The position numbers and the translations under genes are program-made. The notes beneath the pieces are model-generated. The model saw nothing but the letters and a program-made list of their open reading frames with translations, made no database searches and was not told where the DNA came from. Below are positions 1-64,000 of a stretch of DNA of 64,000 bases, in pieces. This DNA is from Candidatus Poribacteria bacterium (lineage in GTDB: Bacteria > Poribacteria > WGA-4E > WGA-3G). The first letter of the stretch is position 1. Every line of letters begins with the position of its first letter. Where the stretch lies: positions 32,001-96,000 of the forward strand of contig OZ219752.1 in assembly GCA_964291315.2 (NCBI GenBank), written 5' to 3'.

Positions 1-979
1 AGCTCTGCACCGAGTGGTTGACATCCGCCCACGATATCTCCCCAGCACTATAGGCATCTCTCAAGCCGCACAACCGCCGCCGTGCACGTCTCACCGAAGA
101 CGGGCGGAGCCGACGATGCGTCGGGAAAACCTGATACCCCAAAAAATCTGTCCCCGCTTTCACCGGAAACACTTGGCACTTGTGCTTATGGAGCTTCAAC
201 CGCAGCTGAGACAGGTAGGCGGCCATCTCCGCTTTTACCCAATGGAGCCGCGCCTTGTCTCTATCAAGCACCACAAAATCGTCTACATAACGGATATAGT
301 AGCGACACTTCAAGTCTTCTTTGACAAAATGGTCGAACCCGTTGAGATGGATATTCGCGAAAAACTGGCTCGTCAAGTTACCGATCGGGATGCCGCGGTT
401 TCTATGGAGCGAGGTCAGCAGATCATCGCCTTCAAAGTATTCACGCACCGGCTCTTGCGGGTTGCTCCGGTCGACAATCAGATCCATCAACGCTAACACT
501 TTTGGGTCCCGGATCTTTCGGCGGAAGCGCGACTTGAGGATGCCGTGGTCAATAGAGGGAAAATACTTCTTGATGTCGCACTTCAGCACATACGTATTCT
601 TACGACTGAACGCAGTGAACCGGTCCACCGCCTTATGCGTTCCCTTGCCCTTTCGGCAGGCATAGGTATCGAAGATGAACGTCCGGTCGAAGAGCGGCTC
701 GATCACATTACACAAGGCGTGATGCACCACCCTATCACGATACGGGGCAGCACTGATCTTGCGAGGTTTCGGCTCGTAGATAGAGAACTCCCGATATTCA
801 CCGGGGCGATACGTCTGTGTTTGCAGCTCCTCTTGGAGCTGATACAGCTCTTTTTCCAAGTGGAAGTTGAAGCGGGCGATGTCCGCCCGAAAACGTTTGC
901 CACGTTGCGCCTTCTGAGCCGCCTCGTAGAGGTTCAGATAAGAGCAGATTTTTTCAAAGAGTCGGTTGTGCGTTTTCAT
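1..979 (-). CDS. DGR-type reverse transcriptase (3' end beyond the window)
   Basis: Manual translation from ATG at 979: [29 protein letters not shown]...[19 protein letters not shown]...[12 protein letters not shown]...[14 protein letters not shown]...[17 protein letters not shown]...[11 protein letters not shown] (YVDD at 278-289)...DFLGY...[14 protein letters not shown]. The frame is open to the window edge and the start overlaps the avd stop (ATGA). Confidence 0.95.
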
Positions 980-1323
980 GATGCAGTAGATTGGCTGCGT
1001 ATCCAGCCTCCTATCAGTTTGCCGACTTCATTGACCTCTTGAGAGATGTAGGCATACTGTTTTGTAGAGAGGAGATTGAAGTCATGAGATAAACGGATGA
1101 GATACCGGAGTTTCTCCAACTGCACGTTGGCTCTCTGAAGTAAATGTAACCGTTTTCGCGTATAGGTGGCTTCGATGAGCACGTCGAGGGTGTCCAAGGC
1201 GAGAGTGATGGTTCTATCGCCGAGGGTGAACTTTTGGGAGCGCGGAAATCTTTCGACGCGTCCGAGGAGCCACATAATCACATCGTAGAGTTTAGGGACG
1301 GCTTGAACTGTGGAAGCTGGCAT
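976..1323 (-). CDS. avd: Accessory variability determinant (Avd/bAvd-like four-helix bundle)
   Basis: 115 aa basic helical protein with [12 protein letters not shown]...[13 protein letters not shown]...EVGKLIGGW, immediately upstream of the RT. Confidence 0.9.
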
Positions 1324-1380
1324 TTTGAGAATCTATTCAATCGGTAATTATCAGTTAAGTAAAGTGTTGGTTTTGGGCCG

Positions 1381-1405
1381 CCCACGCCTGCATAGCAGGC
1401 GTGGG
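1381..1405. other. Perfect hairpin/cruciform downstream of the VR (candidate DGR homing element)
   Basis: CCCACGCCTGC-ATA-GCAGGCGTGGG: 11-bp stem and 3-nt loop, 25 nt after the target stop codon. Confidence 0.8.
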
Positions 1406-1430
1406 GTATAATATGTTAAGTAGTAAAGAC

Positions 1431-2822
1431 TCAGGGCGATACAGACCTCGCACAACGAAAACCGAGGAAGCTGTTCGCGCCCGCCGGCGAATAGCCGTTG
1501 CGGTAGGCGACCCGCACGGACTGAGCCGTAGCGCGCCAGGAGCCGCCACGCTCCACGCGGGATGACTTTATTTGTGTATAGTTATCTAATATCAGGTCTA
1601 CATTGGATAGCGTGTTCACGTCTGACAACGGATTGCGAGAAGGCGAACTAAAATAGTAGTCCTTGTTATACGCATCCAGACACCACTCCCAGACATTCCC
1701 CGCCATATCATACAGACCATACCCATTCGCAGCATACGCACCCACTGCCGTCGTATCATTGACATTTCCGCCGTAGTTCGCCTGTGTGCTGCTAATCGTG
1801 TTTCCCCACGGATACTTTAGCCCCGACTTGCCGCCGCGTGCAGCTTTCTCCCACTCCGCCTCCGTCGGCAGCCGTTTGCCCTTCCATTTCGCATACCCCA
1901 CCGCAGCATACCAACTCACATACACCACGGGATGGTTCGCCTTGCCCGCAGGATAGTTGTTGTCATCATCCCAACGAGATAGGTAGGTTCCATTGTGCAA
2001 GTTGTCCGGAATACGGCTCTTCTGCCACTGCGGGTTCGCCAACACAAAACGCTTGAAGTCCAAATTCGTCACTTCATGCATGTCCATATAAAACGCATCC
2101 ACGTAGACAGTATGAACGGGCTGCTCATCCGTGCCAGATTCCGCATCGTTGCTGCCCATCTGAAACTCACCCGCAGGGATCAATACCATGCCCTCGGGCG
2201 GAGGTGGATCCGGCGGAGTGACAATAGGCACAGTAGTGGTAGTAGGGGTAGTAGTAGGGGGAGGCGTACCATCAGAACCACCACCATTGCCAGCAACAGG
2301 CGGATCCACAACAGTGCCAGTGTCCGGCGCCTCCGGCACTGCAGATACCCAACTAGACGTGATAGTCACTACAGAACGACCCGGATACTTCATAAAACCA
2401 TCCTCGCGAACAAAACCAGCACGAGGACGATTCACATAACTCAAATCAGACAACTTCACAGCCGCACTCAGCTCATCCGAGACTATCATAAACGAACGAA
2501 GCGGATGAATCCAAAAATCAAACGTCAACGTGCCACTCTTCGGTTTTATCGCCTCACCCGAACGCGAGATATGGAAGTAGATGCTGTTATCTGACCACGA
2601 ATAAAACTTACGCGTCTCACCCGGCGACAGACGATAATACCCGCGCGTCCGAAACCCGCTCGGAATGCCCGCCTTCGCAGGCCGCCACGTCGAATGGATC
2701 ACATACAAACTCTCATTGGTCTGATTCGTTACAGGGTTCGCCTTCCATTGCGCCGCTGCTAACTGAGCAACCGAAAACATCAGCACCGCAACAGTTAACA
2801 GAACAAACATTGTCCTTCTCAT
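1431..2822 (-). CDS. Secreted DGR target protein: signal peptide, N-terminal beta domain (DUF1036-like, tentative), Pro/Thr linker, FGE-sulfatase/CLec-fold domain
   Basis: Motifs MVLIPAGEFQMG, HPVVYVSW, RLPTEAEWEKAARGG, NGYGLYDMAGNVWEWC and RGGSW...GFRCAR. Confidence 0.92.
   Translation of the reverse strand: MRRTMFVLLTVAVLMFSVAQLAAAQWKANPVTNQTNESLYVIHSTWRPAKAGIPSGFRTRGYYRLSPGETRKFYSWSDNSIYFHISRSGEAIKPKSGTLTFDFWIHPLRSFMIVSDELSAAVKLSDLSYVNRPRAGFVREDGFMKYPGRSVVTITSSWVSAVPEAPDTGTVVDPPVAGNGGGSDGTPPPTTTPTTTTVPIVTPPDPPPPEGMVLIPAGEFQMGSNDAESGTDEQPVHTVYVDAFYMDMHEVTNLDFKRFVLANPQWQKSRIPDNLHNGTYLSRWDDDNNYPAGKANHPVVYVSWYAAVGYAKWKGKRLPTEAEWEKAARGGKSGLKYPWGNTISSTQANYGGNVNDTTAVGAYAANGYGLYDMAGNVWEWCLDAYNKDYYFSSPSRNPLSDVNTLSNVDLILDNYTQIKSSRVERGGSWRATAQSVRVAYRNGYSPAGANSFLGFRCARSVSP
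1446..1560 (-). other. Putative DGR variable region (VR) and IMH
   Basis: C-terminal RGGSW...GFRC segment whose variable codons (CGC GCT, TCC, TAC, AAC GGC TAT, GGC, AAC AGC TTC) end in C/T, as expected for codons derived from AAC/AAT. Confidence 0.75.
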
Positions 2823-2857
2823 TTCAATTCTCCTTTATTCTTTAGGTTTAATATACG

Positions 2858-2971
2858 GCACAACCTAACAGGGTAGGCTACAAGTAAATCCTTTGTGTGC
2901 TTGTAGCATAGACTGACAGTCTGTGCCTCTTTTTAATATGATACAATGCACAACCTAATAGGTTATGCTAC
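2858..2971. repeat. Three 24-bp GTAG-type REP-like imperfect palindromes
   Basis: 2858-2881 (-), 2903-2926 (+, GTAGCATAGACTGACAGTCTGTGC) and 2948-2971 (-, GTAGCATAACCTATTAGGTTGTGC), spaced 45 bp apart. Confidence 0.7.
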
Positions 2972-2977
2972 AGCTGA

Positions 2978-3541
2978 TTACTTCACTATTAACATTTTAC
3001 GCGTCGCACGGAAAGAACCCGCCTCAAGCGTATAGAAATAGACACCGCTCGAAACCCGCTCGCCCGAATCGTTGCGACCGTCCCAATACACCGACCGAGA
3101 CTTGCTACGGTAAACACCGGGCACCTGATGCCCTAAGCCCAACGTCCGTACCAGGCTGCCATCCGTTGAATAGATGGATACACTGACCTCAGCAGCCTCG
3201 GACAGCTCATACGGAATCCACGTCTCTGGGTTGAACGGGTTCGGGTAGTTCGGCAGCAATGCTGATTGCCGCGGTGCCGCTATGTTTTTCTCAGACAGCA
3301 AACGCGCACTCCTTTCCAATGCGGCTTGTCTGGCGCGCACAACGGCGGGCTCCGATTCGCCCGGTTCAGTCGGCATCGCATCGGGTTCAATGATAAGCCG
3401 CAGGTCTACTTCTACTTGCAGTGTAGCCGAGGGGTTCTCAGCGGGCGATTGTGCCTTGCTCCAGGCGTGCAGGGCGTAGCCGCAGGCGCCGATAGCGAGC
3501 AGGGCAATCATCAGTTTCGGGATTGTCACATACGTTTTCAT
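2978..3541 (-). CDS. Secreted protein with FlgD Ig-like/T9SS-type C-terminal domain
   Basis: LLPNYPNPFNPETWIPY...YWDGRNDSGERVSSGVYFYTL. Start moved to MKTYV (3541), which follows an AAGGAG RBS. Confidence 0.8.
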   Translation of the reverse strand: MKTYVTIPKLMIALLAIGACGYALHAWSKAQSPAENPSATLQVEVDLRLIIEPDAMPTEPGESEPAVVRARQAALERSARLLSEKNIAAPRQSALLPNYPNPFNPETWIPYELSEAAEVSVSIYSTDGSLVRTLGLGHQVPGVYRSKSRSVYWDGRNDSGERVSSGVYFYTLEAGSFRATRKMLIVK

Positions 3542-3751
3542 CGGAAAATACTCCTTTTTTGTATAGGCAGGGATGTTTGTCTGACTCAATTGCGGATGAC
3601 CGCAGATGTCCTGAAGCTCCCTGCCAGTAGCGGCATCAGGACAATACGTTTTGGTGCCCCCGGGTGAGGCGGATATAATCACATCCAACCGACATATCTA
3701 ATACCCGCTACATTCCCACTTGTATGGGCATGTTTTTTTATTCTCTTGGAA

Positions 3752-4297
3752 TCATACTAAAGGCCTTCGAGACCAAAAGCCGTTACGCCCCCGCGTGTCG
3801 ATATGGACATAAGTGGCATAGCGACCAATCCCGCCATTGAATTGAAATTCGCAACCGCCGTTATTTTCACGCTCGTTCAGAGGCATATATGGAACGTTAC
3901 CAGCTGGGACCTCAACTCGAGTGCGATTGCACTCAATAGCGACTGGAGATGTGAACCATTGACCTTGCCATTGTCTTAAAATCTCACATGTTCTTTCCGA
4001 GGAAACTCCCTCGGCGCAAAAGTCGGCAGCAGAAAATGCTTGATGCTGGCTACGGGGACGTCCTTTTTTTAGATGATTGTAAGCTGGAGCTCGGTACACT
4101 GAAGTCAGGTGAATCGGCACATCGAGATCGGCGCGCAGCCGATCCAGAATGAGAATCGTCGGAACAATATTTCCCCACATATTGCGTGGGGGAATTTCAT
4201 TCAGTTCTTCTCCAGTTCCGATTAGCAATTCATTTGCTTGAAAGTGCTGCAGTTCAAGCGTGGCAATAAAGTTATTAAAATCATTAAAATCATTCAT
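3752..4297 (-). CDS. Peptidase M15A family (D-Ala-D-Ala carboxypeptidase/YcbK-like)
   Basis: TSVYR...YN...SQH...AADF and GIGRY...VHIDTRG zinc-ligand motifs. Confidence 0.8.
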   Translation of the reverse strand: MNDFNDFNNFIATLELQHFQANELLIGTGEELNEIPPRNMWGNIVPTILILDRLRADLDVPIHLTSVYRAPAYNHLKKGRPRSQHQAFSAADFCAEGVSSERTCEILRQWQGQWFTSPVAIECNRTRVEVPAGNVPYMPLNERENNGGCEFQFNGGIGRYATYVHIDTRGRNGFWSRRPLV

Positions 4298-4336
4298 AGA
4301 GAGGTATCATCCTGCTGTTATTTTTCTTAAGATTAA

Positions 4337-4942
4337 TTATTTGGCATCAGTAGATTCTCTGCCAATAGGTGTCTCATCACTGTTAATGTTGTCACCGCTG
4401 CTATTAGCGTTCTTTTTAGGCATAACACTGCCATTTCGTTGGGTCATCGTTTTCGTCAGGGTATCTAGGCTAAAATTGGCAGTGAAACTGAAAAAAATCC
4501 CGGGTCTTAGCTGCCCCACATTCCTGACAATCCCCCCTAAGGTGTAGGCTAATGTGTATTTCTCGGATCTAAAGAGGAGACTGGGCCCGATCGTCACTTG
4601 CAGGTTTTCGGTGAGATTTGGCCCGCTGAGCCCCACGCCGCCGCTCAGGGCGAAACCTGCCATAACGCCCTTGTTGCGGAGAAGGGGCCAGGTCAACAAC
4701 GGAACATGCGCCAATCCGCCGGGATACTGTACGTCATCCCATTTCTTGTCCTCATGCCGCACCTTACTGAGAAAAACACCTGTTGTGAATAGGATACCGC
4801 TTAATTCTGTTCCAGATATTTTTCCCGCCTCTGTTTTCTCATCGACCTTTTTCTCTTCCAGAGCGATAGCTCCGGGGTGAAAGTTCGGCAAACAACAGAC
4901 AATGCCTAATAGGATAACGATTTTCGCCGGAAGTTTCGTCAT
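4337..4942 (-). CDS. Hypothetical exported/membrane protein
   Basis: Signal-like N-terminus and alternating beta-strand pattern. ATG at 4942 follows AAGGAG. Confidence 0.55.
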   Translation of the reverse strand: MTKLPAKIVILLGIVCCLPNFHPGAIALEEKKVDEKTEAGKISGTELSGILFTTGVFLSKVRHEDKKWDDVQYPGGLAHVPLLTWPLLRNKGVMAGFALSGGVGLSGPNLTENLQVTIGPSLLFRSEKYTLAYTLGGIVRNVGQLRPGIFFSFTANFSLDTLTKTMTQRNGSVMPKKNANSSGDNINSDETPIGRESTDAK

Positions 4943-5524
4943 GTTATAACTCCTTCTAAGTTGTGAGACCAAGGACCTCACTTGTAGCAGTATCGTAATG
5001 TCCTTGTCTTCAGGACCTGCTAAATCTGCGTAAGTCCCATTATTGATATGCTATTCACAGTTTGCATCTTACCTTAGATTTTGTGCATCTACCAGCAATC
5101 AACAAGAACGAGAAGGCTATGTCCAAATCATGCCCGGGATCCGGTAGTACATTATTCATTTCATACTCCTTATTTTTTACGGTTAACGATCACAGTGATT
5201 ATCCCGACGCAACAACAAAAATAGCCTGCAACGTGCAAGGCACGAGCAGGCGCAAAAAAACCACGACAGCAGCAAACGCCGACGCAGCTTGGTGAACAAA
5301 TATATAAACTAAAACACTTAACTTATGTAGATATGGGGGGGGTAAGTGAATGTTAACTCAAAGTTAACATTACAACACAGATCAACGAAACGCACGCAGC
5401 ACACACGTCGCAGAAGAACAACCGACGCGCATCTACTCATGTCCATGTCTATATGAAAGCTTCCCATCGTTCCTACCCCTATATCAAATACCGAAATTAT
5501 TGATAAACCAATTACACAATATTA

Positions 5525-5553
5525 ATTATACACCTATTTCGATGTTCTGTCAA
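5525..5553 (-). promoter_or_regulatory. Consensus sigma70 promoter, copy 1
   Basis: TTGACA-GAACATCGAAATAGGTG-TATAAT, 17-bp spacer. Confidence 0.8.
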
Positions 5554-5561
5554 ATTAATTA

Positions 5562-5590
5562 ATTATACCCCTATTTCAGTCTTTTGTCAA
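5562..5590 (-). promoter_or_regulatory. Consensus sigma70 promoter, copy 2
   Basis: TTGACA-AAAGACTGAAATAGGGG-TATAAT, 17-bp spacer. Confidence 0.8.
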
Positions 5591-5690
5591 CTTTTTTCAA
5601 AATAAATATCAAGTTTGCGTTCCATATGCGTTCCGTATATGATGATTTTCTAGTTTTTAGTTGCTTTATTTTAGCGACTGCCTCTGCCGG

Positions 5691-6098
5691 TTATGGTTGG
5701 ACGATCCGTTGTTGCTTGAGGGTCTCTATATCTGCTGCCAGTGCCTCAATCTGCTTTTCGAAGATACGTTCTTTTCTCATGCGCCACATCATGATCACCT
5801 GTGGCAGCCCTATGACAACCCCTATTATTACCATCAGCCACGTCATCATTTTTTCTATACCACCGATGCGCGCTTCTACACCGTCTATGCGTCCATTTAC
5901 AGCGTCTATGCGTCCATTGAGGGCAGCGACTTGAGTCTTTAGGGTCAAGATGTCGGCTCTTATCGGCTTCAGCTCCGCGTTGAGCTCCTCTTTGATGATC
6001 AACCGGATCTTATTCAGATCAGCATCCGTTAACTCACAGAACACAGGCGAGGCAAGCACAAAAAAGAACACACAGATTACAAATACCTTTTCCATCAC
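5691..6098 (-). CDS. Small coiled-coil membrane protein
   Basis: Signal peptide, heptad repeats NGRIDAV/NGRIDGV/EARIGGI, and one TM segment. Confidence 0.75.
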   Translation of the reverse strand: MMEKVFVICVFFFVLASPVFCELTDADLNKIRLIIKEELNAELKPIRADILTLKTQVAALNGRIDAVNGRIDGVEARIGGIEKMMTWLMVIIGVVIGLPQVIMMWRMRKERIFEKQIEALAADIETLKQQRIVQP

Positions 6099-6235
6099 GC
6101 ACTCCTCCGGCGAATATTTTTGGTTATCTGTGCCTCTGAAACGCTTGCAATATAAGCCGTCCGACTATGCAAAAGCTCTCTATCCAACAAAGAACATATC
6201 AATAATTATCAAGCACACATTTTAATACAATATTA

Positions 6236-6264
6236 ATTATACATCTATTTCGATGTTCTGTCAA
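6236..6264 (-). promoter_or_regulatory. Consensus sigma70 promoter, copy 3
   Basis: TTGACA-GAACATCGAAATAGATG-TATAAT; one mismatch to copy 1. Confidence 0.8.
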
Positions 6265-6474
6265 CTTTTTTCAAAAAAAGTCGAACCGCCTATCGAGAGG
6301 ATAGCAAATATTATACTCGTAATTTGATTTGTGGAATGCTGCCACATCGGACCTGGGGGGTGTCCTCTCCGCAGAGGACATCCCTGGTGCGATGCGATAG
6401 ATTCTCTATCGCCCAATGTCCCATGTCGGCATCGGGGCGTTCTTGTAGGTATGCAGAGAAATTTGGAAATTAAA

Positions 6475-6720
6475 TCAATTGCTTTTTTTTGCGTCTGCCG
6501 ACAGCGAATTCGCGGTTGCCTCAGTCGAAGTACTTTGCGTGGCTTCCTTAGTAATTGTAGCGTATTGCGGTCTCCTTTTAGAGGGCTGTGTTTGATGTAC
6601 CTTCGGTCGCGGTCGAAACTGCGGAATTCGGTTTGGCGGTTCATAAGCGCCGTGTATCGGGCGCTGTCCTACCGAATAATCAACGGTATCTCTTTCGGCT
6701 TCAACGGGTTGGACTTTCAT
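6475..6720 (-). CDS. Small hypothetical protein (81 aa, low complexity)
   Basis: ATG at 6720 overlaps the upstream stop (ATGA), suggesting translational coupling. Confidence 0.45.
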   Translation of the reverse strand: MKVQPVEAERDTVDYSVGQRPIHGAYEPPNRIPQFRPRPKVHQTQPSKRRPQYATITKEATQSTSTEATANSLSADAKKSN

Positions 6721-7247
6721 AAAATCATATCTCCCATTTGCTGGTTCAGCTTGTCTTGGACTTTCCTGCGGTGTCGGTGCGTCAAAAGAAAATCGTCCTT
6801 TAGCATCTGCGAACCGACCAAATACCACTCGCGATACTGTTCAAATGTAATCTTGAAGGGTTCTAGTGGAAAATCTGGATTGACTTCCATTTCATAGATG
6901 AATCGTTCTAAATTGAGACGTAAACTCTTAAAATATTGCGCGTTGTGGCTCAAATCAGATATGCGATCCGAAATTTTAAGGATGACATGCAGCAGGCCTA
7001 AGAGTGCAGCGCATCCTGCTATAGCGAGCCACACCATTTTTCCAGTCGGTGATCCCCATAACATCCATCCGACCATAACTGAAGCAATTGTCGTGACAGT
7101 CACGATGTTTTTGATAAACCCGTCTATCGGTCTCCATTTGTGGAGTACGGAGGTCATAAGACTTTCAGCGTAAGCGATACGGTAGAAGGTTTCAAGTGTT
7201 GTCTGCCACAAGAGGTCTTTCTGATATTTTTCAACATTTCGATCCAT
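6717..7247 (-). CDS. 2TM protein, SLATT-like
   Basis: N-terminal helix, two TM helices (NIVTVTTIASVMVGWMLW; MVWLAIAGCAALLGLLHVIL) and a helical C-terminus; GGAG RBS. Confidence 0.6.
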   Translation of the reverse strand: MDRNVEKYQKDLLWQTTLETFYRIAYAESLMTSVLHKWRPIDGFIKNIVTVTTIASVMVGWMLWGSPTGKMVWLAIAGCAALLGLLHVILKISDRISDLSHNAQYFKSLRLNLERFIYEMEVNPDFPLEPFKITFEQYREWYLVGSQMLKDDFLLTHRHRRKVQDKLNQQMGDMIL

Positions 7248-7475
7248 AAGCGGAGCTCCTTACACGCCGGCATAGAAAGAAGGGCGTGAACTTTCGATTA
7301 GACTCTATTAAGATTCAAGTACCTTACATGAGAATCTAACGTAAGAATTGAAATTGAGTGACAAATTCTTTTCCGTGAAGGTATAGAATTTATAATTACG
7401 AATTACTTGATAAGGCCCCGGGAGTCTGTTACACGCGATGCAGCTTTAGGTTCAGCGTAGCAACTACAAAGATTA

Positions 7476-8156
7476 TCAACTCAACGTTTCAGTCCATTCG
7501 TTGACAACGCGTGCCATCTCTACAAAAACGTCTTCTGTAGATTTACGTGAGCGTTTGAGAATTTTGAACCCGTGGTCTGCTGTGTCCAATAGATGTAAGG
7601 TCGCTTTGCCGCTGAGTTTTTCGCAGACCGGCTTTAATAGATCAAGGACTGCCAATTTATCCCGAGTTCCTGACAGGAATAGCATCGGCACAGTAACATC
7701 GGTGAGGTGCTGCGCCCGTTCTGTGCCCTCTCTCCCGGCAGGACGCAACGGAAATGCAAAAAATACGAGCCCTTTGACGTGCTCAATCGGTGCCTGTGCC
7801 GCGGACATTGAGGACATACGTCCACTATAGGAATGTCCACCGATGAGGATAGATAAATCGCCAGCGGTTTTATGTGCAGCGGCAGCAGCAGATCGAACAG
7901 TTTGGAGTGCAACTGCCTCCGATTCCCTACCGCCGCCACCGCGCTCCATGTAGGGAAACTGGTAACGGAACGTTGCAATGCCTCTATCTGCTAATCGTTC
8001 TGCGATGGTTTGGAGGGTTAAGTGGCGCATGTTCGTGCTTGCGCCATGCCCGAGGACAAGCAGCCATTTCGCGTTATCGGGTCGCATCAATATGGCGGAA
8101 ACTTCTCCCTTTTCTGCGGTTGCGATGAATTTAGATTCGATCGTTTCGTAACTCAT
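7476..8156 (-). CDS. Alpha/beta hydrolase (KANL3/Tex30-like)
   Basis: HGA, GGHSYSGR nucleophile elbow, GTRD and DH motifs. Confidence 0.85.
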   Translation of the reverse strand: MSYETIESKFIATAEKGEVSAILMRPDNAKWLLVLGHGASTNMRHLTLQTIAERLADRGIATFRYQFPYMERGGGGRESEAVALQTVRSAAAAAHKTAGDLSILIGGHSYSGRMSSMSAAQAPIEHVKGLVFFAFPLRPAGREGTERAQHLTDVTVPMLFLSGTRDKLAVLDLLKPVCEKLSGKATLHLLDTADHGFKILKRSRKSTEDVFVEMARVVNEWTETLS

Positions 8157-8201
8157 TTTTTATACCTTTGTTTAAAATAATATTAACGGATCCATTGAGA
8201 T

Positions 8202-8834
8202 CTATTGCAGACACCGTTGCACGATGTTTCGATAGGTATCCAAGGCCGGTGTGTCCAATCCTTTCACTTTTGCCAGATCATCGCATTCCCGTAAAACAAG
8301 CCCGTCCTCAAAATAGGGAATCTGTTCAAACGCCTCTCGTTCTTCCTCTGTCATAGTACCCCCTTGAAGCTCAAGACTCTTTTTTGAAGCGTTGGATAGT
8401 CCATCCCAATAAGAAGGAACAGTTGTACACAGGTACCTTTTTGCTGGAACATGCAGTCGGATCGGGGTTGTGACGGATTCTGGGAAAAAGGGTTCCAAGT
8501 ACTTCGCGCCAACCTCTTCATGATTCAGGTCGGTATTTAAGAAGGTGCCACGTGCATTGTGTTCGTCTAAAATTATATGTCCGATGTCGTGAAGCAATGC
8601 CCCCGTAATCAGTGTAGGGCTTGCCTCTCTCTGCTGCACAAGGGCAGCACATTGGAGGGCATGCTCTAGTTGTGTCACTACCTCATCATAGAAAGAGTGT
8701 CCATGCTTTTCCATGTACATGAAGAGTGTGTCAACTTTTTGCTCCGCTGTCCCGTGCCTCATTCCTTGTGCAAGCCGTGGGTCAACGTACTTTCCGATGT
8801 CGCTTGAAATCTGAAATGTATCATCAAAAGTCAT
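8202..8834 (-). CDS. HD-domain diiron oxygenase, PhnZ/TmpB-like
   Basis: TQLEHALQCA, LLHDIGH, HEEVGA, LHVPAKRYLC, SLELQGG and DDLAK motifs. Confidence 0.85.
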   Translation of the reverse strand: MTFDDTFQISSDIGKYVDPRLAQGMRHGTAEQKVDTLFMYMEKHGHSFYDEVVTQLEHALQCAALVQQREASPTLITGALLHDIGHIILDEHNARGTFLNTDLNHEEVGAKYLEPFFPESVTTPIRLHVPAKRYLCTTVPSYWDGLSNASKKSLELQGGTMTEEEREAFEQIPYFEDGLVLRECDDLAKVKGLDTPALDTYRNIVQRCLQ

Positions 8835-9612
8835 GGTTCACTACTTTTCCTTGAAAATGTGCTATTTTACTGATTTGTTTGTCTCGGTTTGAACTCTCTT
8901 TCGCGTATCCTGAAAAAGTCTGTCGCTTATCGGTGTAATACTGCTCCCGCCAGTCCCCTTGAGAACGGGCATTGTAAGTGAGATAGATAATGCGTCTGGG
9001 TTGGCATGAACAGTTTACTGAACTCTGGTGAGGCACATATGAACTGAATAGGAGGATGTCCCCCGGATCCGTTGGCACGGCGGTCCACGCCATTGCAGTG
9101 GCGACTTCAGGCGCGACGCAGCCCCTCTCATCCAAAGCAATGAATCCTTCCAGATGTCTACCAGATGAGAAATAGAGACACCCGCTTTCGGGAGTGGCTG
9201 CGTCTACAGAGATCAAACAGGTGATATGGTAGTTAACGAACTTGTAAGCAGGTGCGTCTTGATGGGCAGCGTAACCGCCTCCCCCCGGATATTTATAGTT
9301 AATCTTTTCTTTATAGAGGACAGCCGATTCACCCAGGAGTTCGGAAACCACATCTAGCACCTTACCTCTCGTCACGGTGGCTTTCATACCGGGGTGGTAT
9401 GGCACAAAATTTTCCGAACGGGAGAGCCGCGGTCCACTAGGTGTGGATTCATAATGATGCATCCACTTGTTATGTGTCGGTTTCCAACACGATATTTCAG
9501 ATACCCAAGCTAGCAAAGTACCCATCTCTTCCTCAGAGAAAAATCTTGGAATTTTCAGGTAGCCGTTCGTTTTCCAGTTTTGATGGAGCTTCGGATTGAG
9601 GTGCCCTGTCAT
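8824..9612 (-). CDS. PhyH-family Fe/2OG dioxygenase, PhnY-like
   Basis: KEKINYKYPGGGGYAAHQD and a distal His (VPHQS); overlaps the PhnZ-like gene. Start placed at MTGHL. Confidence 0.8.
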   Translation of the reverse strand: MTGHLNPKLHQNWKTNGYLKIPRFFSEEEMGTLLAWVSEISCWKPTHNKWMHHYESTPSGPRLSRSENFVPYHPGMKATVTRGKVLDVVSELLGESAVLYKEKINYKYPGGGGYAAHQDAPAYKFVNYHITCLISVDAATPESGCLYFSSGRHLEGFIALDERGCVAPEVATAMAWTAVPTDPGDILLFSSYVPHQSSVNCSCQPRRIIYLTYNARSQGDWREQYYTDKRQTFSGYAKESSNRDKQISKIAHFQGKVVNHDF

Positions 9613-9972
9613 AGAAATTTCCTCACAGAAGGTCTTTTTGCGTGCCAATATAACGTATAGGGAATCATTTGTCAAGTTTTAACGGTATTGGTGTGGTGAA
9701 CTTGCAAGGCACATGAACCGATATCCTCATGAGTAGGTGTGCAGCACTCGGCGGCGCTGAGCCGTTTCCGGGACTCTAGAAAAGCGCTAACGTTCAAAAA
9801 CAACGAAAATAGGTGAGCAAATGCCCGGGATGCTGCGCAGAATGCGAAGGTTTGCGGAACGCAATTTACACAGGGGATCTACTTAAGAAAACCCTTTTTC
9901 CGATCAAACATGCCTGAGACACTTCATACAGAACTAAACACTATAGCCACAGAGAGCCAGTAGAGGCGAAAA

Positions 9973-10854
9973 TCATACCACTTCTTTTTCAGATTCTGGG
10001 AAAGGCAAAACATCACGATAGACAGGTTCCATCTTTTCTGAGTAGGCATCTCCGCGAACCCACATGACAGGGCGAACTTTGTGCGCCTTCTTATGAGGGA
10101 CACGCTCTGAATCTGCCAAGATATAATGGGCAACATTACACCTCCGAAAGCGCGCGCTGTGGTTATGAGTGCTCTTGTGAAGCAGTGCATTGTTGAAGAA
10201 TATTACAGTTCCCGGCGGCACCTCAACGGCCACCCCATCTTCGTCTTTAGCACTGCGTACAATTTTAAACTCGTTCTGTTGTGATCCTTCAAGGTCCTCA
10301 TGCTGTTGAACGCCATATTTATGGCTACCGGGGATGACGTATAGACATCCATTATCTACATCTGCAGCATCAATAGCAGTCCACGTGCCAACAGTCTTAG
10401 TAGATATATACTGATGGTTAAAATACCATCTATCTTGATGCCATGGAAACCCTAAACCGATTTTCGGTGCCTTCCAGATATACAAATTATTGAGCCCTAA
10501 GATATTTGGACCAATTAAGTCAACAATCGGATCGGTTAGGCGCGGATCACGAGTGCGCGCTAGAAACTCTGGAGAATAGTGGTTTATATGATGAATGCTG
10601 TGCATCGCTTTGGGGCCGGATGCTTCAGTTTTCCCATCTCTGACTAAGGCGTTTTGCTGAACATTTGCAGCCGGAAAAGGACGTTTTCCAGTGGCAATGT
10701 CATCAGGAATTTGAGCTAAAACATCGTTTTCTTCTTTGGTAAAAACCTCGTAACGGATGAAGTAACCGTTCTCATCCCACGATAATCGTTCTTCCGGAGT
10801 TAGCTTAAACTTCCGTTCTTCAAGTGTTGCGTGTGTGTCCATTAATGTCCTCAT
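9973..10854 (-). CDS. Phytanoyl-CoA dioxygenase (PhyH) family protein
   Basis: PWHQD, NGCLYVIPGSH and LLHKS motifs. Confidence 0.9.
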   Translation of the reverse strand: MRTLMDTHATLEERKFKLTPEERLSWDENGYFIRYEVFTKEENDVLAQIPDDIATGKRPFPAANVQQNALVRDGKTEASGPKAMHSIHHINHYSPEFLARTRDPRLTDPIVDLIGPNILGLNNLYIWKAPKIGLGFPWHQDRWYFNHQYISTKTVGTWTAIDAADVDNGCLYVIPGSHKYGVQQHEDLEGSQQNEFKIVRSAKDEDGVAVEVPPGTVIFFNNALLHKSTHNHSARFRRCNVAHYILADSERVPHKKAHKVRPVMWVRGDAYSEKMEPVYRDVLPFPESEKEVV

Positions 10855-10863
10855 TGATAAGCT

Positions 10864-11080
10864 CTATTCGGGGTCTGTAATAGGCAAAACGTCCCTGTAG
10901 ACTTTCATCAGACAAAATTGGTTTTACCTCTAACCCACATGACAGGGCGTAATTTTGTGTTACCCTTTGTTGTAGACTTTCATCAGACAAAATTGGTTTT
11001 ACCTCTAACCCACATGACAGGGCGTAATTTTATGTTACCCTTTGTTGATGTGCGTTTCACTCTTGAACTCATGTAATGTC
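10864..11080 (-). pseudogene. 3' remnant of a paralogous PhyH gene
   Basis: Fragments HYMSSRVKRTSTKGNIKLRPVMWVRGKT and VYRDVLPITDPE match the C-terminus of the adjacent PhyH (RPVMWVRG...VYRDVLP); interrupted by stops. Confidence 0.7.
10896..11047. repeat. 75-bp tandem duplication
   Basis: Copies begin at 10896 and 10971, with one mismatch. Confidence 0.9.
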
Positions 11081-11105
11081 AGGTACGGTATCCGCGTTCC
11101 GTTCA

Positions 11106-11969
11106 TTACCCCTTTTGCCCCAGCCGCCGCTTTACTTTTTGGAAATCAGATGAATCGCTCCGTAACCCTGACTTTGGAGTCAAACTGTTGATATGAGATT
11201 GTGCGTTCATAATCCGCTCACTATGCACTGGATGTGTTGAAATCAATTGTTCTAGAGCAGAAGGCTCTCTCTTCTCTAAGTCGCGTAAAGTCTGAAAGAA
11301 CTGAATTGCCCCCTCTGGCGAGATACCTGCATCATAGATATTCCGAATGCCGTAAAAATCCGACTCACGCTCATTGTCGCGACTGTACCTAAAAAGCAAA
11401 CCTGCAGCGAGAATTTCTGTAATTATCTTCTTAGTCTTACCAGAGTCTTTATCTAAAATTAGCTGTTTTATGATTTCAACGCCGTAAGCTTGTGTGAGGC
11501 GTTTCATGGAGTGCCGGCCAACAATATGCCCAATTTCGTGACCAAGTACGAACGCTAACTCGGCCTCGGTTTTTGCCATCCGGATGAGATCCAAGTGAAC
11601 GTATATAAAACCGCCGGGGACAGCGTAGGCGTTAACGCCGCTCTTATCCACTACCTTAAACGTGTAATGCATATCGCTCCGAGCACTGTATCGGACGAGC
11701 AACTGTCCAAGTGCGTTGATATAGTTCGTCACAACCGAATCAGTGTAAAGTTCTACCGTTTTTTCATGCTGCTCAACATAGGTCCTGCCAAATTGCACCT
11801 CCTCTGCATCCGTGAAGATGTTGACATTACTGAATGCTTCTATCAGCGCATTGCCCGTGCTTTCAAAGGTATTGCCGCCGGCACATCCCGTGTGAAAAAC
11901 AAGCACTGATAGAGCAATAGACAACAATGTTGATCTTGTAAAAAAATAAAAAAAAGTGGATTGGTTCAT
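11106..11969 (-). CDS. M48 family metallopeptidase (probable lipoprotein)
   Basis: NAYAVPGG, HEIGH, YSRDNERESD and STHP motifs. Confidence 0.9.
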   Translation of the reverse strand: MNQSTFFYFFTRSTLLSIALSVLVFHTGCAGGNTFESTGNALIEAFSNVNIFTDAEEVQFGRTYVEQHEKTVELYTDSVVTNYINALGQLLVRYSARSDMHYTFKVVDKSGVNAYAVPGGFIYVHLDLIRMAKTEAELAFVLGHEIGHIVGRHSMKRLTQAYGVEIIKQLILDKDSGKTKKIITEILAAGLLFRYSRDNERESDFYGIRNIYDAGISPEGAIQFFQTLRDLEKREPSALEQLISTHPVHSERIMNAQSHINSLTPKSGLRSDSSDFQKVKRRLGQKG

Positions 11970-12014
11970 AAGACAGTCTGTAGCTGCCAGCGGGCAACTA
12001 CAGACATTGATAGG

Positions 12015-12668
12015 TTACATCGAAAAATTGCCAACAAATACATTGTTCACTGCTTCACCTTGTTGCCATACAATAGGAAGGACGGAGTCTTTATACCGGT
12101 AGACTTCAGATTTGCCGACAATAGCGTTCTGAATTGCAGTCAGTGGCTTATACCAGATTTGATGTGGCTGTGTGCAATTCACGCACGGATAGCGGTTAGC
12201 AGATAAGGTGAGGACTTCACCGACTGTTACATCGTACTTGGTGCCCTCTTTCGAGAACTCAATGTCAGCGATTTGTGTCGCAACGACTTCACCCAAAACG
12301 TCGGCGTGTTTTATTCTCAGCAGTGCGCCCAGGGCAGTACGCTGTTCTATTGTTGTGCTTGGATCCATGTACAACACGCTCTTACGGGGCTCGGTATCAA
12401 TTGCCAGATTGCTTTTTGCACTGATGACAGCAACGACGGTTAAGCCGTCAAGCGAAACGTCGTTCCAACTTCCGTGCTGGATGTTCCAGACAAGGGTAGC
12501 CTCTTTGCCACCCTCCACGAATTCCGCACCGTAGTGGCATGCTCCAACATAAACGCTCGCGGATCTCGCTTCTATGTACTCACCTTGCACGATCCGGGTT
12601 TCAGTCGCAAAGGCGAAACCGGCTATCAAGATCAGTGTGAGTGCTGTAAAAACAGAGAAACCTCTCAT
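12015..12668 (-). CDS. Secreted DUF1326-like protein
   Basis: GEYIEARSASVYVGACH...WNIQHGSWNDVSLDGL; signal peptide. Confidence 0.6.
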   Translation of the reverse strand: MRGFSVFTALTLILIAGFAFATETRIVQGEYIEARSASVYVGACHYGAEFVEGGKEATLVWNIQHGSWNDVSLDGLTVVAVISAKSNLAIDTEPRKSVLYMDPSTTIEQRTALGALLRIKHADVLGEVVATQIADIEFSKEGTKYDVTVGEVLTLSANRYPCVNCTQPHQIWYKPLTAIQNAIVGKSEVYRYKDSVLPIVWQQGEAVNNVFVGNFSM

Positions 12669-12839
12669 TTTTATATCTCCCTTTTATTTTCAGATTTGCC
12701 TTAATAGACGTAATTATAACACAATTATACCGTAAAGTGATAAAAAGAACAACCTTTTTAAGTTTTCAGCAGAGCCCTTTAGTTCTCGTGAACGAATTGC
12801 CCTATTACATGTCTGAAAATCCAAAGTATACCTACACCT

Positions 12840-13322
12840 CTATTGTTTCTTGTTGAATTCATTCTTTTCTCTCATCCGTCTCTTCGTGAACAGAAAAATT
12901 GAGAATGTTATAATACCGCAAAAAAGCAGAGCAAAGACAACACTAAAGCTTGGCAATAGATCTGCAATATTATTTTTTCGGTGCATCTTGAGTGCGACGA
13001 AATGAGCACCGCCGTTAACAATTGTAACGGGTTTACCGAGCCTGGTACTGTATCCGTCTTTGTAGATGCTGATCAGGTACCTCCCTTTGGGAATACCGGC
13101 GTGCTCAAACCATCCATTAGCGTCAGTTGTTGTTATAAATTCCGTACCGTCTGCGGCGCGTATTACGACTTTAACATCTTGAATTGGATTCGACATATCT
13201 GTTGTATCAGTAATTCGTCCACTAACAGTACCTCCGCGATTTGTCCAATTGTCTTGTGTAAAGACAATCCCGGCAGGTATAATTGTCCACATGACAAAAA
13301 TTAGCAAATTTAAACGGATCAT
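12840..13322 (-). CDS. Carboxypeptidase-regulatory-like domain membrane protein
   Basis: GTVSGRITD...TTTDANGWF...GRYLISIYKDGY, with a C-terminal TM and basic tail. Confidence 0.75.
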   Translation of the reverse strand: MIRLNLLIFVMWTIIPAGIVFTQDNWTNRGGTVSGRITDTTDMSNPIQDVKVVIRAADGTEFITTTDANGWFEHAGIPKGRYLISIYKDGYSTRLGKPVTIVNGGAHFVALKMHRKNNIADLLPSFSVVFALLFCGIITFSIFLFTKRRMREKNEFNKKQ

Positions 13323-13373
13323 TACTTTAGCTCTCCTCTCTTATATCTGGTGTGATTGGAGACTGAGGTGGGG

Positions 13374-14222
13374 CTATTTCCAAGCGTTGGATAGCAATCG
13401 CCGGAGGGTGCCACCTAAGATTTCTGCTTTGTCAGTTTCTGGAATAAACGGGCAGTGCGTCCGGAATACCTCAAGGGCATGCTGATACGTCATAAATTTA
13501 CGAACGACCGGATAGTCAGATCCCCAACAGAGACGACCGGGGCCGAAGTGTTCATAGAGAGCGCGCACAATCCAGTGTGTGTCGGAATGTGGATAGTCCC
13601 ACGGAATTTGTGAGACATAGGCGAAGCCTGACATCTTGATGTGAATATTCGGCACATCTGCAGAAGCAAGTACCTGTTTGAGATGTGGATACGGATGCGA
13701 TTCACCCGCACAAGCACCGCCCATGTGATGGCATAGAATAGGGACAGTTGGAAACTGTGCTGCGATTCTCCGGAGCGCCTCATGCTGATGACTCCCCATA
13801 GCAATACTAGCGATTAAACCGAGATCGGCAGTTGTTTGAAAGAAACGTTGCCCCTCCTCAGAAAAAAACCACGTTCCATCGTCCTCGCCTCTGAGGTAGT
13901 GCGTGTAACCTTTAAGCGTGTACGTTTCCGCAGCAATTTTTAGCCGATCCGCTGCGCCATCTGTGTGATATGTCTCTGTCCACGAGCAATCTACATCCGC
14001 AAATTGGATTAACCGATCCGGGTAACGCTTGACGCAGGCTGCGACGTAATCGTTGTTCTCTGGATTCCTGTCGATGCGGGCACAAATAAGCACTGCCTTA
14101 TCTACACCGTTCAGATCCATTTCGTGGAGAAGCTGTTCGACGTTACCTCGACTTTCATCATCTGGAACTGGAGGTTGATAGGGCCACCGGGGCCAGGCAT
14201 GTGTATGTGAGTCAATTATCAT
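13374..14222 (-). CDS. Amidohydrolase_2 family protein
   Basis: IIDSHTH, HHMG and WGSDYP motifs. Confidence 0.9.
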   Translation of the reverse strand: MIIDSHTHAWPRWPYQPPVPDDESRGNVEQLLHEMDLNGVDKAVLICARIDRNPENNDYVAACVKRYPDRLIQFADVDCSWTETYHTDGAADRLKIAAETYTLKGYTHYLRGEDDGTWFFSEEGQRFFQTTADLGLIASIAMGSHQHEALRRIAAQFPTVPILCHHMGGACAGESHPYPHLKQVLASADVPNIHIKMSGFAYVSQIPWDYPHSDTHWIVRALYEHFGPGRLCWGSDYPVVRKFMTYQHALEVFRTHCPFIPETDKAEILGGTLRRLLSNAWK

Positions 14223-14307
14223 TCTTTCCTCCTAAGCAGAGACAGATTGATTAGTGAAAAATGTCAAATCTCAATCCCAAAACGACTGATTGCGTTAGTT
14301 TTTATAT

Positions 14308-15864
14308 CTACCCTTCCAATCCGAGCATCAAAACGCCTAACTCTTGCTTGTTTGTCTCGCTTGGTTTCACAATACCGACAATTTTACCATCGTACATCAC
14401 CGCAATCCTGTCGCTAAGGCGGATCAGTTCATCTATTTCAGATGAAACCAATAAAACGGCTTTGCCTCGGTTGCGTGCATGCATCAGCCGCGAGTGGACA
14501 AATCTTGCTGCGTGAATATCCAAGCCACGTGTTGGATGCGCGGCGATAATAAGTTCAGGGGCGCTCTCCAATTCTCGGGCGACAACAACCTTTTGCTGAT
14601 TCCCCCCAGAGAGTGTTTTGATGGAATGCGCGATGTCTCCGGCCTGAATTTGATATGTATCCAGGGCGTTCAGCGTAGCCTGCCGAATAGACTTTCGCTG
14701 GAGGAAGCCATGGCGGCAGTAACGTCTATTTTTGTGATGACCGACAATGAAGTTATTGTCAATCCGGTCATTTAAGCTAATGCCGTGCCGGTGTCTATCA
14801 GCAGGTATGTGGGCGACCCGATCACCGTTTAAGGTAAGGCACCCGCTATGAACGTGTCGTAAACCGGTCAAAACTTCAACAAGTTCAGTCTGTCCATTTC
14901 CTTCGATCCCCGCTATCCCAACGATCTCACCGGGGAACACTTCAAGATCGATCGCATTGAGGAGGGGCTTGTTCAACTGACCTGGATTCGGCGAGCGTGT
15001 TTTGCGGGCCCACCCGTTGAAAAATTGCGCAAATTCCGTTTTAGTATCTGAATCTGCAGAAAGTGTAACTTTTTCTAAACGGAGCATCGGTGTCGTCTTT
15101 TTGATCTGCTCCCGCTTTAGAATGTTTGACAAGGCAGGTTCACCGAGCATCATTTCTGCTAAAGCTGTGGGGTTGGTATCCGAAATAGGAGACGTAGAGA
15201 CAGAACGCCCGCGCCGCATTACTGTCACCGTGTCTGCTATCGCCATCACTTCATCGAGTTTGTGGGTTATAATAATAAGACTGTTTCCCTTATTTTTTAG
15301 GATGCGCATGCAGTTAAAAAGCCCCTCGATTTCTTGTGGCGCAAGCACGGCTGTCGGTTCATCCATAATTAGGATATCCGCGCCGTGGTAGAGGACTTTC
15401 AGGATTTCGGTGTGTTGTTGCGCCCCAATAGGCAAAGATTCGACAGGCGTGCTCAGAGGCACATCAAAACCGAGCTGCATTGTGAGTGCTGTTATCTGTT
15501 CTCTCGCTTGCTGGTAATCGAGCAACGCGCCGAATTTACGAGGTTCTTTAGCAAGGACAACGTTTTGAAGTGCGGTGAAAATAGGGATCAGGGTGAAGTG
15601 TTGCTGCACCATTCCGAGGCCGAGTCGCATGGCTCGCCGTGGAGAGGAAATGGTCACAGAACGGGCATCAACGAAAATCTCACCTGCATCAGGTTGATAC
15701 AAACCGTAGAGAATCTTCATCAAGGTAGATTTACCGGCCCCGTTCTCACCGACAATGGCATGAATTTCACCCCGTCGGAGCGTGAAATTCACATCGACAT
15801 TCGCCTGTACTTTTCCAAACCGCTTATTGATGCCTTGCATCTCAATAATAGGTGGATGTACCAT
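14308..15864 (-). CDS. Sugar/nucleoside ABC transporter ATP-binding protein (two ABC domains)
   Basis: GENGAGKST, DEPTAVL and LSGGNQQKV motifs. Confidence 0.92.
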   Translation of the reverse strand: MVHPPIIEMQGINKRFGKVQANVDVNFTLRRGEIHAIVGENGAGKSTLMKILYGLYQPDAGEIFVDARSVTISSPRRAMRLGLGMVQQHFTLIPIFTALQNVVLAKEPRKFGALLDYQQAREQITALTMQLGFDVPLSTPVESLPIGAQQHTEILKVLYHGADILIMDEPTAVLAPQEIEGLFNCMRILKNKGNSLIIITHKLDEVMAIADTVTVMRRGRSVSTSPISDTNPTALAEMMLGEPALSNILKREQIKKTTPMLRLEKVTLSADSDTKTEFAQFFNGWARKTRSPNPGQLNKPLLNAIDLEVFPGEIVGIAGIEGNGQTELVEVLTGLRHVHSGCLTLNGDRVAHIPADRHRHGISLNDRIDNNFIVGHHKNRRYCRHGFLQRKSIRQATLNALDTYQIQAGDIAHSIKTLSGGNQQKVVVARELESAPELIIAAHPTRGLDIHAARFVHSRLMHARNRGKAVLLVSSEIDELIRLSDRIAVMYDGKIVGIVKPSETNKQELGVLMLGLEG

Positions 15865-15866
15865 AT

Positions 15867-16844
15867 CTACTGCAGCTCGTGTGGGACGACGATGTCGCCC
15901 GCTATAATTTTCGCTTTAAATGCTTCAACTTGTTCCAGAATTTTGTCCGGGAGCAGCGAACGATTAACGTCATCGATGATATATTCAACACCGCCCTCTT
16001 TAAGTCCGTAATCTTTTAGACCGCCCGAAAAATTACCTGCTTGGACGCTCTTTATGGTCTCATAGACCGATATTTCCACACCTTTGATGACGCTCGTGAG
16101 AACCAAACCGGGTGCAAGGTTGTTCCCATTAGAATCAACCCAAATAATAAATTTCTGCGCTGTTTTTGCGGCTTCAAGGACACCTAGACCACTGGCACCA
16201 GCGGCAGCAAGGATAATATCCACACCGCGGTTATACTGTGCCAATGCGATTTCTTTGCCCCTTGTGGGATCGTTGAACGCTTGCGGGGTAACACCGATGT
16301 AGTCTGCCACAAATTCAACCTCCGGGTTTGTCGCTTTAATACCAGCCCGGTAGCCAACCTCAAAAGCCTCAACGAGCGGCACCTTCATTCCACCGACAAA
16401 ACCGATCCGCCTTGTTTCTGTTTTCAACGCTGCAATGACACCAGCCAAGAACATCCCCTCATGTGCTCGGTAAGTAAGAGATGCAACATTAGGTTGCTCT
16501 ATGATTGCGTCAATAAGTGCGAACTTGACATCCAGAAAATCACCGGCTACGCGTTTCATCGGCTCTTGAAAAAGAAAACCCACCCCTATGATAAGGTCGT
16601 ATTTAAGTTTTGCAAGCCTGCGGAGGGTCAATTCGGTATCTGTACTCTGACTTGGCGTAACCTCTGTGAGCTTGAACCCCCATTCGTCTTTCGCTTTTTT
16701 GGCCCCGGCGTAGGCAGCGTCACAAAATGAGAGATCCCCACGTCCCGTCACATCATAGATAAGCCCCACTTTTATCGATGCAAATGCTGTCTCTATTCTG
16801 ATAAAACACGCTATAAAGAGCAGGATTAAAATTCGTATGTGCAC
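15867..16844 (-). CDS. BMP/PnrA-family ABC substrate-binding protein
   Basis: GDLSFCDAAYAG, IGFVGG and AAGASGLG motifs. Confidence 0.9.
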   Translation of the reverse strand: MHIRILILLFIACFIRIETAFASIKVGLIYDVTGRGDLSFCDAAYAGAKKAKDEWGFKLTEVTPSQSTDTELTLRRLAKLKYDLIIGVGFLFQEPMKRVAGDFLDVKFALIDAIIEQPNVASLTYRAHEGMFLAGVIAALKTETRRIGFVGGMKVPLVEAFEVGYRAGIKATNPEVEFVADYIGVTPQAFNDPTRGKEIALAQYNRGVDIILAAAGASGLGVLEAAKTAQKFIIWVDSNGNNLAPGLVLTSVIKGVEISVYETIKSVQAGNFSGGLKDYGLKEGGVEYIIDDVNRSLLPDKILEQVEAFKAKIIAGDIVVPHELQ

Positions 16845-17186
16845 AATATTTTCCTTTCGATTTCATCATTTTTGCGTAAATAGAGATCAAGCGTTCCAAC
16901 ACTATTATCATACGCGATTGTGTGTTTAAAAGCAAGTAGTATTTGACTACTAGTGGCCAGCAGTTAGTGGTTAGTGATCAACTTATTAGGAGATGCTTCC
17001 TAAAACGAGCATCCTGATTCAGAGATCCTTCTTACCGAAGATCCCAATCTTCCTATATCTTAAGAGAAAAATATTGCTTTTTTTCTTCTTTAACGTTATT
17101 CTAATGTATAGTCTCTTCGCTATTGTCGTAATAGCGAGGTATATTAACAATATCTAAACTATCTTGACGAAAAATGGAGGAGAATT

Positions 17187-17870
17187 ATGAAAATAGCTAT
17201 GAGATCACTGAAACCAACCACTTTGGGTTTTATTCTGTTTTTTGGTACGGTAATTTCATTATCCGCATTCGCCGGCACGCAATTGTGGGAATTTGAGGAA
17301 AAAGACGATGATTGGGAAGTTGCGAATGGAAATTGGGCAATTAAAGACGGTATCTACCAACTCGAAAAAGGTGGAAAAGCAGAACATGCTCTTGTTGGTG
17401 AAGAGGAATGGGGTGATTACACCGTTGAGGCGAAGATTCGGATAGATGAAGGCAGCTGGGCGGGTTTGATCTTCCGGGCACAAAGCGAGATGGAATACTA
17501 CGTCTACTATCTCAACACTCAAAACAACAAATCCGAGCTTTGGCGGCACAGCAAGGGGGCATGGGATACGCGGAATGCCGTTAACAGCGATATTCCAGCC
17601 ACCAAAGAGGTAAAGATAGGAAATGAAGAATGGTATGATGTCAAAGTTACCGTTGAAGGCGATATCTTCAAACTTCATATCAACGGTGAACTTCAAAGTG
17701 AAGAGTCAGACGGCACCTATAAAACAGGCATGATCGGCGTGTGGGGATGGGAAACAGGAGCAAGCTTTGATGATGTCATGATTACCGGTGATAATGTCAT
17801 AGATACGCTCGACGTTGAACCGAATCAGAAGCTTGCAACAACATGGGGGCGCCTCAAACGGGCCTTTTAG
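17187..17870 (+). CDS. Secreted DUF1080/concanavalin-like protein with WG-K C-terminal tail
   Basis: DYTVEAKI...AGLIFR...GMIGVW...FDDV; ends DVEPNQKLATTWGRLKRAF. Confidence 0.8.
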   Translation: MKIAMRSLKPTTLGFILFFGTVISLSAFAGTQLWEFEEKDDDWEVANGNWAIKDGIYQLEKGGKAEHALVGEEEWGDYTVEAKIRIDEGSWAGLIFRAQSEMEYYVYYLNTQNNKSELWRHSKGAWDTRNAVNSDIPATKEVKIGNEEWYDVKVTVEGDIFKLHINGELQSEESDGTYKTGMIGVWGWETGASFDDVMITGDNVIDTLDVEPNQKLATTWGRLKRAF

Positions 17871-17906
17871 GTAGGACCCCTATCCTATTATACGGACAAA
17901 TAGCAA

Positions 17907-19772
17907 GTGGTGCAGAAATTTCCTTATTACACAGTTGCAACGGTAGCACTCGTATCGTGCTACCTCACCGTTTGGCAGGCTCCAGATGGATACTGCCAGG
18001 AAGTTGGCGATGCAGACATTAGCAAACAGATTCGCACCTATAAGGCAGCACTAGCTACTGGCAGTTTCCAGATTCAGACTCAACTGCATCTGGCAAAGGC
18101 TTACCTCCAGATTGAGGCTTACAAGGAAGCCATTGAGGTGTGTCAACAGGCGATAACAACCTTAGACGAGGTTAGGGAACGCACAAATATCGTTAACGCC
18201 TCTGGAATGCTAGCAGAGGCTTATTACGGTTTGGGGCTTGCATATACCGGGCTTGAGAGGTTTGAAGATGCTATGTCTGCATATCAGCGCTCAATTGCAT
18301 ATGAACCTGATTCGGCGTATAGCCACGCGGCTTTGGCGAGTGTCTACACGAATACATATCGTTACACCGAAGCCCTTGATGTTTACAAGACTGCGGTTAA
18401 ACTGGAACCGACCGATGAAATGATTCAGCACCAACTTGGGAATGTCTACAGTAAACGCGGAGATAACGCTGCAGCGATGCACCATCAAAAATCTGCGCTT
18501 GCTGTCGCCCCCGAATTCGCAGACGCTCACTATCAGCTCGGAATTCTCTATGCCCGAGAAAAGCGGTGGACTGAGGCTATTGCGTCATATCAGACGGCAT
18601 ATTCACACGATGCGACACTAGTTGAGGCACTTTATAACCTTGCACAAGCCTATTTTCGTACTGGAGATATGGTAGCCGCACGCGAGCAGATGGCACTTTT
18701 TGAGAAACGGAAAGCGGCATTGACTCCGCTGTACCAGTTACGCGGGGCCTTGCAACGGACCCAGAACACAAAAAATCGAGCTCAGATCCTTGCTAATATC
18801 GGTAGACTCTATCTGAAAAACGGACTCTATGAAAAAGCCGTTTGGGAATACGAGAAGGCAGTCGGAATGGACGCAGAACTCGCACCTGCGTACAATGGTC
18901 TCGGTATTGCCTATACAATGCTTCAGAGATACGCTAAAGCGGTGGCAGCACAACAAAAAGCCTTGAAACTTCAACCAGATTTTGTGGAGGCGCATGCAGG
19001 AATCGGCTTGGTATATTTCATGCAGAATAAGGCAGCACTTGCACTAGAGCATTACCAGCACGCAGTTGCAATGGATCCAGAATTTTTAGAGGCACACCTG
19101 AAGATTGGGATTATTCTGCTGAATCAGAAACGCTATGCAGCAGCGGCCGATACCTATAAAACAGCCTTAGTGATAGCACCCGGCAATGCTGAAATATATC
19201 ATAACCTGGGTTTGTGTTATGCCCAGCAAACAAAAACGGCTAAAGACGACACCGAACAACTACTGGAGACTCCATCCACTATGGATCTGACGACTGCGGC
19301 ATTAGCGGCACTTGAAAAAGCGGTCGAACTTTCGTTAGCGGGTACGGATGCTCCGGAGCAAGCCGACCTATCCTCGGGACACCCGCCGTTTTTGACAGAA
19401 ACCTACTACCTTATTGGTGACATTCAAGCAAAAAAAGGGGATTTCAAGGCAGCGAAGGCAGCTTACCTTGCATCCGGTTTATCAAAGGCATATCACGCCC
19501 TGGCACGCCTAAGTGCGAAACGCGCAATAGCAACTAAAAAAAACAACGAACAAAGGGTTACATTGGAAGCAGCTCAACATTATGCACACGAGGCCACACG
19601 GTTAGATCCAAACGTAGCGAGTTATTACAATACGCTTGCCCTTATCGAGTTTCGAAGTGGAGATTATCTACAGGCAGAGCAGGCAATCCGAAAGGCGTTG
19701 GAACTTGATCCTGAAAACTCTAATTATCGACAAGGCCTCAAGCAGATTTCTAGTAAATTGGGCAGTGAGTAA
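17907..19772 (+). CDS. Tetratricopeptide repeat protein
   Basis: Many TPR units such as AEAYYGLGLAY, ADAHYQLG and APAYNGLG. Confidence 0.9.
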   Translation: MVQKFPYYTVATVALVSCYLTVWQAPDGYCQEVGDADISKQIRTYKAALATGSFQIQTQLHLAKAYLQIEAYKEAIEVCQQAITTLDEVRERTNIVNASGMLAEAYYGLGLAYTGLERFEDAMSAYQRSIAYEPDSAYSHAALASVYTNTYRYTEALDVYKTAVKLEPTDEMIQHQLGNVYSKRGDNAAAMHHQKSALAVAPEFADAHYQLGILYAREKRWTEAIASYQTAYSHDATLVEALYNLAQAYFRTGDMVAAREQMALFEKRKAALTPLYQLRGALQRTQNTKNRAQILANIGRLYLKNGLYEKAVWEYEKAVGMDAELAPAYNGLGIAYTMLQRYAKAVAAQQKALKLQPDFVEAHAGIGLVYFMQNKAALALEHYQHAVAMDPEFLEAHLKIGIILLNQKRYAAAADTYKTALVIAPGNAEIYHNLGLCYAQQTKTAKDDTEQLLETPSTMDLTTAALAALEKAVELSLAGTDAPEQADLSSGHPPFLTETYYLIGDIQAKKGDFKAAKAAYLASGLSKAYHALARLSAKRAIATKKNNEQRVTLEAAQHYAHEATRLDPNVASYYNTLALIEFRSGDYLQAEQAIRKALELDPENSNYRQGLKQISSKLGSE

Positions 19773-19828
19773 ATACGTATTTATAAAAAACAGAAGCATT
19801 TACAAAAAACAGAATGGAAAGGATTAGC

Positions 19829-21274
19829 ATGGCATACGCAAGCCTTGAAGAGTTTGTGAAAGTCTTGAACCGGGCAGGCGAACTCAAACGCATTAAAACG
19901 CCTGTATCTCCGGACTTAGAAATTAGTGAAATCACCGACCGCGTGAGTAAAGCGGGCGGCCCTGCCCTTCTATTTGAAAACGTTGAAGGCAGCCGGATGC
20001 CGCTACTCATCAACACCTACGGTTCGGCTGACCGGATGGCGCTGGCATTTGGTGTTGATAACCTTTCGCAGATTGCCTCCGAAATTGAGGCGCTGCTTAA
20101 ACTAGAAGCTCCGGATTCGCTGCTTGATAAGGTAAGAATTCTCCGATTCGTGTCCCAATTGGCGAATTTCCCGCCAAAAACCGTTAAACGCGGCGCGTCT
20201 CAAGAGATCGTCTTGACGGATGAAGACGCATCTTTGGATGCCTTGCCGCTCATCAAATGCTGGCCTCTTGATGCAGACAAATATATCACCTTACCGCAAG
20301 TTTTCACGCATAGCTTAAAGACCGGCCAACGAAATGTCGGTACGTATCGTTTACAGAAAATAACCCCGTACACCTTAGCGATGCATTGGCAAATCCACCA
20401 TGACGGTGCTGCACATTATCGGGAGTATCAACAGGTCGGCCAACAGATGCCTGTTGCGATTGCACTTGGCGGGGATCCAGTCATGTCTTATATTGGCACC
20501 GCCCCCCTCCCTTCCGGGATTGATGAATTGCTCTTTGCCGGTTTTCTTCGAAAATCGAACGTACAGATGGTGCCAGCTAAGACGGTTGATATGCTCGTGC
20601 CCGCGGATGCAGACATTGTGATTGAAGGTTACATTGAGCCGGGTGAGACTTGCATAGAGGGGCCCTTCGGAGACCATACGGGCTTCTATTCGTTGGCGGA
20701 TGAATACCCGTTGCTCCACATCACAGCAATCACACACCGTAAAAATCCGATCTACCAGACAATCATCGTCGGTAAACCACCGATGGAAGACTGCTATATG
20801 GGAAAGGCGACTGAACGCATCTTCATGCCGCTAATTAAAACGCAGCTCCCTGAACTAGTGGATATGAACCTGCCTTTGTTCGGGGTATTCCACAATTTTG
20901 CCCTGATTTCTATTGATAAACGATATCCGTATCACGCGAAAAAGATGATGCACAGCTTGTGGGGACTTGGACAGCTGATGTTTAGTAAGATGATCATCGT
21001 TGTCGATAAGGAGGTTGATGTCCAAAACGTAGAAGAGGTGCTTTTCTATGTCGGGAGCAATGTAGATCCGAAACGAGATGTAACAATCGTTGAAGGTCCT
21101 GTCGATGTGTTGGATCACGCCGCACCGCTTATGGGTGCTGGTTCAAAAATGGGCATTGATGCAACAACGAAATGGCCCGAAGAAGGATATCAACGCGAAT
21201 GGCCCGAGGAGATTCGAATGTCTGATGAGGTAATTGCGTTGGTAAGTAAAAAGTGGAAAAAATACGGATTTTGA
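19829..21274 (+). CDS. UbiD-family decarboxylase (menaquinone futalosine-pathway type probable)
   Basis: GGPALLFENV, NVGTYR, EGPFGDHTGFY, LDHA and KMGIDAT motifs. Confidence 0.9.
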   Translation: MAYASLEEFVKVLNRAGELKRIKTPVSPDLEISEITDRVSKAGGPALLFENVEGSRMPLLINTYGSADRMALAFGVDNLSQIASEIEALLKLEAPDSLLDKVRILRFVSQLANFPPKTVKRGASQEIVLTDEDASLDALPLIKCWPLDADKYITLPQVFTHSLKTGQRNVGTYRLQKITPYTLAMHWQIHHDGAAHYREYQQVGQQMPVAIALGGDPVMSYIGTAPLPSGIDELLFAGFLRKSNVQMVPAKTVDMLVPADADIVIEGYIEPGETCIEGPFGDHTGFYSLADEYPLLHITAITHRKNPIYQTIIVGKPPMEDCYMGKATERIFMPLIKTQLPELVDMNLPLFGVFHNFALISIDKRYPYHAKKMMHSLWGLGQLMFSKMIIVVDKEVDVQNVEEVLFYVGSNVDPKRDVTIVEGPVDVLDHAAPLMGAGSKMGIDATTKWPEEGYQREWPEEIRMSDEVIALVSKKWKKYGF

Positions 21275-21292
21275 GAGATTAGGAGAAAAACG

Positions 21293-22366
21293 ATGACAAA
21301 CGCGATTTACGATGTTGCAGTAATCGGCGCAGGACCCGCAGGGGCACAAGCAGCTGTTTCGGCGAGCCATCAGATGCGACATGTTTTGGTGATTCATTCT
21401 GGAAAGGTCAGCTTTAGCCGCGGGCGGGCTTATTGGTCCAAGTCAGTGGAGATCGAAGATGCCCCAGTGTTCCCCGGTATCATCGGCCCCAATTTTTCAA
21501 AAGAACTCATGCGGTGGATGCAGAGCAGACCGGTTATCGACTTCATGATCGGTGATGAAAAGCGCAAAACCGGTATCGACATCCGCGATGGGTTAGTCAT
21601 GAAACTCAAAAAAACGCACGACGGCTTGTTTGAAATCGAAGCATCCACGAAAACACGCAAGCGCGGCACGGATTTAGAGGTAGAGCACTTTAAAGCCCGG
21701 ACAGTTGTCGTCGCTGCTGGGTTTGATGATAAGTGGCCCGATATCGAGGTTGACCCAGGCACAGAACGGCTATATAAACAATACGCTACCGTCTTCCGTT
21801 ATGCAGGCAACCGCAAAGGATGGCACGTCTGCATCCGTTGTGATGGACATTTGCACGTCAACGAACCCCTTGCTCTCCTCGGGGTTGGTGACTACATCTA
21901 TGAGGCAGCAATCGGCGCACAGGATTTTACCGATAAAATTACAATCCTAACGAACGGCAGACCCCACGGTATGTCGCCACCTGTGTTGGAACAGATCCGA
22001 GAACGTAAAATCAACATCGTTGAAACAAAAATCAGACGACACATCGGTGAAAAAACAGACCTTTTGGGATTTGAAATGAGTGACGGTACCGAATTGTTCT
22101 TCCACGGATTCCTCGTCGATGAAGGATTAATTCCGAACACAAAATTTCTTGAAGAGTGGGATTATCAGAAAGACGAGGAAGGTTTGATTGTCGCAAACGA
22201 GGACATGCAAATGCTGGATAGCAAAGGAAAACCCATCCCAGGACTCTTCGCGGCAGGCGACATTATATCCGGCTCACGAAACCTTATCGCAACCGCATTT
22301 GCCCTCGGACAAGAGGCTGGCTTGTCAGCCTCGGACTCTTTGCGTCGATGGCATTTCCCGGGTTAG
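21293..22366 (+). CDS. FAD-dependent thioredoxin-reductase-like oxidoreductase
   Basis: VIGAGPAG, CIRCDG redox motif and GLFAAGD. Confidence 0.8.
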   Translation: MTNAIYDVAVIGAGPAGAQAAVSASHQMRHVLVIHSGKVSFSRGRAYWSKSVEIEDAPVFPGIIGPNFSKELMRWMQSRPVIDFMIGDEKRKTGIDIRDGLVMKLKKTHDGLFEIEASTKTRKRGTDLEVEHFKARTVVVAAGFDDKWPDIEVDPGTERLYKQYATVFRYAGNRKGWHVCIRCDGHLHVNEPLALLGVGDYIYEAAIGAQDFTDKITILTNGRPHGMSPPVLEQIRERKINIVETKIRRHIGEKTDLLGFEMSDGTELFFHGFLVDEGLIPNTKFLEEWDYQKDEEGLIVANEDMQMLDSKGKPIPGLFAAGDIISGSRNLIATAFALGQEAGLSASDSLRRWHFPG

Positions 22367-22382
22367 GAGGAAAATGGGTTAA

Positions 22383-25277
22383 ATGCAAGACAAAAAAAAA
22401 GAAACGTTCTATATTATTGATACACATGCCGAGATATTCCGAGCGTATTACGCCATCCGCAGCGGGTTAACGAGTAGCATCACTGGCGAAGCAACACACG
22501 CTGTATTCGGTTTCACCGGAACGTTGATCAGAATTTTATCGCAACTTAAGCCGAAATACCTCGTCGCTGCGATAGATACCCCAGGGAAAACGTTTCGCAA
22601 TAACCTTTATGCAGAATATAAAGCAAACCGCTCCACCCCACCTAATGACCTCGTGACACAGATTCACCGCATTTTACAATTGCTTGACGCATTCGGGATA
22701 TTAACACTAGGTGCGCCAGACCTAGAAGCAGACGACATTATAGCCTCTGTTATAGAGACAGTACTCAGAAACCCAGAGACAGACAACGTAGATGTCACTA
22801 TTGTCTCCAGAGATAAGGACCTAGAGCAACTTCTCTGTGAACAGGTAGCGATGTTAGATATTCAGAAGGATAAGATTATAGACGTTAGAGCGTTGTGGGA
22901 CGCGAAAGGTATAAAACCGTCTCAAGTTGTTGATGTGCTTGCATTGATGGGAGACACTTCCGATAACGTCCCCGGTGTTGAAAAAATAGGTTTGAAAACA
23001 GCAGCTCGATTGATTAATGAGTACGGTTCCATTGACGGCATTTTTGAAAATATTAATAAAATAAGAGGGAAACGTCGTGAGAATCTGGAGAAGGCACGTT
23101 CACAAATTGCCATCGCCCAACAACTTGTGACATTGAAGCGCGACGCAAGTCTAGATTTCTCACTAGAGAAGGCTCGTGTCAAACCACTTGATCTCCAGAA
23201 AATTCTCCCACTTTTCGAGGAACTAGAGCTTAAACGTTATCAACAGATCGTAGCAGAGCTCGCTAGCGGTGATGCTGAGTCGGAGGGTTCGACAATCTCT
23301 CAACCTACAACGCGCAAGGAACGTGTTGCGGCTTTAGCGCGAAAGACAGATGCTATTCTGAATAAAGGCGACTACGATACCGCAGAAACCGGAGACTATT
23401 CGACAATTGTTACACACACCCAATTGAAAGAACTTGTTGAGACGCTCTCGGCACAAGAAATGATCAGTTTTGATACTGAAACAGACGGCTTAGAGCGTGA
23501 GTCAACACTTTGCGGTCTGAGTTTTTCGTGGAAACCAAAGCACGGGGTCTATGTTCCTATTCGTTCACCTCAGCCTGAAAGTCATCTTACTGCCGATATT
23601 GTGCTTTCTAAACTCAAGCCTGTTTTGGAAGATCCGGACCTTGCTAAATGTGGACATAATCTAAAATTCGACGCAGGTATCCTCATCCGAAACGGGATTA
23701 AGCTTCAAGGCGCTGTCTTCGATACGCTGTTGGCGAGCCAATTGGTTGATGCCCGGATCCCTTCACATAATCTCGATACGTTGGCGCTCCTTTATTTAAA
23801 TCACAAAATGATCTCTTTTAAAGAGTTAATAGCGGTTGGAAACGATGCACTCCCTGACAAAAACAGCGACGGAATGAACGCGTTAGGAGCCGCCTTTGAA
23901 GCAGATGCAGAATCACATAGATCCATTGATGAGATCTCGTTAGAGAAAGCGACAATCTACGCCGCAGAAGACGCAGACATCGCACTAAGACTTTATCATT
24001 TCCTAACCCCCAAATTAGCAGAGATGGACATTACTGCCCTGGTGCAAGATATAGAATCCCCGCTCGCTCCCGTTCTTGCTGAGATGGAATATAACGGTAT
24101 CTTCTGTGATACAGAGGAGCTCAAACATCAAAGCAATGTGATTAGCAAACTTGTTGATGATCGGCAAACAGAAATTCATGAAATCGTCGGATATCGGTGT
24201 AATATAGATTCTCCGAAGCAGCTGGCGCAGGTGTTGTTTGAAAATCTCGGTTTCAAACCGGTAAAACGGACACCGGGTGGCAAAGTTTCGACGGATGTGA
24301 CGGTTTTAGAGAAGCTCTCTCTGAGAGAAGATATCAACGATCTGAAAACGAGCGTACCGCGCTTAATCATCGAATACCGTCAATTCCGCAAGTTACAGAG
24401 CACCTATTTAGCGCAGCTTCAGGCGGCAGTCGACCCGAAAACCCGCCGTATTCACACACATCTCTATCAATTAACAACAGCCACAGGGCGTTTGAATTCC
24501 GATCGCCCGAACTTACAGAACATTCCGGTCCGCACAGAAATTGGACGCCAGCTGCGGCGCGCTTTTAGATCGCCTGAAGGACACAAATTAATCTGTGCCG
24601 ATTATTCGCAGATTGAGCTCCGCATTCTTGCACACTTTAGCGAAGATGAGAGACTCATTGAAACATTCACCCGGGACTTAGATATTCACACAGCAGTCGC
24701 CTCGCAAGTGTTTGGGGTGCCGGATGCAACAGTTACGCGGGAGCTGCGGGATAAGGCAAAGACTATCAATTTTGGTATTATCTACGGAGTTTCCGCGACC
24801 GGGCTCTCGCGCCGCATTAGAGGGATGAGTGTAAAGGAGGCAGCAGAACTCATAGCCGACTATAAGGCACGTTTTCCCGGGATAGAGCGTTTTCTGCGGC
24901 AGTGTATTCAGCAAGCATCCGATCATGGGTATGTTAGGACGCTCACAGGCAGGCGCCGCGCTATTCCTGAAATTTATGCCTCTAACCAAAGACAGCGGAG
25001 TCTCGGCGAACGGTTGGCAATCAATACGGTGGTTCAAGGTTCAGCTGCAGACCTGATGAAGGCAGCGATGGTCCGCGTCCAGCGCCGAATCGATAGCGAT
25101 AAGTTGCAGCTGAAAATGCTCTTACAGATTCATGATGAGTTGGTGCTTGAAACACCAGATGCGCTTGCAGAAGTACATGCGGAGATCGTCTGTGAGGAAA
25201 TGGAAAACGCTATGTCTATTCGCGTACCGCTTCGGACAGAGGTAAGTATTGGCGATAATTGGCTGACAGCGAAATGA
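22383..25277 (+). CDS. polA: DNA polymerase I
   Basis: 5'-3' exonuclease (EADD, GDTSDNVPGV), 3'-5' exonuclease (FDTET), and polymerase motifs DYSQIELR, KTINFGIIYG and QIHDEL. Confidence 0.97.
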   Translation: MQDKKKETFYIIDTHAEIFRAYYAIRSGLTSSITGEATHAVFGFTGTLIRILSQLKPKYLVAAIDTPGKTFRNNLYAEYKANRSTPPNDLVTQIHRILQLLDAFGILTLGAPDLEADDIIASVIETVLRNPETDNVDVTIVSRDKDLEQLLCEQVAMLDIQKDKIIDVRALWDAKGIKPSQVVDVLALMGDTSDNVPGVEKIGLKTAARLINEYGSIDGIFENINKIRGKRRENLEKARSQIAIAQQLVTLKRDASLDFSLEKARVKPLDLQKILPLFEELELKRYQQIVAELASGDAESEGSTISQPTTRKERVAALARKTDAILNKGDYDTAETGDYSTIVTHTQLKELVETLSAQEMISFDTETDGLERESTLCGLSFSWKPKHGVYVPIRSPQPESHLTADIVLSKLKPVLEDPDLAKCGHNLKFDAGILIRNGIKLQGAVFDTLLASQLVDARIPSHNLDTLALLYLNHKMISFKELIAVGNDALPDKNSDGMNALGAAFEADAESHRSIDEISLEKATIYAAEDADIALRLYHFLTPKLAEMDITALVQDIESPLAPVLAEMEYNGIFCDTEELKHQSNVISKLVDDRQTEIHEIVGYRCNIDSPKQLAQVLFENLGFKPVKRTPGGKVSTDVTVLEKLSLREDINDLKTSVPRLIIEYRQFRKLQSTYLAQLQAAVDPKTRRIHTHLYQLTTATGRLNSDRPNLQNIPVRTEIGRQLRRAFRSPEGHKLICADYSQIELRILAHFSEDERLIETFTRDLDIHTAVASQVFGVPDATVTRELRDKAKTINFGIIYGVSATGLSRRIRGMSVKEAAELIADYKARFPGIERFLRQCIQQASDHGYVRTLTGRRRAIPEIYASNQRQRSLGERLAINTVVQGSAADLMKAAMVRVQRRIDSDKLQLKMLLQIHDELVLETPDALAEVHAEIVCEEMENAMSIRVPLRTEVSIGDNWLTAK

Positions 25278-25303
25278 TAATTCCTACAATTAAATTATTA
25301 AAC

Positions 25304-25332
25304 TTGACAAAGCAAAGTAATTATGATATAAT
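25304..25332 (+). promoter_or_regulatory. Consensus sigma70 promoter with extended -10
   Basis: TTGACA-17 bp-TATAAT, with TG two bases before the -10 box. Confidence 0.75.
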
Positions 25333-25672
25333 TTAACTTAACGTAAATTTAAGGGAAATGTGATAGTGTCCGCTGGCAAATTTACGAGTAGTGTTTTGAC
25401 AGTTTTACGATTTGGAACCGGAAGCATTCTCATTATGCAATGTGTCGGGACTCCAACAAGAGATTGATAAGAGTTACTTTTTGCCAATCTTTCCTACGCT
25501 TGCTGCCAAATTTCTGCCTTTGAAAATGCTGACAGTGCTCAGTTTTCTCATTTTCCCGTACTTTCACCCCTTTTGGGTCTTTATGAAAGATGGCTGTGGA
25601 GGCGTGTAGATGCCCCAGCCGTGTACATAATACCAAATTAGGGTACATATAATTTCTACAAGGAGAAACGAG

Positions 25673-25954
25673 ATGAATATCTACGTTGGCAACGTGCCTT
25701 ATACGGCGACGGAAGAGGACCTCGAAGGACTCTTTAGAGAGTATGGTCCGGTTGCTACGGCTACAATTATCCGGGACCGGTACGATGGTCGTTCCAAGGG
25801 ATTTGGCTTCGTTGAAATGGAAAACCAAGAAGATGGTCAACGAGCGATAGAAGCGTTGGATGGTCAAGATATGATGGGACGTCCATTGAAAGTTAACCCG
25901 GCACGTCCTCGCGAGCAACGCCGTGAGCGTCAGTATAACGACACGGGGATGTAA
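25673..25954 (+). CDS. RRM RNA-binding protein
   Basis: RNP2 IYVGNV and RNP1 KGFGFVEM; AAGGAG RBS. Confidence 0.95.
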   Translation: MNIYVGNVPYTATEEDLEGLFREYGPVATATIIRDRYDGRSKGFGFVEMENQEDGQRAIEALDGQDMMGRPLKVNPARPREQRRERQYNDTGM

Positions 25955-26019
25955 TCCCCGTCGCAATGTCTTCTTTGTGAAGACACCTTTTGCTTGCTGC
26001 AGTGCAGCTTGCAAATTTC

Positions 26020-26074
26020 TGCCCTAGTTTGAGATCTGTTTAGCTTTACACAGATCCCAAACTAGGGCATTTTT
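26020..26074 (+). terminator. Rho-independent terminator
   Basis: TGCCCTAGTTTGAGATCTGT / ACAGATCCCAAACTAGGGCA stem followed by TTTTT. Confidence 0.8.
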
Positions 26075-26149
26075 GTTGTGCTAAAAGAGGGCTATTAGGA
26101 AATCAGTAAGAAAACAACCTACCCTCTCAGCTTTTCTGCCCGGATCCGA

Positions 26150-26923
26150 TTAATCTTGCTGCTTAAGCATTCCCCAGGCGACAGCGATCTTCCCCGCAGG
26201 TTCTACTGCGACACCGAACACCTGTAAGCCATTATTCATAATGTCAGCAATATCGTCATCCGACAAAGGTGCATGGAAAAGACCGACTTCGTCGATCGCG
26301 CCAGTGAACCAATTGCCAGTAGCATCCCAAATACCACAGCCTCCAATATTCACGTTGAAGTCAGATCTACCGTGATCCGACCAGCTGCCGTTTTGCATCG
26401 TGGCCTCTCCGTCCACGTAGACCTTGGTATATTCTCCGGTAGCAACAGCAGCAACATGGTGCCACTCACCCGCCGGATGCGGATATGGATTCTCAGTGCC
26501 GCCAGCACTTGGAGTCCACAACATGATCGTGTTGGGATTAATAAAACCGAATTCGGGTGAGTCGTTTTGTCCTATAATTCCGACGCGATTCTCGGTAATG
26601 TTCCCTGGCTTCACCCAAGCAACGACAGTGAACTCACGTCGACCATTAAGAAGCTGCTGCCCTGTACTGACACAGTTGCCTCCACCATCAAAAGCCAAAG
26701 CACCACCGAAACGCCCATCAACCCAAACTGGAGCATTGGCAATCGTCCCGTGATTCTCATTACCTGACGAATCCATCGCCATGCCACCTGTCCCATCATC
26801 AAACAACCAAATACCTACAACACTACCAGGATCAATCGCGGCACTACTGCTGTTGACAGCAAAGAGACTGACAACCATCAGTCCGAGACTAAACAGAATA
26901 ACTGTTAAAGTATTAAATTTCAC
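26150..26923 (-). CDS. Secreted LamG-like jellyroll protein with WG-K tail
   Basis: WLFDDGTG...DSSGNENHG...GEWHHVAAV...FTGAIDEV; ends AVEPAGKIAVAWGMLKQQD. Confidence 0.88.
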   Translation of the reverse strand: MKFNTLTVILFSLGLMVVSLFAVNSSSAAIDPGSVVGIWLFDDGTGGMAMDSSGNENHGTIANAPVWVDGRFGGALAFDGGGNCVSTGQQLLNGRREFTVVAWVKPGNITENRVGIIGQNDSPEFGFINPNTIMLWTPSAGGTENPYPHPAGEWHHVAAVATGEYTKVYVDGEATMQNGSWSDHGRSDFNVNIGGCGIWDATGNWFTGAIDEVGLFHAPLSDDDIADIMNNGLQVFGVAVEPAGKIAVAWGMLKQQD

Positions 26924-27353
26924 TTGAATTCCTCTCGCTTTCTTTAAAGATTTACCGCCCCAAGAGGCAGGTTTGTTTTTTTTTGCCTATTCCGCTGTTT
27001 CTGAAGTCCTCGGAACACGTTGAACATTTGACACTTTTCGCAGCGTTACCAGAAATAGCAGATTAAATATATTTTGACACATTTTACATTAAAATGCAAG
27101 TTTTTTCTCAATCACTCTTTTATTCAGATAACGTGAGCTTCAAAAAAGAGGGGTCAGCACTTTTATACCATCATGCAAGCAACTTGTACCATAGACTGAT
27201 AGCGTTGCCTCCATAGCACAATTTCCCCGTTCGAAGGGATAGCCTTTTTTCAGCTGCAATAACTTATCTGGCCCAACCTCCGAAAAACAGTGTTGAAGGT
27301 TATTAAGAAATTGTGTATAATGTGTGAAAACCAACGAATAGGAAAAAACGTCC

Positions 27354-30300
27354 ATGCTTCATCGAGAACGAATCCTTGAATATCTCAGAGCCGCTAACTT
27401 TAGCGCCCTCTTCACCCAAGCACTCGGGTGGGAGCACTACACACAAGCACTAAATATCAGCGTAGACGCTACCGAGTGGCACCTCTCCGCAGTCGCAGAG
27501 AAACGCGGCATGATCGTCTTTGAATGCCACGCAACAGACGCAGATGGACAACTCCCCGATTATGCGCTGCGCCGGAAGATCCAGCAGCAAGTCGCGCGCT
27601 CCGCCCATGAGCATATTATCATCTACACCGATGCCGAGAGGACAACGCATCTCTGGCAGTGGGTCAGAAGGGAGCCGGGCAAGCCGGATGCCTGCCGAGA
27701 GCACAGGTATCACACGGCGCAATCGGGGGAGTCGCTGATACAAAAGTTAGAGCCGATCGCCTTCAGTCTTGACGAAGAAGCCGAACTGACACTCTCTGAC
27801 GTGACAGGGCGCGTCGGGAGCGCGTTCTATGCGGAGCGGGTGACCAAGAAGTTTTACGATCGCTTCAAGCGAGAGCAGACGGCGTTCCTGACCTTCCTCA
27901 CGGGCATCCCGGACGCCGAGGTGCAGCGCGCATATGTCTCTATCCTGCTGAATCGGCTGATGTTCATCTACTTCATTCAGAAGAAGGGGTTCCTCAACAA
28001 TGACCTAGACTATCTGCGGCACACGTTGACGGAGACGCAAAAGAGTGGCAGCGACCGGTACTATAGAGCGTTTCTCTGTCCGCTGTTCTTTGAAGGGTTC
28101 GCAAAGCCGGAGGCAGAGCGGAGCAGAACCGTGGTCGGGCTCCTCGGGGATGTGCCGTATCTCAACGGCGGCATCTTTGAGCAGCACGCCATAGAGACGC
28201 ATCACGGGGAGCATATTGAGATCCCGGATGCGGCGTTTGAACAGCTCTTCGGGTTCTTTGATGCGTATCAGTGGCATTTGGACGATCGCCCGTTGAAAAA
28301 TGACACGGAGATCAACCCGGATGTGCTGGGATATATCTTTGAGAAATACATCAATCAGAAGCAGATGGGTGCTTATTATACGAAGGAAGACATCACCGAA
28401 TATATCAGCAAAAACACGATTATTCCGTTTCTCTTTGATGCGGCACGGCGGTCGTGTGAGATAGCGTTTGCGGCGGATGGTACGGTGTGGCAGTTGCTGC
28501 GAGATGCCCCGGAGCGCTATATCTACCCGGCTGTGAGCAAAGGGACTGAATTAGAGTTGCCGCCCCATATCGCTGCGGGGGTTGCGGATGTCTCTAAGCG
28601 CACAGATTGGAACACCGTTGCGCCTTCCGAGTATGCCTTGCCGACAGAGATATGGCGGGAAGTCGTTGCGAGACGACAGCGCTACGAGACGCTGCGTGCG
28701 AAGCTGGTCAACGGAGACGTCGCCAGCATCAACGATCTGATTACCTACAATCTAGATGTCCGCCAGTTCGCACAGGACGTAATCGCGGGATGTGAGGGCC
28801 CCGAGCTGCTGCGTGCGTTTTGGCAGGCGATCAGACACATCAGCATCCTGGATCCGACGTGTGGCTCGGGAGCGTTCCTCTTCGCCGCTGTGAATATCCT
28901 CGTGCCGCTCTATGAGGCGTGTCTCGACCGAATGCAAGCCTTCCTCGACGATGCTGACGCACGCCCTGGAACAGGTGGCCGGCGCTATGCTGACTTCCGA
29001 GAGACGCTTAAGCGTATAGAGCAGCATCCGAACAGAGCCTATTTTATTCTCAAGTCTATTGTGATAAATAACCTCTACGGTGTGGACATCATGGCGGAGG
29101 CAGTTGAAATCTGTAAGCTCCGGCTCTTCCTGAAGATGGTCTCACAGATTGAAGATGTGCGGCAGATAGAGCCGTTGCCAGACATCGACTTCAACATCCA
29201 GTCGGGGAATAGTCTCGTCGGGTTCTCAACGTATGATGCGGTAGAGCGTGCGGTGACGGGCAAGCTGGACTTTGACGACACGATGCGGCGGCTTCGGGAG
29301 AAGGCAGAGGATGTGGATGCGTTGTTCCAAGCGTTTCGCAGGCAACAGACGGCGTTAGGCGGGGTCGTGACGCGTGCGGATAAGCAGGCATTGCGGGAGA
29401 GACTGGGTGTCTTAGAAGATGAGTTGAACCTTTACCTTGCGGGTGAGTATGGCGTGAACACTTCACATAATATAAGCGGGGGGGGTAATCACCGATTACC
29501 ACAAATGGCTTGCCACGCATAAGCCCTTCCACTGGTTCATCGCTTTCTACAGCATCCTCAAAGAAGGCGGATTTGATGTCATCATCGGAAACCCACCCTA
29601 CATAGAATATAGCAAAGTCAAAAAGGATTATACAGTAAAAGGATACGAAACCGAAACGTGCGGCAACCTATATGCGATGTCCGTTGAAAGAGCATTTCGG
29701 CTAAGCAAGGGACCCATCGGAATGATCGTGCAACTCCCTTTAGTCTGTACCAAGCGCATGATACCCGCACAATCACTTTTCAAGTCTTCAAATCGGAAAA
29801 GTTGGTTCGCTAATTTTGATGATAGCCCAGGGAAACTTTTTGACGACCTACCTCATATACGTGCTACTATCTTTCTCACTACGGAAGAAAAAGCTTTGGA
29901 AATGGAATCCACCTTATATTCCACGCGGTATAATAGATGGTTCACGGAAGTGCGATCCATCTTGTTTGAAGGTATGGTTTATGAAGACATTACAGACATT
30001 TGTGTTGAAGGTTCATTTCCAAAAATCGCGGATTCTGTGGGGAAGAGTCTCGCAAGAAAACTCATGAACTTTAAAAAACCTATTTTGAACTTTAAAACAG
30101 GAAAGCATGTGTGCTATTTTCACAATTCGCCTCACCATTGGATGCGGGCAATGAACTTTGTCCCTTACTTTTGGAACGAGCGAGACGGTGAGAAAATCTC
30201 AACTCAGATGAAACCGCTGCACTTTAGAACCCAATTAGACGCTTATGTCGCCGCCGCAAGCTTGAACAGCTCGCTTTTCTACTGGTGGTTTGTTGTGCTT

Positions 30301-30624
30301 TCCGATTGCCGGCACGTCAATTTGCGTGAAATTAGAAGTTTTCCGATTGGGATAGATGATATGGAGCGGCAAACCAAGCAGAGCCTTTCCCAGCTGTGCA
30401 AGGACTTGATGGTAGATCTCAAGCATCACGCACAACGCAAGAAAGCGTCCTATAAGACCACTGGACAGGTCATCTACGATGAGTTTTATCCGCGACATTC
30501 CAAGCACATCATAGACGAAATAGACCGCGTCCTCGCAAAGCACTACGGCTTCAGCGATGAGGAATTAGACTTCATCATCAACTACGACATCAAATACCGG
30601 ATGGGGCGGTCTGGAAGCTCCTAA
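27354..30624 (+). pseudogene. Eco57I-like N6-adenine DNA methyltransferase, frameshifted in a G8 tract (phase-variable or pseudogene)
   Basis: ORF 27354-29522 has GAYYT, ILDPTCGSGAFL and NLYGVDI. After G8 (29478-29485) the shifted frame reads VITDYHKWLATHKPFHW...GGFDVIIGNPPYIEY and continues into ORF 29677-30624. Confidence 0.85.
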
Positions 30625-30693
30625 TGTGTTTGCTATTTAAATAGGAATTTGATACGATGCTAAGCGTAAGATTAGCAACCAGTAAGGAGAAAT

Positions 30694-31320
30694 GTGATGA
30701 AAATCTTAACTATTGTCGCTATCTCTATTTTGATGCTATCGGGCTGCACAAGTGTGCAATATCAAAAGATGCAGGCGGAACGCGATCAGCTCCGCAAAAA
30801 TTATGAAGTGCTCCGCGACGAACACAGCGAGCTCAAAGTCAAAGAAGGTATAACCGACCCACTCCTCGGAAGGTGGAAATTTCTAAATCTTGAGGTTGCG
30901 GAGAGTGCAGCTACCGAAAATGTTAAAGAAACCAAAGCCGCGCTTCGATCCCATTATTTGAAAGGTCTCACACTTGATTTTTTTGAAGAAAAAGGGAGCC
31001 ACTATTACCGAGGTAAAAAGGGGAACACGGAGATTTTCGGCCAATTTAGGATCTTCACCATTCGTTACGGCGATGAACCCTTCCCATTTATCCGATTCCT
31101 CAGACGTTCTGGCCCTGAAATCTCAGAATTCCTTTTCGCCGCAAGAGCGAGCAGCTCTGGACTAGCAGACCCGCAAGGGCTCGCAACGGCAAAAGAAATT
31201 GGTATTTCAGTTACGGAGGACCGGTTGTATCTCACGATGCCGGGTAAGATGCAGTTAGGTCCCACTGGTTGGGTAAAAAACGGGGACGTGCATTGCTACT
31301 TCCGGAGGGTTGAGGAGTGA
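30694..31320 (+). CDS. Lipoprotein of unknown function (lipocalin-like, tentative)
   Basis: Lipobox LSGC and LLGRWKF; paralog of the next gene. Confidence 0.75.
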   Translation: MMKILTIVAISILMLSGCTSVQYQKMQAERDQLRKNYEVLRDEHSELKVKEGITDPLLGRWKFLNLEVAESAATENVKETKAALRSHYLKGLTLDFFEEKGSHYYRGKKGNTEIFGQFRIFTIRYGDEPFPFIRFLRRSGPEISEFLFAARASSSGLADPQGLATAKEIGISVTEDRLYLTMPGKMQLGPTGWVKNGDVHCYFRRVEE

Positions 31321-31527
31321 AAATACGAACTCACTTTAGGTTGAATTCTGTTTTTTTTATCTAATTCTCGCTTGTTGTACCAGTGTCTGATACCAAGACG
31401 TTCAAAACGAACGCGAAGGGTTGTGTGCAGCACAAGCGGATGCCCGTAGGAAAATCGATTCGAGCCCCATGAGAGTAGATTTAACCAAGAAGCTGCTAGA
31501 CAAATGGCATTTTGAGGAAAATAGACA

Positions 31528-32439
31528 ATGAAAATGTTAACAATATTCGGCATTATAGCAATGGTGTTTGCTAGTTGTGCGGTGCTAACGCCGCAAGAAA
31601 CGCAACAGCGGCGGCATCGCCTGCTTGAAGCTTATAATGAAGCACGCGCAAAACACGATCCGGAGAAAATTAAAGAGACAGTGAGGAATCTCCTCGTCGG
31701 CAAATGGCAATATGTCGGGTTAGAGGTTGAAGAAGGTAATGTTACCACAAAGCAAGCACAATCGGCGGGCCAGCAGCGGATAAACTCGCCGAACGTTTTG
31801 ACAGAACCGCTCTCTAAGGGCGCTACAAACCAACAAGCAACATCCAACATCCGTAAGCAGACGACTTCGCCAGACCCTCGGAATCCCAAAGCAGACGAAC
31901 ATACCTCGGCAGAAAATGCACCTCGTTTACCGCGTATTGAAGTAACCAACGAAAGGTCGAGTCAACAGATACTTGGTGCAAAAGCCGCACTTGTCGCATC
32001 TACGCGCCAAAATCTCACTATTGAATTCGTCCAAAACCACGGATCTTACCATTATAGTGGCAGCAATCAAGGCACGCGTGTCACAGGACAGTGCTATATC
32101 ACTACGAAACGTTACGGCGATGATCCATTTCCATTTGTTCGTTTTAATCAGCGGACGGGTCCTAATATGCTTGAGTTCGTATTCGGTTCCGAACCTGTAA
32201 GACAGATAGCCGCTAAACAAAAACAGAAGCGGGCTGCTATGCTGCAAAGCCGCAAGATGGGGATACAAGGCGCGCGGCGCGCTGCTGCAAAACAGACTTC
32301 TTTCGCAATCGCCTCCCTAACAGGTATTACGGTAACAGAAGATACACTCTATTTAACCCTATACGGGGATATGAAGCTAACCCCCAAAGGCTGGATGCGA
32401 ACTGGTGGACTTCGATGCACCTTTAAAAGAATTGAATGA
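31528..32439 (+). CDS. Lipoprotein of unknown function, paralog of 30694-31320
   Basis: Lipobox FASC; shared blocks RYGDxPFPFxRF and GIxVTEDxLYLT...GW. Confidence 0.75.
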   Translation: MKMLTIFGIIAMVFASCAVLTPQETQQRRHRLLEAYNEARAKHDPEKIKETVRNLLVGKWQYVGLEVEEGNVTTKQAQSAGQQRINSPNVLTEPLSKGATNQQATSNIRKQTTSPDPRNPKADEHTSAENAPRLPRIEVTNERSSQQILGAKAALVASTRQNLTIEFVQNHGSYHYSGSNQGTRVTGQCYITTKRYGDDPFPFVRFNQRTGPNMLEFVFGSEPVRQIAAKQKQKRAAMLQSRKMGIQGARRAAAKQTSFAIASLTGITVTEDTLYLTLYGDMKLTPKGWMRTGGLRCTFKRIE

Positions 32440-32770
32440 GATCGAGAATTTTAAACGATTAATACTATTATAATGGATGGCGGCTTTGGTATCAAGCCTC
32501 GTTTAGCGCGGGGCAGAACTATTAAGGGAAAGGAGATTCTCTATGCTCTTTGGCATCCTCCGTCAGTTAAAGTACTAGGAAAATGAATCACCCATGCTTT
32601 TTGATGCCGATTGTGGCGTTCTGGCTCCGGTTGAACTCTGCGTTGAATACCAAAGTCAAACCTTGCAACTTGATTCGTCTTAAGCTTAAGATTGAAACTC
32701 CTACAGTACATATTATAACGCGAGCTTGAATAATTATTGGGTTCATCTTTGGATAAAGAGGGGGCCCCTT

Positions 32771-32867
32771 GCATAGTCTAACAGGCTGTGCTACAAGCCC
32801 TGAAGAGGCACAAGTTGACAGTCTATGCTACAGTAAGTACCTTGCACAATCTGAAAGGTTACGCTAC
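32771..32867 (-). repeat. Three GTAG-type REP-like palindromes
   Basis: 32771-32794, 32808-32831 and 32844-32867; each reads GTAGC...TGC on the minus strand, the same family as 2858-2971. Confidence 0.7.
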
Positions 32868-33104
32868 AAAACAACCTACTCACTCTTTTTTAAACTCACG
32901 TTATTATGCCGTATTTTTTCAAAATCGTCGTTTTATTTGCTTGACACAACTGATTAACTGCTACGCTATCCTCGATACAGAGGCACCGGGGTTCGTATCA
33001 CAAGATTTAGTAAAGTGCTGGAGCATCATCATAATCACAGGTTGTCGCAGATTACGCGGATTTCTTGGAAAACTAAATCGCTTTGCTTCTAGGCCTAATC
33101 GACC

Positions 33105-33133
33105 TTGACATTTCTTCTTGTTTCTAGTATTAT
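33105..33133 (+). promoter_or_regulatory. sigma70-like promoter
   Basis: TTGACA-17 bp-TATTAT upstream of the 33173 ORF. Confidence 0.6.
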
Positions 33134-33172
33134 AAACCTACATTCATTGATCCAATATTTTGAAGGTAAATC

Positions 33173-35251
33173 ATGCTGCAGCAGATGTTTTTAAAAGAGA
33201 TGCAACCTAAAAAACAGAAAACTTACCGTCTATTTGCATTAATACCATCACTATTTTTTCTGTTCGTCTATCAGCTGCCTGCTGACAAGCTACCTACTTC
33301 CCATAGCGAGCAATATGTCATCGTAGAGAGTGAAAACGGTGATAGATTGACCGGCACTTGGCGCGGTGCCACCGAAACCCATTTTGAAATAGGGTACCAG
33401 GGACAGATCCTGCGGCTTCCGCTAACAGGATACAGCATTCATTTTACATCAAACCTTGCACATGTTGCAGATCGAACGGCAGCAAAGTACTTTCGAAACG
33501 GACTGATGCTGTTGGAGTTAGGTCTTCCTGAAAAAGCAAAAGGACGTTTTGAAGCCGCCATCGAAGAATTACCGAAATATCCGGCTGCCCACTACCAGCT
33601 CGGATTGCTTTACAAAGCAGATGGGGACAAGACACGCGCGTTGGAACGTTTCCGATCTGTAGCAATTCTCGATGCAGCCAATTATGATCTTGTCCCGATT
33701 TTTGAGGAGTTTGGCGATACTGCACTCGCTAATGAGGCTTATGCTAAGGCAGTGGATAGCTATCAGTTAATCTTAACCCATTATCCAGAACACTCATCTA
33801 CTCCAGCCTTGCGCTATCTCACTGGATTTCTCCTCGCCGAACAGTTAGGAGACGCGGCTGCGGGCCTGCTGCTCCTTGAATCAGCAATAAGACAACATCC
33901 AGATAGTCCCGATGAACGTGAAAAAGCGCTTTTCCTGATAGGGAAACTACAAGCAGAAACGAATCAGTTGGAAGAGGCCCTCCACACTCTGCGGGGGTTT
34001 ATTATGCGTTATCCGACGAGTGAGTGGGTCTATGAGGCACGACTTATCCGCGCTGAAACGCATCTGAAACTCGGTAAACCGGCAGAGGCTGCAAGTGGAG
34101 CGAGACTTATCTACGAATCGAGTATAGATGAAAGATTAAAGGAGCGCGCAAAACAGATTATCGATCAGACCGAGTGGACAATTTACACAAAGACAGACGG
34201 GCTTCCAGACAACCAGATCCAAACGATTGCCAACGATGAAACAAAGTTGTGGATAGGCACTCCGCAAGGTATTATGCTTTTTGAGACTGCCTACGGGAAA
34301 TGGATCTCGATTGAGAATATTCCACAGTTGATTAACAGTGCAGTGGAGACGGTTCCAGATGTTAGAGCTATCGCTGTTAACTCACAGGAGGTATGGATAG
34401 GCACTCGCTTCCAAGGCGCGATTCACTACAACAAGCTAACAAGTGAAATTCAGATATACTCACCAATTGACGGATTCCCTGCTTGGATCAGGGACATCAA
34501 AGTGGACGCAACAGCTGCATGGTTTGCAACAGGTATCGGTGTTATTCGTGAGGTGCGCGGCAGTATCAATCCACCGCTCGTCTACAATACACAAAATAGT
34601 CGGCTTCCGGCGAATAACCTTGAGAAGTTGCTTCTCACGCCCGAGAGGGTTTGGTGTGTCTCAGAAGATGGCGTAATCGGAATATTTGACCGAAAAATAG
34701 AGGAGTGGTATACTTATCATTCAACAGCAATTCGAGAAGAAATGACAATCGTTGGCATTGATACGGCAGCAGAGCAGCTCCTATTTACATGGTTCAATGC
34801 GGATGAAAAATCCAACGGTTATTTCCGAGCCGACTTGGATGGTGGCAATGGAAAGTTGACAACGCTCCATACTGGTATAGACGATGAAAACACGTTGCGG
34901 AACATTTACATTCAAGGAGCTCTTGATACTTCACCTGTCATAGAACCACCTATCGTTGAAGAAAACCTTGAGGAGAAGAGAGACGAAAAAACCGAGACAT
35001 CGTCTGCAGAGCTAGTAGAAGCGGAAGCAACAGAAGCACAACCGCTACCTCCTATATCAGAAGTACCATTAGTGTTGTGGATAGCAACGAACGATCTGTT
35101 TTATACGCACCACACCCGTTCTAGCGCGTGGAAAGATACAAGTACGCCTCAAATCGTATCGGAGGCATTAGCGATAAAATCCCTCGTTGTCGCGAATAAT
35201 CGGGCATGGATAGCGACTACCAACGGCTTAGCATCTGTGAGCGTGCGATGA
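33173..35251 (+). CDS. TPR plus beta-propeller (Reg_prop-like) protein
   Basis: TPR/BamD-like helices followed by YTKTDGLPDNQIQTIA...LWIGT repeats. Confidence 0.75.
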   Translation: MLQQMFLKEMQPKKQKTYRLFALIPSLFFLFVYQLPADKLPTSHSEQYVIVESENGDRLTGTWRGATETHFEIGYQGQILRLPLTGYSIHFTSNLAHVADRTAAKYFRNGLMLLELGLPEKAKGRFEAAIEELPKYPAAHYQLGLLYKADGDKTRALERFRSVAILDAANYDLVPIFEEFGDTALANEAYAKAVDSYQLILTHYPEHSSTPALRYLTGFLLAEQLGDAAAGLLLLESAIRQHPDSPDEREKALFLIGKLQAETNQLEEALHTLRGFIMRYPTSEWVYEARLIRAETHLKLGKPAEAASGARLIYESSIDERLKERAKQIIDQTEWTIYTKTDGLPDNQIQTIANDETKLWIGTPQGIMLFETAYGKWISIENIPQLINSAVETVPDVRAIAVNSQEVWIGTRFQGAIHYNKLTSEIQIYSPIDGFPAWIRDIKVDATAAWFATGIGVIREVRGSINPPLVYNTQNSRLPANNLEKLLLTPERVWCVSEDGVIGIFDRKIEEWYTYHSTAIREEMTIVGIDTAAEQLLFTWFNADEKSNGYFRADLDGGNGKLTTLHTGIDDENTLRNIYIQGALDTSPVIEPPIVEENLEEKRDEKTETSSAELVEAEATEAQPLPPISEVPLVLWIATNDLFYTHHTRSSAWKDTSTPQIVSEALAIKSLVVANNRAWIATTNGLASVSVR

Positions 35252-35285
35252 AGCAACTCACGGGGATGTCCGAATCTAAAAAGCT

Positions 35286-36128
35286 ATGCAACCGACAGCC
35301 ACAAAACTTATTACACGCTGGGCGTATACCGAACCGACCCTGATTGAAGACGAGTTAGTTGTCGAAGAACCACTTGAGATCCGGGTCGGACAACAGAGCT
35401 TAATCGTTGTGATGCGGACTCCGGGACACGATTTTGAATTGGCATCGGGTTTTCTCTACACAGAAAACCTCGTGACTTCCCGCGATGCCATCGAAATTAT
35501 TGCATACTGTGAGGACGAGCCTCCCGAAAAAGCGTTTACCGGTTTCTCCTCGCTACAGAATATCGTCAACGTTCGTCTGGCCGAAGCATTTGACTTTGAA
35601 ATACAATCCGGTTGGCAACGGAATTTCCATGCCAATGCAAGCTGCGGACTCTGTGGTAAAATGACGATCGAATCTGTTAAACACCAAGTACCCGCGCTGA
35701 ACTCAGGAATGTGCGTCAATCAAAACCTTTTTTATCAACTCAATGACCAGTTAAAGGCGGCACAGTCTGTTTTTGAAAGGACAGGTGGGCTTCATGCCGC
35801 TGGACTTTTCGATGAAACGGGTAAACTTCTGGTTGTCAGAGAGGATATTGGCCGACACAACGCAGTTGATAAAGTGATAGGGCACGCTTTGCTTACAGAC
35901 CTGTTACCACTTAGTCGCCATATTTTGATGGTGAGCGGGCGCGCAAGTTTTGAAATCGTCCAAAAAGCGCTCTTCGCCCGTATCCCTATTGTTGCCGCGG
36001 TCTCTGCCGCATCGACACTCGCCGTTGATCTTGCACAAGAAGGCAACCTTACTTTAATAGGGTTCATGCGTGGGAAAAGTATGGCGGTTTACAGTTGTCC
36101 AGAGCGTATCTGCCGTACCTCTAGGTAG
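35286..36128 (+). CDS. fdhD: Formate dehydrogenase accessory sulfurtransferase
   Basis: EEPLEI, MRTPGHD, SCGLCG, TGGLHAA and EDIGRHNAVDK motifs. Confidence 0.95.
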   Translation: MQPTATKLITRWAYTEPTLIEDELVVEEPLEIRVGQQSLIVVMRTPGHDFELASGFLYTENLVTSRDAIEIIAYCEDEPPEKAFTGFSSLQNIVNVRLAEAFDFEIQSGWQRNFHANASCGLCGKMTIESVKHQVPALNSGMCVNQNLFYQLNDQLKAAQSVFERTGGLHAAGLFDETGKLLVVREDIGRHNAVDKVIGHALLTDLLPLSRHILMVSGRASFEIVQKALFARIPIVAAVSAASTLAVDLAQEGNLTLIGFMRGKSMAVYSCPERICRTSR

Positions 36129-36263
36129 CGCAAACCGTTCGTTTGCAGCATTAAAGTTGCAGCCTATATCCAGTGAGACACTTCAGTTAAGAAGGTTTCC
36201 GCTATCTTTTTTAGATAGCATGTCTCTATAATAGCAAGAAAACTTAAAAGGAGTTAAACTCTC

Positions 36264-36542
36264 ATGTTAAGCATTTTAAACGGCATTCAGGGGCTTGTGA
36301 ATCTCCTATTCTTTTTAGCTATTGTCGGGACATTAGGAGTCTCGTGGATATACGCCCGCCGGTTGAAAAAACAGTACCGCGCAAGCTTCCCGTGGGGCAA
36401 GACAGCATCCATTGTCGGGATTGAAGTGTTGCTCTGGATAGGATTCACCATTTTCTGGGAAATCTTCAAAGCGTTATGGTTGCCAATCATGGTTGTCGCT
36501 ATCGTTATTATCGTGATCATTCTCTCAAGAAAACCGTATTAG
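36264..36542 (+). CDS. Small membrane protein (3 TM)
   Basis: Hydrophobic helices; AGGAG RBS. Confidence 0.7.
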   Translation: MLSILNGIQGLVNLLFFLAIVGTLGVSWIYARRLKKQYRASFPWGKTASIVGIEVLLWIGFTIFWEIFKALWLPIMVVAIVIIVIILSRKPY

Positions 36543-36630
36543 TTGAAGTGTTGCTCTGGATAGGATTCACCATTTTCTGGGAAATCTTCAAAGTGTTATG
36601 GTTGCCAATCATGGTTGTCGCTATCGTTAT
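36421..36630. repeat. 88-bp direct repeat (3' part of the small membrane gene)
   Basis: 36421-36508 is repeated at 36543-36630 with one mismatch. Confidence 0.9.
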
Positions 36631-36951
36631 CATTCACTGAGGAAAAAGGCAGAGATATACCTAATGAAAAGGCTGGTAAATTACTTAGCCTTTTGGCGAT
36701 GCGCCACTCGGAGCGTGAGTGCCGCAAATTCACTTTCACCGGGAAGCCACATCCCTGATGGATTCGAGATAAGGCCTTGAGGTTACTTGCGTTGAAATTG
36801 ATCTACGGATAGTGGGCCAGAACACACCTCGGTTCTAAAATCAGATCACCCTTAGATTTCTATAAAGGAATTGCCAATTGAAAAGAGGGCAAAAGCATAA
36901 GAAGCATCGAGGACTGACTGGCCCCTCGAAAACTGATGAGAGGAAAGATAC

Positions 36952-38004
36952 ATGAGTCGAATCGGAAGAGCTGTGGTTGCGCACGGTCAAGATTTTGAAA
37001 TTCGTGAATATCCAGTCCCCGATCCCGAGCCGAATACGGTCCTGCTCCGTCAGGAATTAGCAGGTATCTGTGGAACTGACCTGCACAATTGGCAGAATGG
37101 TTTCCAGCAAGAAGTGTTATTGGGACACGAAAACGTCGGTATTGTTGAGGCTATCGGGGAAGGGGTCAAGACAGATTATGTCGGAAAACCGATTACGGAA
37201 GGCGACAGAGTTATCTTTGCCCCGGGAACAAACTACGGGGCTTATGGGTTTCAGTGGAATCCGGACGAGGCACCGCATTTTCGGGGCGGGTTCGCCGATT
37301 ACATGTATCTAGCCCTTCCAAATACCTGTTTTCTGAAAACAGACGCATCCGCTGAAGTTGCAGTACTCACAGAGCCCTTCACTGTAGGCGTTCACGCAGC
37401 GATGCGTGGTCAAATAAAACTTGGGGACACTGTGGTTGTGCAAGGTTCGGGGGCTATCGGGCTTGTGACACTAGCGTGTGCCAAGTTGAGCGGTGCCGTG
37501 AAAGCCATTATGGTGGGAGGTCCTGCAGGGCGCCTGAGACTTGCCAAACGTCTCGGTGCCGACGTAACAATCGACATTGAGAAAGTTCCCTCCGTCGCAG
37601 AACGGACCGAGCTTGTGAAAACGGAAACTCCTCGTAAAGAAGGGGCTGATATTGTCTTTGAATGTGCAGGTTTCCTTCCTGCAACGCCTGAAGGGTTGGG
37701 ATATACCCGCCGGAGTGGGACCTTTGTTGAGGTCGGCCACTTCGTGGATATGGGATCTATTGACTTCAACATTAATCAGTTGCTGATGCGTAAAAACCTT
37801 CGGGTTGAGGCGATCTGGGGGAGCAGCTACGAACACTTCGTCCGCGGCCTACCGATCCTTGAGCAGAGCGGACTCCCTTTCGCAGACATGATTAGCCACC
37901 AGCTCCCACTTTCACAGGTCGGAGACGGCTTTAAAGCTCTTGACGGTGGCTACCGTATTAATGGTGAAACAGCGATTAAAATTGCGGTGAAGTCTGACCT
38001 GTGA
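36952..38004 (+). CDS. Zn-binding alcohol dehydrogenase (MDR family)
   Basis: GICGTD, GHE and GSGAIG motifs. Confidence 0.9.
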   Translation: MSRIGRAVVAHGQDFEIREYPVPDPEPNTVLLRQELAGICGTDLHNWQNGFQQEVLLGHENVGIVEAIGEGVKTDYVGKPITEGDRVIFAPGTNYGAYGFQWNPDEAPHFRGGFADYMYLALPNTCFLKTDASAEVAVLTEPFTVGVHAAMRGQIKLGDTVVVQGSGAIGLVTLACAKLSGAVKAIMVGGPAGRLRLAKRLGADVTIDIEKVPSVAERTELVKTETPRKEGADIVFECAGFLPATPEGLGYTRRSGTFVEVGHFVDMGSIDFNINQLLMRKNLRVEAIWGSSYEHFVRGLPILEQSGLPFADMISHQLPLSQVGDGFKALDGGYRINGETAIKIAVKSDL

Positions 38005-38112
38005 TTCAGGTGAGTATCAGATACCCTTGTAATTCGGATGAATCCTAAGATTACAAGGATCCGGGTTCAGACTAATAACCGAAAACTGAATAATTATTTA
38101 GGAGGCATATTG

Positions 38113-39132
38113 ATGTCAAAAACGTATCGCGTTGGCTTTGCGTCTCTCGTACACGACCACGTCTGGGGGGAACTCCGTCATTGGAAGGCGCACCCGAACG
38201 TTGAGATCGTCGCGGCAGGTGATGTCAATGCGGAATTACGCACACAATTCAGCGCAGAAGCCTGTGTTGAGAACGTCTATGACTCTTGGCAAGAGTTGTT
38301 GGAAAAAGAGGAATTAGACATCATCCAAGCGGCAGCAGAGAACAACGCCGGAGCGGACATCGTCGAAACCGCGGCAGCGAAAGGTATACACGTTGTATCC
38401 GAAAAACCGATGGCTGCTCGCCTTTCACAAGCTGATCGGATGCTCGCCGCTGCTGAGAACGCTAACACGCAGCTAATGGTGAACTGGCCCACGGCGTGGA
38501 GTCCAGCTCTCAATACCGCCATGAATCTCATTAAAGATGGAAGAATTGGGGACATTTTTTACTTCAAATGGCGTTCGGCACACAACGGCCCCATGGAAAT
38601 CGGATGCTCTCGTTACTTCTATGAGTGGCTCTACGATGAAGAGAAAAACGGTGCGGGAGCGTTGATGGATTACTGCTGCTATTGTGCCGATATGTGCGCA
38701 TATCTCCTCGGTTCGCCCCAACAGGTAACAGCATTCCGCGGTACCTTCGTCAAAGATTACCCAATACCCGATGATAATGCAGTCATCGTTATGAAATACG
38801 GAAACGCTTTTGGCATCACGGAAGCATCTTGGACTCAGAAGGTGGGTTATATTACACCGAATCCTGTGGTCTATGGTACTGAAGGCGCGTTAGCGGTCAG
38901 TGGAAACCAAGTCCATCTTCATCCTGCAGCGGGGGATGCCCAGGTGATAACACCTGAATCGCTACCAGAGGGGAAACGCAACGCCGCAGAATACTTCATT
39001 CACTGCTTGGAAACAGGCGAACCCATCGAGGGCTTGTGTAACGCCAAAGTGAGTCGGGATGCCCAAGAGATCCTTGAAGCAGGTTTGGTATCAGCAAATA
39101 GCGGACGGGTTGTTAACCTGCCGATGTCGTAA
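38113..39132 (+). CDS. Gfo/Idh/MocA oxidoreductase
   Basis: HVVSEKPMA and GAGALMDYCCY. Start at MSKTYR after GGAGG. Confidence 0.88.
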   Translation: MSKTYRVGFASLVHDHVWGELRHWKAHPNVEIVAAGDVNAELRTQFSAEACVENVYDSWQELLEKEELDIIQAAAENNAGADIVETAAAKGIHVVSEKPMAARLSQADRMLAAAENANTQLMVNWPTAWSPALNTAMNLIKDGRIGDIFYFKWRSAHNGPMEIGCSRYFYEWLYDEEKNGAGALMDYCCYCADMCAYLLGSPQQVTAFRGTFVKDYPIPDDNAVIVMKYGNAFGITEASWTQKVGYITPNPVVYGTEGALAVSGNQVHLHPAAGDAQVITPESLPEGKRNAAEYFIHCLETGEPIEGLCNAKVSRDAQEILEAGLVSANSGRVVNLPMS

Positions 39133-39184
39133 ATCCTTATAGGTATGTATTACACCCCACCTATAGAAACTTTAGAAGGACCTT

Positions 39185-39943
39185 ATGAACGATAGAATCC
39201 CGATTGCATTACAACTATATTCTGTCAGAAACGATTGCGCTGGCGATTTATCTTTAACTCTTCAAGCGGTTGCGCAAATGGGCTATGAAGGGGTTGAGTT
39301 TGCAGGTTACTATGACCGCACTGCTGAGGAATTACGCGATATGTGTGAGGACCTCGGACTTAAAGTCGCTGGGACACACACGGGCTTGAACACGCTTCTC
39401 GGTGAGGAGCTTGCCAAAACCGTTGAATTTAACAAAATTCTCGGCAACCGGTATCTGATCGTGCCGGGTCTGTCCGAGGAATATCGGAATTCCCAACAGG
39501 CATGGCGCGACACAGCAAACATCTTCAACGGCATCGCTGAAAAAATCGCTGACCAAGGATTGTCTACCGGATATCACAATCACACGGGCGAATTTGAACC
39601 ATTGGAAGGCCGAATCCCGTGGGATACCTTCGGTAGTAACACCCGTGATGATGTCGTGATGCAAATTGACATCGGTCACGCGCTGCGTGCCGGTGCTGAC
39701 CCTGTAGCATTTATCGAACGTTACGCGGGGAGATCTAAACTGGTGCATCTTAAAGAGTACTCCGCCACCAATGAGAACGCACTCATTGGTGAAGGTGAAA
39801 TCCCCTGGGATGACGTGTTTCATGCCAGTGAAACTGCAGGCGGAACGGAGTGGTACATTGTGGAACAAGAGCGCTACGCCTACTCGCCGCTTGAATGCGT
39901 CGAACGCTGTATTAATAATCTACAGCAAATGGGGAAAATTTAA
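39185..39943 (+). CDS. Sugar phosphate isomerase/epimerase (TIM barrel)
   Basis: LQLYSVR, GYEGVEFAG, YHNH, HLKE and IVEQE motifs. Confidence 0.88.
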   Translation: MNDRIPIALQLYSVRNDCAGDLSLTLQAVAQMGYEGVEFAGYYDRTAEELRDMCEDLGLKVAGTHTGLNTLLGEELAKTVEFNKILGNRYLIVPGLSEEYRNSQQAWRDTANIFNGIAEKIADQGLSTGYHNHTGEFEPLEGRIPWDTFGSNTRDDVVMQIDIGHALRAGADPVAFIERYAGRSKLVHLKEYSATNENALIGEGEIPWDDVFHASETAGGTEWYIVEQERYAYSPLECVERCINNLQQMGKI

Positions 39944-39945
39944 GT

Positions 39946-40674
39946 TTGCCTGATTTCTCGCGCGATATTTTTGATAAAACGCTTTTACTCTGGTGGGAAG
40001 ATTTTTATTTTCCAATCTTTGAGTACCTTCTTCCAAAGATCGGGCAATTGGAAGGAAAAAAGATACTAGAATTAGGCACCGGCACAGGGGGAACTGCAAC
40101 ACTACTTGCAAATCTTGGTGCGACCGTGATTGGAATAGACTTACTTCCCTTCCGACTCACTGAAGGTAAAGCGCGGGCGGCGGAATATGGACTTGCCGAG
40201 TCGGTAGAATTCGCGCTCATGGATGCAATGAATCTTGCCTTTCTAGACAATACTTTTGACTTTATTATCTCAAAATCTGTACTTGTGTTCACAACACATA
40301 CGCAAACCGCTAAGGAGTGTTACCGCGTTCTCAAGCCGGGAGGAAAAGCGATTTTTATAGAAAATATGCGCTACCATCCAGCGGTATGGCTTTATCGCAA
40401 AGCGTTTTTAAAATACTCCGGCAGGTTGCACTACTTCTCGCTAGGTGATGTCGAGGCAATCGGTGATGAATTTGAGAGCTTGGAGCATCGTGAGTTTCAT
40501 CTCTCCGCAGTGGGCGCGCTGTTTTGGCAGAGATGTGTTTCTATTCCCCTCTTTTATGACTGGACCCTCCGTATCCTCAAAGCGATAGATACTTCTCTCC
40601 TCAAATGCTTCCCGTTCCTCAAACGGTTCTGTTGGATCACAGCAATGATTTGCCGCAAAGATAAATTCTCATAG
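39946..40674 (+). CDS. Class I SAM-dependent methyltransferase
   Basis: ILELGTGTG and RVLKPGG motifs. Confidence 0.85.
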   Translation: MPDFSRDIFDKTLLLWWEDFYFPIFEYLLPKIGQLEGKKILELGTGTGGTATLLANLGATVIGIDLLPFRLTEGKARAAEYGLAESVEFALMDAMNLAFLDNTFDFIISKSVLVFTTHTQTAKECYRVLKPGGKAIFIENMRYHPAVWLYRKAFLKYSGRLHYFSLGDVEAIGDEFESLEHREFHLSAVGALFWQRCVSIPLFYDWTLRILKAIDTSLLKCFPFLKRFCWITAMICRKDKFS

Positions 40675-40695
40675 CGCCCTATTCGCCCTGAACTC

Positions 40696-40728
40696 AGCGG
40701 GTTTGTGAAGACATTTCACAAACCCGCT
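40696..40728. terminator. Hairpin between convergent genes (probable terminator)
   Basis: AGCGGGTTTGTGAA-GACAT-TTCACAAACCCGCT. Confidence 0.7.
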
Positions 40729-40754
40729 CTATTTTCAGCTCCTCAATTAAACAC

Positions 40755-41600
40755 TTAGCGGAGACTGTCACGGCGATGATAGGATTTAACCGTCCCCCAC
40801 ATAGTGGTTATCTTGCCCTCCGCTTTGACAGCAAGGGCTTTATCTGGACGCGAACCGCTCGCGAGTTCAGCAACTTCGTCTTCAGAGAGGGCACGATCCC
40901 AAAGGATAACATCGTCGATTATGCCATCAAGGAACGTATCGTTCCCATCATTGCCACCGATGCCTCGACCGGCACCGAGTTCTAAAGGTCGATCTGGAAA
41001 AAGATTGTAGGGTTCCGGTGCGACTTGCGGATTCGCTTGACCACTGGCGGGTATTTCAGGTTTTTCACCATCCCTGGCCACGTAACCTATAGCCTCCTTA
41101 CCGTCCGCTGTCTGACAGACATGAAACCACTCTCCCGGCTCGATGACTCCCTCTGTAGCAAACCAGTTTTGGGTACCGCCACTGGTCGTTCCCCAGGTCA
41201 AATTGTTGCTACTAGTCGTTACTATACGAAAGGTGAAAGTTGCACCCCAACCAACCTTCTCGCCTTTCCAAACCCCGGAGTGGTCTCTGCCCTCCCGGAC
41301 ATAGAGCCAATAGGAGATAGTATGTGGTCCCTCAATAACTTCCTCAAGACCGGGGTTAAACTCGATATCTGCCCGTGAATCTTGATTTCCATCAACATCC
41401 AATGCCTTGCCAAATTTACCATCATTGGTGATTTTAGCTCCTTTGAAGAGTTCACCATGTGCTTTTCCGATAGCGTCGGTTACCTTCCCATCGTCAAAGG
41501 TCCAACCAGCAACAACCCCGTCATTTATATCTGCAACCGCAGGGGTTGTTAGAAAGATCGCCAATGCAGCGAGAGTGAGCATAGAAATAAATAGTTTCAC
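40755..41600 (-). CDS. Secreted LamG-like protein with WG-K tail
   Basis: WTFDDG, GKFGKAL, GEWFHV and GIIDDV; AVKAEGKITTMWGTVK near the C-terminus. Confidence 0.85.
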   Translation of the reverse strand: MKLFISMLTLAALAIFLTTPAVADINDGVVAGWTFDDGKVTDAIGKAHGELFKGAKITNDGKFGKALDVDGNQDSRADIEFNPGLEEVIEGPHTISYWLYVREGRDHSGVWKGEKVGWGATFTFRIVTTSSNNLTWGTTSGGTQNWFATEGVIEPGEWFHVCQTADGKEAIGYVARDGEKPEIPASGQANPQVAPEPYNLFPDRPLELGAGRGIGGNDGNDTFLDGIIDDVILWDRALSEDEVAELASGSRPDKALAVKAEGKITTMWGTVKSYHRRDSLR

Positions 41601-41901
41601 TGAAATTAGCCTCCTTTAAGAGTTAGTAGAATGTTATCCGGATAAGAATTTAACGAAAAATCAACCTTTCCCGGATAAAGCTCGTCTAAATAAAGAGACG
41701 CGAAATAGAATCACCTCACTTGGAAAGTGATACAGTTACAATTTCCATACCTAAGTTGCTGTTTAAGCCGGTAGAGGTGCTTATATCTTGTGTCCCAAAT
41801 CTATGGGCAGCTCCTTTTTTAGTGTGTAGTATGCTGTAAAGGAGTTCCCATAGGTTTAATTTACATTAAGCACTTTTTTTATTCAAGAAAAAATAGCAAT
41901 G

Positions 41902-43584
41902 TTACTTAAAAACGATTTTATCCCCCTCGATCGCTATTAGCTGCTGATTCAATGAAAGTTTAGTCGCTGTATCAACAATGCCGCTAGGCCATCGAATCTC
42001 CAATAGGTCTATACGCTCAGCATCTTTCAGTCCGAAGTGGACCCGCAGATCGCTAAAGGCGAGATAACTTCCACTGCTTTTCACTTCCGCATATTGCGTC
42101 AGACCGCCAGCAACAACTTTAACGCGGGCCCCAATCGCGGAACGATTGCTTTTGGTTCCAATCACTTTCAGCTGTATCCAATTGTTCCGGTTTCCGCCGT
42201 CGTTTCTCAGCAAGTCAGTGGTCTGATTCCAATTGGTAACCAGGATATCAATATCGCCGTCGTTATCATAGTCTCCAAAAGCGGCTGCACGGCTTGTTTT
42301 ACGTAACGCGAAGCCTTCGCCCATTTGCGCTGTGACATCTACAAATTCCCCGTTGCCTAAATTCCGAAAGAGCTGGTTCTGTTGTGGTGTTGTCGTGGAG
42401 CGATCGACCTCGGCGATGTTATCCATTGTGTGTCCGTTCGCGACAAAAATATCTTTGTAGCCATCGTTGTCGTAATCGAGAAAGCCTATACCCCAACCGA
42501 GGTAGCGGTGCGTATATTCGGCAATACCGGCGGTAATCGTAGCATCAATGAAAAAGTTACCTCCTTGATTGTGGTAGAGGGTATTGGTCTCGTTCTGAAA
42601 ATTGCTGACTGTGATATCTAACTTACCGTCGTTGTCGTAGTCTCCAAAGACTGTTCCCATTCCTGCCTCTGCTTTCCCCATATCGCTACAACTAACGCCC
42701 GAGAGCAGTCCGATTTCTTCAAAAGTGCCGTCGCCTCGGTTTTGAAAAAGAAAGTTGAAATCTTGATCGTTGGCGATGTAAATATCGGCATCGCTGTCAT
42801 TATCAACATCACCAACCGCCACTCCGAGGCCGTGTGCTGCGGGGACGCTTAGCAAGCCGACCTGTCTGGTTAAGTCCGTGAAGGTACCGTCCCCGTTGTT
42901 GTGGTAAAGTAGGTCCGGCTGCGGCGGATAAGCACTCGGCCCACAATAGACAGCAATACTGTGTCGATAGCACGTTTTATGTGCATCGAGGGTATAGGTT
43001 GCGTAATTAGTCACATAGAGTTCAAGAAATCCATCCTTGTCAAAATCGGCGAATGCACAACTCGTTCCCCACCCTGCATCTGCGACTTGTGCGGCTTCAG
43101 CGACATCTGTGAAAGTGCCGTCGCCGTTGTTTCGATAAAGAACATTGGATTCGAAGTTTGTCACATAGAGATCTACATCGCCATCGTTATCGTAATCGCC
43201 GGTTGTTGCGCCGACCCCGTAGCCGGTATGCGCGACACCTGCCAGGGAGGTGACATCTGTAAATGAACTGTCTCCGTTGTTGCGATAGAGAATGTTGGTA
43301 GGGAGTGGAGTGTCCGCTTGTTCTACCTGTGGCCGGGCATTGATCAGATAGATGTCGAGGTGTCCATCGTTGTCGTAATCGAAGAAACCGCCCCCCGAAC
43401 CATATTGCTCGTTAAAGAGGCGTTTGCCACTTTCACCATCTGTGTGCTTGAAGTCAATCCCGGATTCCCCAGCAATTTCAACAAACGTGACAGCTCGTCC
43501 CACCAATGGATTGAGCACAGTGTATATCACGAAAAAAAAGAGATATAGGTAGCATGTACAAGGACGCATAACGAAGACTCTCAC
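41902..43584 (-). CDS. CRTAC1/ASPIC-UnbV family FG-GAP repeat protein
   Basis: Repeated DYDNDGxxD and LYRNNGDGTFTDV; C-terminal RVHFGL...IRWPSG. Confidence 0.92.
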   Translation of the reverse strand: MRVFVMRPCTCYLYLFFFVIYTVLNPLVGRAVTFVEIAGESGIDFKHTDGESGKRLFNEQYGSGGGFFDYDNDGHLDIYLINARPQVEQADTPLPTNILYRNNGDSSFTDVTSLAGVAHTGYGVGATTGDYDNDGDVDLYVTNFESNVLYRNNGDGTFTDVAEAAQVADAGWGTSCAFADFDKDGFLELYVTNYATYTLDAHKTCYRHSIAVYCGPSAYPPQPDLLYHNNGDGTFTDLTRQVGLLSVPAAHGLGVAVGDVDNDSDADIYIANDQDFNFLFQNRGDGTFEEIGLLSGVSCSDMGKAEAGMGTVFGDYDNDGKLDITVSNFQNETNTLYHNQGGNFFIDATITAGIAEYTHRYLGWGIGFLDYDNDGYKDIFVANGHTMDNIAEVDRSTTTPQQNQLFRNLGNGEFVDVTAQMGEGFALRKTSRAAAFGDYDNDGDIDILVTNWNQTTDLLRNDGGNRNNWIQLKVIGTKSNRSAIGARVKVVAGGLTQYAEVKSSGSYLAFSDLRVHFGLKDAERIDLLEIRWPSGIVDTATKLSLNQQLIAIEGDKIVFK

Positions 43585-45176
43585 TGCCTTTTTGCTTCCT
43601 CCATTGCCTCTCGGATCTTATCCAAGCGCTCCTTGTAGGCTGAATTGTCCGGTTCCCAAGCAATCGCTCGTAAGATAGCTTGTTCCGCCTCGCGATACGC
43701 ACCGTGGCAGTAGTATACGTAGGCGAGGGTGTCCAAGTGGGAAGCGCTCGCGTCTAATGTCACTGCGCGTTTTGCTAATTCTACAGCACGCGCGAGTTGC
43801 CGCCCTTGCTTTGCGTATAGCCAGGCAAGGTTGTTATGTGCATCTGCTGAGTTTTCATCTACTGCAATCGCTTGCTTAAAGACGAGTACAGCCTCCGGAA
43901 CCTGATTCTGCTTGAGATAGAGGACACCCAACCGTACCCACGGGGTAGCATTACTCGGATCGGCCTCCGTCAATTGTCGATAGATAGCAATTGCCTCAGG
44001 AAACCGGCATTGTTGAACGCAGACTTCTGCAAGTCCATAATAAGCCGAGGTTAGCTTCTTATCTTTCTGGATTGCGATCTGTAGGGAGACCCGGGCATCA
44101 TCGAATTTGCGGAGGTGTGCGTAAATCCAACCAAGGTTAAGGTACGCCTCGGCATCGGTATCGTCGAGTTGAATGACTCGTTGAAACGCCTCGACAGCCT
44201 CTGTTAATTTTCCGTTCCGTATGTAAAGTCCACCGAGGTTGTGGTAGAGCGCAGGAACATCTGGGTGTAAAATTGTTGCAGTTTTATAGGCATGTATCGC
44301 TTCTGGGTAGTTCCCAACTGCAAAGTGTGCCGCTGCTAATTCGACCCGTGGCTCCAACGCAGTCGGTTGTTCTATCAAATGTCTACGGTATCGACTTATC
44401 TTTTCGTTGTATGCTTTTATCCGCTGGAAAGATACCATCAGGTTTTTTGCTTCTTCGATATACTGCGTTGCAGAATTCCCTTCCGAATTTTGTTCTAAAC
44501 CTCGCTGGACAAGTGCAAGATTGTAATAGGTTTCAGCATGGTATAGGTTAAGGGACAGGGCTTTCTGATAATACCGCCCGGCTTCTGTCAACCGCTTCTG
44601 GAGAAACGCGACTTTCCCTAAGCCTTGGTAGATCGGAGCGAGATTAGCATCAAGTGCTAGTGCCTGTTGATAGGTCTGTCGTGCTAAATCCAGTTTTCCG
44701 CGTTGTACATATACATCAGCGAGTCGAAAAAAGGCTTCAGCGTTCTTGGGTAGCAAGGCGGTGCCGTGTTGCCCGTGCTTTTCAGCATCTGCGAACTTGC
44801 CTTGAAAATGATAAATCCGCGCCAAGCAGATATGCGCAACGCCGTGTGTTTGCGAGGATGCAGGCAGTTCTAAGGCGCGAAGATATGCCGCTAAAGCCTC
44901 ATCGTTTTTTTCTTTCAATATATGAACCGCACCGAGTTCACAGTACGCCTCAGAATTCCGTGGATTTAATTTCAAGACTGCATGAAAAGCCTCAATCGCT
45001 TCATCGTAAAGCCCTAACTGAATTGCGTGCATCCCACGGGCGTAATGTTCAGACTGTTCATCCTTCGCTTGCCGCGCTGCAAGCGAAGCCAGAAAAAAGA
45101 AAACGAAAAGACTCCCGACGATCCAAACTCTTTTTGCATAGGTGTTATTATAGCGAACCAATCTCTGCGACATCAC
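43581..45176 (-). CDS. Tetratricopeptide repeat protein
   Basis: Multiple TPRs and an AHNNLAWLY...LDTLA terminus. Confidence 0.9.
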   Translation of the reverse strand: MMSQRLVRYNNTYAKRVWIVGSLFVFFFLASLAARQAKDEQSEHYARGMHAIQLGLYDEAIEAFHAVLKLNPRNSEAYCELGAVHILKEKNDEALAAYLRALELPASSQTHGVAHICLARIYHFQGKFADAEKHGQHGTALLPKNAEAFFRLADVYVQRGKLDLARQTYQQALALDANLAPIYQGLGKVAFLQKRLTEAGRYYQKALSLNLYHAETYYNLALVQRGLEQNSEGNSATQYIEEAKNLMVSFQRIKAYNEKISRYRRHLIEQPTALEPRVELAAAHFAVGNYPEAIHAYKTATILHPDVPALYHNLGGLYIRNGKLTEAVEAFQRVIQLDDTDAEAYLNLGWIYAHLRKFDDARVSLQIAIQKDKKLTSAYYGLAEVCVQQCRFPEAIAIYRQLTEADPSNATPWVRLGVLYLKQNQVPEAVLVFKQAIAVDENSADAHNNLAWLYAKQGRQLARAVELAKRAVTLDASASHLDTLAYVYYCHGAYREAEQAILRAIAWEPDNSAYKERLDKIREAMEEAKRQ

Positions 45177-46315
45177 TCCCCCTCCGCGTGGTGCACCAAC
45201 TCGTTGTTAATGATTGTCGCTATTAGATTGATTTCACACTGCATTTCATTCCATTCAAAGAGAATCAAGTTCGAGGTTCCTTCTACGTGTGCTTTCGCGT
45301 TCAACAGAGCCATCGGTTGTCGCGTAGCGAGTAAGACCGCTTCTTCTAGCGAGATGCCTGCAAACCGGACGCTGTTTTCGATGCAGTGTACTAATTCAAT
45401 GGCTGAACCGGCGAGATATTCGGTGCCGGCCAAGCGGACACAACGATCGGCGGTCAATTCCACAGATTTTTCTGCGAACTCGTAGATACCGGGTTTTATG
45501 CCTGCTAGAGCGACCGCATCACTAACGAGAACACATCTGCTAAGGGTCTTTGCACGCATGATAGACTTAACGACAGAAGGAGGCAGGTGATGCCCATCCA
45601 CAATTAGACTTGCCCAGAGGGCATCGGCACCGAGCTGCTCCCAAATGTAGTTAGGATGTCGCTGGATTAAAGCGTGTGCTCCGTTACCGAGGTGTGTAGA
45701 GAGCCTCGCTCCAGCGTCAATCGCCGCTTGAATGTCGTTTGCAGAGGCATTCGTATGTCCCAACGCGACCACAATCCCGTTAGCCACCAGTTTTTCAATA
45801 AACCGAATAGCACCTTGTTTCTCGGGGGCGAGGGTCACAACGGCGATTTTCCCTTCAGCAATGTTCTGCCACTTCTGAAATTCGCCCCAATCTGGGTCTC
45901 TGACGTGTTCCGGAGGATGTGCCCCGCGCGGCCCATCCATTGCAGATATATACGGTCCTTCAAGATGAATTCCGAGCATGGAGTGGGCAACCAACGCATC
46001 TGTCTTAGCTGCTTCCGTTATGGCATGTAGCGAATTACAAATCCGATCGAAGGACCCGGTCACAACCGTCGGGCATAAAAATCCGGTGCCGACTTTCCAG
46101 AGGGCGCGCACCATTGCACAAACGTCTTGCGGTGTAACGGTAGCAATATTGAGGTCGAAGCCAGCAAAACCGTTCACCTGAATGTCTATCAATGCTGGTG
46201 CGATCCGTGTTGTGCTGTTGGTAGAGGATATCTCACGGATTTCCTGAACATGTGCCTCTGCAATATCTATTTCGATGTAAGTATTATTGAAGAGGGTATG
46301 TCCGCTGAACTTCAT
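45173..46315 (-). CDS. nagA: N-acetylglucosamine-6-phosphate deacetylase-like amidohydrolase
   Basis: DIQVNG, HLEGPY, RGAH, TLAPE, LGHT, THLGN, DGHH and LAGS motifs. Confidence 0.8.
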   Translation of the reverse strand: MKFSGHTLFNNTYIEIDIAEAHVQEIREISSTNSTTRIAPALIDIQVNGFAGFDLNIATVTPQDVCAMVRALWKVGTGFLCPTVVTGSFDRICNSLHAITEAAKTDALVAHSMLGIHLEGPYISAMDGPRGAHPPEHVRDPDWGEFQKWQNIAEGKIAVVTLAPEKQGAIRFIEKLVANGIVVALGHTNASANDIQAAIDAGARLSTHLGNGAHALIQRHPNYIWEQLGADALWASLIVDGHHLPPSVVKSIMRAKTLSRCVLVSDAVALAGIKPGIYEFAEKSVELTADRCVRLAGTEYLAGSAIELVHCIENSVRFAGISLEEAVLLATRQPMALLNAKAHVEGTSNLILFEWNEMQCEINLIATIINNELVHHAEGE

Positions 46316-46493
46316 GTTTTTTATCCTGAAGTTTTCTCATAGTTTCCTTATAATACCTGCAAACCGGTTTATTGCCAAGAAAAAAGGATTGCATTCGTGA
46401 GTAGAATTCGGTTAAAGTACATCAAGAAAGATTTCAACCAGTTTATAGAATCATAGTTGTGCTTTCTAGATTACATCTGAATGGGAGGATAAA

Positions 46494-47270
46494 ATGGAAT
46501 ATTTAACATACGGAAAAACAGGTTTAGAGATCTCACGTCTCTGTTTCGGTGCCGGACATCTCAACAATACCTGCGAAAGTTATGAAGCTGGGGGCAAACT
46601 CATGTTGAAGGCACTGGAGGAAGGTATCACTTTCTGGGACACTGCTGAGGGTTATGGGAGTCAACCGCACCTCGGAGCGGCAGTTCGCCAAATCAATAGG
46701 GAAGAAGTCATCATTCAAACGAAGACCGGCGCGAAAGACTACGAAGCTGCAAAAGTGAGCATTACGCGTTCCCTGCATGAGCTGCAAACGGATTACTTAG
46801 ATGTTTTACTCCTACACGGCATCGCCTCGCCTGAAGACTTGGTATCGCGGGAAGGCGCCCTAGAGGCGTTTCGGGAAGCAAAAGCTGCTGGAAAAATCCG
46901 GAGCATCGGGTGTTCCACACATATCTACACAGGGTCTGTTATGGATGCCGTGATTGATCATCCGGAACTTGAAGTCATTCTAACAACAGCAAATAAAGAG
47001 GGCAGAATGTTAGAAGGTGGAACTTTCGATCGACATCTCGAATACATCCAACGCGCATACACTCTTGGGAAGGGTATTAGTATCATGAAGGTTATCGTTG
47101 CCGGAGATATCCCAGAGGCGGATATGCCGGAATGGATCGAGTGGGGCTTCAACCTCGAAACCGCACATGCTATCAATCTTGGTATCAGCGATTACCCTCA
47201 TATCACATTGGATGTCGATCTGGCACGTACGAGCGCGAGACTGCGTTTGATACAGGGCAAAGCAGCTTAA
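46494..47270 (+). CDS. Aldo/keto reductase
   Basis: GITFWDTAEGYG, TK, LQTDYLD and GKIRSIG motifs. Confidence 0.88.
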   Translation: MEYLTYGKTGLEISRLCFGAGHLNNTCESYEAGGKLMLKALEEGITFWDTAEGYGSQPHLGAAVRQINREEVIIQTKTGAKDYEAAKVSITRSLHELQTDYLDVLLLHGIASPEDLVSREGALEAFREAKAAGKIRSIGCSTHIYTGSVMDAVIDHPELEVILTTANKEGRMLEGGTFDRHLEYIQRAYTLGKGISIMKVIVAGDIPEADMPEWIEWGFNLETAHAINLGISDYPHITLDVDLARTSARLRLIQGKAA

Positions 47271-47345
47271 CCTATTTCTTCTCAGAAGGATGTGTAATTC
47301 CTGTCGAATGCCATATAGACATTCGATGTTGATTCTTGATCGGAT

Positions 47346-47909
47346 ATGAAACAATTACGCGGCAAACCGCTCAAAGACTTTCTGAAGAAGGTGAAACCGC
47401 CAGAGACAGAACTAGTTTTTATTCTTCAAGACGTGCAGGACCCGGTTAATGTCGGTTCTGCATTTCGGATAGCCGATGCGTGCCGTGTAAAAGAAGTTAT
47501 CCTGACGGGTATTAGTGCACAACCGGCACATCCACTCGTTCGCAAAGTCGCGCGGGGCAAACACCGACGCGTAAAGTGGCAATATACCGAACAGGCAGCA
47601 GACGCAATTGTATCGCTCAAAACAGAAGGCTACACCAGTTTTGCCTTGGAACTCACGGCACAGTCAATCCGTTACGATGAAGTGGGCTATCCTGATAAAG
47701 TCTGCCTCATTGTGGGCCACGAGGACCATGGCGTAACCAAGCGGACGCTTGCTGCTTGTGATAGGATCATTTTCCTGCCGATGTATGGGGTGGGGGCCTC
47801 GTTAAACGTGCACGTCTCGCTAGGGATCACAGCTTACCATATCTTAAGCGCTTGTAGCTGTCAGAAACCATCAGTGGGCAGCAAGAAAGAAACTTGTAGC
47901 AATAAATAA
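47346..47909 (+). CDS. TrmH/SpoU family RNA methyltransferase
   Basis: NVGSAFR, VGHEDHG and LPMYG...SLNV motifs. Confidence 0.9.
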   Translation: MKQLRGKPLKDFLKKVKPPETELVFILQDVQDPVNVGSAFRIADACRVKEVILTGISAQPAHPLVRKVARGKHRRVKWQYTEQAADAIVSLKTEGYTSFALELTAQSIRYDEVGYPDKVCLIVGHEDHGVTKRTLAACDRIIFLPMYGVGASLNVHVSLGITAYHILSACSCQKPSVGSKKETCSNK

Positions 47910-48020
47910 GACTCAACAGCCCTACATCGACAACCGACAATTGTAAAAAGATGCGAATTTAAAGCAGAAAACAGAGGTTGGCTCCTGGAGACAACCGTAG
48001 TGAGGTCTATAAGGAAAGAA

Positions 48021-49094
48021 ATGTCGAAAACGATGCGCGGGATTATGTGCCGAGCCCCGTGGGATTACTGCCTTGAAGAGGTACCGATGCCAGTGGCCGG
48101 CCCCGGCGAGGTCCTTATTAAGGTGAGCACTTGTGGCATCTGTGCAAGCGACATCAAGTGTTATACAGGCGCGCCGCTGTTCTGGGGCGATGAACACCGA
48201 AAACCATACGTGGAAGCACCCGTTATCCCTGGACACGAATTCATCGGTGAGGTCGTAGACCTCGGTCCAGGGGCAGCGGAGAAGCACGGTCTCCAGATAG
48301 GCGATACCGCCATCGCAGAACAAATCGTACCTTGTTGGGAGTGCCGCTACTGCAAGACAGGAAAGTATTGGCTCTGCCAAGTCCACAATATCTACGGGTT
48401 CCAACCGGTTGTTAACGGCGGCATGGCGGACTATATGAAGTTTCCGGCGAGCTCGATCGTTTATAAAGTACCCTCTGATATTCCGACGGCAAGTGCAGCT
48501 GTAATAGAACCGCTCGCCTGCTCAATTCACGCTGTCCAACGCGGTAACGTAGAGTTCGGAGATGTCGTTGTGATTGCTGGTGCAGGAACGCTCGGACTTG
48601 GTATGATCGGAGCTGCAAAGTTGAAAAACCCGGGGACGCTCATCGCTGTTGACTTAATACCAAACAGACTAGAGGTTGCCAAGAAGTTGGGAGCGGATAT
48701 CGGAATCAATCCTTCGGAAACAGATGCCGTGCAAGAGGTGTTGGATCTTACGGAAGGCTACGGGTGCGATGTCTATATCGAGGCTACAGGACATCCAAAG
48801 GCGGTTGAACAGGGCCTGCACATGATCCGAAAAGCTGGCACGTTTGTCGAATTCAGCGTCATGCGAGAACCAGTGACTGTGGATTGGACTATCATCGGGG
48901 ACACAAAGGAGTTGAATATCCACGGTGCCGATCTGGGACCGTATGCCTATCTGTTGGCGATTGATTATATCCATCGCGGCTTAATAGAGGTCGAGCATAT
49001 CGTGACACACCAACTCCCCCTGGACGACTATCTGACCGGGTTTGAGATGGTTCAGAAAGGGACGAATTCGATTAAAGTGCAGTTGGTGCCGTGA
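48021..49094 (+). CDS. Zn-dependent polyol dehydrogenase (erythritol/L-threitol dehydrogenase-like)
   Basis: CGICASDIKC...FWGD...PGHEF, CWECRYCKTGKYWLC and GAGTLG motifs. Confidence 0.85.
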   Translation: MSKTMRGIMCRAPWDYCLEEVPMPVAGPGEVLIKVSTCGICASDIKCYTGAPLFWGDEHRKPYVEAPVIPGHEFIGEVVDLGPGAAEKHGLQIGDTAIAEQIVPCWECRYCKTGKYWLCQVHNIYGFQPVVNGGMADYMKFPASSIVYKVPSDIPTASAAVIEPLACSIHAVQRGNVEFGDVVVIAGAGTLGLGMIGAAKLKNPGTLIAVDLIPNRLEVAKKLGADIGINPSETDAVQEVLDLTEGYGCDVYIEATGHPKAVEQGLHMIRKAGTFVEFSVMREPVTVDWTIIGDTKELNIHGADLGPYAYLLAIDYIHRGLIEVEHIVTHQLPLDDYLTGFEMVQKGTNSIKVQLVP

Positions 49095-49171
49095 AAGTTA
49101 GCTAATTCTAAATAAAGCGAAACCGATGTCAGCTGTTGAAAGATCAGAGAAGCACCGGCTTCGCTGGCCAG

Positions 49172-49465
49172 CTATTTCATAACTGTTACCGTCCGGCAAT
49201 GGACCGAGACTTGACCAAGAACAAGGTTGATGATGGCATCAACTAGACCCACTGAGGTTGTGATCTCATAATCCGTTGCTTCCTCTGCTATTGTATTTGT
49301 GTCAACATCGTTAATTGGAACGAGTCCCCACAAAACATACCATTGTCGTTCTACTGTCATATCGATGCCTTGTGCACCTTTACCGACCTTGTGAACGTGT
49401 GCGGCACAGCCGATGACGAAGAGCGTTGCCACGATAAGGAAAAGAGCTGAAAGTTTTCTAAACAT
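49172..49465 (-). CDS. Bor/Iss-like small lipoprotein
   Basis: Lipobox VIGC and QWYVLWGLVP. Confidence 0.7.
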   Translation of the reverse strand: MFRKLSALFLIVATLFVIGCAAHVHKVGKGAQGIDMTVERQWYVLWGLVPINDVDTNTIAEEATDYEITTSVGLVDAIINLVLGQVSVHCRTVTVMK

Positions 49466-49502
49466 AAGTTTCTCCTTGGGTTGTGCCTGTAGAGCACAAC
49501 TA

Positions 49503-50132
49503 TTATTTGTGAATTAGATTAATAGAACCAATAGATGATTCAATGGCTCGTAGTTCTGTCGCGTAGACATTCTTGGGGACGCTATAATCTACTGCAAAAA
49601 CAAGCGCTTCTGGTGCGTCACATATCAGTTTAATAAGCACAAAATCAGCAGAAATAACCATTAATTGATGGACGCGAAATGGTTCTTTCATAAAAGCTGT
49701 TTGCCGGATCGTCGCATTAGGAAATTGGTTTTGGTAGGCCGTAGAGAGGGTTTTTAATAAAGTTTCATCTGGTGCACTCTCCACGCTCTTTAAGTGTGAT
49801 ACGACACACATTGCCCGTGAACCTTGATTGAAAAATATCCATCGCGGATCCATCTGTAGGGCCTGGGCAGTGAGCTGGGGCTCCAATTCGTTAACGACTT
49901 GGGCCAGCATTGAATCCTCAATCTTTTCCCAACCCTTCGGTACAGCTAGTGTGATCCTAAGTACAGTGTCTGTTACTGCCGGTTCAAGTCGGGATTCATC
50001 AACATTAAAAGCAAGTGTTTCGTAAGTGTGTTTCTGAGCGTTAGGCGAATCGCATCCGACGAAACCGACGGTCAGAATACCGTACAATAGAAATTGGAGA
50101 AAACCTGACCAATTTTTCAATGTTTGCTCCAC
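49503..50132 (-). CDS. Hypothetical lipoprotein
   Basis: Lipobox FVGC. Confidence 0.6.
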   Translation of the reverse strand: MEQTLKNWSGFLQFLLYGILTVGFVGCDSPNAQKHTYETLAFNVDESRLEPAVTDTVLRITLAVPKGWEKIEDSMLAQVVNELEPQLTAQALQMDPRWIFFNQGSRAMCVVSHLKSVESAPDETLLKTLSTAYQNQFPNATIRQTAFMKEPFRVHQLMVISADFVLIKLICDAPEALVFAVDYSVPKNVYATELRAIESSIGSINLIHK

Positions 50133-50248
50133 GCCGCTGAAGTTACCCTTTAAATATAGACTATTTTTCTATTAAATTCAAGAAAAAATGTTACGGATGT
50201 AATTGTCACCAAATTGATCAAGTCTAGAGACCCTTCTATTGTCCTTTC

Positions 50249-50818
50249 CTACCTGTATTCCAGAATTAGATTACGAAAATAAATCATAGGACATCGTGAT
50301 ATTTTTAGAAAGTCTTCGGGATGCTTATGCAATTTTCCTGCGGAATGAAAAGGTCCTGTTCTCCGTCTGCTCCTGTTAAAATTCATGTGTACAATGCTTA
50401 CAAATCGGTATTGATAACCATCAAGAAATCCTTTCGATTTCCAGAACGATCTCCCGATGCATTTGCAATAGTTGATAAAGCACGCTGCTCCTTTTAATTG
50501 TTGAGTAACGTGTGATGCAGACTTAGAGTCCATTTCTTGAGTCTCTATACAGACAATCCATTTTCTGTTGTATTTGTCGTTGGATACAATTACGAAATCA
50601 GCCCGCTTGCGTTCGCCCTTTTTCCCATTGAAAATAGTAATCGGATTCTTAAAATCTTCTGCCCTGATGACAATAGAGTCAGGTGGTAATCCTTTTATTT
50701 CTACAGTCGCCTTAGATTGCAAGTCGGTTAATTGAACAGAAGGCCTCCCCTGTTTTGAATGCAGCGTAACTTGGGCATCAGGGTTGAGCATTTCCTGCAA
50801 TATCTGTATGTCATTCAC
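50249..50818 (-). CDS. Hypothetical protein, PD-(D/E)xK nuclease-like
   Basis: RADFVIV...IVCIETQ...QQL pattern; directly downstream of the ATPase. GTG start at 50818 assumed. Confidence 0.55.
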   Translation of the reverse strand: MNDIQILQEMLNPDAQVTLHSKQGRPSVQLTDLQSKATVEIKGLPPDSIVIRAEDFKNPITIFNGKKGERKRADFVIVSNDKYNRKWIVCIETQEMDSKSASHVTQQLKGAACFINYCKCIGRSFWKSKGFLDGYQYRFVSIVHMNFNRSRRRTGPFHSAGKLHKHPEDFLKISRCPMIYFRNLILEYR

Positions 50819-50823
50819 AAGAC

Positions 50824-52218
50824 TTACTCTTCCCCCCACACAATTTCATCTTGAAGCCTGTTCATACTATTAATGGTCTTGTCAAAGCTGCTGACTTCAA
50901 TACCAAACCTTGGATGGGTTTTAGCAGGTACAAGCGTATACCCTCTTTTTCGTCTTTTCTGCCCATCCTCTAATGGCAGTAAAGCTTTTTCCGCGATATA
51001 CACTTTGACCTGATCAAGATTAATCAATTCGCTATCTTTATAGCCATTTTTCTCAGCAATTCTTTTCAAATGAGCCTTGTCCTGATTGAGCATGATGAGC
51101 GTATTGAGTTCTTTGACGATGTAATCGCTGTGGGTCGTTATAAAGACCTTAACACCTAAATTCGCAAGTCGTGCAAAGAGTCTGGCGATGCGGCGTTGAT
51201 TTTCTGGATGCAAGCTTAATTCCGGTTCGTCTACCATAAGCAAGTCGCCTTCTCTGGCCTCACAATAGAGATAAAAGTTGAGATCCAAGAGCGAACGGAC
51301 AGAGCTTGAACTCTGGTCCATTGTTAATCTTAGCCTAGTGCCTTTAGGAAGATAGTAAAGCAGGTCGCTTTGTGTAATCACATACGTCCCACCAACGATA
51401 TCTGTAAAATCATCCAAGACTTCAGGGTGTTCCTTAGCAATGAAGCTCTTTCTTTTCGCAATATCGCTAATTTGGCGCGTAAAGTCGACATTATCTTCTA
51501 CGGGAACAGGATAATTTTTATACGATTTCGATAGCAAGTCTAGCGGATCAATCTTTTGATCCGACCGACCGATTTCATCAAGCAGACGGTTCCGGGAGAA
51601 ATTGAGTTCTTTCGAAAAAATAGCCGCCCCTGTACGCTCAACCGAGGAAATAAAAGGGCGCGGCAAAGAATTGGAGAAGATAGCACTGCTGATAGTGAAA
51701 CGCAAGGCATCCTTTACAAAAATAGGATTAATTTTTGTTTGTTTTTTCCTGTCAACTGCCAGAGCAAATATTAGCACCCTACTCCCGCTTTCCTTTGAAG
51801 CAGTGAAGAACGGTTCTTGATCGATTTCTATTTCAGTTCTAAATCCTTGATCGCGTTCACTAATTGTACTCAGTTCGATATGAAATTCACTGTGCTGGAA
51901 CGTTCCTTCAGGGGCCGCAAAAACCGCATCCAGTTGTTCGCAGTAATTCTTACACGCTTCTGCAAGCATCTGGTTTGCCTTTTCAACATATGGTGTTAGC
52001 TCAATCTTGAGGGCGCCGTCTGACTGTAGCGTGCGAATCTGAGCATCATCAATCGGAACATTGATAAATTTACGCCAAGACTCTAAGAAACCGTACAGCG
52101 TATAAGCGGTATATGTTTTACCAGTATTATTCTCACCGCAGATGAGTGTCAAATCACCCAATGAGAATTCTGCTTGTTTTAGGATGCCAATATTTTTTAA
52201 GCGACCTGTAAGGCTCAT
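50824..52218 (-). CDS. AAA_15/AAA_21 (ABC-type) ATPase
   Basis: Walker A GENNTGKT, Walker B/D-loop MVDEPELSLHP and H-loop ITTHS. Confidence 0.88.
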   Translation of the reverse strand: MSLTGRLKNIGILKQAEFSLGDLTLICGENNTGKTYTAYTLYGFLESWRKFINVPIDDAQIRTLQSDGALKIELTPYVEKANQMLAEACKNYCEQLDAVFAAPEGTFQHSEFHIELSTISERDQGFRTEIEIDQEPFFTASKESGSRVLIFALAVDRKKQTKINPIFVKDALRFTISSAIFSNSLPRPFISSVERTGAAIFSKELNFSRNRLLDEIGRSDQKIDPLDLLSKSYKNYPVPVEDNVDFTRQISDIAKRKSFIAKEHPEVLDDFTDIVGGTYVITQSDLLYYLPKGTRLRLTMDQSSSSVRSLLDLNFYLYCEAREGDLLMVDEPELSLHPENQRRIARLFARLANLGVKVFITTHSDYIVKELNTLIMLNQDKAHLKRIAEKNGYKDSELINLDQVKVYIAEKALLPLEDGQKRRKRGYTLVPAKTHPRFGIEVSSFDKTINSMNRLQDEIVWGEE

Positions 52219-52330
52219 ACTGATACCTCCACAATCGGTATTCTGTCACCGCCAAAATAGGAATCATGAAATCCTGGACGTAAAGTTGCGAGTGTCAGTG
52301 CAGCAGTGTACTTGCGGGGTTGTCCGTTGG

Positions 52331-54394
52331 CTATTGTAGCAGCTGCACAAGCTCCTCGACATCCGTGGTTGGCGCTTGACAGACGTAATTCTCACAGACA
52401 TACGCCGTTGCAGTGTCGTTAATTTGGGTCCTACCAGCGAGGAGCGGTAGTGTTTGCCCATCAGCAGACTCACTCAAGGCGACGATTTTGTTCGGTTGAT
52501 AGATGCTGTGCACCGCCGCTAACATAGATTCCGTTCTGACATCGCCTCTTTTGCCAACAATCACAACCTCTTTCGGTGTGGACAGTAGGAAGGCTAGCTC
52601 ACAGAGGAGTTGACCTGATCCGGATGGCATCCCTTCTATCTGATGGCAGTAAAGTCGCAGTGTCTCAACGGCTTTGTCGTGGAATTCAGGGGCATCAAGA
52701 TGTTTGGCTAGTCGCAGTAGACTGTGGATCGCCATGGACGCGCCAGAAGGCGCAGCACCGTCATAAGCAGATTTCGATTGGACGATGAGCGTTTCGTGCG
52801 CTTTACCGGTGGAGAAGAAGCCTGCACCCGTGTCGTCTTCGAACTGTTCGATCATAAGGGACGCAAGACGCTCGGCTTCCGTGAGCCATCTAGGTTCAAA
52901 ACTGGCTTCGTAGAGTGCGATCAACCCGGCAATGAAATAGGAGTAGTCTTCAAGATATGCGTTAAGGTGGCTCTTGCCATCACGATAGGTGCGTAAGAGC
53001 AGCCCACTGTCTTGGGTGAGCGTCGTCAAGACGAATTCAGCAGATTTTTCGCATGCTTCAAGGTATGCAAGCTTCCCTGTCAGTTGGTATCCGATCGCCA
53101 TACCGCGAATCATAAGACCGTTCCAACTGGTTAGGACTTTGTCGTCCAACCCGGGTTTAATCCGTTTTTCTCTCTCCTCAAATAGTTTTTGTTTTCCATT
53201 TGCAAGGAGAGCTTCCAGTTCTGCAACATCCATACGCAGCTTTCGAGCAAAAACATCAGGTGCGGTTTGGATGTGAAGGATGTTTTCTCCTTCAAAGTTG
53301 CCTTGTGGCGTGATGTCGTAATACTCACAGAAGATTTCGGCATTTTCTTCTCCGATGATGGCTTCCACGTCGTTTGGTTCCCAGACGAAGAATTTACCCT
53401 CTACACCTTCGCTATCGGCATCTTGGGTGGAATAGAACCCCCCGTTTTCAGCGTCGTACATCTCACGAAGGACATAATCAAGCGTTTCCACGGCTATGTC
53501 CCGGTAGAAGGGCTTTTGGGTGGCTTGATACGCTTCAAAATAAGCAACGACGAGTTGGGCATTGTCGTAGAGCATCTTCTCGAAGTGTGGAACCAGCCAA
53601 TGGGCGTCGGTAGAGTATCGGTGGAAACCGCCGCCGATTTGGTCATACAGGCCCCCACGTGCCATCTTCTCCAATGTTAGCTCTACCATCTCCAAGGCGT
53701 TCGGGTTGCCACTATGGTGCCAATAGCGAAGTAGGAAAGGCAATCCCATACTAGGCGGGAATTTCGGAGCATTACCGAATCCGCCGTGCTGCGCATCGAA
53801 TTGAGACCTGTAGTTTTGAAACGCCTGAGTCATGAGTTCTTCAGTAAGCTCATGGGAGTGTGGATCGGCAACGTTGCTTATCTGCGCGAGACGTGTTGTG
53901 ATTTGCTCCGCTTGCTGCAGCACTTGTGTTTTCTGACCGCTGAACGCCTCTGCCACAGCGTGCATCACTTTCGGAAATCCGGGTCTGCCATATCGATCGG
54001 CCGGCGGATAATAGGTTCCGCCGTAGAAAGGTTTAAGATCCGGAGTGAGGAAAACAGTCATGGGCCAGCCACCTTGACGTGCCATCATCTGGACCGCATT
54101 CATGTAGATTTCATCTAAATCCGGACGTTCTTCTCTGTCTACCTTGATGTTGACGAAAAGTTTGTTCATGACCGCAGCGATCTCTTCGTTTTCAAAGGAT
54201 TCACGTTCCATGACGTGGCACCAATGGCATGCAGAGTAGCCGATACTCAAGAGGATCGGTTTTTGCTCCTGCTGGGCGCGTGCCAAGGCTTCCTCGCCCC
54301 ACGGATACCAATCCACCGGGTTGTGCGCATGCTGGAGTAGATAGGGGCTTGTTTCATGGATAAGTCGGTTCGTGTGTTTTGGGGTGTCGTGCAT
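52331..54394 (-). CDS. Thioredoxin domain-containing protein, YyaL/SSP411 family
   Basis: [28 protein letters not shown] and [11 protein letters not shown] motifs. Confidence 0.93.
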
Positions 54395-54472
54395 CAGTTT
54401 TTCTCCAGCATTATAAGGGTGAGGTTGACGTTATTATAAAGTATCCGGATCCTCTAAATCAGATAAATCAGA

Positions 54473-54544
54473 TACCGCTACGGGGATTCGAACCCCGGTT
54501 TGGTGGCTGAGAACCACCCGTCCTAACCCCTAGACGATAGCGGC
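54473..54544 (-). tRNA. tRNA-Glu(CTC)
   Basis: GCCGCTA...GGTGG-TTCTCAG-CCACC...GGTTCGAATCC...TAGCGGTA; CCA not encoded. Confidence 0.93.
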
Positions 54545-54566
54545 ACATTGATATAACAGAAAAAAA

Positions 54567-54637
54567 CTGCCCGAGAAGGACTCGAACCTTCACTACGTGG
54601 TCCAGAGCCACGCGTCCTACCATTAGACGATCGGGCA
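54567..54637 (-). tRNA. tRNA-Gln(CTG)
   Basis: TGCCCGA...CGTGG-CTCTGGA-CCACG...GGTTCGAGTCC...TCGGGCAG; CCA not encoded. Confidence 0.93.
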
Positions 54638-54658
54638 TCTATACCTGCTGCTCCTTTA

Positions 54659-54687
54659 AGTATACCTTAAACACGAAGGCTTGTCAA
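54659..54687 (-). promoter_or_regulatory. sigma70 promoter of the tRNA pair
   Basis: TTGACA-17 bp-TATACT, about 20 nt upstream of tRNA-Gln. Confidence 0.8.
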
Positions 54688-54720
54688 TCTTTTCACTCGT
54701 CTGAATTCTGCGACTCAGAC

Positions 54721-55995
54721 TCAGCGGGATACGGGCTTCACACAACGGAACCCGACGCCAGAGGTCATGTAACCTGGCGACGTACCAGTGTAGCGATAGC
54801 TGACCCGCAATTGTCTTACTTCTGCGCCCCACCCGCCGCCGCGGAAGATGCGCTGAGACACAATATCTGTATAGTTATCTAATAACCACCTGATACTGGG
54901 TGCACCCGATAGAGGGTTATAGGTAGGAGAAACCGAATAGAAGTCGTATATCGCCTCATCCAAACACCATTCAGCGACATTCCCCGCCATATCATACAGA
55001 CGATACCCATTCGCCGCATAACTCCCTACCGGTGTCTTGTAACCGACATTATTGCCGTAGTTCGCACGCGTCCTGTCAATCGTGTCGCCCCAAGGATAAT
55101 CGCGTCCCGATAGTCCGCCGCGGGCGGCATATTCCCACTCCGCCTCGGTAGGGAGTCGCTTGCCTGCCCATCTGGCGTATGCCATCGCACCATACCAACT
55201 CACATAACCAACTGGATGGTCCGCATATCCAGCCTTCACACGATACACACCGTCTACTAACTCAATGACCCCTCTGCCGATATCCAAATAGGTCCTCAAA
55301 TAGGTCTTGCCGGCATCGACATGTTTACCAATGGCATTCAAAAACGCAGCGTATTTGGCATTCGTTACCTCGTGTATATCCATGTAAAATGAATCTACGT
55401 AGACAGTATGGACGGGCTGCTCACCCGGATAAGAATCTGCATCGTTCCTGCCCATCTCAAACTCGCCCGCAGGAATTAATACCATGCCTGCAGGAGCCGA
55501 CAGAGGACCACCCACACGCACCCAAGCTGAAGTGACCGACACTTTAGAACCGCCCGAATGCTTCATAAAACCTGTCTTCTGAACCAACGCCTTCCGAGAA
55601 CCGCTCACATAACTCAAATCAGACGACCTCACAGAGGCACCTATCTTATCAGATGCTATCGTAAACGAATAATACGGATTAACCCAAAAGTCAAACGTAG
55701 ACGTGCTCCTCTCCGGTTTTATCGCTACACCCGAACGCGAGATACGGAAATAGATGCTGTTATCTGACCACGCATAAAACTTTCGCGTTTCACCCGGCAA
55801 CAGACGATAATACCCGCGCGTCCGAAACCCGCTCGGAATATCGTCCTTTGCAGGCCGCCATGTCGAATGAATCACATACAAATGCTTATTTGTCTTGTTG
55901 GTCATAAGGGTCGCTTTCCATTGTGCCTCTGCTAACTGAGCAACTGCAAACATAAGCATGGCAAGAATGGATAGGGCGAATACACTTCTGCGCAT
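54721..55995 (-). CDS. Secreted FGE-sulfatase/CLec-fold protein, paralog of the DGR target
   Basis: Shares LYVIHSTWRPAK...IPSGFRTRGYYRL.PGETRKFY.WSDNSIYF and the FGE-domain motifs with 1431-2822, but lacks the Pro/Thr linker. Confidence 0.9.
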   Translation of the reverse strand: MRRSVFALSILAMLMFAVAQLAEAQWKATLMTNKTNKHLYVIHSTWRPAKDDIPSGFRTRGYYRLLPGETRKFYAWSDNSIYFRISRSGVAIKPERSTSTFDFWVNPYYSFTIASDKIGASVRSSDLSYVSGSRKALVQKTGFMKHSGGSKVSVTSAWVRVGGPLSAPAGMVLIPAGEFEMGRNDADSYPGEQPVHTVYVDSFYMDIHEVTNAKYAAFLNAIGKHVDAGKTYLRTYLDIGRGVIELVDGVYRVKAGYADHPVGYVSWYGAMAYARWAGKRLPTEAEWEYAARGGLSGRDYPWGDTIDRTRANYGNNVGYKTPVGSYAANGYRLYDMAGNVAEWCLDEAIYDFYSVSPTYNPLSGAPSIRWLLDNYTDIVSQRIFRGGGWGAEVRQLRVSYRYTGTSPGYMTSGVGFRCVKPVSR

Positions 55996-56087
55996 TTTAG
56001 ATCTCCTTTTTGTTTTCTAGGTTATGTTACGGCACACAACACATGCCTATTCCCTTTCACACCTAATTTATTATCAATACTTTGCGG

Positions 56088-56145
56088 GTCACACCGCACG
56101 AGACTTGCTACGGTAGCCCCCCTGTGCCTGATGTTCCCACATCAA
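56088..56145 (-). pseudogene. Short remnant of an FlgD/T9SS-like domain gene
   Basis: Reads HQAQGGYRSKSRAV* versus HQVPGVYRSKSRSVYW in 2978-3541; shares TACCGTAGCAAGTCTCG. Confidence 0.55.
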
Positions 56146-56154
56146 CTTAAATGC

Positions 56155-57654
56155 CTACTGCATCGGTATGACCGAGACCGAGATATTGGAGAGCGTATAG
56201 AAGATATTAATGAACCCGATGAGGATTGTTGGAATAACAAAAATGCTCAAGAGAGCAAAGGTGCCGGTGGAAAAGGAGGGGCGCGGGGTTTCCTCACCAG
56301 AATCTTCAAGATACATCGCTTTCACAATCCGAGCGTAATAATAGAGCGAAACAACACTATTGATCAGACCGATAAATGCCAGCCAGTAATACCCTTGTTC
56401 CAGAACAGCAGCAAAGAGGAGCCATTTTCCGAAGAAGCCGGCAAAGGGCGGGATACCCGTTAGTGAAAACAGGAAAATCGCCATTGCTCCGGCGACTAAC
56501 GGCGCACGTGAGGCGAGCCCGCGATACCCTTCAATCATCTCGCTACCTTCCTCATTCGCAATGAGGACCACCACATAAAAAGCTCCTAAGTTCATAAAGA
56601 GATAAACAATGAGGTAGAAGAGGATCGCCCCAACCCCCTCAGATGTGAGCAAAACGCCCCCCATCAATAGATACCCACCGTGGGCGATGCTTGAATATGC
56701 CAATAGACGTTTCACGTTCTGTTGAGGGAGCGCCGCGAGGTTTCCGACGCTCATCGTCAGAGCGGAGACGATCGCTAACATGAGCGTCCAGTCAACGGAT
56801 TGCATGACTTCAGAACTACTGAATCCCGAATAGAAGAACCTAATGAACAAGGCAAATCCAGCGGATTTTGAGGCAACCGATAAGAACGCGGTTATCGGGA
56901 TAGGTGCCCCCTCGTAAACATCAGGAGACCACATGTGGAAAGGCACGGAAGCTATCTTATAGCCGACACCGGCGAGGATGAAAATTATTGCAATTAAGAG
57001 AGCTAGCGGATACACTTCGCCTGTTGCCAACAATTCAGTGAGATTTGCGCTAATTTGTACAAGATCCCCAGTGCCTGTCAGACCGAACAAAAGAGAAAGT
57101 CCGAACAGCATCGTCCCAGAGGCAACCGCACCGTAGGTGATGTACTTGAATGCGGCTTCGCTTGAACGCGGGCTATGTGTCAGAAACCCAGCGAGAATGT
57201 AGGAGGTCAAACTCACAGTTTCCAACGAAATGAATATCATCAGCAGGTTGGTTGAAGATGTCATCAAGAACATTCCGAGGGTGATCGCTAACAAGAGTGC
57301 GTAGTACTCGCCCTTCAACCGGCCATCGAGTTCATCGGAACGAAAAGAAAAAAGAATGGTTGCGGCGGTCGCCATCAACAATAGGATCTTAAAAAATGTA
57401 GAAAAAACATCGAGCCGAATCATCCCTAAAAAGAGGGAGACAGATTTTTCTTCACCCAGTTGGGCGTGCGTGACAAGAACTGCGATGAACACACAGCCGA
57501 TACCTACGAGCGAGATATAGGCAACTGCGGCACTCTCTCTGTTTTTCACACCGAGATCGATGAGAACAACGGCGATGGCAAAAAGGACTAACAAGAGTTC
57601 TGGACTGAAATAGAGAAGGCTTTCGATATTGCTTAAAGGTTGCATACCTGACAA
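56155..57654 (-). CDS. nuoN: NADH-quinone oxidoreductase subunit N
   Basis: EAAFKY, VPFHMWSPDVYEGAP, KRLLAYSSIAH and GIPPFAGFFGK motifs. Confidence 0.95.
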   Translation of the reverse strand: MSGMQPLSNIESLLYFSPELLLVLFAIAVVLIDLGVKNRESAAVAYISLVGIGCVFIAVLVTHAQLGEEKSVSLFLGMIRLDVFSTFFKILLLMATAATILFSFRSDELDGRLKGEYYALLLAITLGMFLMTSSTNLLMIFISLETVSLTSYILAGFLTHSPRSSEAAFKYITYGAVASGTMLFGLSLLFGLTGTGDLVQISANLTELLATGEVYPLALLIAIIFILAGVGYKIASVPFHMWSPDVYEGAPIPITAFLSVASKSAGFALFIRFFYSGFSSSEVMQSVDWTLMLAIVSALTMSVGNLAALPQQNVKRLLAYSSIAHGGYLLMGGVLLTSEGVGAILFYLIVYLFMNLGAFYVVVLIANEEGSEMIEGYRGLASRAPLVAGAMAIFLFSLTGIPPFAGFFGKWLLFAAVLEQGYYWLAFIGLINSVVSLYYYARIVKAMYLEDSGEETPRPSFSTGTFALLSIFVIPTILIGFINIFYTLSNISVSVIPMQ

Positions 57655-57661
57655 AAACCTC

Positions 57662-59173
57662 CTATATCGCCTGTAGAACGTTTACGAGGTTGGTAACAGA
57701 CTCTCTGAACATATCAATAGCGAAATTGGGCCAAATACCGAGCACGATTGTTAGAATTCCGAGCGGTGCCAACGTCAAAATTTCGCGTCCGTTTATTTCG
57801 GGGAGTGCTTCGTACTTCGGGTTGAGTGTCCCTAAGAAAACCCGCTGGAGCGTCCAGAGGAAATAGGCTGCACCAACAACAATACCTATTGTTGATAAGA
57901 TAGTCAGCATCTTGAATTTGTCATAAGCACCGAGTAAAGAGAGCGCCTCTCCGACGAATCCGCTCAAGCCGGGCAGCCCCAAAGATGCCATGAATGCAAG
58001 CGTGGTAATGCCGGTATAAACAGGCATTTTTGCGCCGAGACCACCGAACCCATTAATCTCACGATGATGTGCCCTGTCGTAGAGAACACCGACGAGCAAA
58101 AAGAGCATCCCACTGATAACCCCGTGGTTGAACATTTGCAGAATCGCGCCCGTGATACCTTCCGTATTTCGAGCAGCGAGCCCCAAAATGACGAAGCCCA
58201 TGTGTCCGATGCTCGAATATGCCACTAATTTCTTGAAATCGGTCTGGGCCAAAGCACAAAAAGAACCATAGACGATATTAATGAATCCTAGAAGAGCTAA
58301 GCTATTGCCCCAGGGGCCAGTCCCGTTGCAGAAAAAGTCCATACCTTGTGGGAACATTGCCATGTTAATCCTCACAAGTCCGTAGGTTCCCATTTTCAGG
58401 AGGATGCCTGCAAGAATAACGCTAATTGCTGTCGGGGCTTCAACGTGTGCATCAGGGAGCCAGGTATGGAAAGGGAAGATAGGCACCTTAACGGCAAATC
58501 CTATAAAGAAGCCGAGGAAAACCCAGATTTGGAAATTTAAGTTGTTCAGGGCATGTCCTTCCGTAGCAGCTAAGGTAACAAGCGTAGGTATGTCAAATGT
58601 CCGCGCGCCCGGGGCTCCACTGTTGAGATAGACTGCAATCATCGCAACCAGCATCAATACACTACCGAAAAGCGTATACAGAAAAAATTTAATTGCCGCA
58701 TATTCACGACGCGGGCCGCCCCACACACCGATAAGGAAATACATCGGCAAGAGGGTGAGTTCGAAAAAGACGTAAAAGAGGAAAAGATCTAACGCAGCGA
58801 AAAAACCTAACATGCCAGTCTCAAGCAATAGGAACAGTGCCATATATGCTTTGATGCCTTTTTCGATGTTGCGCCAAGAAGCGATGACACAGATAGGACC
58901 TAAGAGAGCGGTGAGAAGCAGAAGCGTTACACTGAGACCATCGATACCGATATGGTATCGGATATTAAATGCCTCAATCCAAGGGATATTGACGACGTAC
59001 TGCGTTCCTGCAGCCGAGCGGTCGTACGATATGAATAAAGCAACAGCGAGTGCAAGCGGAACGAGCGTAAAGAAGAGCGTAACACGTTTAATGAGTTCCT
59101 CCGACTCGCGCGGCAACAGTAAAACAGCAATCATCCCGAGCAACGGGATAAAAATCATTAGCGACAATAACAT
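57662..59173 (-). CDS. nuoM: NADH-quinone oxidoreductase subunit M
   Basis: KVPIFPFHTWLPDAHVEAPT, LLKMGTYG and AYSSIGHMG motifs. Confidence 0.95.
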   Translation of the reverse strand: MLLSLMIFIPLLGMIAVLLLPRESEELIKRVTLFFTLVPLALAVALFISYDRSAAGTQYVVNIPWIEAFNIRYHIGIDGLSVTLLLLTALLGPICVIASWRNIEKGIKAYMALFLLLETGMLGFFAALDLFLFYVFFELTLLPMYFLIGVWGGPRREYAAIKFFLYTLFGSVLMLVAMIAVYLNSGAPGARTFDIPTLVTLAATEGHALNNLNFQIWVFLGFFIGFAVKVPIFPFHTWLPDAHVEAPTAISVILAGILLKMGTYGLVRINMAMFPQGMDFFCNGTGPWGNSLALLGFINIVYGSFCALAQTDFKKLVAYSSIGHMGFVILGLAARNTEGITGAILQMFNHGVISGMLFLLVGVLYDRAHHREINGFGGLGAKMPVYTGITTLAFMASLGLPGLSGFVGEALSLLGAYDKFKMLTILSTIGIVVGAAYFLWTLQRVFLGTLNPKYEALPEINGREILTLAPLGILTIVLGIWPNFAIDMFRESVTNLVNVLQAI

Positions 59174-59197
59174 CTCGTAGGGAGCCTCCTTATCCCA

Positions 59198-59371
59198 TCA
59201 CCGGAAAATCAAATAGACGACAAACAAAAATATTGGCACTAGAATCCGACAGAGTATAAGAAATATCTCTGCTCTCTTACGCCGCGTTTCGCGGTTCGGA
59301 TGGCAGGAAACAACCCAAACCATAGCAGAACTCAGCAGCGGTAAAAACGGAAACAGTTTAAGCAATACCAT
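59198..59371 (-). CDS. Small 2TM hypothetical protein (57 aa) inside the nuo block
   Basis: MVLLKLFPFLPLLSSAMVWVVSC...IFLILCRILVPIFLFVVYLIFR, preceded by AAGGA; fills the nuoL-nuoM gap. Confidence 0.45.
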   Translation of the reverse strand: MVLLKLFPFLPLLSSAMVWVVSCHPNRETRRKRAEIFLILCRILVPIFLFVVYLIFR

Positions 59372-59382
59372 AGAGTTTATCC

Positions 59383-61572
59383 TTACAACACCCGGAAAAC
59401 TAAGATTAACAACACTATTCCTGCCAGCACAACGAAAAGGTAAGTCTGAATCGCCCCGGTCTGGATCCGACGAACTCTTCCACCGACCGACCATGTCACC
59501 TCGGCAACTCGATTGACAAGCCCATCAACGACGTGGTTATCAAAAATGCTAACAAGTACAGCAAGAACATCGCGCGTCGCCCTCCCCACACTGTTGACGA
59601 TGCCGTCAACGATCGTCTCATCGAAGCGGGCGAAGAGTCTCGATTTCCAGACTGTCAAGGCGACTAAAACACCGTTGTAGAACTCGTCAAAATAGTATTT
59701 ATGCCAGAAAAGATTATAAAGCGGTCGGAAAGTCGTTGCGACGGATTCGGCAGACAAGCTCCGTCTATGATAGAACAACCAGGACAGGAATATACCTAAC
59801 CCTGCAACGACGATAGATAACATCATCGCGATGGTATGCGCAGGACTATGTCCATGATGTGCGTCATCTCCGTGTGCACCATGTGTGTCGGATTCGCCTT
59901 CTTCCGCTGCAACGGCTTCAGAAATCCCAAAAAGTGAAAACGGACTAACCGATTCACTGACTTTGCTGTCTGGAGACACACGAGCATGTGTCGGGGCATG
60001 GAGATGGAGTTGCTCTGGCGGTTTAACGTAGCCAACGTTGAACCAGAGCGTGTTGACGATTGGGAAACTCAGCACAGCCAAGACAACGAGAGGGAAAGTC
60101 ATCGTCTTGGGCGACTCATGTGCCACGGCGTGCATCTCCTGGTTTCGCGGTTTGCCAAAAAAAGTCATAAAGATTAGACGGAACATATAGAACGCGGTAA
60201 TTCCAGCAGCAAAGAGTGCCATACCGAATAGCACATAATGATGAACAGAGTTCCATTGCATCGCGCGATCTAACACGCCCGCTAAAATCGCGTCCTTACT
60301 CCAGAAACCTGAGAAGATAAACGGGACACCAGAAATAGACAACGTTGCAATGAGCATCGTTATGAAAGTAATAGGCATCTTATGCCGTAGACCACCCATG
60401 TTCCGCATATCTTGGTCCGGCGGAATATCAGAACCGAGAACGGGTTCTGAACCGTGATTCGCACCGTGTTCATGCCCGTGGGCATCGGTGTGCATTGCAT
60501 GAAACGCGTGGATAACACTGCCAGAACCAAGAAACAACAAGGCTTTGAAGAAAGCGTGAGTTGTAAGGTGAAAAAGCCCCGCGACATAACTACCCGCGCC
60601 AATGCCAAGCATCATATATCCGAGTTGGCTGACAGTAGAATATGCTAAGACTCGCTTGATGTCAAAGCGAACCATAGCAATAGTTGCAGCAATAAGTGCG
60701 GTAATACCACCGACATAAGCAATTATCAGAGACGAGGTTTCTGTCAAGATTGGGAACATCCGGGCAGTGAGATAGACACCGGCGGCAACCATCGTCGCGG
60801 CATGAATCAACGCACTGACGGGTGTAGGACCTTCCATCGCATCCGGAAGCCACGTATGGAGGGGCATCTGTGCGGATTTCCCGACAGCACCACAAAACAC
60901 AAGAACACCGGCAGTAGAGAGCCATATCATATCGCCTGTGCTTAATTGAGATGCAGCTTGGGCGAAGATGCCGCCTTCACCGTAGAGTGAGAGCGTGTCG
61001 AATTTGGTAAAAAGCATCATCATACCGATAAACATACCGACATCACCCACACGTGTCGTCAAGAACGCTTTTTTACATGCATTCGCAGCCGAGTCCTTTT
61101 CAAACCAGAAACCGATGAGCAGATAAGAGCAGAGCCCAACGAGTTCCCAGCCGATATAGATACCGAGTAGGTTATCTGATACGACTAAGAAGAGCATCGA
61201 AAAGGAGAAAAGCGAAAGGAAAGCAAAAAAGCGTGGGTACCTCGGATCACCGTGCATGTAACCTATAGAGAAAATATGGACAAGGCTACTGACGAGCGTG
61301 ACAACAATCAGCATGATTGCGGTGACACTATCAAGGTAAAAGCCCATCGAGAAGGTAACGCTGCCGAGCGAAAGCCACTGAACAGTATGGGAGGCTGGAT
61401 CAGGTACTACCTCTCGCAAGAGCAAAAGCGAGCAAACGAGCGCAATGAGCATTGCTGCCGTAGATAGGTAGTCCTGCCGGGGCACGCTCCGCTTCGCTAA
61501 GCCTGAAAGCCCGAAGGTTGCAAAGGCAGCAAGCGGACAGAGCAAGATGAGACTTATTAAAGGTACAACCAT
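59383..61572 (-). CDS. nuoL: NADH-quinone oxidoreductase subunit L
   Basis: GKSAQMPLHTWLPDAMEGPTPVSALIHAATMV and HAFFKALLFL motifs. Confidence 0.95.
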   Translation of the reverse strand: MVVPLISLILLCPLAAFATFGLSGLAKRSVPRQDYLSTAAMLIALVCSLLLLREVVPDPASHTVQWLSLGSVTFSMGFYLDSVTAIMLIVVTLVSSLVHIFSIGYMHGDPRYPRFFAFLSLFSFSMLFLVVSDNLLGIYIGWELVGLCSYLLIGFWFEKDSAANACKKAFLTTRVGDVGMFIGMMMLFTKFDTLSLYGEGGIFAQAASQLSTGDMIWLSTAGVLVFCGAVGKSAQMPLHTWLPDAMEGPTPVSALIHAATMVAAGVYLTARMFPILTETSSLIIAYVGGITALIAATIAMVRFDIKRVLAYSTVSQLGYMMLGIGAGSYVAGLFHLTTHAFFKALLFLGSGSVIHAFHAMHTDAHGHEHGANHGSEPVLGSDIPPDQDMRNMGGLRHKMPITFITMLIATLSISGVPFIFSGFWSKDAILAGVLDRAMQWNSVHHYVLFGMALFAAGITAFYMFRLIFMTFFGKPRNQEMHAVAHESPKTMTFPLVVLAVLSFPIVNTLWFNVGYVKPPEQLHLHAPTHARVSPDSKVSESVSPFSLFGISEAVAAEEGESDTHGAHGDDAHHGHSPAHTIAMMLSIVVAGLGIFLSWLFYHRRSLSAESVATTFRPLYNLFWHKYYFDEFYNGVLVALTVWKSRLFARFDETIVDGIVNSVGRATRDVLAVLVSIFDNHVVDGLVNRVAEVTWSVGGRVRRIQTGAIQTYLFVVLAGIVLLILVFRVL

Positions 61573-61677
61573 ACTTTCTATTTTTGAGCCTTTCTATTCT
61601 TTTTGAGTTACCCGGTCTCGACTAGCGTTTAAGAGAGCGTTGATAATCGGGGAACCTCTTGATAACAGACAACTATT

Positions 61678-61986
61678 TTAACCTTTTAGAGTATCCACTT
61701 CGTTAGGACGGATGCTACCGAATTCGCGGTAGATAGCGAGAATGATTGCTAGAAAGACAGCGGCCTCTGCGGCAGCAAGCACGATCCCAAAAATAGCGAT
61801 AATTTGTCCACTGATGTCCTCTGGCGGTGTCCTAAAATGCGAAAACGCCGCGAAGTTAAGATTGCATGAGTTCAAAATAAGTTCAATTCCCATCAAAATA
61901 CTGATAGCATTCCGGCGAGTCAAAACGGCAAAGATACCGAGCGTAAATAGAAGCGCGCTAACAACAAGATAGTGTTGTAAGGTCAT
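61678..61986 (-). CDS. nuoK: NADH-quinone oxidoreductase subunit K
   Basis: RRNAISILMGIELILN and AAAEAAV motifs. Confidence 0.95.
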   Translation of the reverse strand: MTLQHYLVVSALLFTLGIFAVLTRRNAISILMGIELILNSCNLNFAAFSHFRTPPEDISGQIIAIFGIVLAAAEAAVFLAIILAIYREFGSIRPNEVDTLKG

Positions 61987-62505
61987 TTAGTCCCTAACCT
62001 CCTTTCGAGAAATCAGGGCGGCTCCGATTAAAGCGACTAATAATAGGACAGAGACGACCTCAAACGGGAGAAGAAAGGGACCATTGAGAATCAGTTCCCC
62101 GATACGTTCAGTTGTTGGTGGAAGCTCGGTACCATCATCACTAAGGTTCTTCCAGGCAGGGGTATTCGCAATAACCGTCAAGAGCAGCATCAGCAACGTC
62201 AAGGCAATCACACCGCCCAATAAGAGCTGCCCACGCTCAATATGGATTCGCATCTCCAAGCGCCCACTTGTCATCATGACTCCAAATAGAATCAAAACCA
62301 GGATACCACCGACGTAAACAATTACCTGCGTTGCAGCAAGAAAATCCGCCTGTAGGAAGACGTAAAGTCCAGCAACACCAAAGAGCGTTACCATGAGCGA
62401 GAAGGCCGCATGGACGATGTTTCGCACCGTGACAACAACAAGCGCTGAGGCGATTGTCATAAGTGCGAAACCGTAAAAAATAAAAGTTTTAAGTGTAAAT
62501 TCCAT
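61987..62505 (-). CDS. nuoJ: NADH-quinone oxidoreductase subunit J
   Basis: QVIVYVGGILVLILF and LPFEVVSVLLLVALIGA motifs. Confidence 0.95.
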   Translation of the reverse strand: MEFTLKTFIFYGFALMTIASALVVVTVRNIVHAAFSLMVTLFGVAGLYVFLQADFLAATQVIVYVGGILVLILFGVMMTSGRLEMRIHIERGQLLLGGVIALTLLMLLLTVIANTPAWKNLSDDGTELPPTTERIGELILNGPFLLPFEVVSVLLLVALIGAALISRKEVRD

Positions 62506-62641
62506 TTTTAAACTAGCAAAAGCGAATTATCAAGGTTCTTTGACATGCTGATCCTTTGCTTAGGTCCGCACTGCAGTCGTTGTTGCAGTGTCACTAGCTT
62601 TAGGCATTTTTTGTAGTTCTCTCAGCCACATCGTGAATGAA

Positions 62642-63361
62642 TTACTCTGTGGTCTCTAAAACTTCGGGACCGCTTTTACTATACATCTCCTGCTTGTCGA
62701 AATGGAAGATCAAATCAGTTCTATCAAATTTTGAGTACTCAATACCTTCGAGAGTATCCTTCATTATAAGGCACTCTGTCGGGCAGACCTCAGTGCAAAG
62801 CCCACAATACATACAGATAGACATATCAATATCGAACTGGTCGAGGTAGAAAACAACAGGATTTCGCGTAACAATGCGGGATACCTCGTCTACAGTAAAA
62901 ATCTCGGTTCGACTCTCACTCCCTGAGGGCTCAAGGCGGTCTATGGCCTCCTGAGGACCTTGGCGAGAGGTGACATTCGTGATTGTTATTGAATCTGCGG
63001 ATTTTATTTTTTTGTCGTCGCCCTCAATGATACCAATCACTTCTCGTCCATCTTTGAGATGCACGACGTTCATGCTGTCCCACAACTGTTCGCCCTTTGG
63101 CAGCTTCGTCCCTGTAATGGTAATGCAATCGACAGGACAAATCATCTCACACTTTTTGCATCCGATACAATCTTCAATACGGTTATAAAGCTGCCCGCGG
63201 TACCCTTTCGGAATTTCCCGGACGTTTCGTTTCCTTTCATAGTCGTGTTCATAAGGATATTGGTGCGTGACGTTGGGTTCAAAGAATTGCCTGATCGTTA
63301 CCCGCATCCCGACGAGGACGGTATAAATGCCTCTGTAGATGTTCCGTATGTACTTGTCCAT
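62642..63361 (-). CDS. nuoI: NADH-quinone oxidoreductase subunit I (with insertion)
   Basis: THQYP, CIGCKKCEMICP and CMYCGLCTEVCP motifs. Confidence 0.9.
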   Translation of the reverse strand: MDKYIRNIYRGIYTVLVGMRVTIRQFFEPNVTHQYPYEHDYERKRNVREIPKGYRGQLYNRIEDCIGCKKCEMICPVDCITITGTKLPKGEQLWDSMNVVHLKDGREVIGIIEGDDKKIKSADSITITNVTSRQGPQEAIDRLEPSGSESRTEIFTVDEVSRIVTRNPVVFYLDQFDIDMSICMYCGLCTEVCPTECLIMKDTLEGIEYSKFDRTDLIFHFDKQEMYSKSGPEVLETTE

Positions 63362-63403
63362 TTTCAGATCTCTCCTTTAACGACTGGCGAGTACAGATCC
63401 CGC

Positions 63404-64000
63404 CTAACTCGGTTGTGGGGCTGGCTTCTGCGTAAGACTCCGCCCAGCAATTTTATATGCAGCGATAAGCCCAATGTAGATAAGCGTGCAGCTAATGCTT
63501 GTGCTAATCAGAGTATCTTCCGGAAAAATGAGTCCCCAGATGCCAGTGCCTAAGATGTTAAAAAAGGCAATCGGAATGAAGTATTTCCAACAGAGATTCA
63601 TCAGTTGATCTACCCGTAAGCGTGGCAAGGTCCATCTCAGCCACATCATCAAGAAAACGAGTGCTAATGTTTTTATAACGAACCCCGGGAGCCCGCCGAG
63701 AATATCGTATCCTGGTAATGCCCCTTCCCACCCTCCGAGGAAAAGCGTCACAGCGATCGCGCTCACAGCGAACATATTCGCGTATTCGGCAATAAAGAAA
63801 AGTGCGAAACGCATTCCGCTATACTCTGTGTGAAAACCTGCAACAATCTCAGACTCGGCTTCGGGCAAATCAAAGGGGGTCCGATTAACTTCAGCAATTG
63901 AAGATATAAAGAAGATAAAAAATGCGATAAAAGTAAAGGGGGTCCGAAAAATCAGCCAGCTAAAGACACCATTAGACTGGGCTGCTACAATTTCCTGCAT
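63404..64000 (-). CDS. nuoH: NADH-quinone oxidoreductase subunit H (5' part beyond the window)
   Basis: [27 protein letters not shown] and [13 protein letters not shown] motifs. Confidence 0.95.

Follow-up and report, generated by a model that had tools for sequence, protein, structure and literature searches.

The window analysed here is a 64,000-nt stretch of contig C3, one of the four contigs assembled for the genome of an uncultured organism. Window coordinates are C3 coordinates minus 32000, and negative values lie past the window's first base. The beginning of the window carries, all on the minus strand, a target gene, a hairpin, avd and a reverse transcriptase (RT) gene:

1431..2822, minus strand: target gene 1, 463 aa, Pfam FGE-sulfatase match at residues 210-459 (E 4.9e-62)
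2751..2822, minus strand: predicted Sec signal peptide of target 1, residues 1-24, a hydrophobic helix ending AAA-QW
2328..2750, minus strand: N-terminal beta-sandwich module of target 1, residues ~25-165 (pLDDT ~80-90)
2211..2327, minus strand: Pro/Thr/Gly-rich low-complexity linker of target 1, residues ~166-204 (pLDDT 29-37)
1434..2210, minus strand: FGE-type C-lectin-fold (CLec) domain of target 1, residues 205-463
1381..1405, minus strand: GC-rich hairpin with an 11-bp stem and 3-nt loop (DNA fold), beginning 28 nt past the target stop codon
976..1323, minus strand: avd, 115 aa, matching Pfam bAvd (E 2e-21) and NCBIfam NF033474 DivGenRetAVD
-79..979 (C3:31921-32979), minus strand: RT gene, 352 aa (ORF and RVT_1)

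Gene order and the target protein

A sequence-only reading of this stretch had described the minus-strand order target, hairpin, avd and RT, and every feature it named is present. The coupling of avd to the RT by an ATGA overlap is borne out, with the avd stop overlapping the RT start at window 976-979, as are the RT motifs it gave as GNLTSQ and YVDD: the RT contains both IGNLTSQ and YVDD. An IGxxxSQ-type motif is a mark of DGR RTs. The window holds 326 of the 352 RT codons (1..979, minus strand), while the remaining 26 codons and the stop lie outside it. The genome encodes the full 352-aa ORF, and the RT C-terminus is intact, contrary to the disrupted end that the reading had named as a sign of a relic.

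The same reading saw no phage genes nearby, and we likewise find none in the 11 ORFs that cover the first 6 kb of the window and the ~12 kb preceding the cassette, or in the 15 ORFs at window 7.5-25 kb. The neighbours on both sides of the cassette are housekeeping genes, among them CTP synthase, a TRAP transporter, DNA polymerase I and UbiD. A promoter and terminator scan returned sites no commoner than in shuffled sequence.

The domain plan suggested for the target (signal peptide, beta domain, Pro/Thr linker and variable CLec tip) agrees with its sequence, Pfam matches and structure models. The predicted model has a helix at residues 2-23, and the signal peptide is presumably cleaved. In the full-length model the CLec part was unusable (pLDDT ~30); this domain was remodelled from a cleaner domain alignment, giving a pTM of 0.79 and Foldseek matches to FGE structures (E 3e-20, TMq 0.73). 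Its sequence also matches FGE (2e-34) and, less strongly, TvpA (PDB 2y3c, 6e-10). We reject the target as a functional FGE, however, because it is without the FGE cysteine pair C-x4-C, which we take to be the catalytic residues; two PDB titles, 'C336S mutant' and 'C341S mutant', fit this. When it is aligned with three bacterial FGEs, a shorter, Cys-free stretch inside the variable region falls at the catalytic C-x4-C loop that follows the GGS motif.

The N-terminal module is rare, with 111 representative clusters in 1.84 billion proteins, and in 35 relatives it precedes CLec, LRR, WD40, Big_1 or dockerin domains. A fold search returned only generic beta-sandwiches (Z <= 6.5, under the tool's stated noise level), and Pfam gave no match at E<=1. 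We did not adopt DUF1036, a weak protein-atlas lead (0.90) that Pfam does not support at that threshold. The target proteins would bind variable extracellular ligands, e.g., sponge-host, phage or neighbour surfaces; the host or partner recognition proposed in the sequence-only reading is likewise a possible role.

Template repeat, structured RNA and class of the RT

The remaining parts of the element are the variable region (VR) at the end of target 1, and the template repeat (TR) with its surrounding RNA features, which lie past the window's first base:

1448..1562, minus strand: VR1, 115 nt, residues 421-458 of 463, a gapless match to the TR
-265..-151 (C3:31735-31849), minus strand: TR, 115 nt, 151-265 nt past the window's first base
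-145..-133 (C3:31855-31867), minus strand: upstream strand of a TR-bracketing duplex
-424..-308 (C3:31576-31692), minus strand: Sp-like structured RNA, comprising stem-loop P1, the downstream duplex strand and stem-loop P3 with an A-rich tract
about C3:31524-31569, minus strand: terminator-like hairpin P4

The sequence-only reading predicted the layout target-avd-RT-TR and proposed a search for the TR beyond base 1. The TR is indeed there, just downstream of the RT, and differs from VR1 almost only at template adenines. The reading placed the VR slightly off (1446-1560 instead of 1448-1562). There are 25 mismatches between the TR and VR1, 23 of them at TR adenines (33 A in 115 nt; hypergeometric P = 2.4e-14). 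The two non-adenine differences are adjacent and sit at the 5' edge of VR1. Changes at adenine sites favour codon positions 1 and 2 (12/8/3 for positions 1/2/3), and the template codons include ten AAC and two AAT. Seventeen codons are variable, a stop can be reached from none of them (0/17), and 1.3e17 proteins are possible.

The final 16 nt of the TR and VR, where the directional marker (IMH vs IMH*) of a DGR would lie, are identical, with divergence beyond; the 3' flank of the VR type is distinct from that of the TR type and is consistent among VRs. The hairpin after the VR occurs at the same distance, with another stem sequence, in 9 of 13 related loci. It is probably a target-recognition hairpin/cruciform and a putative functional analogue of the BPP-1 hairpin (PMC3240598).

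Alignments and a consensus fold place the Sp-like RNA 3' of the TR. Its stems covary, with double changes in 27 of 31 pairs, and a covariance model (R1) has 26 matches, all on the RT strand. The bracketing duplex was assessed by comparing cognate with non-cognate pairing of short segments, and the cognate pairing is stronger in 21 of 21 loci (P 5e-7). This comparison replaced RNAduplex on long flanks, which was uninformative (z -4.7 to +1.1). RNAalifold additionally proposes a P2 hairpin that is incompatible with this long-range pairing, and part of the RNA model must therefore be wrong. Rfam gave no match at E<=1 over the 6.5 kb scanned, group II intron RNA included.

Applied to the BPP-1 cassette, R1 finds no credible match to Sp (best E 1.8). 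The RNA is thus equated with Sp by its place and layout rather than by homology in sequence. On those grounds, the structured RNA and the TR-bracketing duplex match published Sp/"cPRT Stop" elements. An Sp-type structured RNA and a TR-flanking duplex are described in section 10 of bioRxiv 10.1101/2023.10.23.563531. The analysis thus supplies a covariance-supported Sp-type RNA for the avd-RT-TR clade, for which Rfam has no family.

A rival view would assign the RT to a different class (group II intron, retron or defence-associated Drt/UG) and explain the TR-like repeat as a fragment of a CLec pseudogene, which the genome's many CLec paralogues could shed. The top-scoring NCBIfam model for the RT is in fact TIGR04416, group II intron RT/maturase, and many PADLOC DRT/UG models also match. 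However, the TIGR04416 score of 146.5 bits is far under the cut-off of 300, as are those of retron St85 (45.5 vs 235), Drt3a (63.3 vs 200) and Drt2 (60 vs 390), and the PADLOC models, which have no cut-offs, score under PADLOC's generic 'RT' model. The RT is much closer to a DGR RT than to any group II RT: its best PDB match is Bordetella phage bRT (8ub7, E 5e-62), and the best group II RT reaches 2e-22. By sequence similarity, the expectation that it would group with DGR RTs holds. The aligned 8ub7 sequence is identical to the translation of Bordetella phage BPP-1 Brt, to which the RT is 39% identical (E 3e-72).

Also against another RT class are the adenine-specific mismatches, the RT-TR-structured RNA order, which is kept in relatives from many phyla, and the translational coupling of the RT to a bona fide Avd. 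The Avd scores 112 bits against the NF033474 equivalog cut-off of 80, and a PDB sequence search with it returned nothing at E<=0.01. Taken together, we consider another RT class scarcely credible.

All parts of a DGR have been found on one strand (minus): target, VR, avd, RT, TR and structured RNA. The core order is avd-RT-TR with no further accessory gene, and 13 of 14 related loci have the identical order and TR/VR mismatches at adenines only, the 14th being truncated upstream. The eight closest RT relatives are all Poribacteria MAGs, which fits the earlier guess of a "Poribacteria-like" organism. We are therefore confident that the locus is a complete chromosomal DGR of architecture B2, the avd-RT-TR type already published, in a Poribacteria-like host. 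Architecture B2 is defined by this core order in Wu et al. 2018 (PMC5758913), and the combination of avd-RT-TR architecture with an FGE/CLec target class is already in the literature.

Such an element would work as follows. Transcription of the operon would run through target, avd, RT, TR and Sp-like RNA in turn, and an RT-Avd complex would bind the structured RNA that brackets the TR. Priming on the Sp-like RNA, this complex would copy the TR into cDNA with misincorporation opposite template adenines, and the cDNA would take the place of the final 115 coding nt of the target gene. The 17 codons re-randomised in this way (~1e17 possible proteins, no stops) would lie on the ligand-binding face of the CLec domain. 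The diversified domain would be a secreted FGE-fold C-type lectin, borne on the Pro/Thr linker and the N-terminal beta-sandwich module.

Further targets and cassette copies

Additional targets and VRs lie elsewhere on C3 and on a second contig, C4:

C3:30451-31320, minus strand: target 2, past the window's first base
C3:29313-30176, minus strand: target 3, a tandem duplicate of target 2
C3:227107-227221: VR matching the window TR, <=3 non-A mismatches of 82
C4:494576-494690: VR matching the window TR, <=3 non-A mismatches of 82
C4:500489-500603: VR matching the window TR, <=3 non-A mismatches of 82
C4:501335-501449: VR matching the window TR, <=3 non-A mismatches of 82

Compared with the TR, one extra codon is inserted in targets 2 and 3 and in a VR at C4:497782-497897, so none of these three has recently been overwritten by the window TR.

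The genome contains two further copies of the cassette, both damaged, and the window cassette appears to be the only intact one of the three. In the C4 copy (C4:495-500 kb), the TR is a TR::VR chimera from a crossover inside the TR, while a remnant at C3:226-228 kb has lost avd, RT and TR through a clean 1.7-kb deletion. The VRs of both still match the sole intact TR. The window TR-Sp RNA would also serve, in trans, the VRs of the damaged cassettes and those in neighbouring paralogues, five or more in-register VRs in all.

That there are two loci and that one TR is chimeric both hinge on a correct assembly. The extra cassettes and the chimera could instead be artefacts (collapsed strains, repeat misjoins), in which case there would be one DGR locus and fewer targets. 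The organism is uncultured and its assembly consists of four contigs, the CLec repeats are many and alike, and contigs from runs X1 and X2 are highly fragmented over the region. We nevertheless think artefacts unlikely, because the flanking genes of the three loci are all different (patatin, M4 peptidase and seryl-tRNA synthetase at the C4 cassette; TRAP transporter and CTP synthase at the C3 cassette) and because the junctions, one crossover within the TR and one clean deletion, are precise and biologically sensible. The artefact explanation leaves the main claim about the window cassette untouched.

The genome encodes 56 CLec paralogues, and variability in this family falls on adenine-encoded positions, even in paralogues just 53-63% identical. 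One tentative reading, which we regard as possible but somewhat doubtful, is that, in a sponge symbiont, a single master TR-Sp RNA in the window sustains the secreted C-lectin receptor repertoire of the whole genome. The cassette and its target would have been copied at least three times, copies that lost their template (one by TR x VR crossover, one by clean deletion) would have become clients, and the 56-domain family would be the product of this copy-diversify-decay cycle. If true, this DGR would be an engine of gene-family expansion for host/phage recognition, beyond its role as a single-gene diversifier.

Activity of the element and comparison with known systems

The C3 and C4 cassettes differ at 29 of 115 VR positions (25%), 26 of them TR-A sites, and their flanking genes differ by 0.8-2.8% (VR vs flank Fisher P 7e-22). 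Because the VR has diverged by 25% and the rest by 1-3%, homing must have occurred after the two cassettes diverged. The RT and Avd ORFs are full-length in both copies and 99% identical between them.

Population data consisted of assembled contigs from two runs of one study. One contig differs from VR1 at six positions, and all six match a paralogous VR at C4:1233 kb; apparent TR/VR 'joints' match the VRs of targets 2 and 3 and of the C3:227 kb remnant. We reject both as variants of this locus: they are cross-mapped paralogues and therefore uninformative on activity and on the C4 chimera.

A cassette can look intact and still be inactive, its VRs being fossils of earlier homing. Consistent with such a frozen relic, the two contig sets do not demonstrate population-level VR variation, two TR/VR1 differences are not at adenines, both sister cassettes have decayed, and the extra codon in three VRs has not been erased by the TR. 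On the other hand, the conserved RT and Avd ORFs, the homing since the copies last shared sequence and the intact state of the window cassette (TR, both bracketing-duplex strands, Sp-like stems and post-VR hairpin) all argue against it. We judge a relic to be improbable, with the element presumably active today.

To our knowledge, prokaryotes have no natural means of targeted protein hypermutation other than DGRs. The closest published counterparts are the B2 DGRs with FGE-sulfatase/CLec1 targets (PMC5758913). These share with our locus a one-strand avd-RT-TR, an upstream target whose FGE-sulfatase domain holds the C-terminal VR, additional targets both adjacent and remote (>100 kb), tandem multi-domain targets that have several VRs each, and no phage association. 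Our locus differs in its Poribacteria-like host, in the unnamed N-terminal beta-sandwich module on its target and in having three cassettes at unequal stages of decay with one intact TR common to all.

Treponema denticola TvpA has the same FGE-subtype C-lectin fold with a C-terminal VR and presumably a similar surface or secreted binding role, but sequence similarity is low. According to PMC5758913, the Treponema DGR also uses one TR for many non-adjacent targets, with an HRDC accessory gene (architecture C) in place of the Avd found here. The BPP-1 DGR (mtd-avd-TR-brt) shares the related RT and an Avd. However, its Sp precedes the RT and is missed by our covariance model, whereas here the TR follows the RT and the Sp-like RNA ends the transcript. 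It is also phage-borne with an Mtd-type CLec target, where ours is chromosomal with an FGE-type fold.

Thiohalocapsa PB-PSB1 (PMC10907252) likewise has DGR loci of both kinds, complete and incomplete, in one genome, along with remote targets and multi-VR targets, and service in trans by an RT or TR encoded elsewhere has been proposed for it. Its diversification was measured in metagenomes; in our genome, the routes of decay (TR::VR crossover; clean avd-RT-TR deletion) are legible from the sequence.

A full-text literature search returned no description of DGRs in Poribacteria; of two papers that contain both terms, the one listed concerns cold-seep viruses, and supplements of large surveys may list such elements. 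The locus adds a complete, readable DGR case for this uncultured sponge-associated lineage. Its practical value is modest: one genome shows cassettes decaying while their targets keep register with the surviving template. The large family of secreted lectin-fold proteins also provides candidates for symbiont-host or symbiont-phage recognition.

Layout and template of the cassette

The element at the start of the window is a genuine, complete, chromosomal diversity-generating retroelement (DGR), with an architecture and target class that have already been published. The window's first base falls within the minus-strand reverse transcriptase (RT) gene, which is complete in the genome (four contigs, 4.4 Mb). 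Coordinates on contig C3 exceed window coordinates by 32,000, and negative window values precede the first base. The cassette comprises:

Window 1431-2822, minus strand: target 1, 463 aa, Pfam FGE-sulfatase (E 4.9e-62)
Window 1381-1405, minus strand: GC-rich hairpin between target and avd
Window 976-1323, minus strand: avd, 115 aa, Pfam bAvd and the NCBIfam equivalog for DGR protein Avd
C3:31921-32979, minus strand, start at window 979: RT (RVT_1), 352 aa, with IGNLTSQ and YVDD
C3:31735-31849 (window -265 to -151): template repeat (TR)

Avd scores 112 bits against the equivalog cut-off of 80, and its stop overlaps the RT start as ATGA. The TR emerged as a gapless 115-nt match when the 3' end of the target was compared with the genome by BLAST. 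It lies downstream of RT, 72 nt past the stop, and the target-avd-RT-TR layout predicted by the sequence-only reading is therefore correct. The TR and the target's variable region (VR1, window 1448-1562) mismatch at 25 positions. The TR has 33 adenines, and 23 of the mismatches fall on them (hypergeometric P 2.4e-14); the other two are neighbours at the VR's 5' edge. By codon position (1, 2, 3), adenine-site changes divide 12:8:3. Template codons include 10 AAC and 2 AAT, and none of the 17 variable codons can mutate to a stop, with approximately 1.3e17 proteins reachable.

The closest solved structure to the RT is 8ub7 (E 5e-62), whose aligned sequence is identical to the brt translation from the record of the Bordetella phage BPP-1; direct BLASTP against Brt gives 39% identity (E 3e-72), while group II intron RTs in the PDB reach E 2e-22 at best. 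Other RT classes were rejected on NCBIfam scores far below their cut-offs: group II (146.5 bits vs 300), retron (45.5 vs 235) and Drt. Many DRT/UG models in PADLOC match the RT, but these models carry no cut-offs.

The target protein has four parts:

Residues 1-24: predicted Sec-like signal peptide
Residues ~25-165: N-terminal beta-sandwich module, confident fold (pLDDT ~80-90)
Following the module: Pro/Thr/Gly linker
C-terminus: FGE-fold domain (model pTM 0.79)

The N-terminal module has no match in Pfam and only generic structural neighbours in a fold search (best Z 6.5). A rare module, with 111 representative clusters in 1.84 billion proteins, it nearly always sits immediately behind a signal peptide. 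A scan of 35 relatives shows it in front of FGE-sulfatase, LRR arrays, WD40 propellers, Big_1/invasin or dockerin/cohesin, and a C-terminal FlgD_ig domain is frequent. The most fitting interpretation is a lineage-specific leader or anchor of secreted interaction proteins. The C-terminal domain, modelled from 28 paralogues of the same genome, matches FGE structures (Foldseek E 3e-20, TMq 0.73) and, by sequence search, the Treponema DGR target TvpA (2y3c, 6e-10). The C-x4-C loop of FGE aligns with a shorter, Cys-free stretch within the VR, so the target is an FGE fold without the FGE active site. In this it resembles TvpA, which PMC5758913 describes likewise.

Directly upstream of the target (window 2978-3688, minus strand) lies the gene for a 236-aa secreted protein matching FlgD_ig/Por_Secre_tail/CHU_C-type C-terminal sorting domains; this C-terminal domain also ends many proteins that have the target's N-terminal module. 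The sole phage-like match near the cassette is an isolated 181-aa Peptidase_M15_3 protein (window 3752-4297, minus strand), of a family common among phage endolysins too. A ~26-nt motif (…CACAACCTAA.AGG.TA.GCTACAG…) occurs twice upstream of the target 1 start (window 2858-2884 and 2948-2973) and recurs, as its reverse complement on the coding strand, upstream of targets 2 and 3 beyond the TR (C3 about 31400 and 30260); it is possibly a shared regulatory or repeat element.

Other cassettes and evidence of homing

Searching the genome with tblastn found exactly one other RT and Avd pair (C4:494812-496214; 99.4% and 99.1% identical), within a 3.8-kb block 97% identical to the window's cassette. 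In all, two loci besides the window's bear cassette sequence, the first of them holding this pair:

C4:492578-501466 (locus L002 2578-11466): second cassette, RT and Avd intact, TR::VR chimera
C3:226476-227532 (locus L003 4476-5532), beyond the window's end: remnant with lipoprotein-type CLec target, in-register VR and hairpin

In the C4 chimera, the 5' flank and first ~77 nt are identical to the C3 TR, and the remainder has 13 changes, all on adenine positions, followed by a VR-type 3' flank that runs on into a 540-aa ORF with FGE-sulfatase domains. The structured RNA that follows the TR (Sp-like RNA) is reduced there to its 3' half, ~3 kb further on; an M4 peptidase gene lies between. A crossover of the TR with a downstream target's VR would explain both the chimera and the displaced half, and the C4 cassette should be incapable of templating its own cDNA. 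The C3 remnant retains its target, VR and hairpin; its avd breaks off after 30 nt and runs straight into the 3' part of the Sp-like RNA, with the remainder of avd, RT, the TR and the 5' half of the RNA deleted. The window's cassette is thus the sole complete one in the genome. This three-cassette decay series and the clade's covariance-supported Sp-type RNA, described below, are useful details, not new biology.

Five VRs, including VR1, are in register with the window's TR, with at most 3 non-adenine mismatches in 82. The other four are:

C3:227 kb
C4:494.6 kb
C4:500.5 kb, in a 565-aa tandem-domain protein
C4:501.3 kb, in the same protein

An additional codon is present in three further VRs: those of targets 2 and 3, which lie just past the TR and are identical over their 3' ~520 nt, and one at C4:497.8 kb. 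Published precedents exist for remote targets, for tandem targets with several VRs and for incomplete loci that are served in trans (PMC5758913 and PMC10907252).

Across the 115 VR positions, the two 97%-identical cassettes differ at 29, of which 26 are TR-adenine sites, whereas the difference is 2.8% in the target body, 1.4% in avd and 0.8% in RT (Fisher P 7e-22 for the VR excess). VR divergence far exceeds that of the flanking genes; therefore, one or both VRs must have been rewritten since the copies last had their sequence in common. Identity in the outer flanks of the block drops to ~87%, so the 97% block may reflect gene conversion and not duplication age; the pattern suggests an older, larger duplication, then gene conversion of the cassette core. 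Patches at ~87% lie beyond the block (C3:37203-37983, window 5203-5983, vs C4:490220-491169), and ~590 nt of the 3' part of the 236-aa protein's gene lie within it. Apparent VR variants in contigs of two public runs were rejected as paralogues.

Related loci and the RNA around the template

Candidatus Poribacteria MAGs supply all of the eight nearest RT relatives (78-83% identity); identity falls to 65% for the ninth, and Nitrospinota, Nitrospirae, cyanobacteria and others follow at 53-56%. A full-text literature search found no published description of a DGR in Poribacteria. In 13 of 14 related loci, the TR is 17-206 nt downstream of RT and the VR upstream, the remaining locus being cut off upstream. 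Adenines account for 88-100% of mismatches in the best TR/VR pair in 12 of 13 loci; the counts are 16/18 in L006 and 17/18 in L014. A hairpin follows the VR by ~45 nt in 9 of 13, with differing stem sequences. It resembles the BPP-1 target-site hairpin (PMC3240598).

The 110-120 nt 3' of the TR are conserved across the Poribacteria loci and the relative with the 65%-identical RT, and have no Rfam match. RNAalifold on nine sequences predicted stems P1-P3, plus in most relatives a terminator-like hairpin (P4) with a U-run behind it; double changes occur in 14 of 46 pairs. When a covariance model of P1-P3 was run against 83 sources (80 related loci and three of the source genome), 26 matches reached E<=1, every one of them on the RT strand: nine training sequences, fourteen new ones 133-348 nt past the RT stop, and three elsewhere (L005:3569, L023:4465, L002:9400). 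In the model-fitted alignment, 27 of 31 pairs show double changes and 92% of cells pair, vs 36-48% with slid partners, figures that the fit inflates.

P2, the weakest of the helices, is probably wrong; the segment immediately upstream of the TR is complementary to the 3' arm of P2 and the next bases. Comparing cognate with non-cognate partners confirms that this long-range duplex around the TR is real: cognate pairing is more stable in 21/21 loci (Wilcoxon P 5e-7), and in 13 of these every non-cognate partner is worse. Means over 12 lineage representatives are -17.5 and -9.9 kcal/mol (P 2e-4). The structured RNA and TR-bracketing duplex match a layout reported for 207 of 278 Avd-type DGRs (bioRxiv 10.1101/2023.10.23.563531, section 10). 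The P1-P3 model does not detect BPP-1 Sp, so the equivalence to Sp is architectural.

Two of the matches located elsewhere are in related loci. L005:3569-3680, in a Poribacteria MAG, is a second strong copy (85 bits) ~2 kb downstream of RT and hints at a second TR or cassette remnant there too. L023:4465-4573 (27 bits), the sole match upstream of its RT, reflects either another cassette order or chance.

The CLec/FGE domain family

The genome holds 56 uninterrupted CLec/FGE domain copies, several as tandem arrays. For the 28 that were aligned, whose identity to target 1 is 53-89%, column entropy averages 2.66 bits over the 17 positions whose template codons have A in first or second place. The averages are 0.53 bits over the remaining 21 VR positions and 0.92 bits elsewhere in the domain (P 7e-7 and 2e-10). 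Entropy is concentrated at adenine-templated positions, and thus the whole family bears a DGR-like imprint, which may come from the present DGR, from lost templates or from selection. Family members include window 54727-55494 (minus strand) and seven tandem copies at C4:2727627-2733279.

Follow-up and report, generated by a model that had tools for sequence, protein, structure and literature searches.

A probably fixed paralog of a DGR target in a Poribacteria genome of the sponge-symbiont type

The window analyzed here is a 64,000-nucleotide stretch of Candidatus Poribacteria DNA. On its minus strand lies an intact open reading frame of 424 codons (54721..55995), named here T2; the DGR target encoded at 1431-2822(-) is named T1. 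BLASTP alignment of the two proteins gave 54% identity (256/475; E 2e-164), bearing out the paralogy proposed in a sequence-only reading of this DNA. Most of the 65 gap columns in the alignment are accounted for by a Pro/Thr-rich linker of T1 that is absent from T2, as that reading had also noted. The start of T2 is preceded by an RBS-like AAGGAG, and a promoter scan gave none convincing for T2 itself, only a tRNA promoter. Residues 1-24 (MRRSVFALSILAMLMFAVAQLAEA, followed by QW; 55924..55995, minus strand) have the basic N terminus, hydrophobic core and A-x-A site of a predicted Sec signal peptide, and T2 is thus likely to be exported. A full-length AlphaFold2 model built from a 17-sequence alignment placed a helix at aa 2-22, but its mean pLDDT was 50; it was set aside, and no fold claim is drawn from it. 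The dN/dS ratio between T2 and T1 was 0.25 (range 0.19-0.31) in the FGE core, 0.17-0.25 in aa 41-95 and 0.84 in aa 96-165 of the N-domain. The uninterrupted reading frame and the low ratio in the FGE core identify T2 as an intact, functional gene.

The C-terminal part of T2 (aa 169-420; 54736..55491, minus strand) is an FGE-sulfatase/C-type-lectin-fold domain. It matched Pfam PF03781 over profile positions 3-255 of 255, with an E-value of 1.3e-60 and a score of 205.6 bits (curated cut-off, 23.3). A sequence search of the PDB returned the formylglycine-generating enzymes 6muj/2q17 as best matches (E ∼1e-36), together with the DGR variable protein TvpA (2y3c_A; E 3.7e-12, query 270-418). In the alignment to 6muj/2q17, 'RGGSYLCHDSYCNRYRV' lies opposite 'RGGGW---GAEVRQLRV' of T2, the enzyme 'LCHDSYC' falling opposite a three-residue gap and Cys-free residues. 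The Cys-x4-Cys of 6muj/2q17 is presumably the catalytic pair. Given that T2 has no Cys at this position, the domain is read as a non-catalytic binding module rather than an enzyme, and ligand would probably be bound through its tip.

Residues 25-165 (55501..55923, minus strand) constitute an N-terminal domain, the N-domain, that is restricted to the genus. The AlphaFold2 model of this domain, built from a 31-sequence alignment, was all-beta with a mean pLDDT of 95. No Pfam family was found for two N-domains by hmmscan at E<=10, and Foldseek returned nothing from the PDB at E<=0.001. The best Z score in a wide VIA-align comparison with the PDB was 6.3, a value shared by generic matches (the PepT2 extracellular domain, the VHL beta domain, CBM20/25/41 and cytolysin membrane-binding domains) and lying under the tool's own trust level; the domain is therefore called a beta-sandwich and assigned to no narrower fold. 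DUF1036, which was suggested by ESM Atlas with a score of 0.79 (below the 0.9 level), was rejected in view of the empty hmmscan result. The N-domain has 47 matches in the source genome. Of 36 other genomes in the genus, 12 have 1-2 matches each; of 24 genomes outside it, none has any.

T2 occupies an insertion of ∼1.45 kb (54700..56153, minus strand) that separates the nuoN stop codon from the promoter of tRNA-Gln, as revealed by comparison with relatives. In all 20 same-genus genomes compared, the tRNA promoter comes next after nuoN and there is no T2-like gene (tblastn, E<1e-5); the gap between the two measures 75-89 nt in 14 of these genomes and 223-750 nt in the other 6, as against 1517 nt here. 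Directly downstream of T2 is the tRNA promoter TTGACA-17-TATACT (54659..54687, minus strand; 11/12 matches in the promoter scan), an element that also follows nuoN in the relatives. It precedes tRNA-Gln(CTG) at 54567-54637 and tRNA-Glu(CTC) at 54471-54545 (together 54471..54637, minus strand), which were identified by ARAGORN and by Rfam RF00005 with 63 and 57.6 bits; an Rfam search of 54400-56300 at the E-value threshold found these two tRNAs and nothing else. At the other end of the insertion, 43 nt (56091..56133, minus strand) are, by similarity, a remnant of the 3' coding end of a FlgD_ig/Por_Secre_tail gene. Sequences that match this remnant at 79-88% identity lie 132-266 nt upstream of T1, D2T and other family genes. 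A FlgD_ig/Por_Secre_tail gene usually lies upstream of other family members, an intact one (Pfam PF13860/PF18962) being present at 2978-3688(-).

The genome contains two DGR cassettes, one of which lies inside the window, 52 kb from T2; the second, on another contig (C4), adjoins the target D2T (C4:493319-494707). The cassette in the window (2..1323, minus strand) comprises the accessory gene avd at 976-1323 (bAvd PF22296, E 2.2e-21) and a reverse transcriptase at 2-979 that runs off the window (RVT_1 PF00078, E 1.9e-21), and its template, TR1, was located just past the window start at G000:C3:31730-31851(-). Across the genome there are two RVT_1 genes, two avd genes and one TR type, and the two reverse transcriptases are near-identical (E 1.5e-227 and 1.2e-226). 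T1 (1431..2822, minus strand; Pfam PF03781) is the DGR variable protein taken for comparison; its VR core at 1452-1550 differs from TR1 at 23 A sites and at 0/67 non-A sites.

When 45 tips were scored against TR1, non-A mismatches numbered 0-2 in 9, 4-13 in 14 and at least 16 in 22. The first nine, distributed over three contigs, are the true VRs of TR1, and remote VRs with 0-1 non-A mismatches occur both at a distance of 194 kb along the same contig and on a different contig. The TRs of five of five related DGRs in the genus are 82-97% identical to TR1. A remote paralog, C1:560248-562293, shows a divergence of 0.01 at the scaffold sites of its tip, as against 0.35 from T1 in the core, and this is the pattern of an overwritten tip. 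In 13 tips, the scaffold has diverged only 0.19-0.54 times as much as the corresponding core, and these look like decaying former VRs. DNA folding located a GC-rich hairpin with an 11-bp stem and a 3-nt loop downstream of the T1 VR (1381..1405, minus strand), with a z value of -4.28; downstream of T2 the value was -0.57, no better than shuffles, in keeping with the absence of the hairpin already remarked on from the sequence. Hairpins of the T1 type also lie 3' of two other VRs with 0 non-A mismatches. Given that a simple hairpin scan detected them beside just 3 of the 9 VRs, the hairpin is not a universal feature here.

The stretch of T2 equivalent to a VR is its tip (aa 385-418, RGGGWGAEVRQLRVSYRYTGTSPGYMTSGVGFRC; 54742..54843, minus strand). 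Compared with TR1 it has 21/67 non-A mismatches and one extra codon, and so does not match the template at all non-A sites. The tip has 34 codons, against 33 in T1, and reads GGG TGG for TCC TGG and GGG TTC for GGT TTT, exactly as first described. A 16-nt stretch, GGTTTTCGTTGTGCGA, is identical in TR1 and 7/9 VRs; T2 reads GGGTTCCGTTGTGTGA, with 3 mismatches. By the Bordetella phage model, we take this 3' stretch of VR and TR to be the IMH. The first description of T2 as a conserved body with a divergent tip holds for the N-domain, which is well conserved at the DNA level, but not for the FGE core, where dS between T2 and T1 (1.23) is close to that of the tip (1.19). Likewise, divergence was 0.31 at scaffold sites of the tip, and the domain body diverges from T1 by 0.33, a ratio of 0.95. 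The contrast between tip and body is attributable largely to adenine mutagenesis of T1 and to an unusually conserved patch in the N-domain.

Comparison with all paralogs gave a further result. The best paralog identity of the last 150 nt of T2 was 64-65%, whereas every other 150-nt window reached 70-91%; the tip is thus the most isolated segment of T2, and ordinary divergence does not fully explain it. BLASTN of the 4.4-Mb assembly found no template-like partner for the tip, nor did any of the five related DGRs in the genus have a TR that matched it. Given that the assembly is estimated to be 95.2% complete and is not closed, a template could lie on unassembled DNA. The tip was also examined for traces of a fossil DGR product by means of the third base of AAY codons, which T2 retains at 7/12 positions; tips with at least 16 mismatches retain 2-9/12, making T2 no different from unrelated tips. 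On this sequence evidence, T2 is not a current target of the DGR.

Variation in the tip was assessed in assembled contigs from two runs of one study. A 5511-nt contig from run X1 showed 0 differences to the T2 stretch, as did a 748-nt contig from run X2 covering 54672-55419. In both runs a single contig accounted for the depth over the tip bin (54766-54826), which was 990 in X1 and 263.4 in X2. The earlier proposal that T2 is fixed agrees with this identity, which, given that contigs drop rare variants, leaves room for low-level diversification of the tip. Run X2 also contained a more abundant relative, represented by a contig that has the same tRNA region and diverges at 54693. Read joints bypassing the tip (54754 to 54872 and 54755 to 54957) had sides of 21-30 letters and 85% likeness and were dismissed as cross-mapping from paralogs or relatives.

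Divergence between T2 and T1 is mosaic, the nearest paralog shifting along the gene. Synonymous divergence is low in a patch spanning aa 41-165 (55501..55875, minus strand), where dS was 0.25 for aa 41-95 and 0.43 for aa 96-165, compared with 0.92-1.23 across aa 1-40, the FGE core and the tip. In aa 41-95, nucleotide identity was 0.90 and identity at 4-fold sites was 0.88 (n=25), the other bins giving 0.33-0.65. The long near-identical DNA initially seen at both loci was recovered: the 39-mer quoted as an example has exactly two copies in the window (2628-2666 and 55801-55839), where 0 copies were expected (100 shuffles), and the longest exact runs common to T1 and T2 are 40, 26, 22 and 20 nt. 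The patch looks like a gene-conversion-like tract.

T2 has the pattern of an unnamed family of the genus, in which an N-terminal domain of ∼140 aa is followed by at least one FGE domain. In the source genome 48 open reading frames match T2, there are 58 FGE-domain hits, and 27 open reading frames combine one or two copies of the N-domain with 1-5 FGE domains, the N-domain of T2 matching 26 others. Together with the nine VRs of TR1, these counts support the notion, put forward from the window alone, of a modular family that extends across the genome and is linked to the DGR. In the N-domain tree, T2 fell in a clade of five single-N proteins, T1 among them, as sister to 4 DGR-type proteins (SH-aLRT 100). 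In the FGE-core tree it was sister to a 12-row DGR clade (UFBoot 95/SH-aLRT 76) and stood between that clade and the next outgroup, C4:1231203-1232135, which has 4 non-A mismatches. As far as both module trees can tell, T2 is the earliest branch of the DGR-target lineage. Its position at the base makes a diversified ancestor possible, and bracketing by TR-like tips hints at one, but tips can be overwritten laterally and such bracketing is weak evidence.

Searches for orthologs of T2 with the full-length protein returned only its own singleton cluster, the best outside protein being 54% identical; the database homologs are named Candidatus Poribacteria. When aa 290-424 served as query against shorter proteins, identity did not exceed 61% among the proteins scored, and the tips of the 11 proteins fetched, out of 120 listed, were unrelated to that of T2. 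The genomes of 40 relatives yielded only FGE-domain matches of at most 62% identity. TR-like tips are common in the homologs from other genomes of the group.

The reading we consider probable is that T2 is an intact, exported, non-enzymatic binding protein that branches earliest in the DGR lineage and yet lies beyond reach of the DGR, having arrived as an insertion copy. A DNA-level copy of a family locus, bringing with it a scrap of the usual upstream neighbor gene, would have been inserted between nuoN and tRNA-Gln in the source species only, after which its N-domain would have exchanged sequence with T1-type copies. With neither 3' homology to the template nor a downstream hairpin, T2 would be inaccessible to the DGR and its tip fixed, and template cDNA would not have overwritten this tip since the split from the target lineage. 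The sequence-only reading had offered a fixed, retired copy that archives one binding specificity. In the fuller form considered here, the tip would once have been written from a template, have escaped by a move and by loss of its template-matching 3' end and hairpin, and then have drifted beyond recognition with a frozen specificity. This is possible but, in our judgment, rather unlikely. The basal place of T2 in both module trees is compatible with it, as are the TR-like tip retained by the next outgroup (4/67 non-A mismatches), the frequency of such tips in the group's other genomes, and the fixity of the T2 tip in two samples; the 13 tips with low ratios of scaffold to core divergence indicate, moreover, that retirement does happen in this genome. 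What the T2 tip itself retains argues the other way, since a ratio of 0.95 leaves no TR signature, 7/12 AAY third bases fall within the range of tips with at least 16 mismatches, and an extra codon is present. TR scaffolds are 82-97% conserved across species, and T2 departs at 31% of non-A sites; the bracketing, for its part, is weakened by lateral overwriting of tips.

The other proposal of that reading, that T2 is a trans target still diversified by a TR and reverse transcriptase pair elsewhere, is close to refuted. The DGR does act on remote loci, as attested by the VRs 194 kb away and on another contig, and the assembly is incomplete, but with only two near-identical reverse transcriptases and one TR type there is no different template in the assembly to act on T2. 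In addition, the middle of the T2 tip is unmatched anywhere in the genome, no match to the tip exists among the related TRs of the genus, 3' homology and hairpin are missing, and the tip is identical in the contigs of two samples. Very little probability attaches to a third alternative, in which T2 is a functionless duplicate that arose beside a tRNA gene and is decaying as a young pseudogene-to-be. The insertion is species-specific, T2 is a singleton in the protein database, its stretch was found in none of the RNA runs searched, and dN/dS reaches 0.84 in aa 96-165, all of which would suit such a duplicate; they are offset by the intact 424-codon frame with its predicted signal peptide, RBS-like AAGGAG and complete PF03781 match, by the dN/dS of the FGE core (0.19-0.31) and of aa 41-95 (0.17-0.25), and by the confidently modeled fold of the N-domain.

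Paralogs of this kind have been described in cyanobacteria. In Vallota-Eastman et al. 2020 (PMC7517822), genomes with a DGR have sets of CLec-domain paralogs with graded VR/TR homology, some at the DGR locus and some elsewhere; the CLec module is found joined to different N-terminal domains, and remote VPs, with a VR at least 50% identical to that of the DGR VP, are distinguished from VP homologs, with less than 50%. Like T2, these VP homologs, as presented there, are dispersed paralogs of DGR targets without usable TR homology. Compared with these, T2 differs in phylum (Poribacteria) and in having a predicted secreted beta-sandwich as N-terminal partner, not a kinase or orthocaspase, and the scale within one genome is large (58 FGE-domain hits and 47 N-domain matches). 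Because its tip is not being rewritten, T2 is an ordinary member of a kind of gene family already described, by that account, in cyanobacteria, and on its own it changes little. The literature on Poribacteria and sponge symbionts was searched for DGRs and FGE proteins and yielded no paper on a Poribacteria DGR, although surveys (Roux et al. 2021; Wu et al. 2018) may list some.

The value of T2 is that of a negative control within an unusually rich genome, in which nine tips spread over three contigs are written from a single template type, roughly a dozen more appear to be former targets in decay, and the N-domain has expanded to 47 copies in one species. We would suggest, with considerable doubt, a route of retirement by which a DGR-written tip is removed from reach, through loss of its 3' end and hairpin and a move to a site beside a tRNA gene, and kept as a hard-wired specificity, T2 being one end-point. 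It is equally tentative that the nine live VRs, the 13 part-decayed tips and detached tips such as that of T2 form a graded series in one genome. If so, the DGR would be a generator feeding a standing repertoire of fixed binding proteins, and the series could be used to study how specificities made by the DGR come to be retained or lost.

Two further systems resemble T2 through its C-terminal domain. TvpA of Treponema denticola (PDB 2Y3C), a variable protein with the FGE/C-type-lectin fold, is similar to this domain by sequence, and T1, the paralog of T2, is a true variable protein of the same class. The tip of TvpA is diversified by its own DGR, whereas that of T2 does not match a TR, and T2 carries the additional N-domain. 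Formylglycine-generating enzyme (SUMF1; PDB 6muj/2q17, 1y1e) belongs to the same Pfam family, PF03781, but has Cys-x4-Cys where T2 has the three-residue gap and no Cys.

The gene under study, T2 (window 54721-55995, minus strand), is an intact ORF of 424 codons. Along its full length, its product shares 54% identity (256/475, E 2e-164) with that of T1 (1431-2822, minus strand), the DGR target in the same window. A single Pfam domain was found in each, FGE-sulfatase (PF03781; T2 residues 169-420, E 1.3e-60), and a Pfam search as lenient as E ≤ 10 left the N-terminal ∼165 residues of both proteins without a match. This N-domain (T2 residues 25-165) was modelled as a confident beta-sandwich (pLDDT 95), for which comparison with solved structures gave no clear relative. 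By sequence, the FGE domain is related to formylglycine-generating enzymes (E about 1e-36) as well as to TvpA, a DGR variable protein (E 3.7e-12). Where the enzymes carry a pair of cysteines, T2 has a gap and no cysteine; given also a predicted Sec signal peptide at its N terminus, T2 is read as a fixed-tip, putatively secreted binding protein. The dN/dS values of its FGE core relative to T1 (0.19-0.31) argue that T2 is functional.

The concrete features from which the sequence-only reading had described T2 as a remote paralog of T1 were all borne out. The two genes have long near-identical DNA stretches in common (a quoted 39-mer occurs exactly twice in the window and is absent from shuffled sequences), and a Pro/Thr linker is present in T1 and not in T2. 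The tip of T2, the C-terminal stretch equivalent to the VR (54742-54843), has 34 codons compared with 33 in T1 and carries the scaffold-codon changes that had been listed. An 11-bp GC-rich hairpin follows T1 (z -4.28), whereas folding of the DNA after T2 is on a par with that of shuffled sequences (z -0.57).

Downstream of T1, and on its strand, come avd (976-1323; Pfam bAvd, E 2.2e-21), the reverse transcriptase gene (2-979; RVT_1, E 1.9e-21) and, just beyond the window (C3:32001-96000), the template repeat TR1 (C3:31730-31851, minus strand), which encodes RGGSWNNTAQNVRVANRNNNTPTNTNNNNGFRC. A second cassette lies on contig C4, with a near-identical reverse transcriptase (phmmer E 1.2e-226) and an avd gene 99% identical to the first. 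The 99-nt core of 45 FGE-domain tips was aligned codon by codon to TR1, in whose core 67 positions are not adenine and 32 are. Nine tips had 0-2 non-A mismatches and were classed as true VRs, two of them remote from both cassettes (one on C3, 194 kb away, and one on contig C1); 14 had 4-13 mismatches and 22 had 16-37. The T2 tip belongs to the last class, differing from TR1 at 21 of the 67 non-A sites, with one extra codon.

The sequence-only reading had offered two explanations for this tip, a fixed, retired copy or a trans target of a different TR. The latter is essentially excluded. In this assembly (4.40 Mb in four contigs, estimated completeness 95.2%), the only RVT_1 matches and avd genes, two of each, are those of the two cassettes, and no template-like partner was found. 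BLASTN of the last 170 nt of T2 against the genome recovered only the conserved flanks of other tips, with nothing spanning the middle. Of 64 other genomes of the genus, five carry a related DGR (reverse transcriptases 81-83% identical). Over 119 nt, their TRs share 82-97% identity with TR1, and all five are unlike the T2 tip. Of the retired-copy proposal, fixation found support in contigs from two public sequencing runs of one study: 5511-nt and 748-nt contigs cover the tip with 0 differences, which is weak evidence because contigs cannot show rare variants. Depth in the tip bin (54766-54826) equals that of the single contig in each run, 990 in X1 and 263.4 in X2. A history as a retired VR is possible for T2 but would have left no trace in the tip. 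Run X2 also contains a relative about twelve times commoner than this strain (depth 3245 versus 263 over 54400-54693), which has the tRNA region in common with 8 differences and a 9-nt deletion; past 54693, only a 30-letter piece fits (54726-54755).

The proposed pattern of a conserved body and a divergent tip held only in part. Divergence from TR1 at scaffold sites of the T2 tip is 0.31, and nucleotide divergence between the FGE cores of T2 and T1 is 0.33 (ratio of tip to core 0.95). Likewise, dS between T2 and T1 (Nei-Gojobori) is equal in FGE core and tip (1.23 and 1.19) and falls to 0.25 in residues 41-95 and 0.43 in residues 96-165; identity at 4-fold sites in residues 41-95 is 0.88 (n=25). 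The sharp contrast is therefore between a patch of the N-domain and all else, not between tip and body, and adenine mutagenesis of T1 itself accounts for much of the distance seen between the two tips. What stands is that, in a sliding search against all paralogs, the last 150 nt of T2 are its most isolated part (best identity 64-65%, compared with 70-91% elsewhere). In the same search the nearest paralog changed along the gene, from T1 and the target adjoining the second cassette (C4:493319-494707) in the N-domain, to C4:1232452 where the FGE domain begins and a cluster at C4:2727-2733 kb in its middle. T2 is read as a mosaic that gene conversion between family copies would have produced, the tip being exempt. 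In the second half of the N-domain (residues 96-165, window 55501-55710), dN/dS relative to T1 is 0.84, compared with 0.25 in residues 41-95, suggestive of relaxed or diversifying selection.

The ratio of tip to core divergence separates other family members from T2. The gene at C1:560248-562293, which has two N-domains, differs from TR1 by 0.01 in its tip (1/67 non-A mismatches) and from T1 by 0.35 in its core, an apparent case of overwriting in trans, with homing onto a divergent paralog on another contig. Thirteen intermediate tips (4-13 non-A mismatches) have ratios of 0.19-0.54 and are candidates for former VRs in decay. Examples of this graded class are C4:2728444-2733282, which has five FGE domains, C4:1231203-1232135 and C4:772904-774697.

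A genome-wide modular family, as the sequence-only reading had anticipated, was recovered: 48 ORFs of at least 80 residues match T2, and in 27 of them one or two N-domains precede 1-5 FGE domains. The N-domain has undergone a species-level expansion: this genome has 47 matches, 12 of 36 others in the genus have 1-2 each, and the 24 genomes that represent other genera of the order have none. In a quick-search tree of N-domains, the sister group of T2 (SH-aLRT 100) consists of four single-N proteins, the two DGR-adjacent targets among them. A carefully searched tree built from 51 FGE cores without their tips places T2 as sister (UFBoot 95/SH-aLRT 76) to a 12-row clade (100/100) containing eight of the nine true VRs, and the next branch is C4:1231203, with 4 non-A mismatches (91/91). 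The two trees agree: T2 is the earliest branch of the DGR-target lineage, and domain shuffling is unnecessary to explain its make-up. The T2 protein forms a singleton among 5.8 billion clusters; its homologs are assigned to Candidatus Poribacteria by their sources, and the closest full-length match outside this genome reaches 54% identity. A database search with the last 135 residues gave nothing above 61% identity, and the tips of 11 of the 120 matches listed were unrelated to that of T2. At C3:224128-226077, a single-N family gene stops after “...VLRGGS”, exactly at the tip start, and the next base opens an ORF with an FGE domain lacking approximately its first 15 positions, as though the boundary of the tip had been rearranged.

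T2 lies between nuoN and tRNA-Gln. The downstream DUF255/thioredoxin gene (52331-54394) has orthologs 85-89% identical in all 40 other genomes searched, and none of 20 upstream regions from relatives contained a T2-like gene after nuoN (tblastn, E<1e-5), the tRNA-Gln/tRNA-Glu promoter coming next. The gap after nuoN is 75-89 nt in 14 relatives, 223-750 nt in six and 1517 nt here, the insertion reaching from immediately past the nuoN stop codon to just short of the conserved TTGACA-17-TATACT. Its 5' flank holds a 43-nt remnant (56091-56133) with 79-88% identity to the 3' coding end of FlgD_ig/Por_Secre_tail genes, including the one preceding T1 (2978-3688, minus strand; 236 aa); T2 is therefore a copy, made at the DNA level, of a locus of this family. 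Six other family genes also have homologous coding sequence 132-266 nt upstream, making this a recurring pair. In 6 of 20 relatives (L023, L026, L027, L033, L039 and L042), the spacer (cf. window 54700-56153) is taken up by a different insert (223-750 nt), which brings a promoter-like TTTTTAAGGTATAAT of its own, and this site appears to be an insertion hot spot. A palindrome, GCAYAACCT-N3-AGGTTRTGC, which may be an operator or hairpin, has 15 copies in the genome (among them window 2860-2960, C4:492419, C4:1232234 and C3:224026); by eye, 10 lie within ∼900 nt upstream of family genes, some twice.

A literature search for DGRs in Poribacteria found nothing. In cyanobacteria, one study (Vallota-Eastman et al. 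2020, PMC7517822) distinguishes DGR variable proteins, remote variable proteins and “VP homologs”, the last having little VR homology; the paralogs are dispersed and have modular N-terminal partners. T2 is the same kind of object as the “VP homologs”, in another phylum. The more interesting material is at the genome level: apparently trans-written remote targets, graded tips seemingly in decay, a second template that is chimeric and a third cassette that is truncated.

The template position of the second cassette (C4:496284-496400) is a chimera, its first half the same as TR1 with adenines intact and its second half VR-like, with 13 A-site and 0 non-A changes. It is in frame, via a linker, with an ORF (C4:496292-497914) bearing further FGE domains, and looks like a product of TR-VR recombination or self-homing. 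In the third cassette (C3:226369-227400), the target shows 0 non-A mismatches relative to TR1 and is followed by an 8-bp hairpin variant and approximately the first 26 nt of avd, at which homology stops; this cassette has neither reverse transcriptase nor TR. In a relative with a related DGR (G022, L067:4972-5087), the template after the reverse transcriptase gene is one codon shorter and adenine-poor in its 5' half, with 22 A overall compared with 34-36 in the other four related TRs, and may be a naturally occurring variant of the TR or, alternatively, a further chimera.
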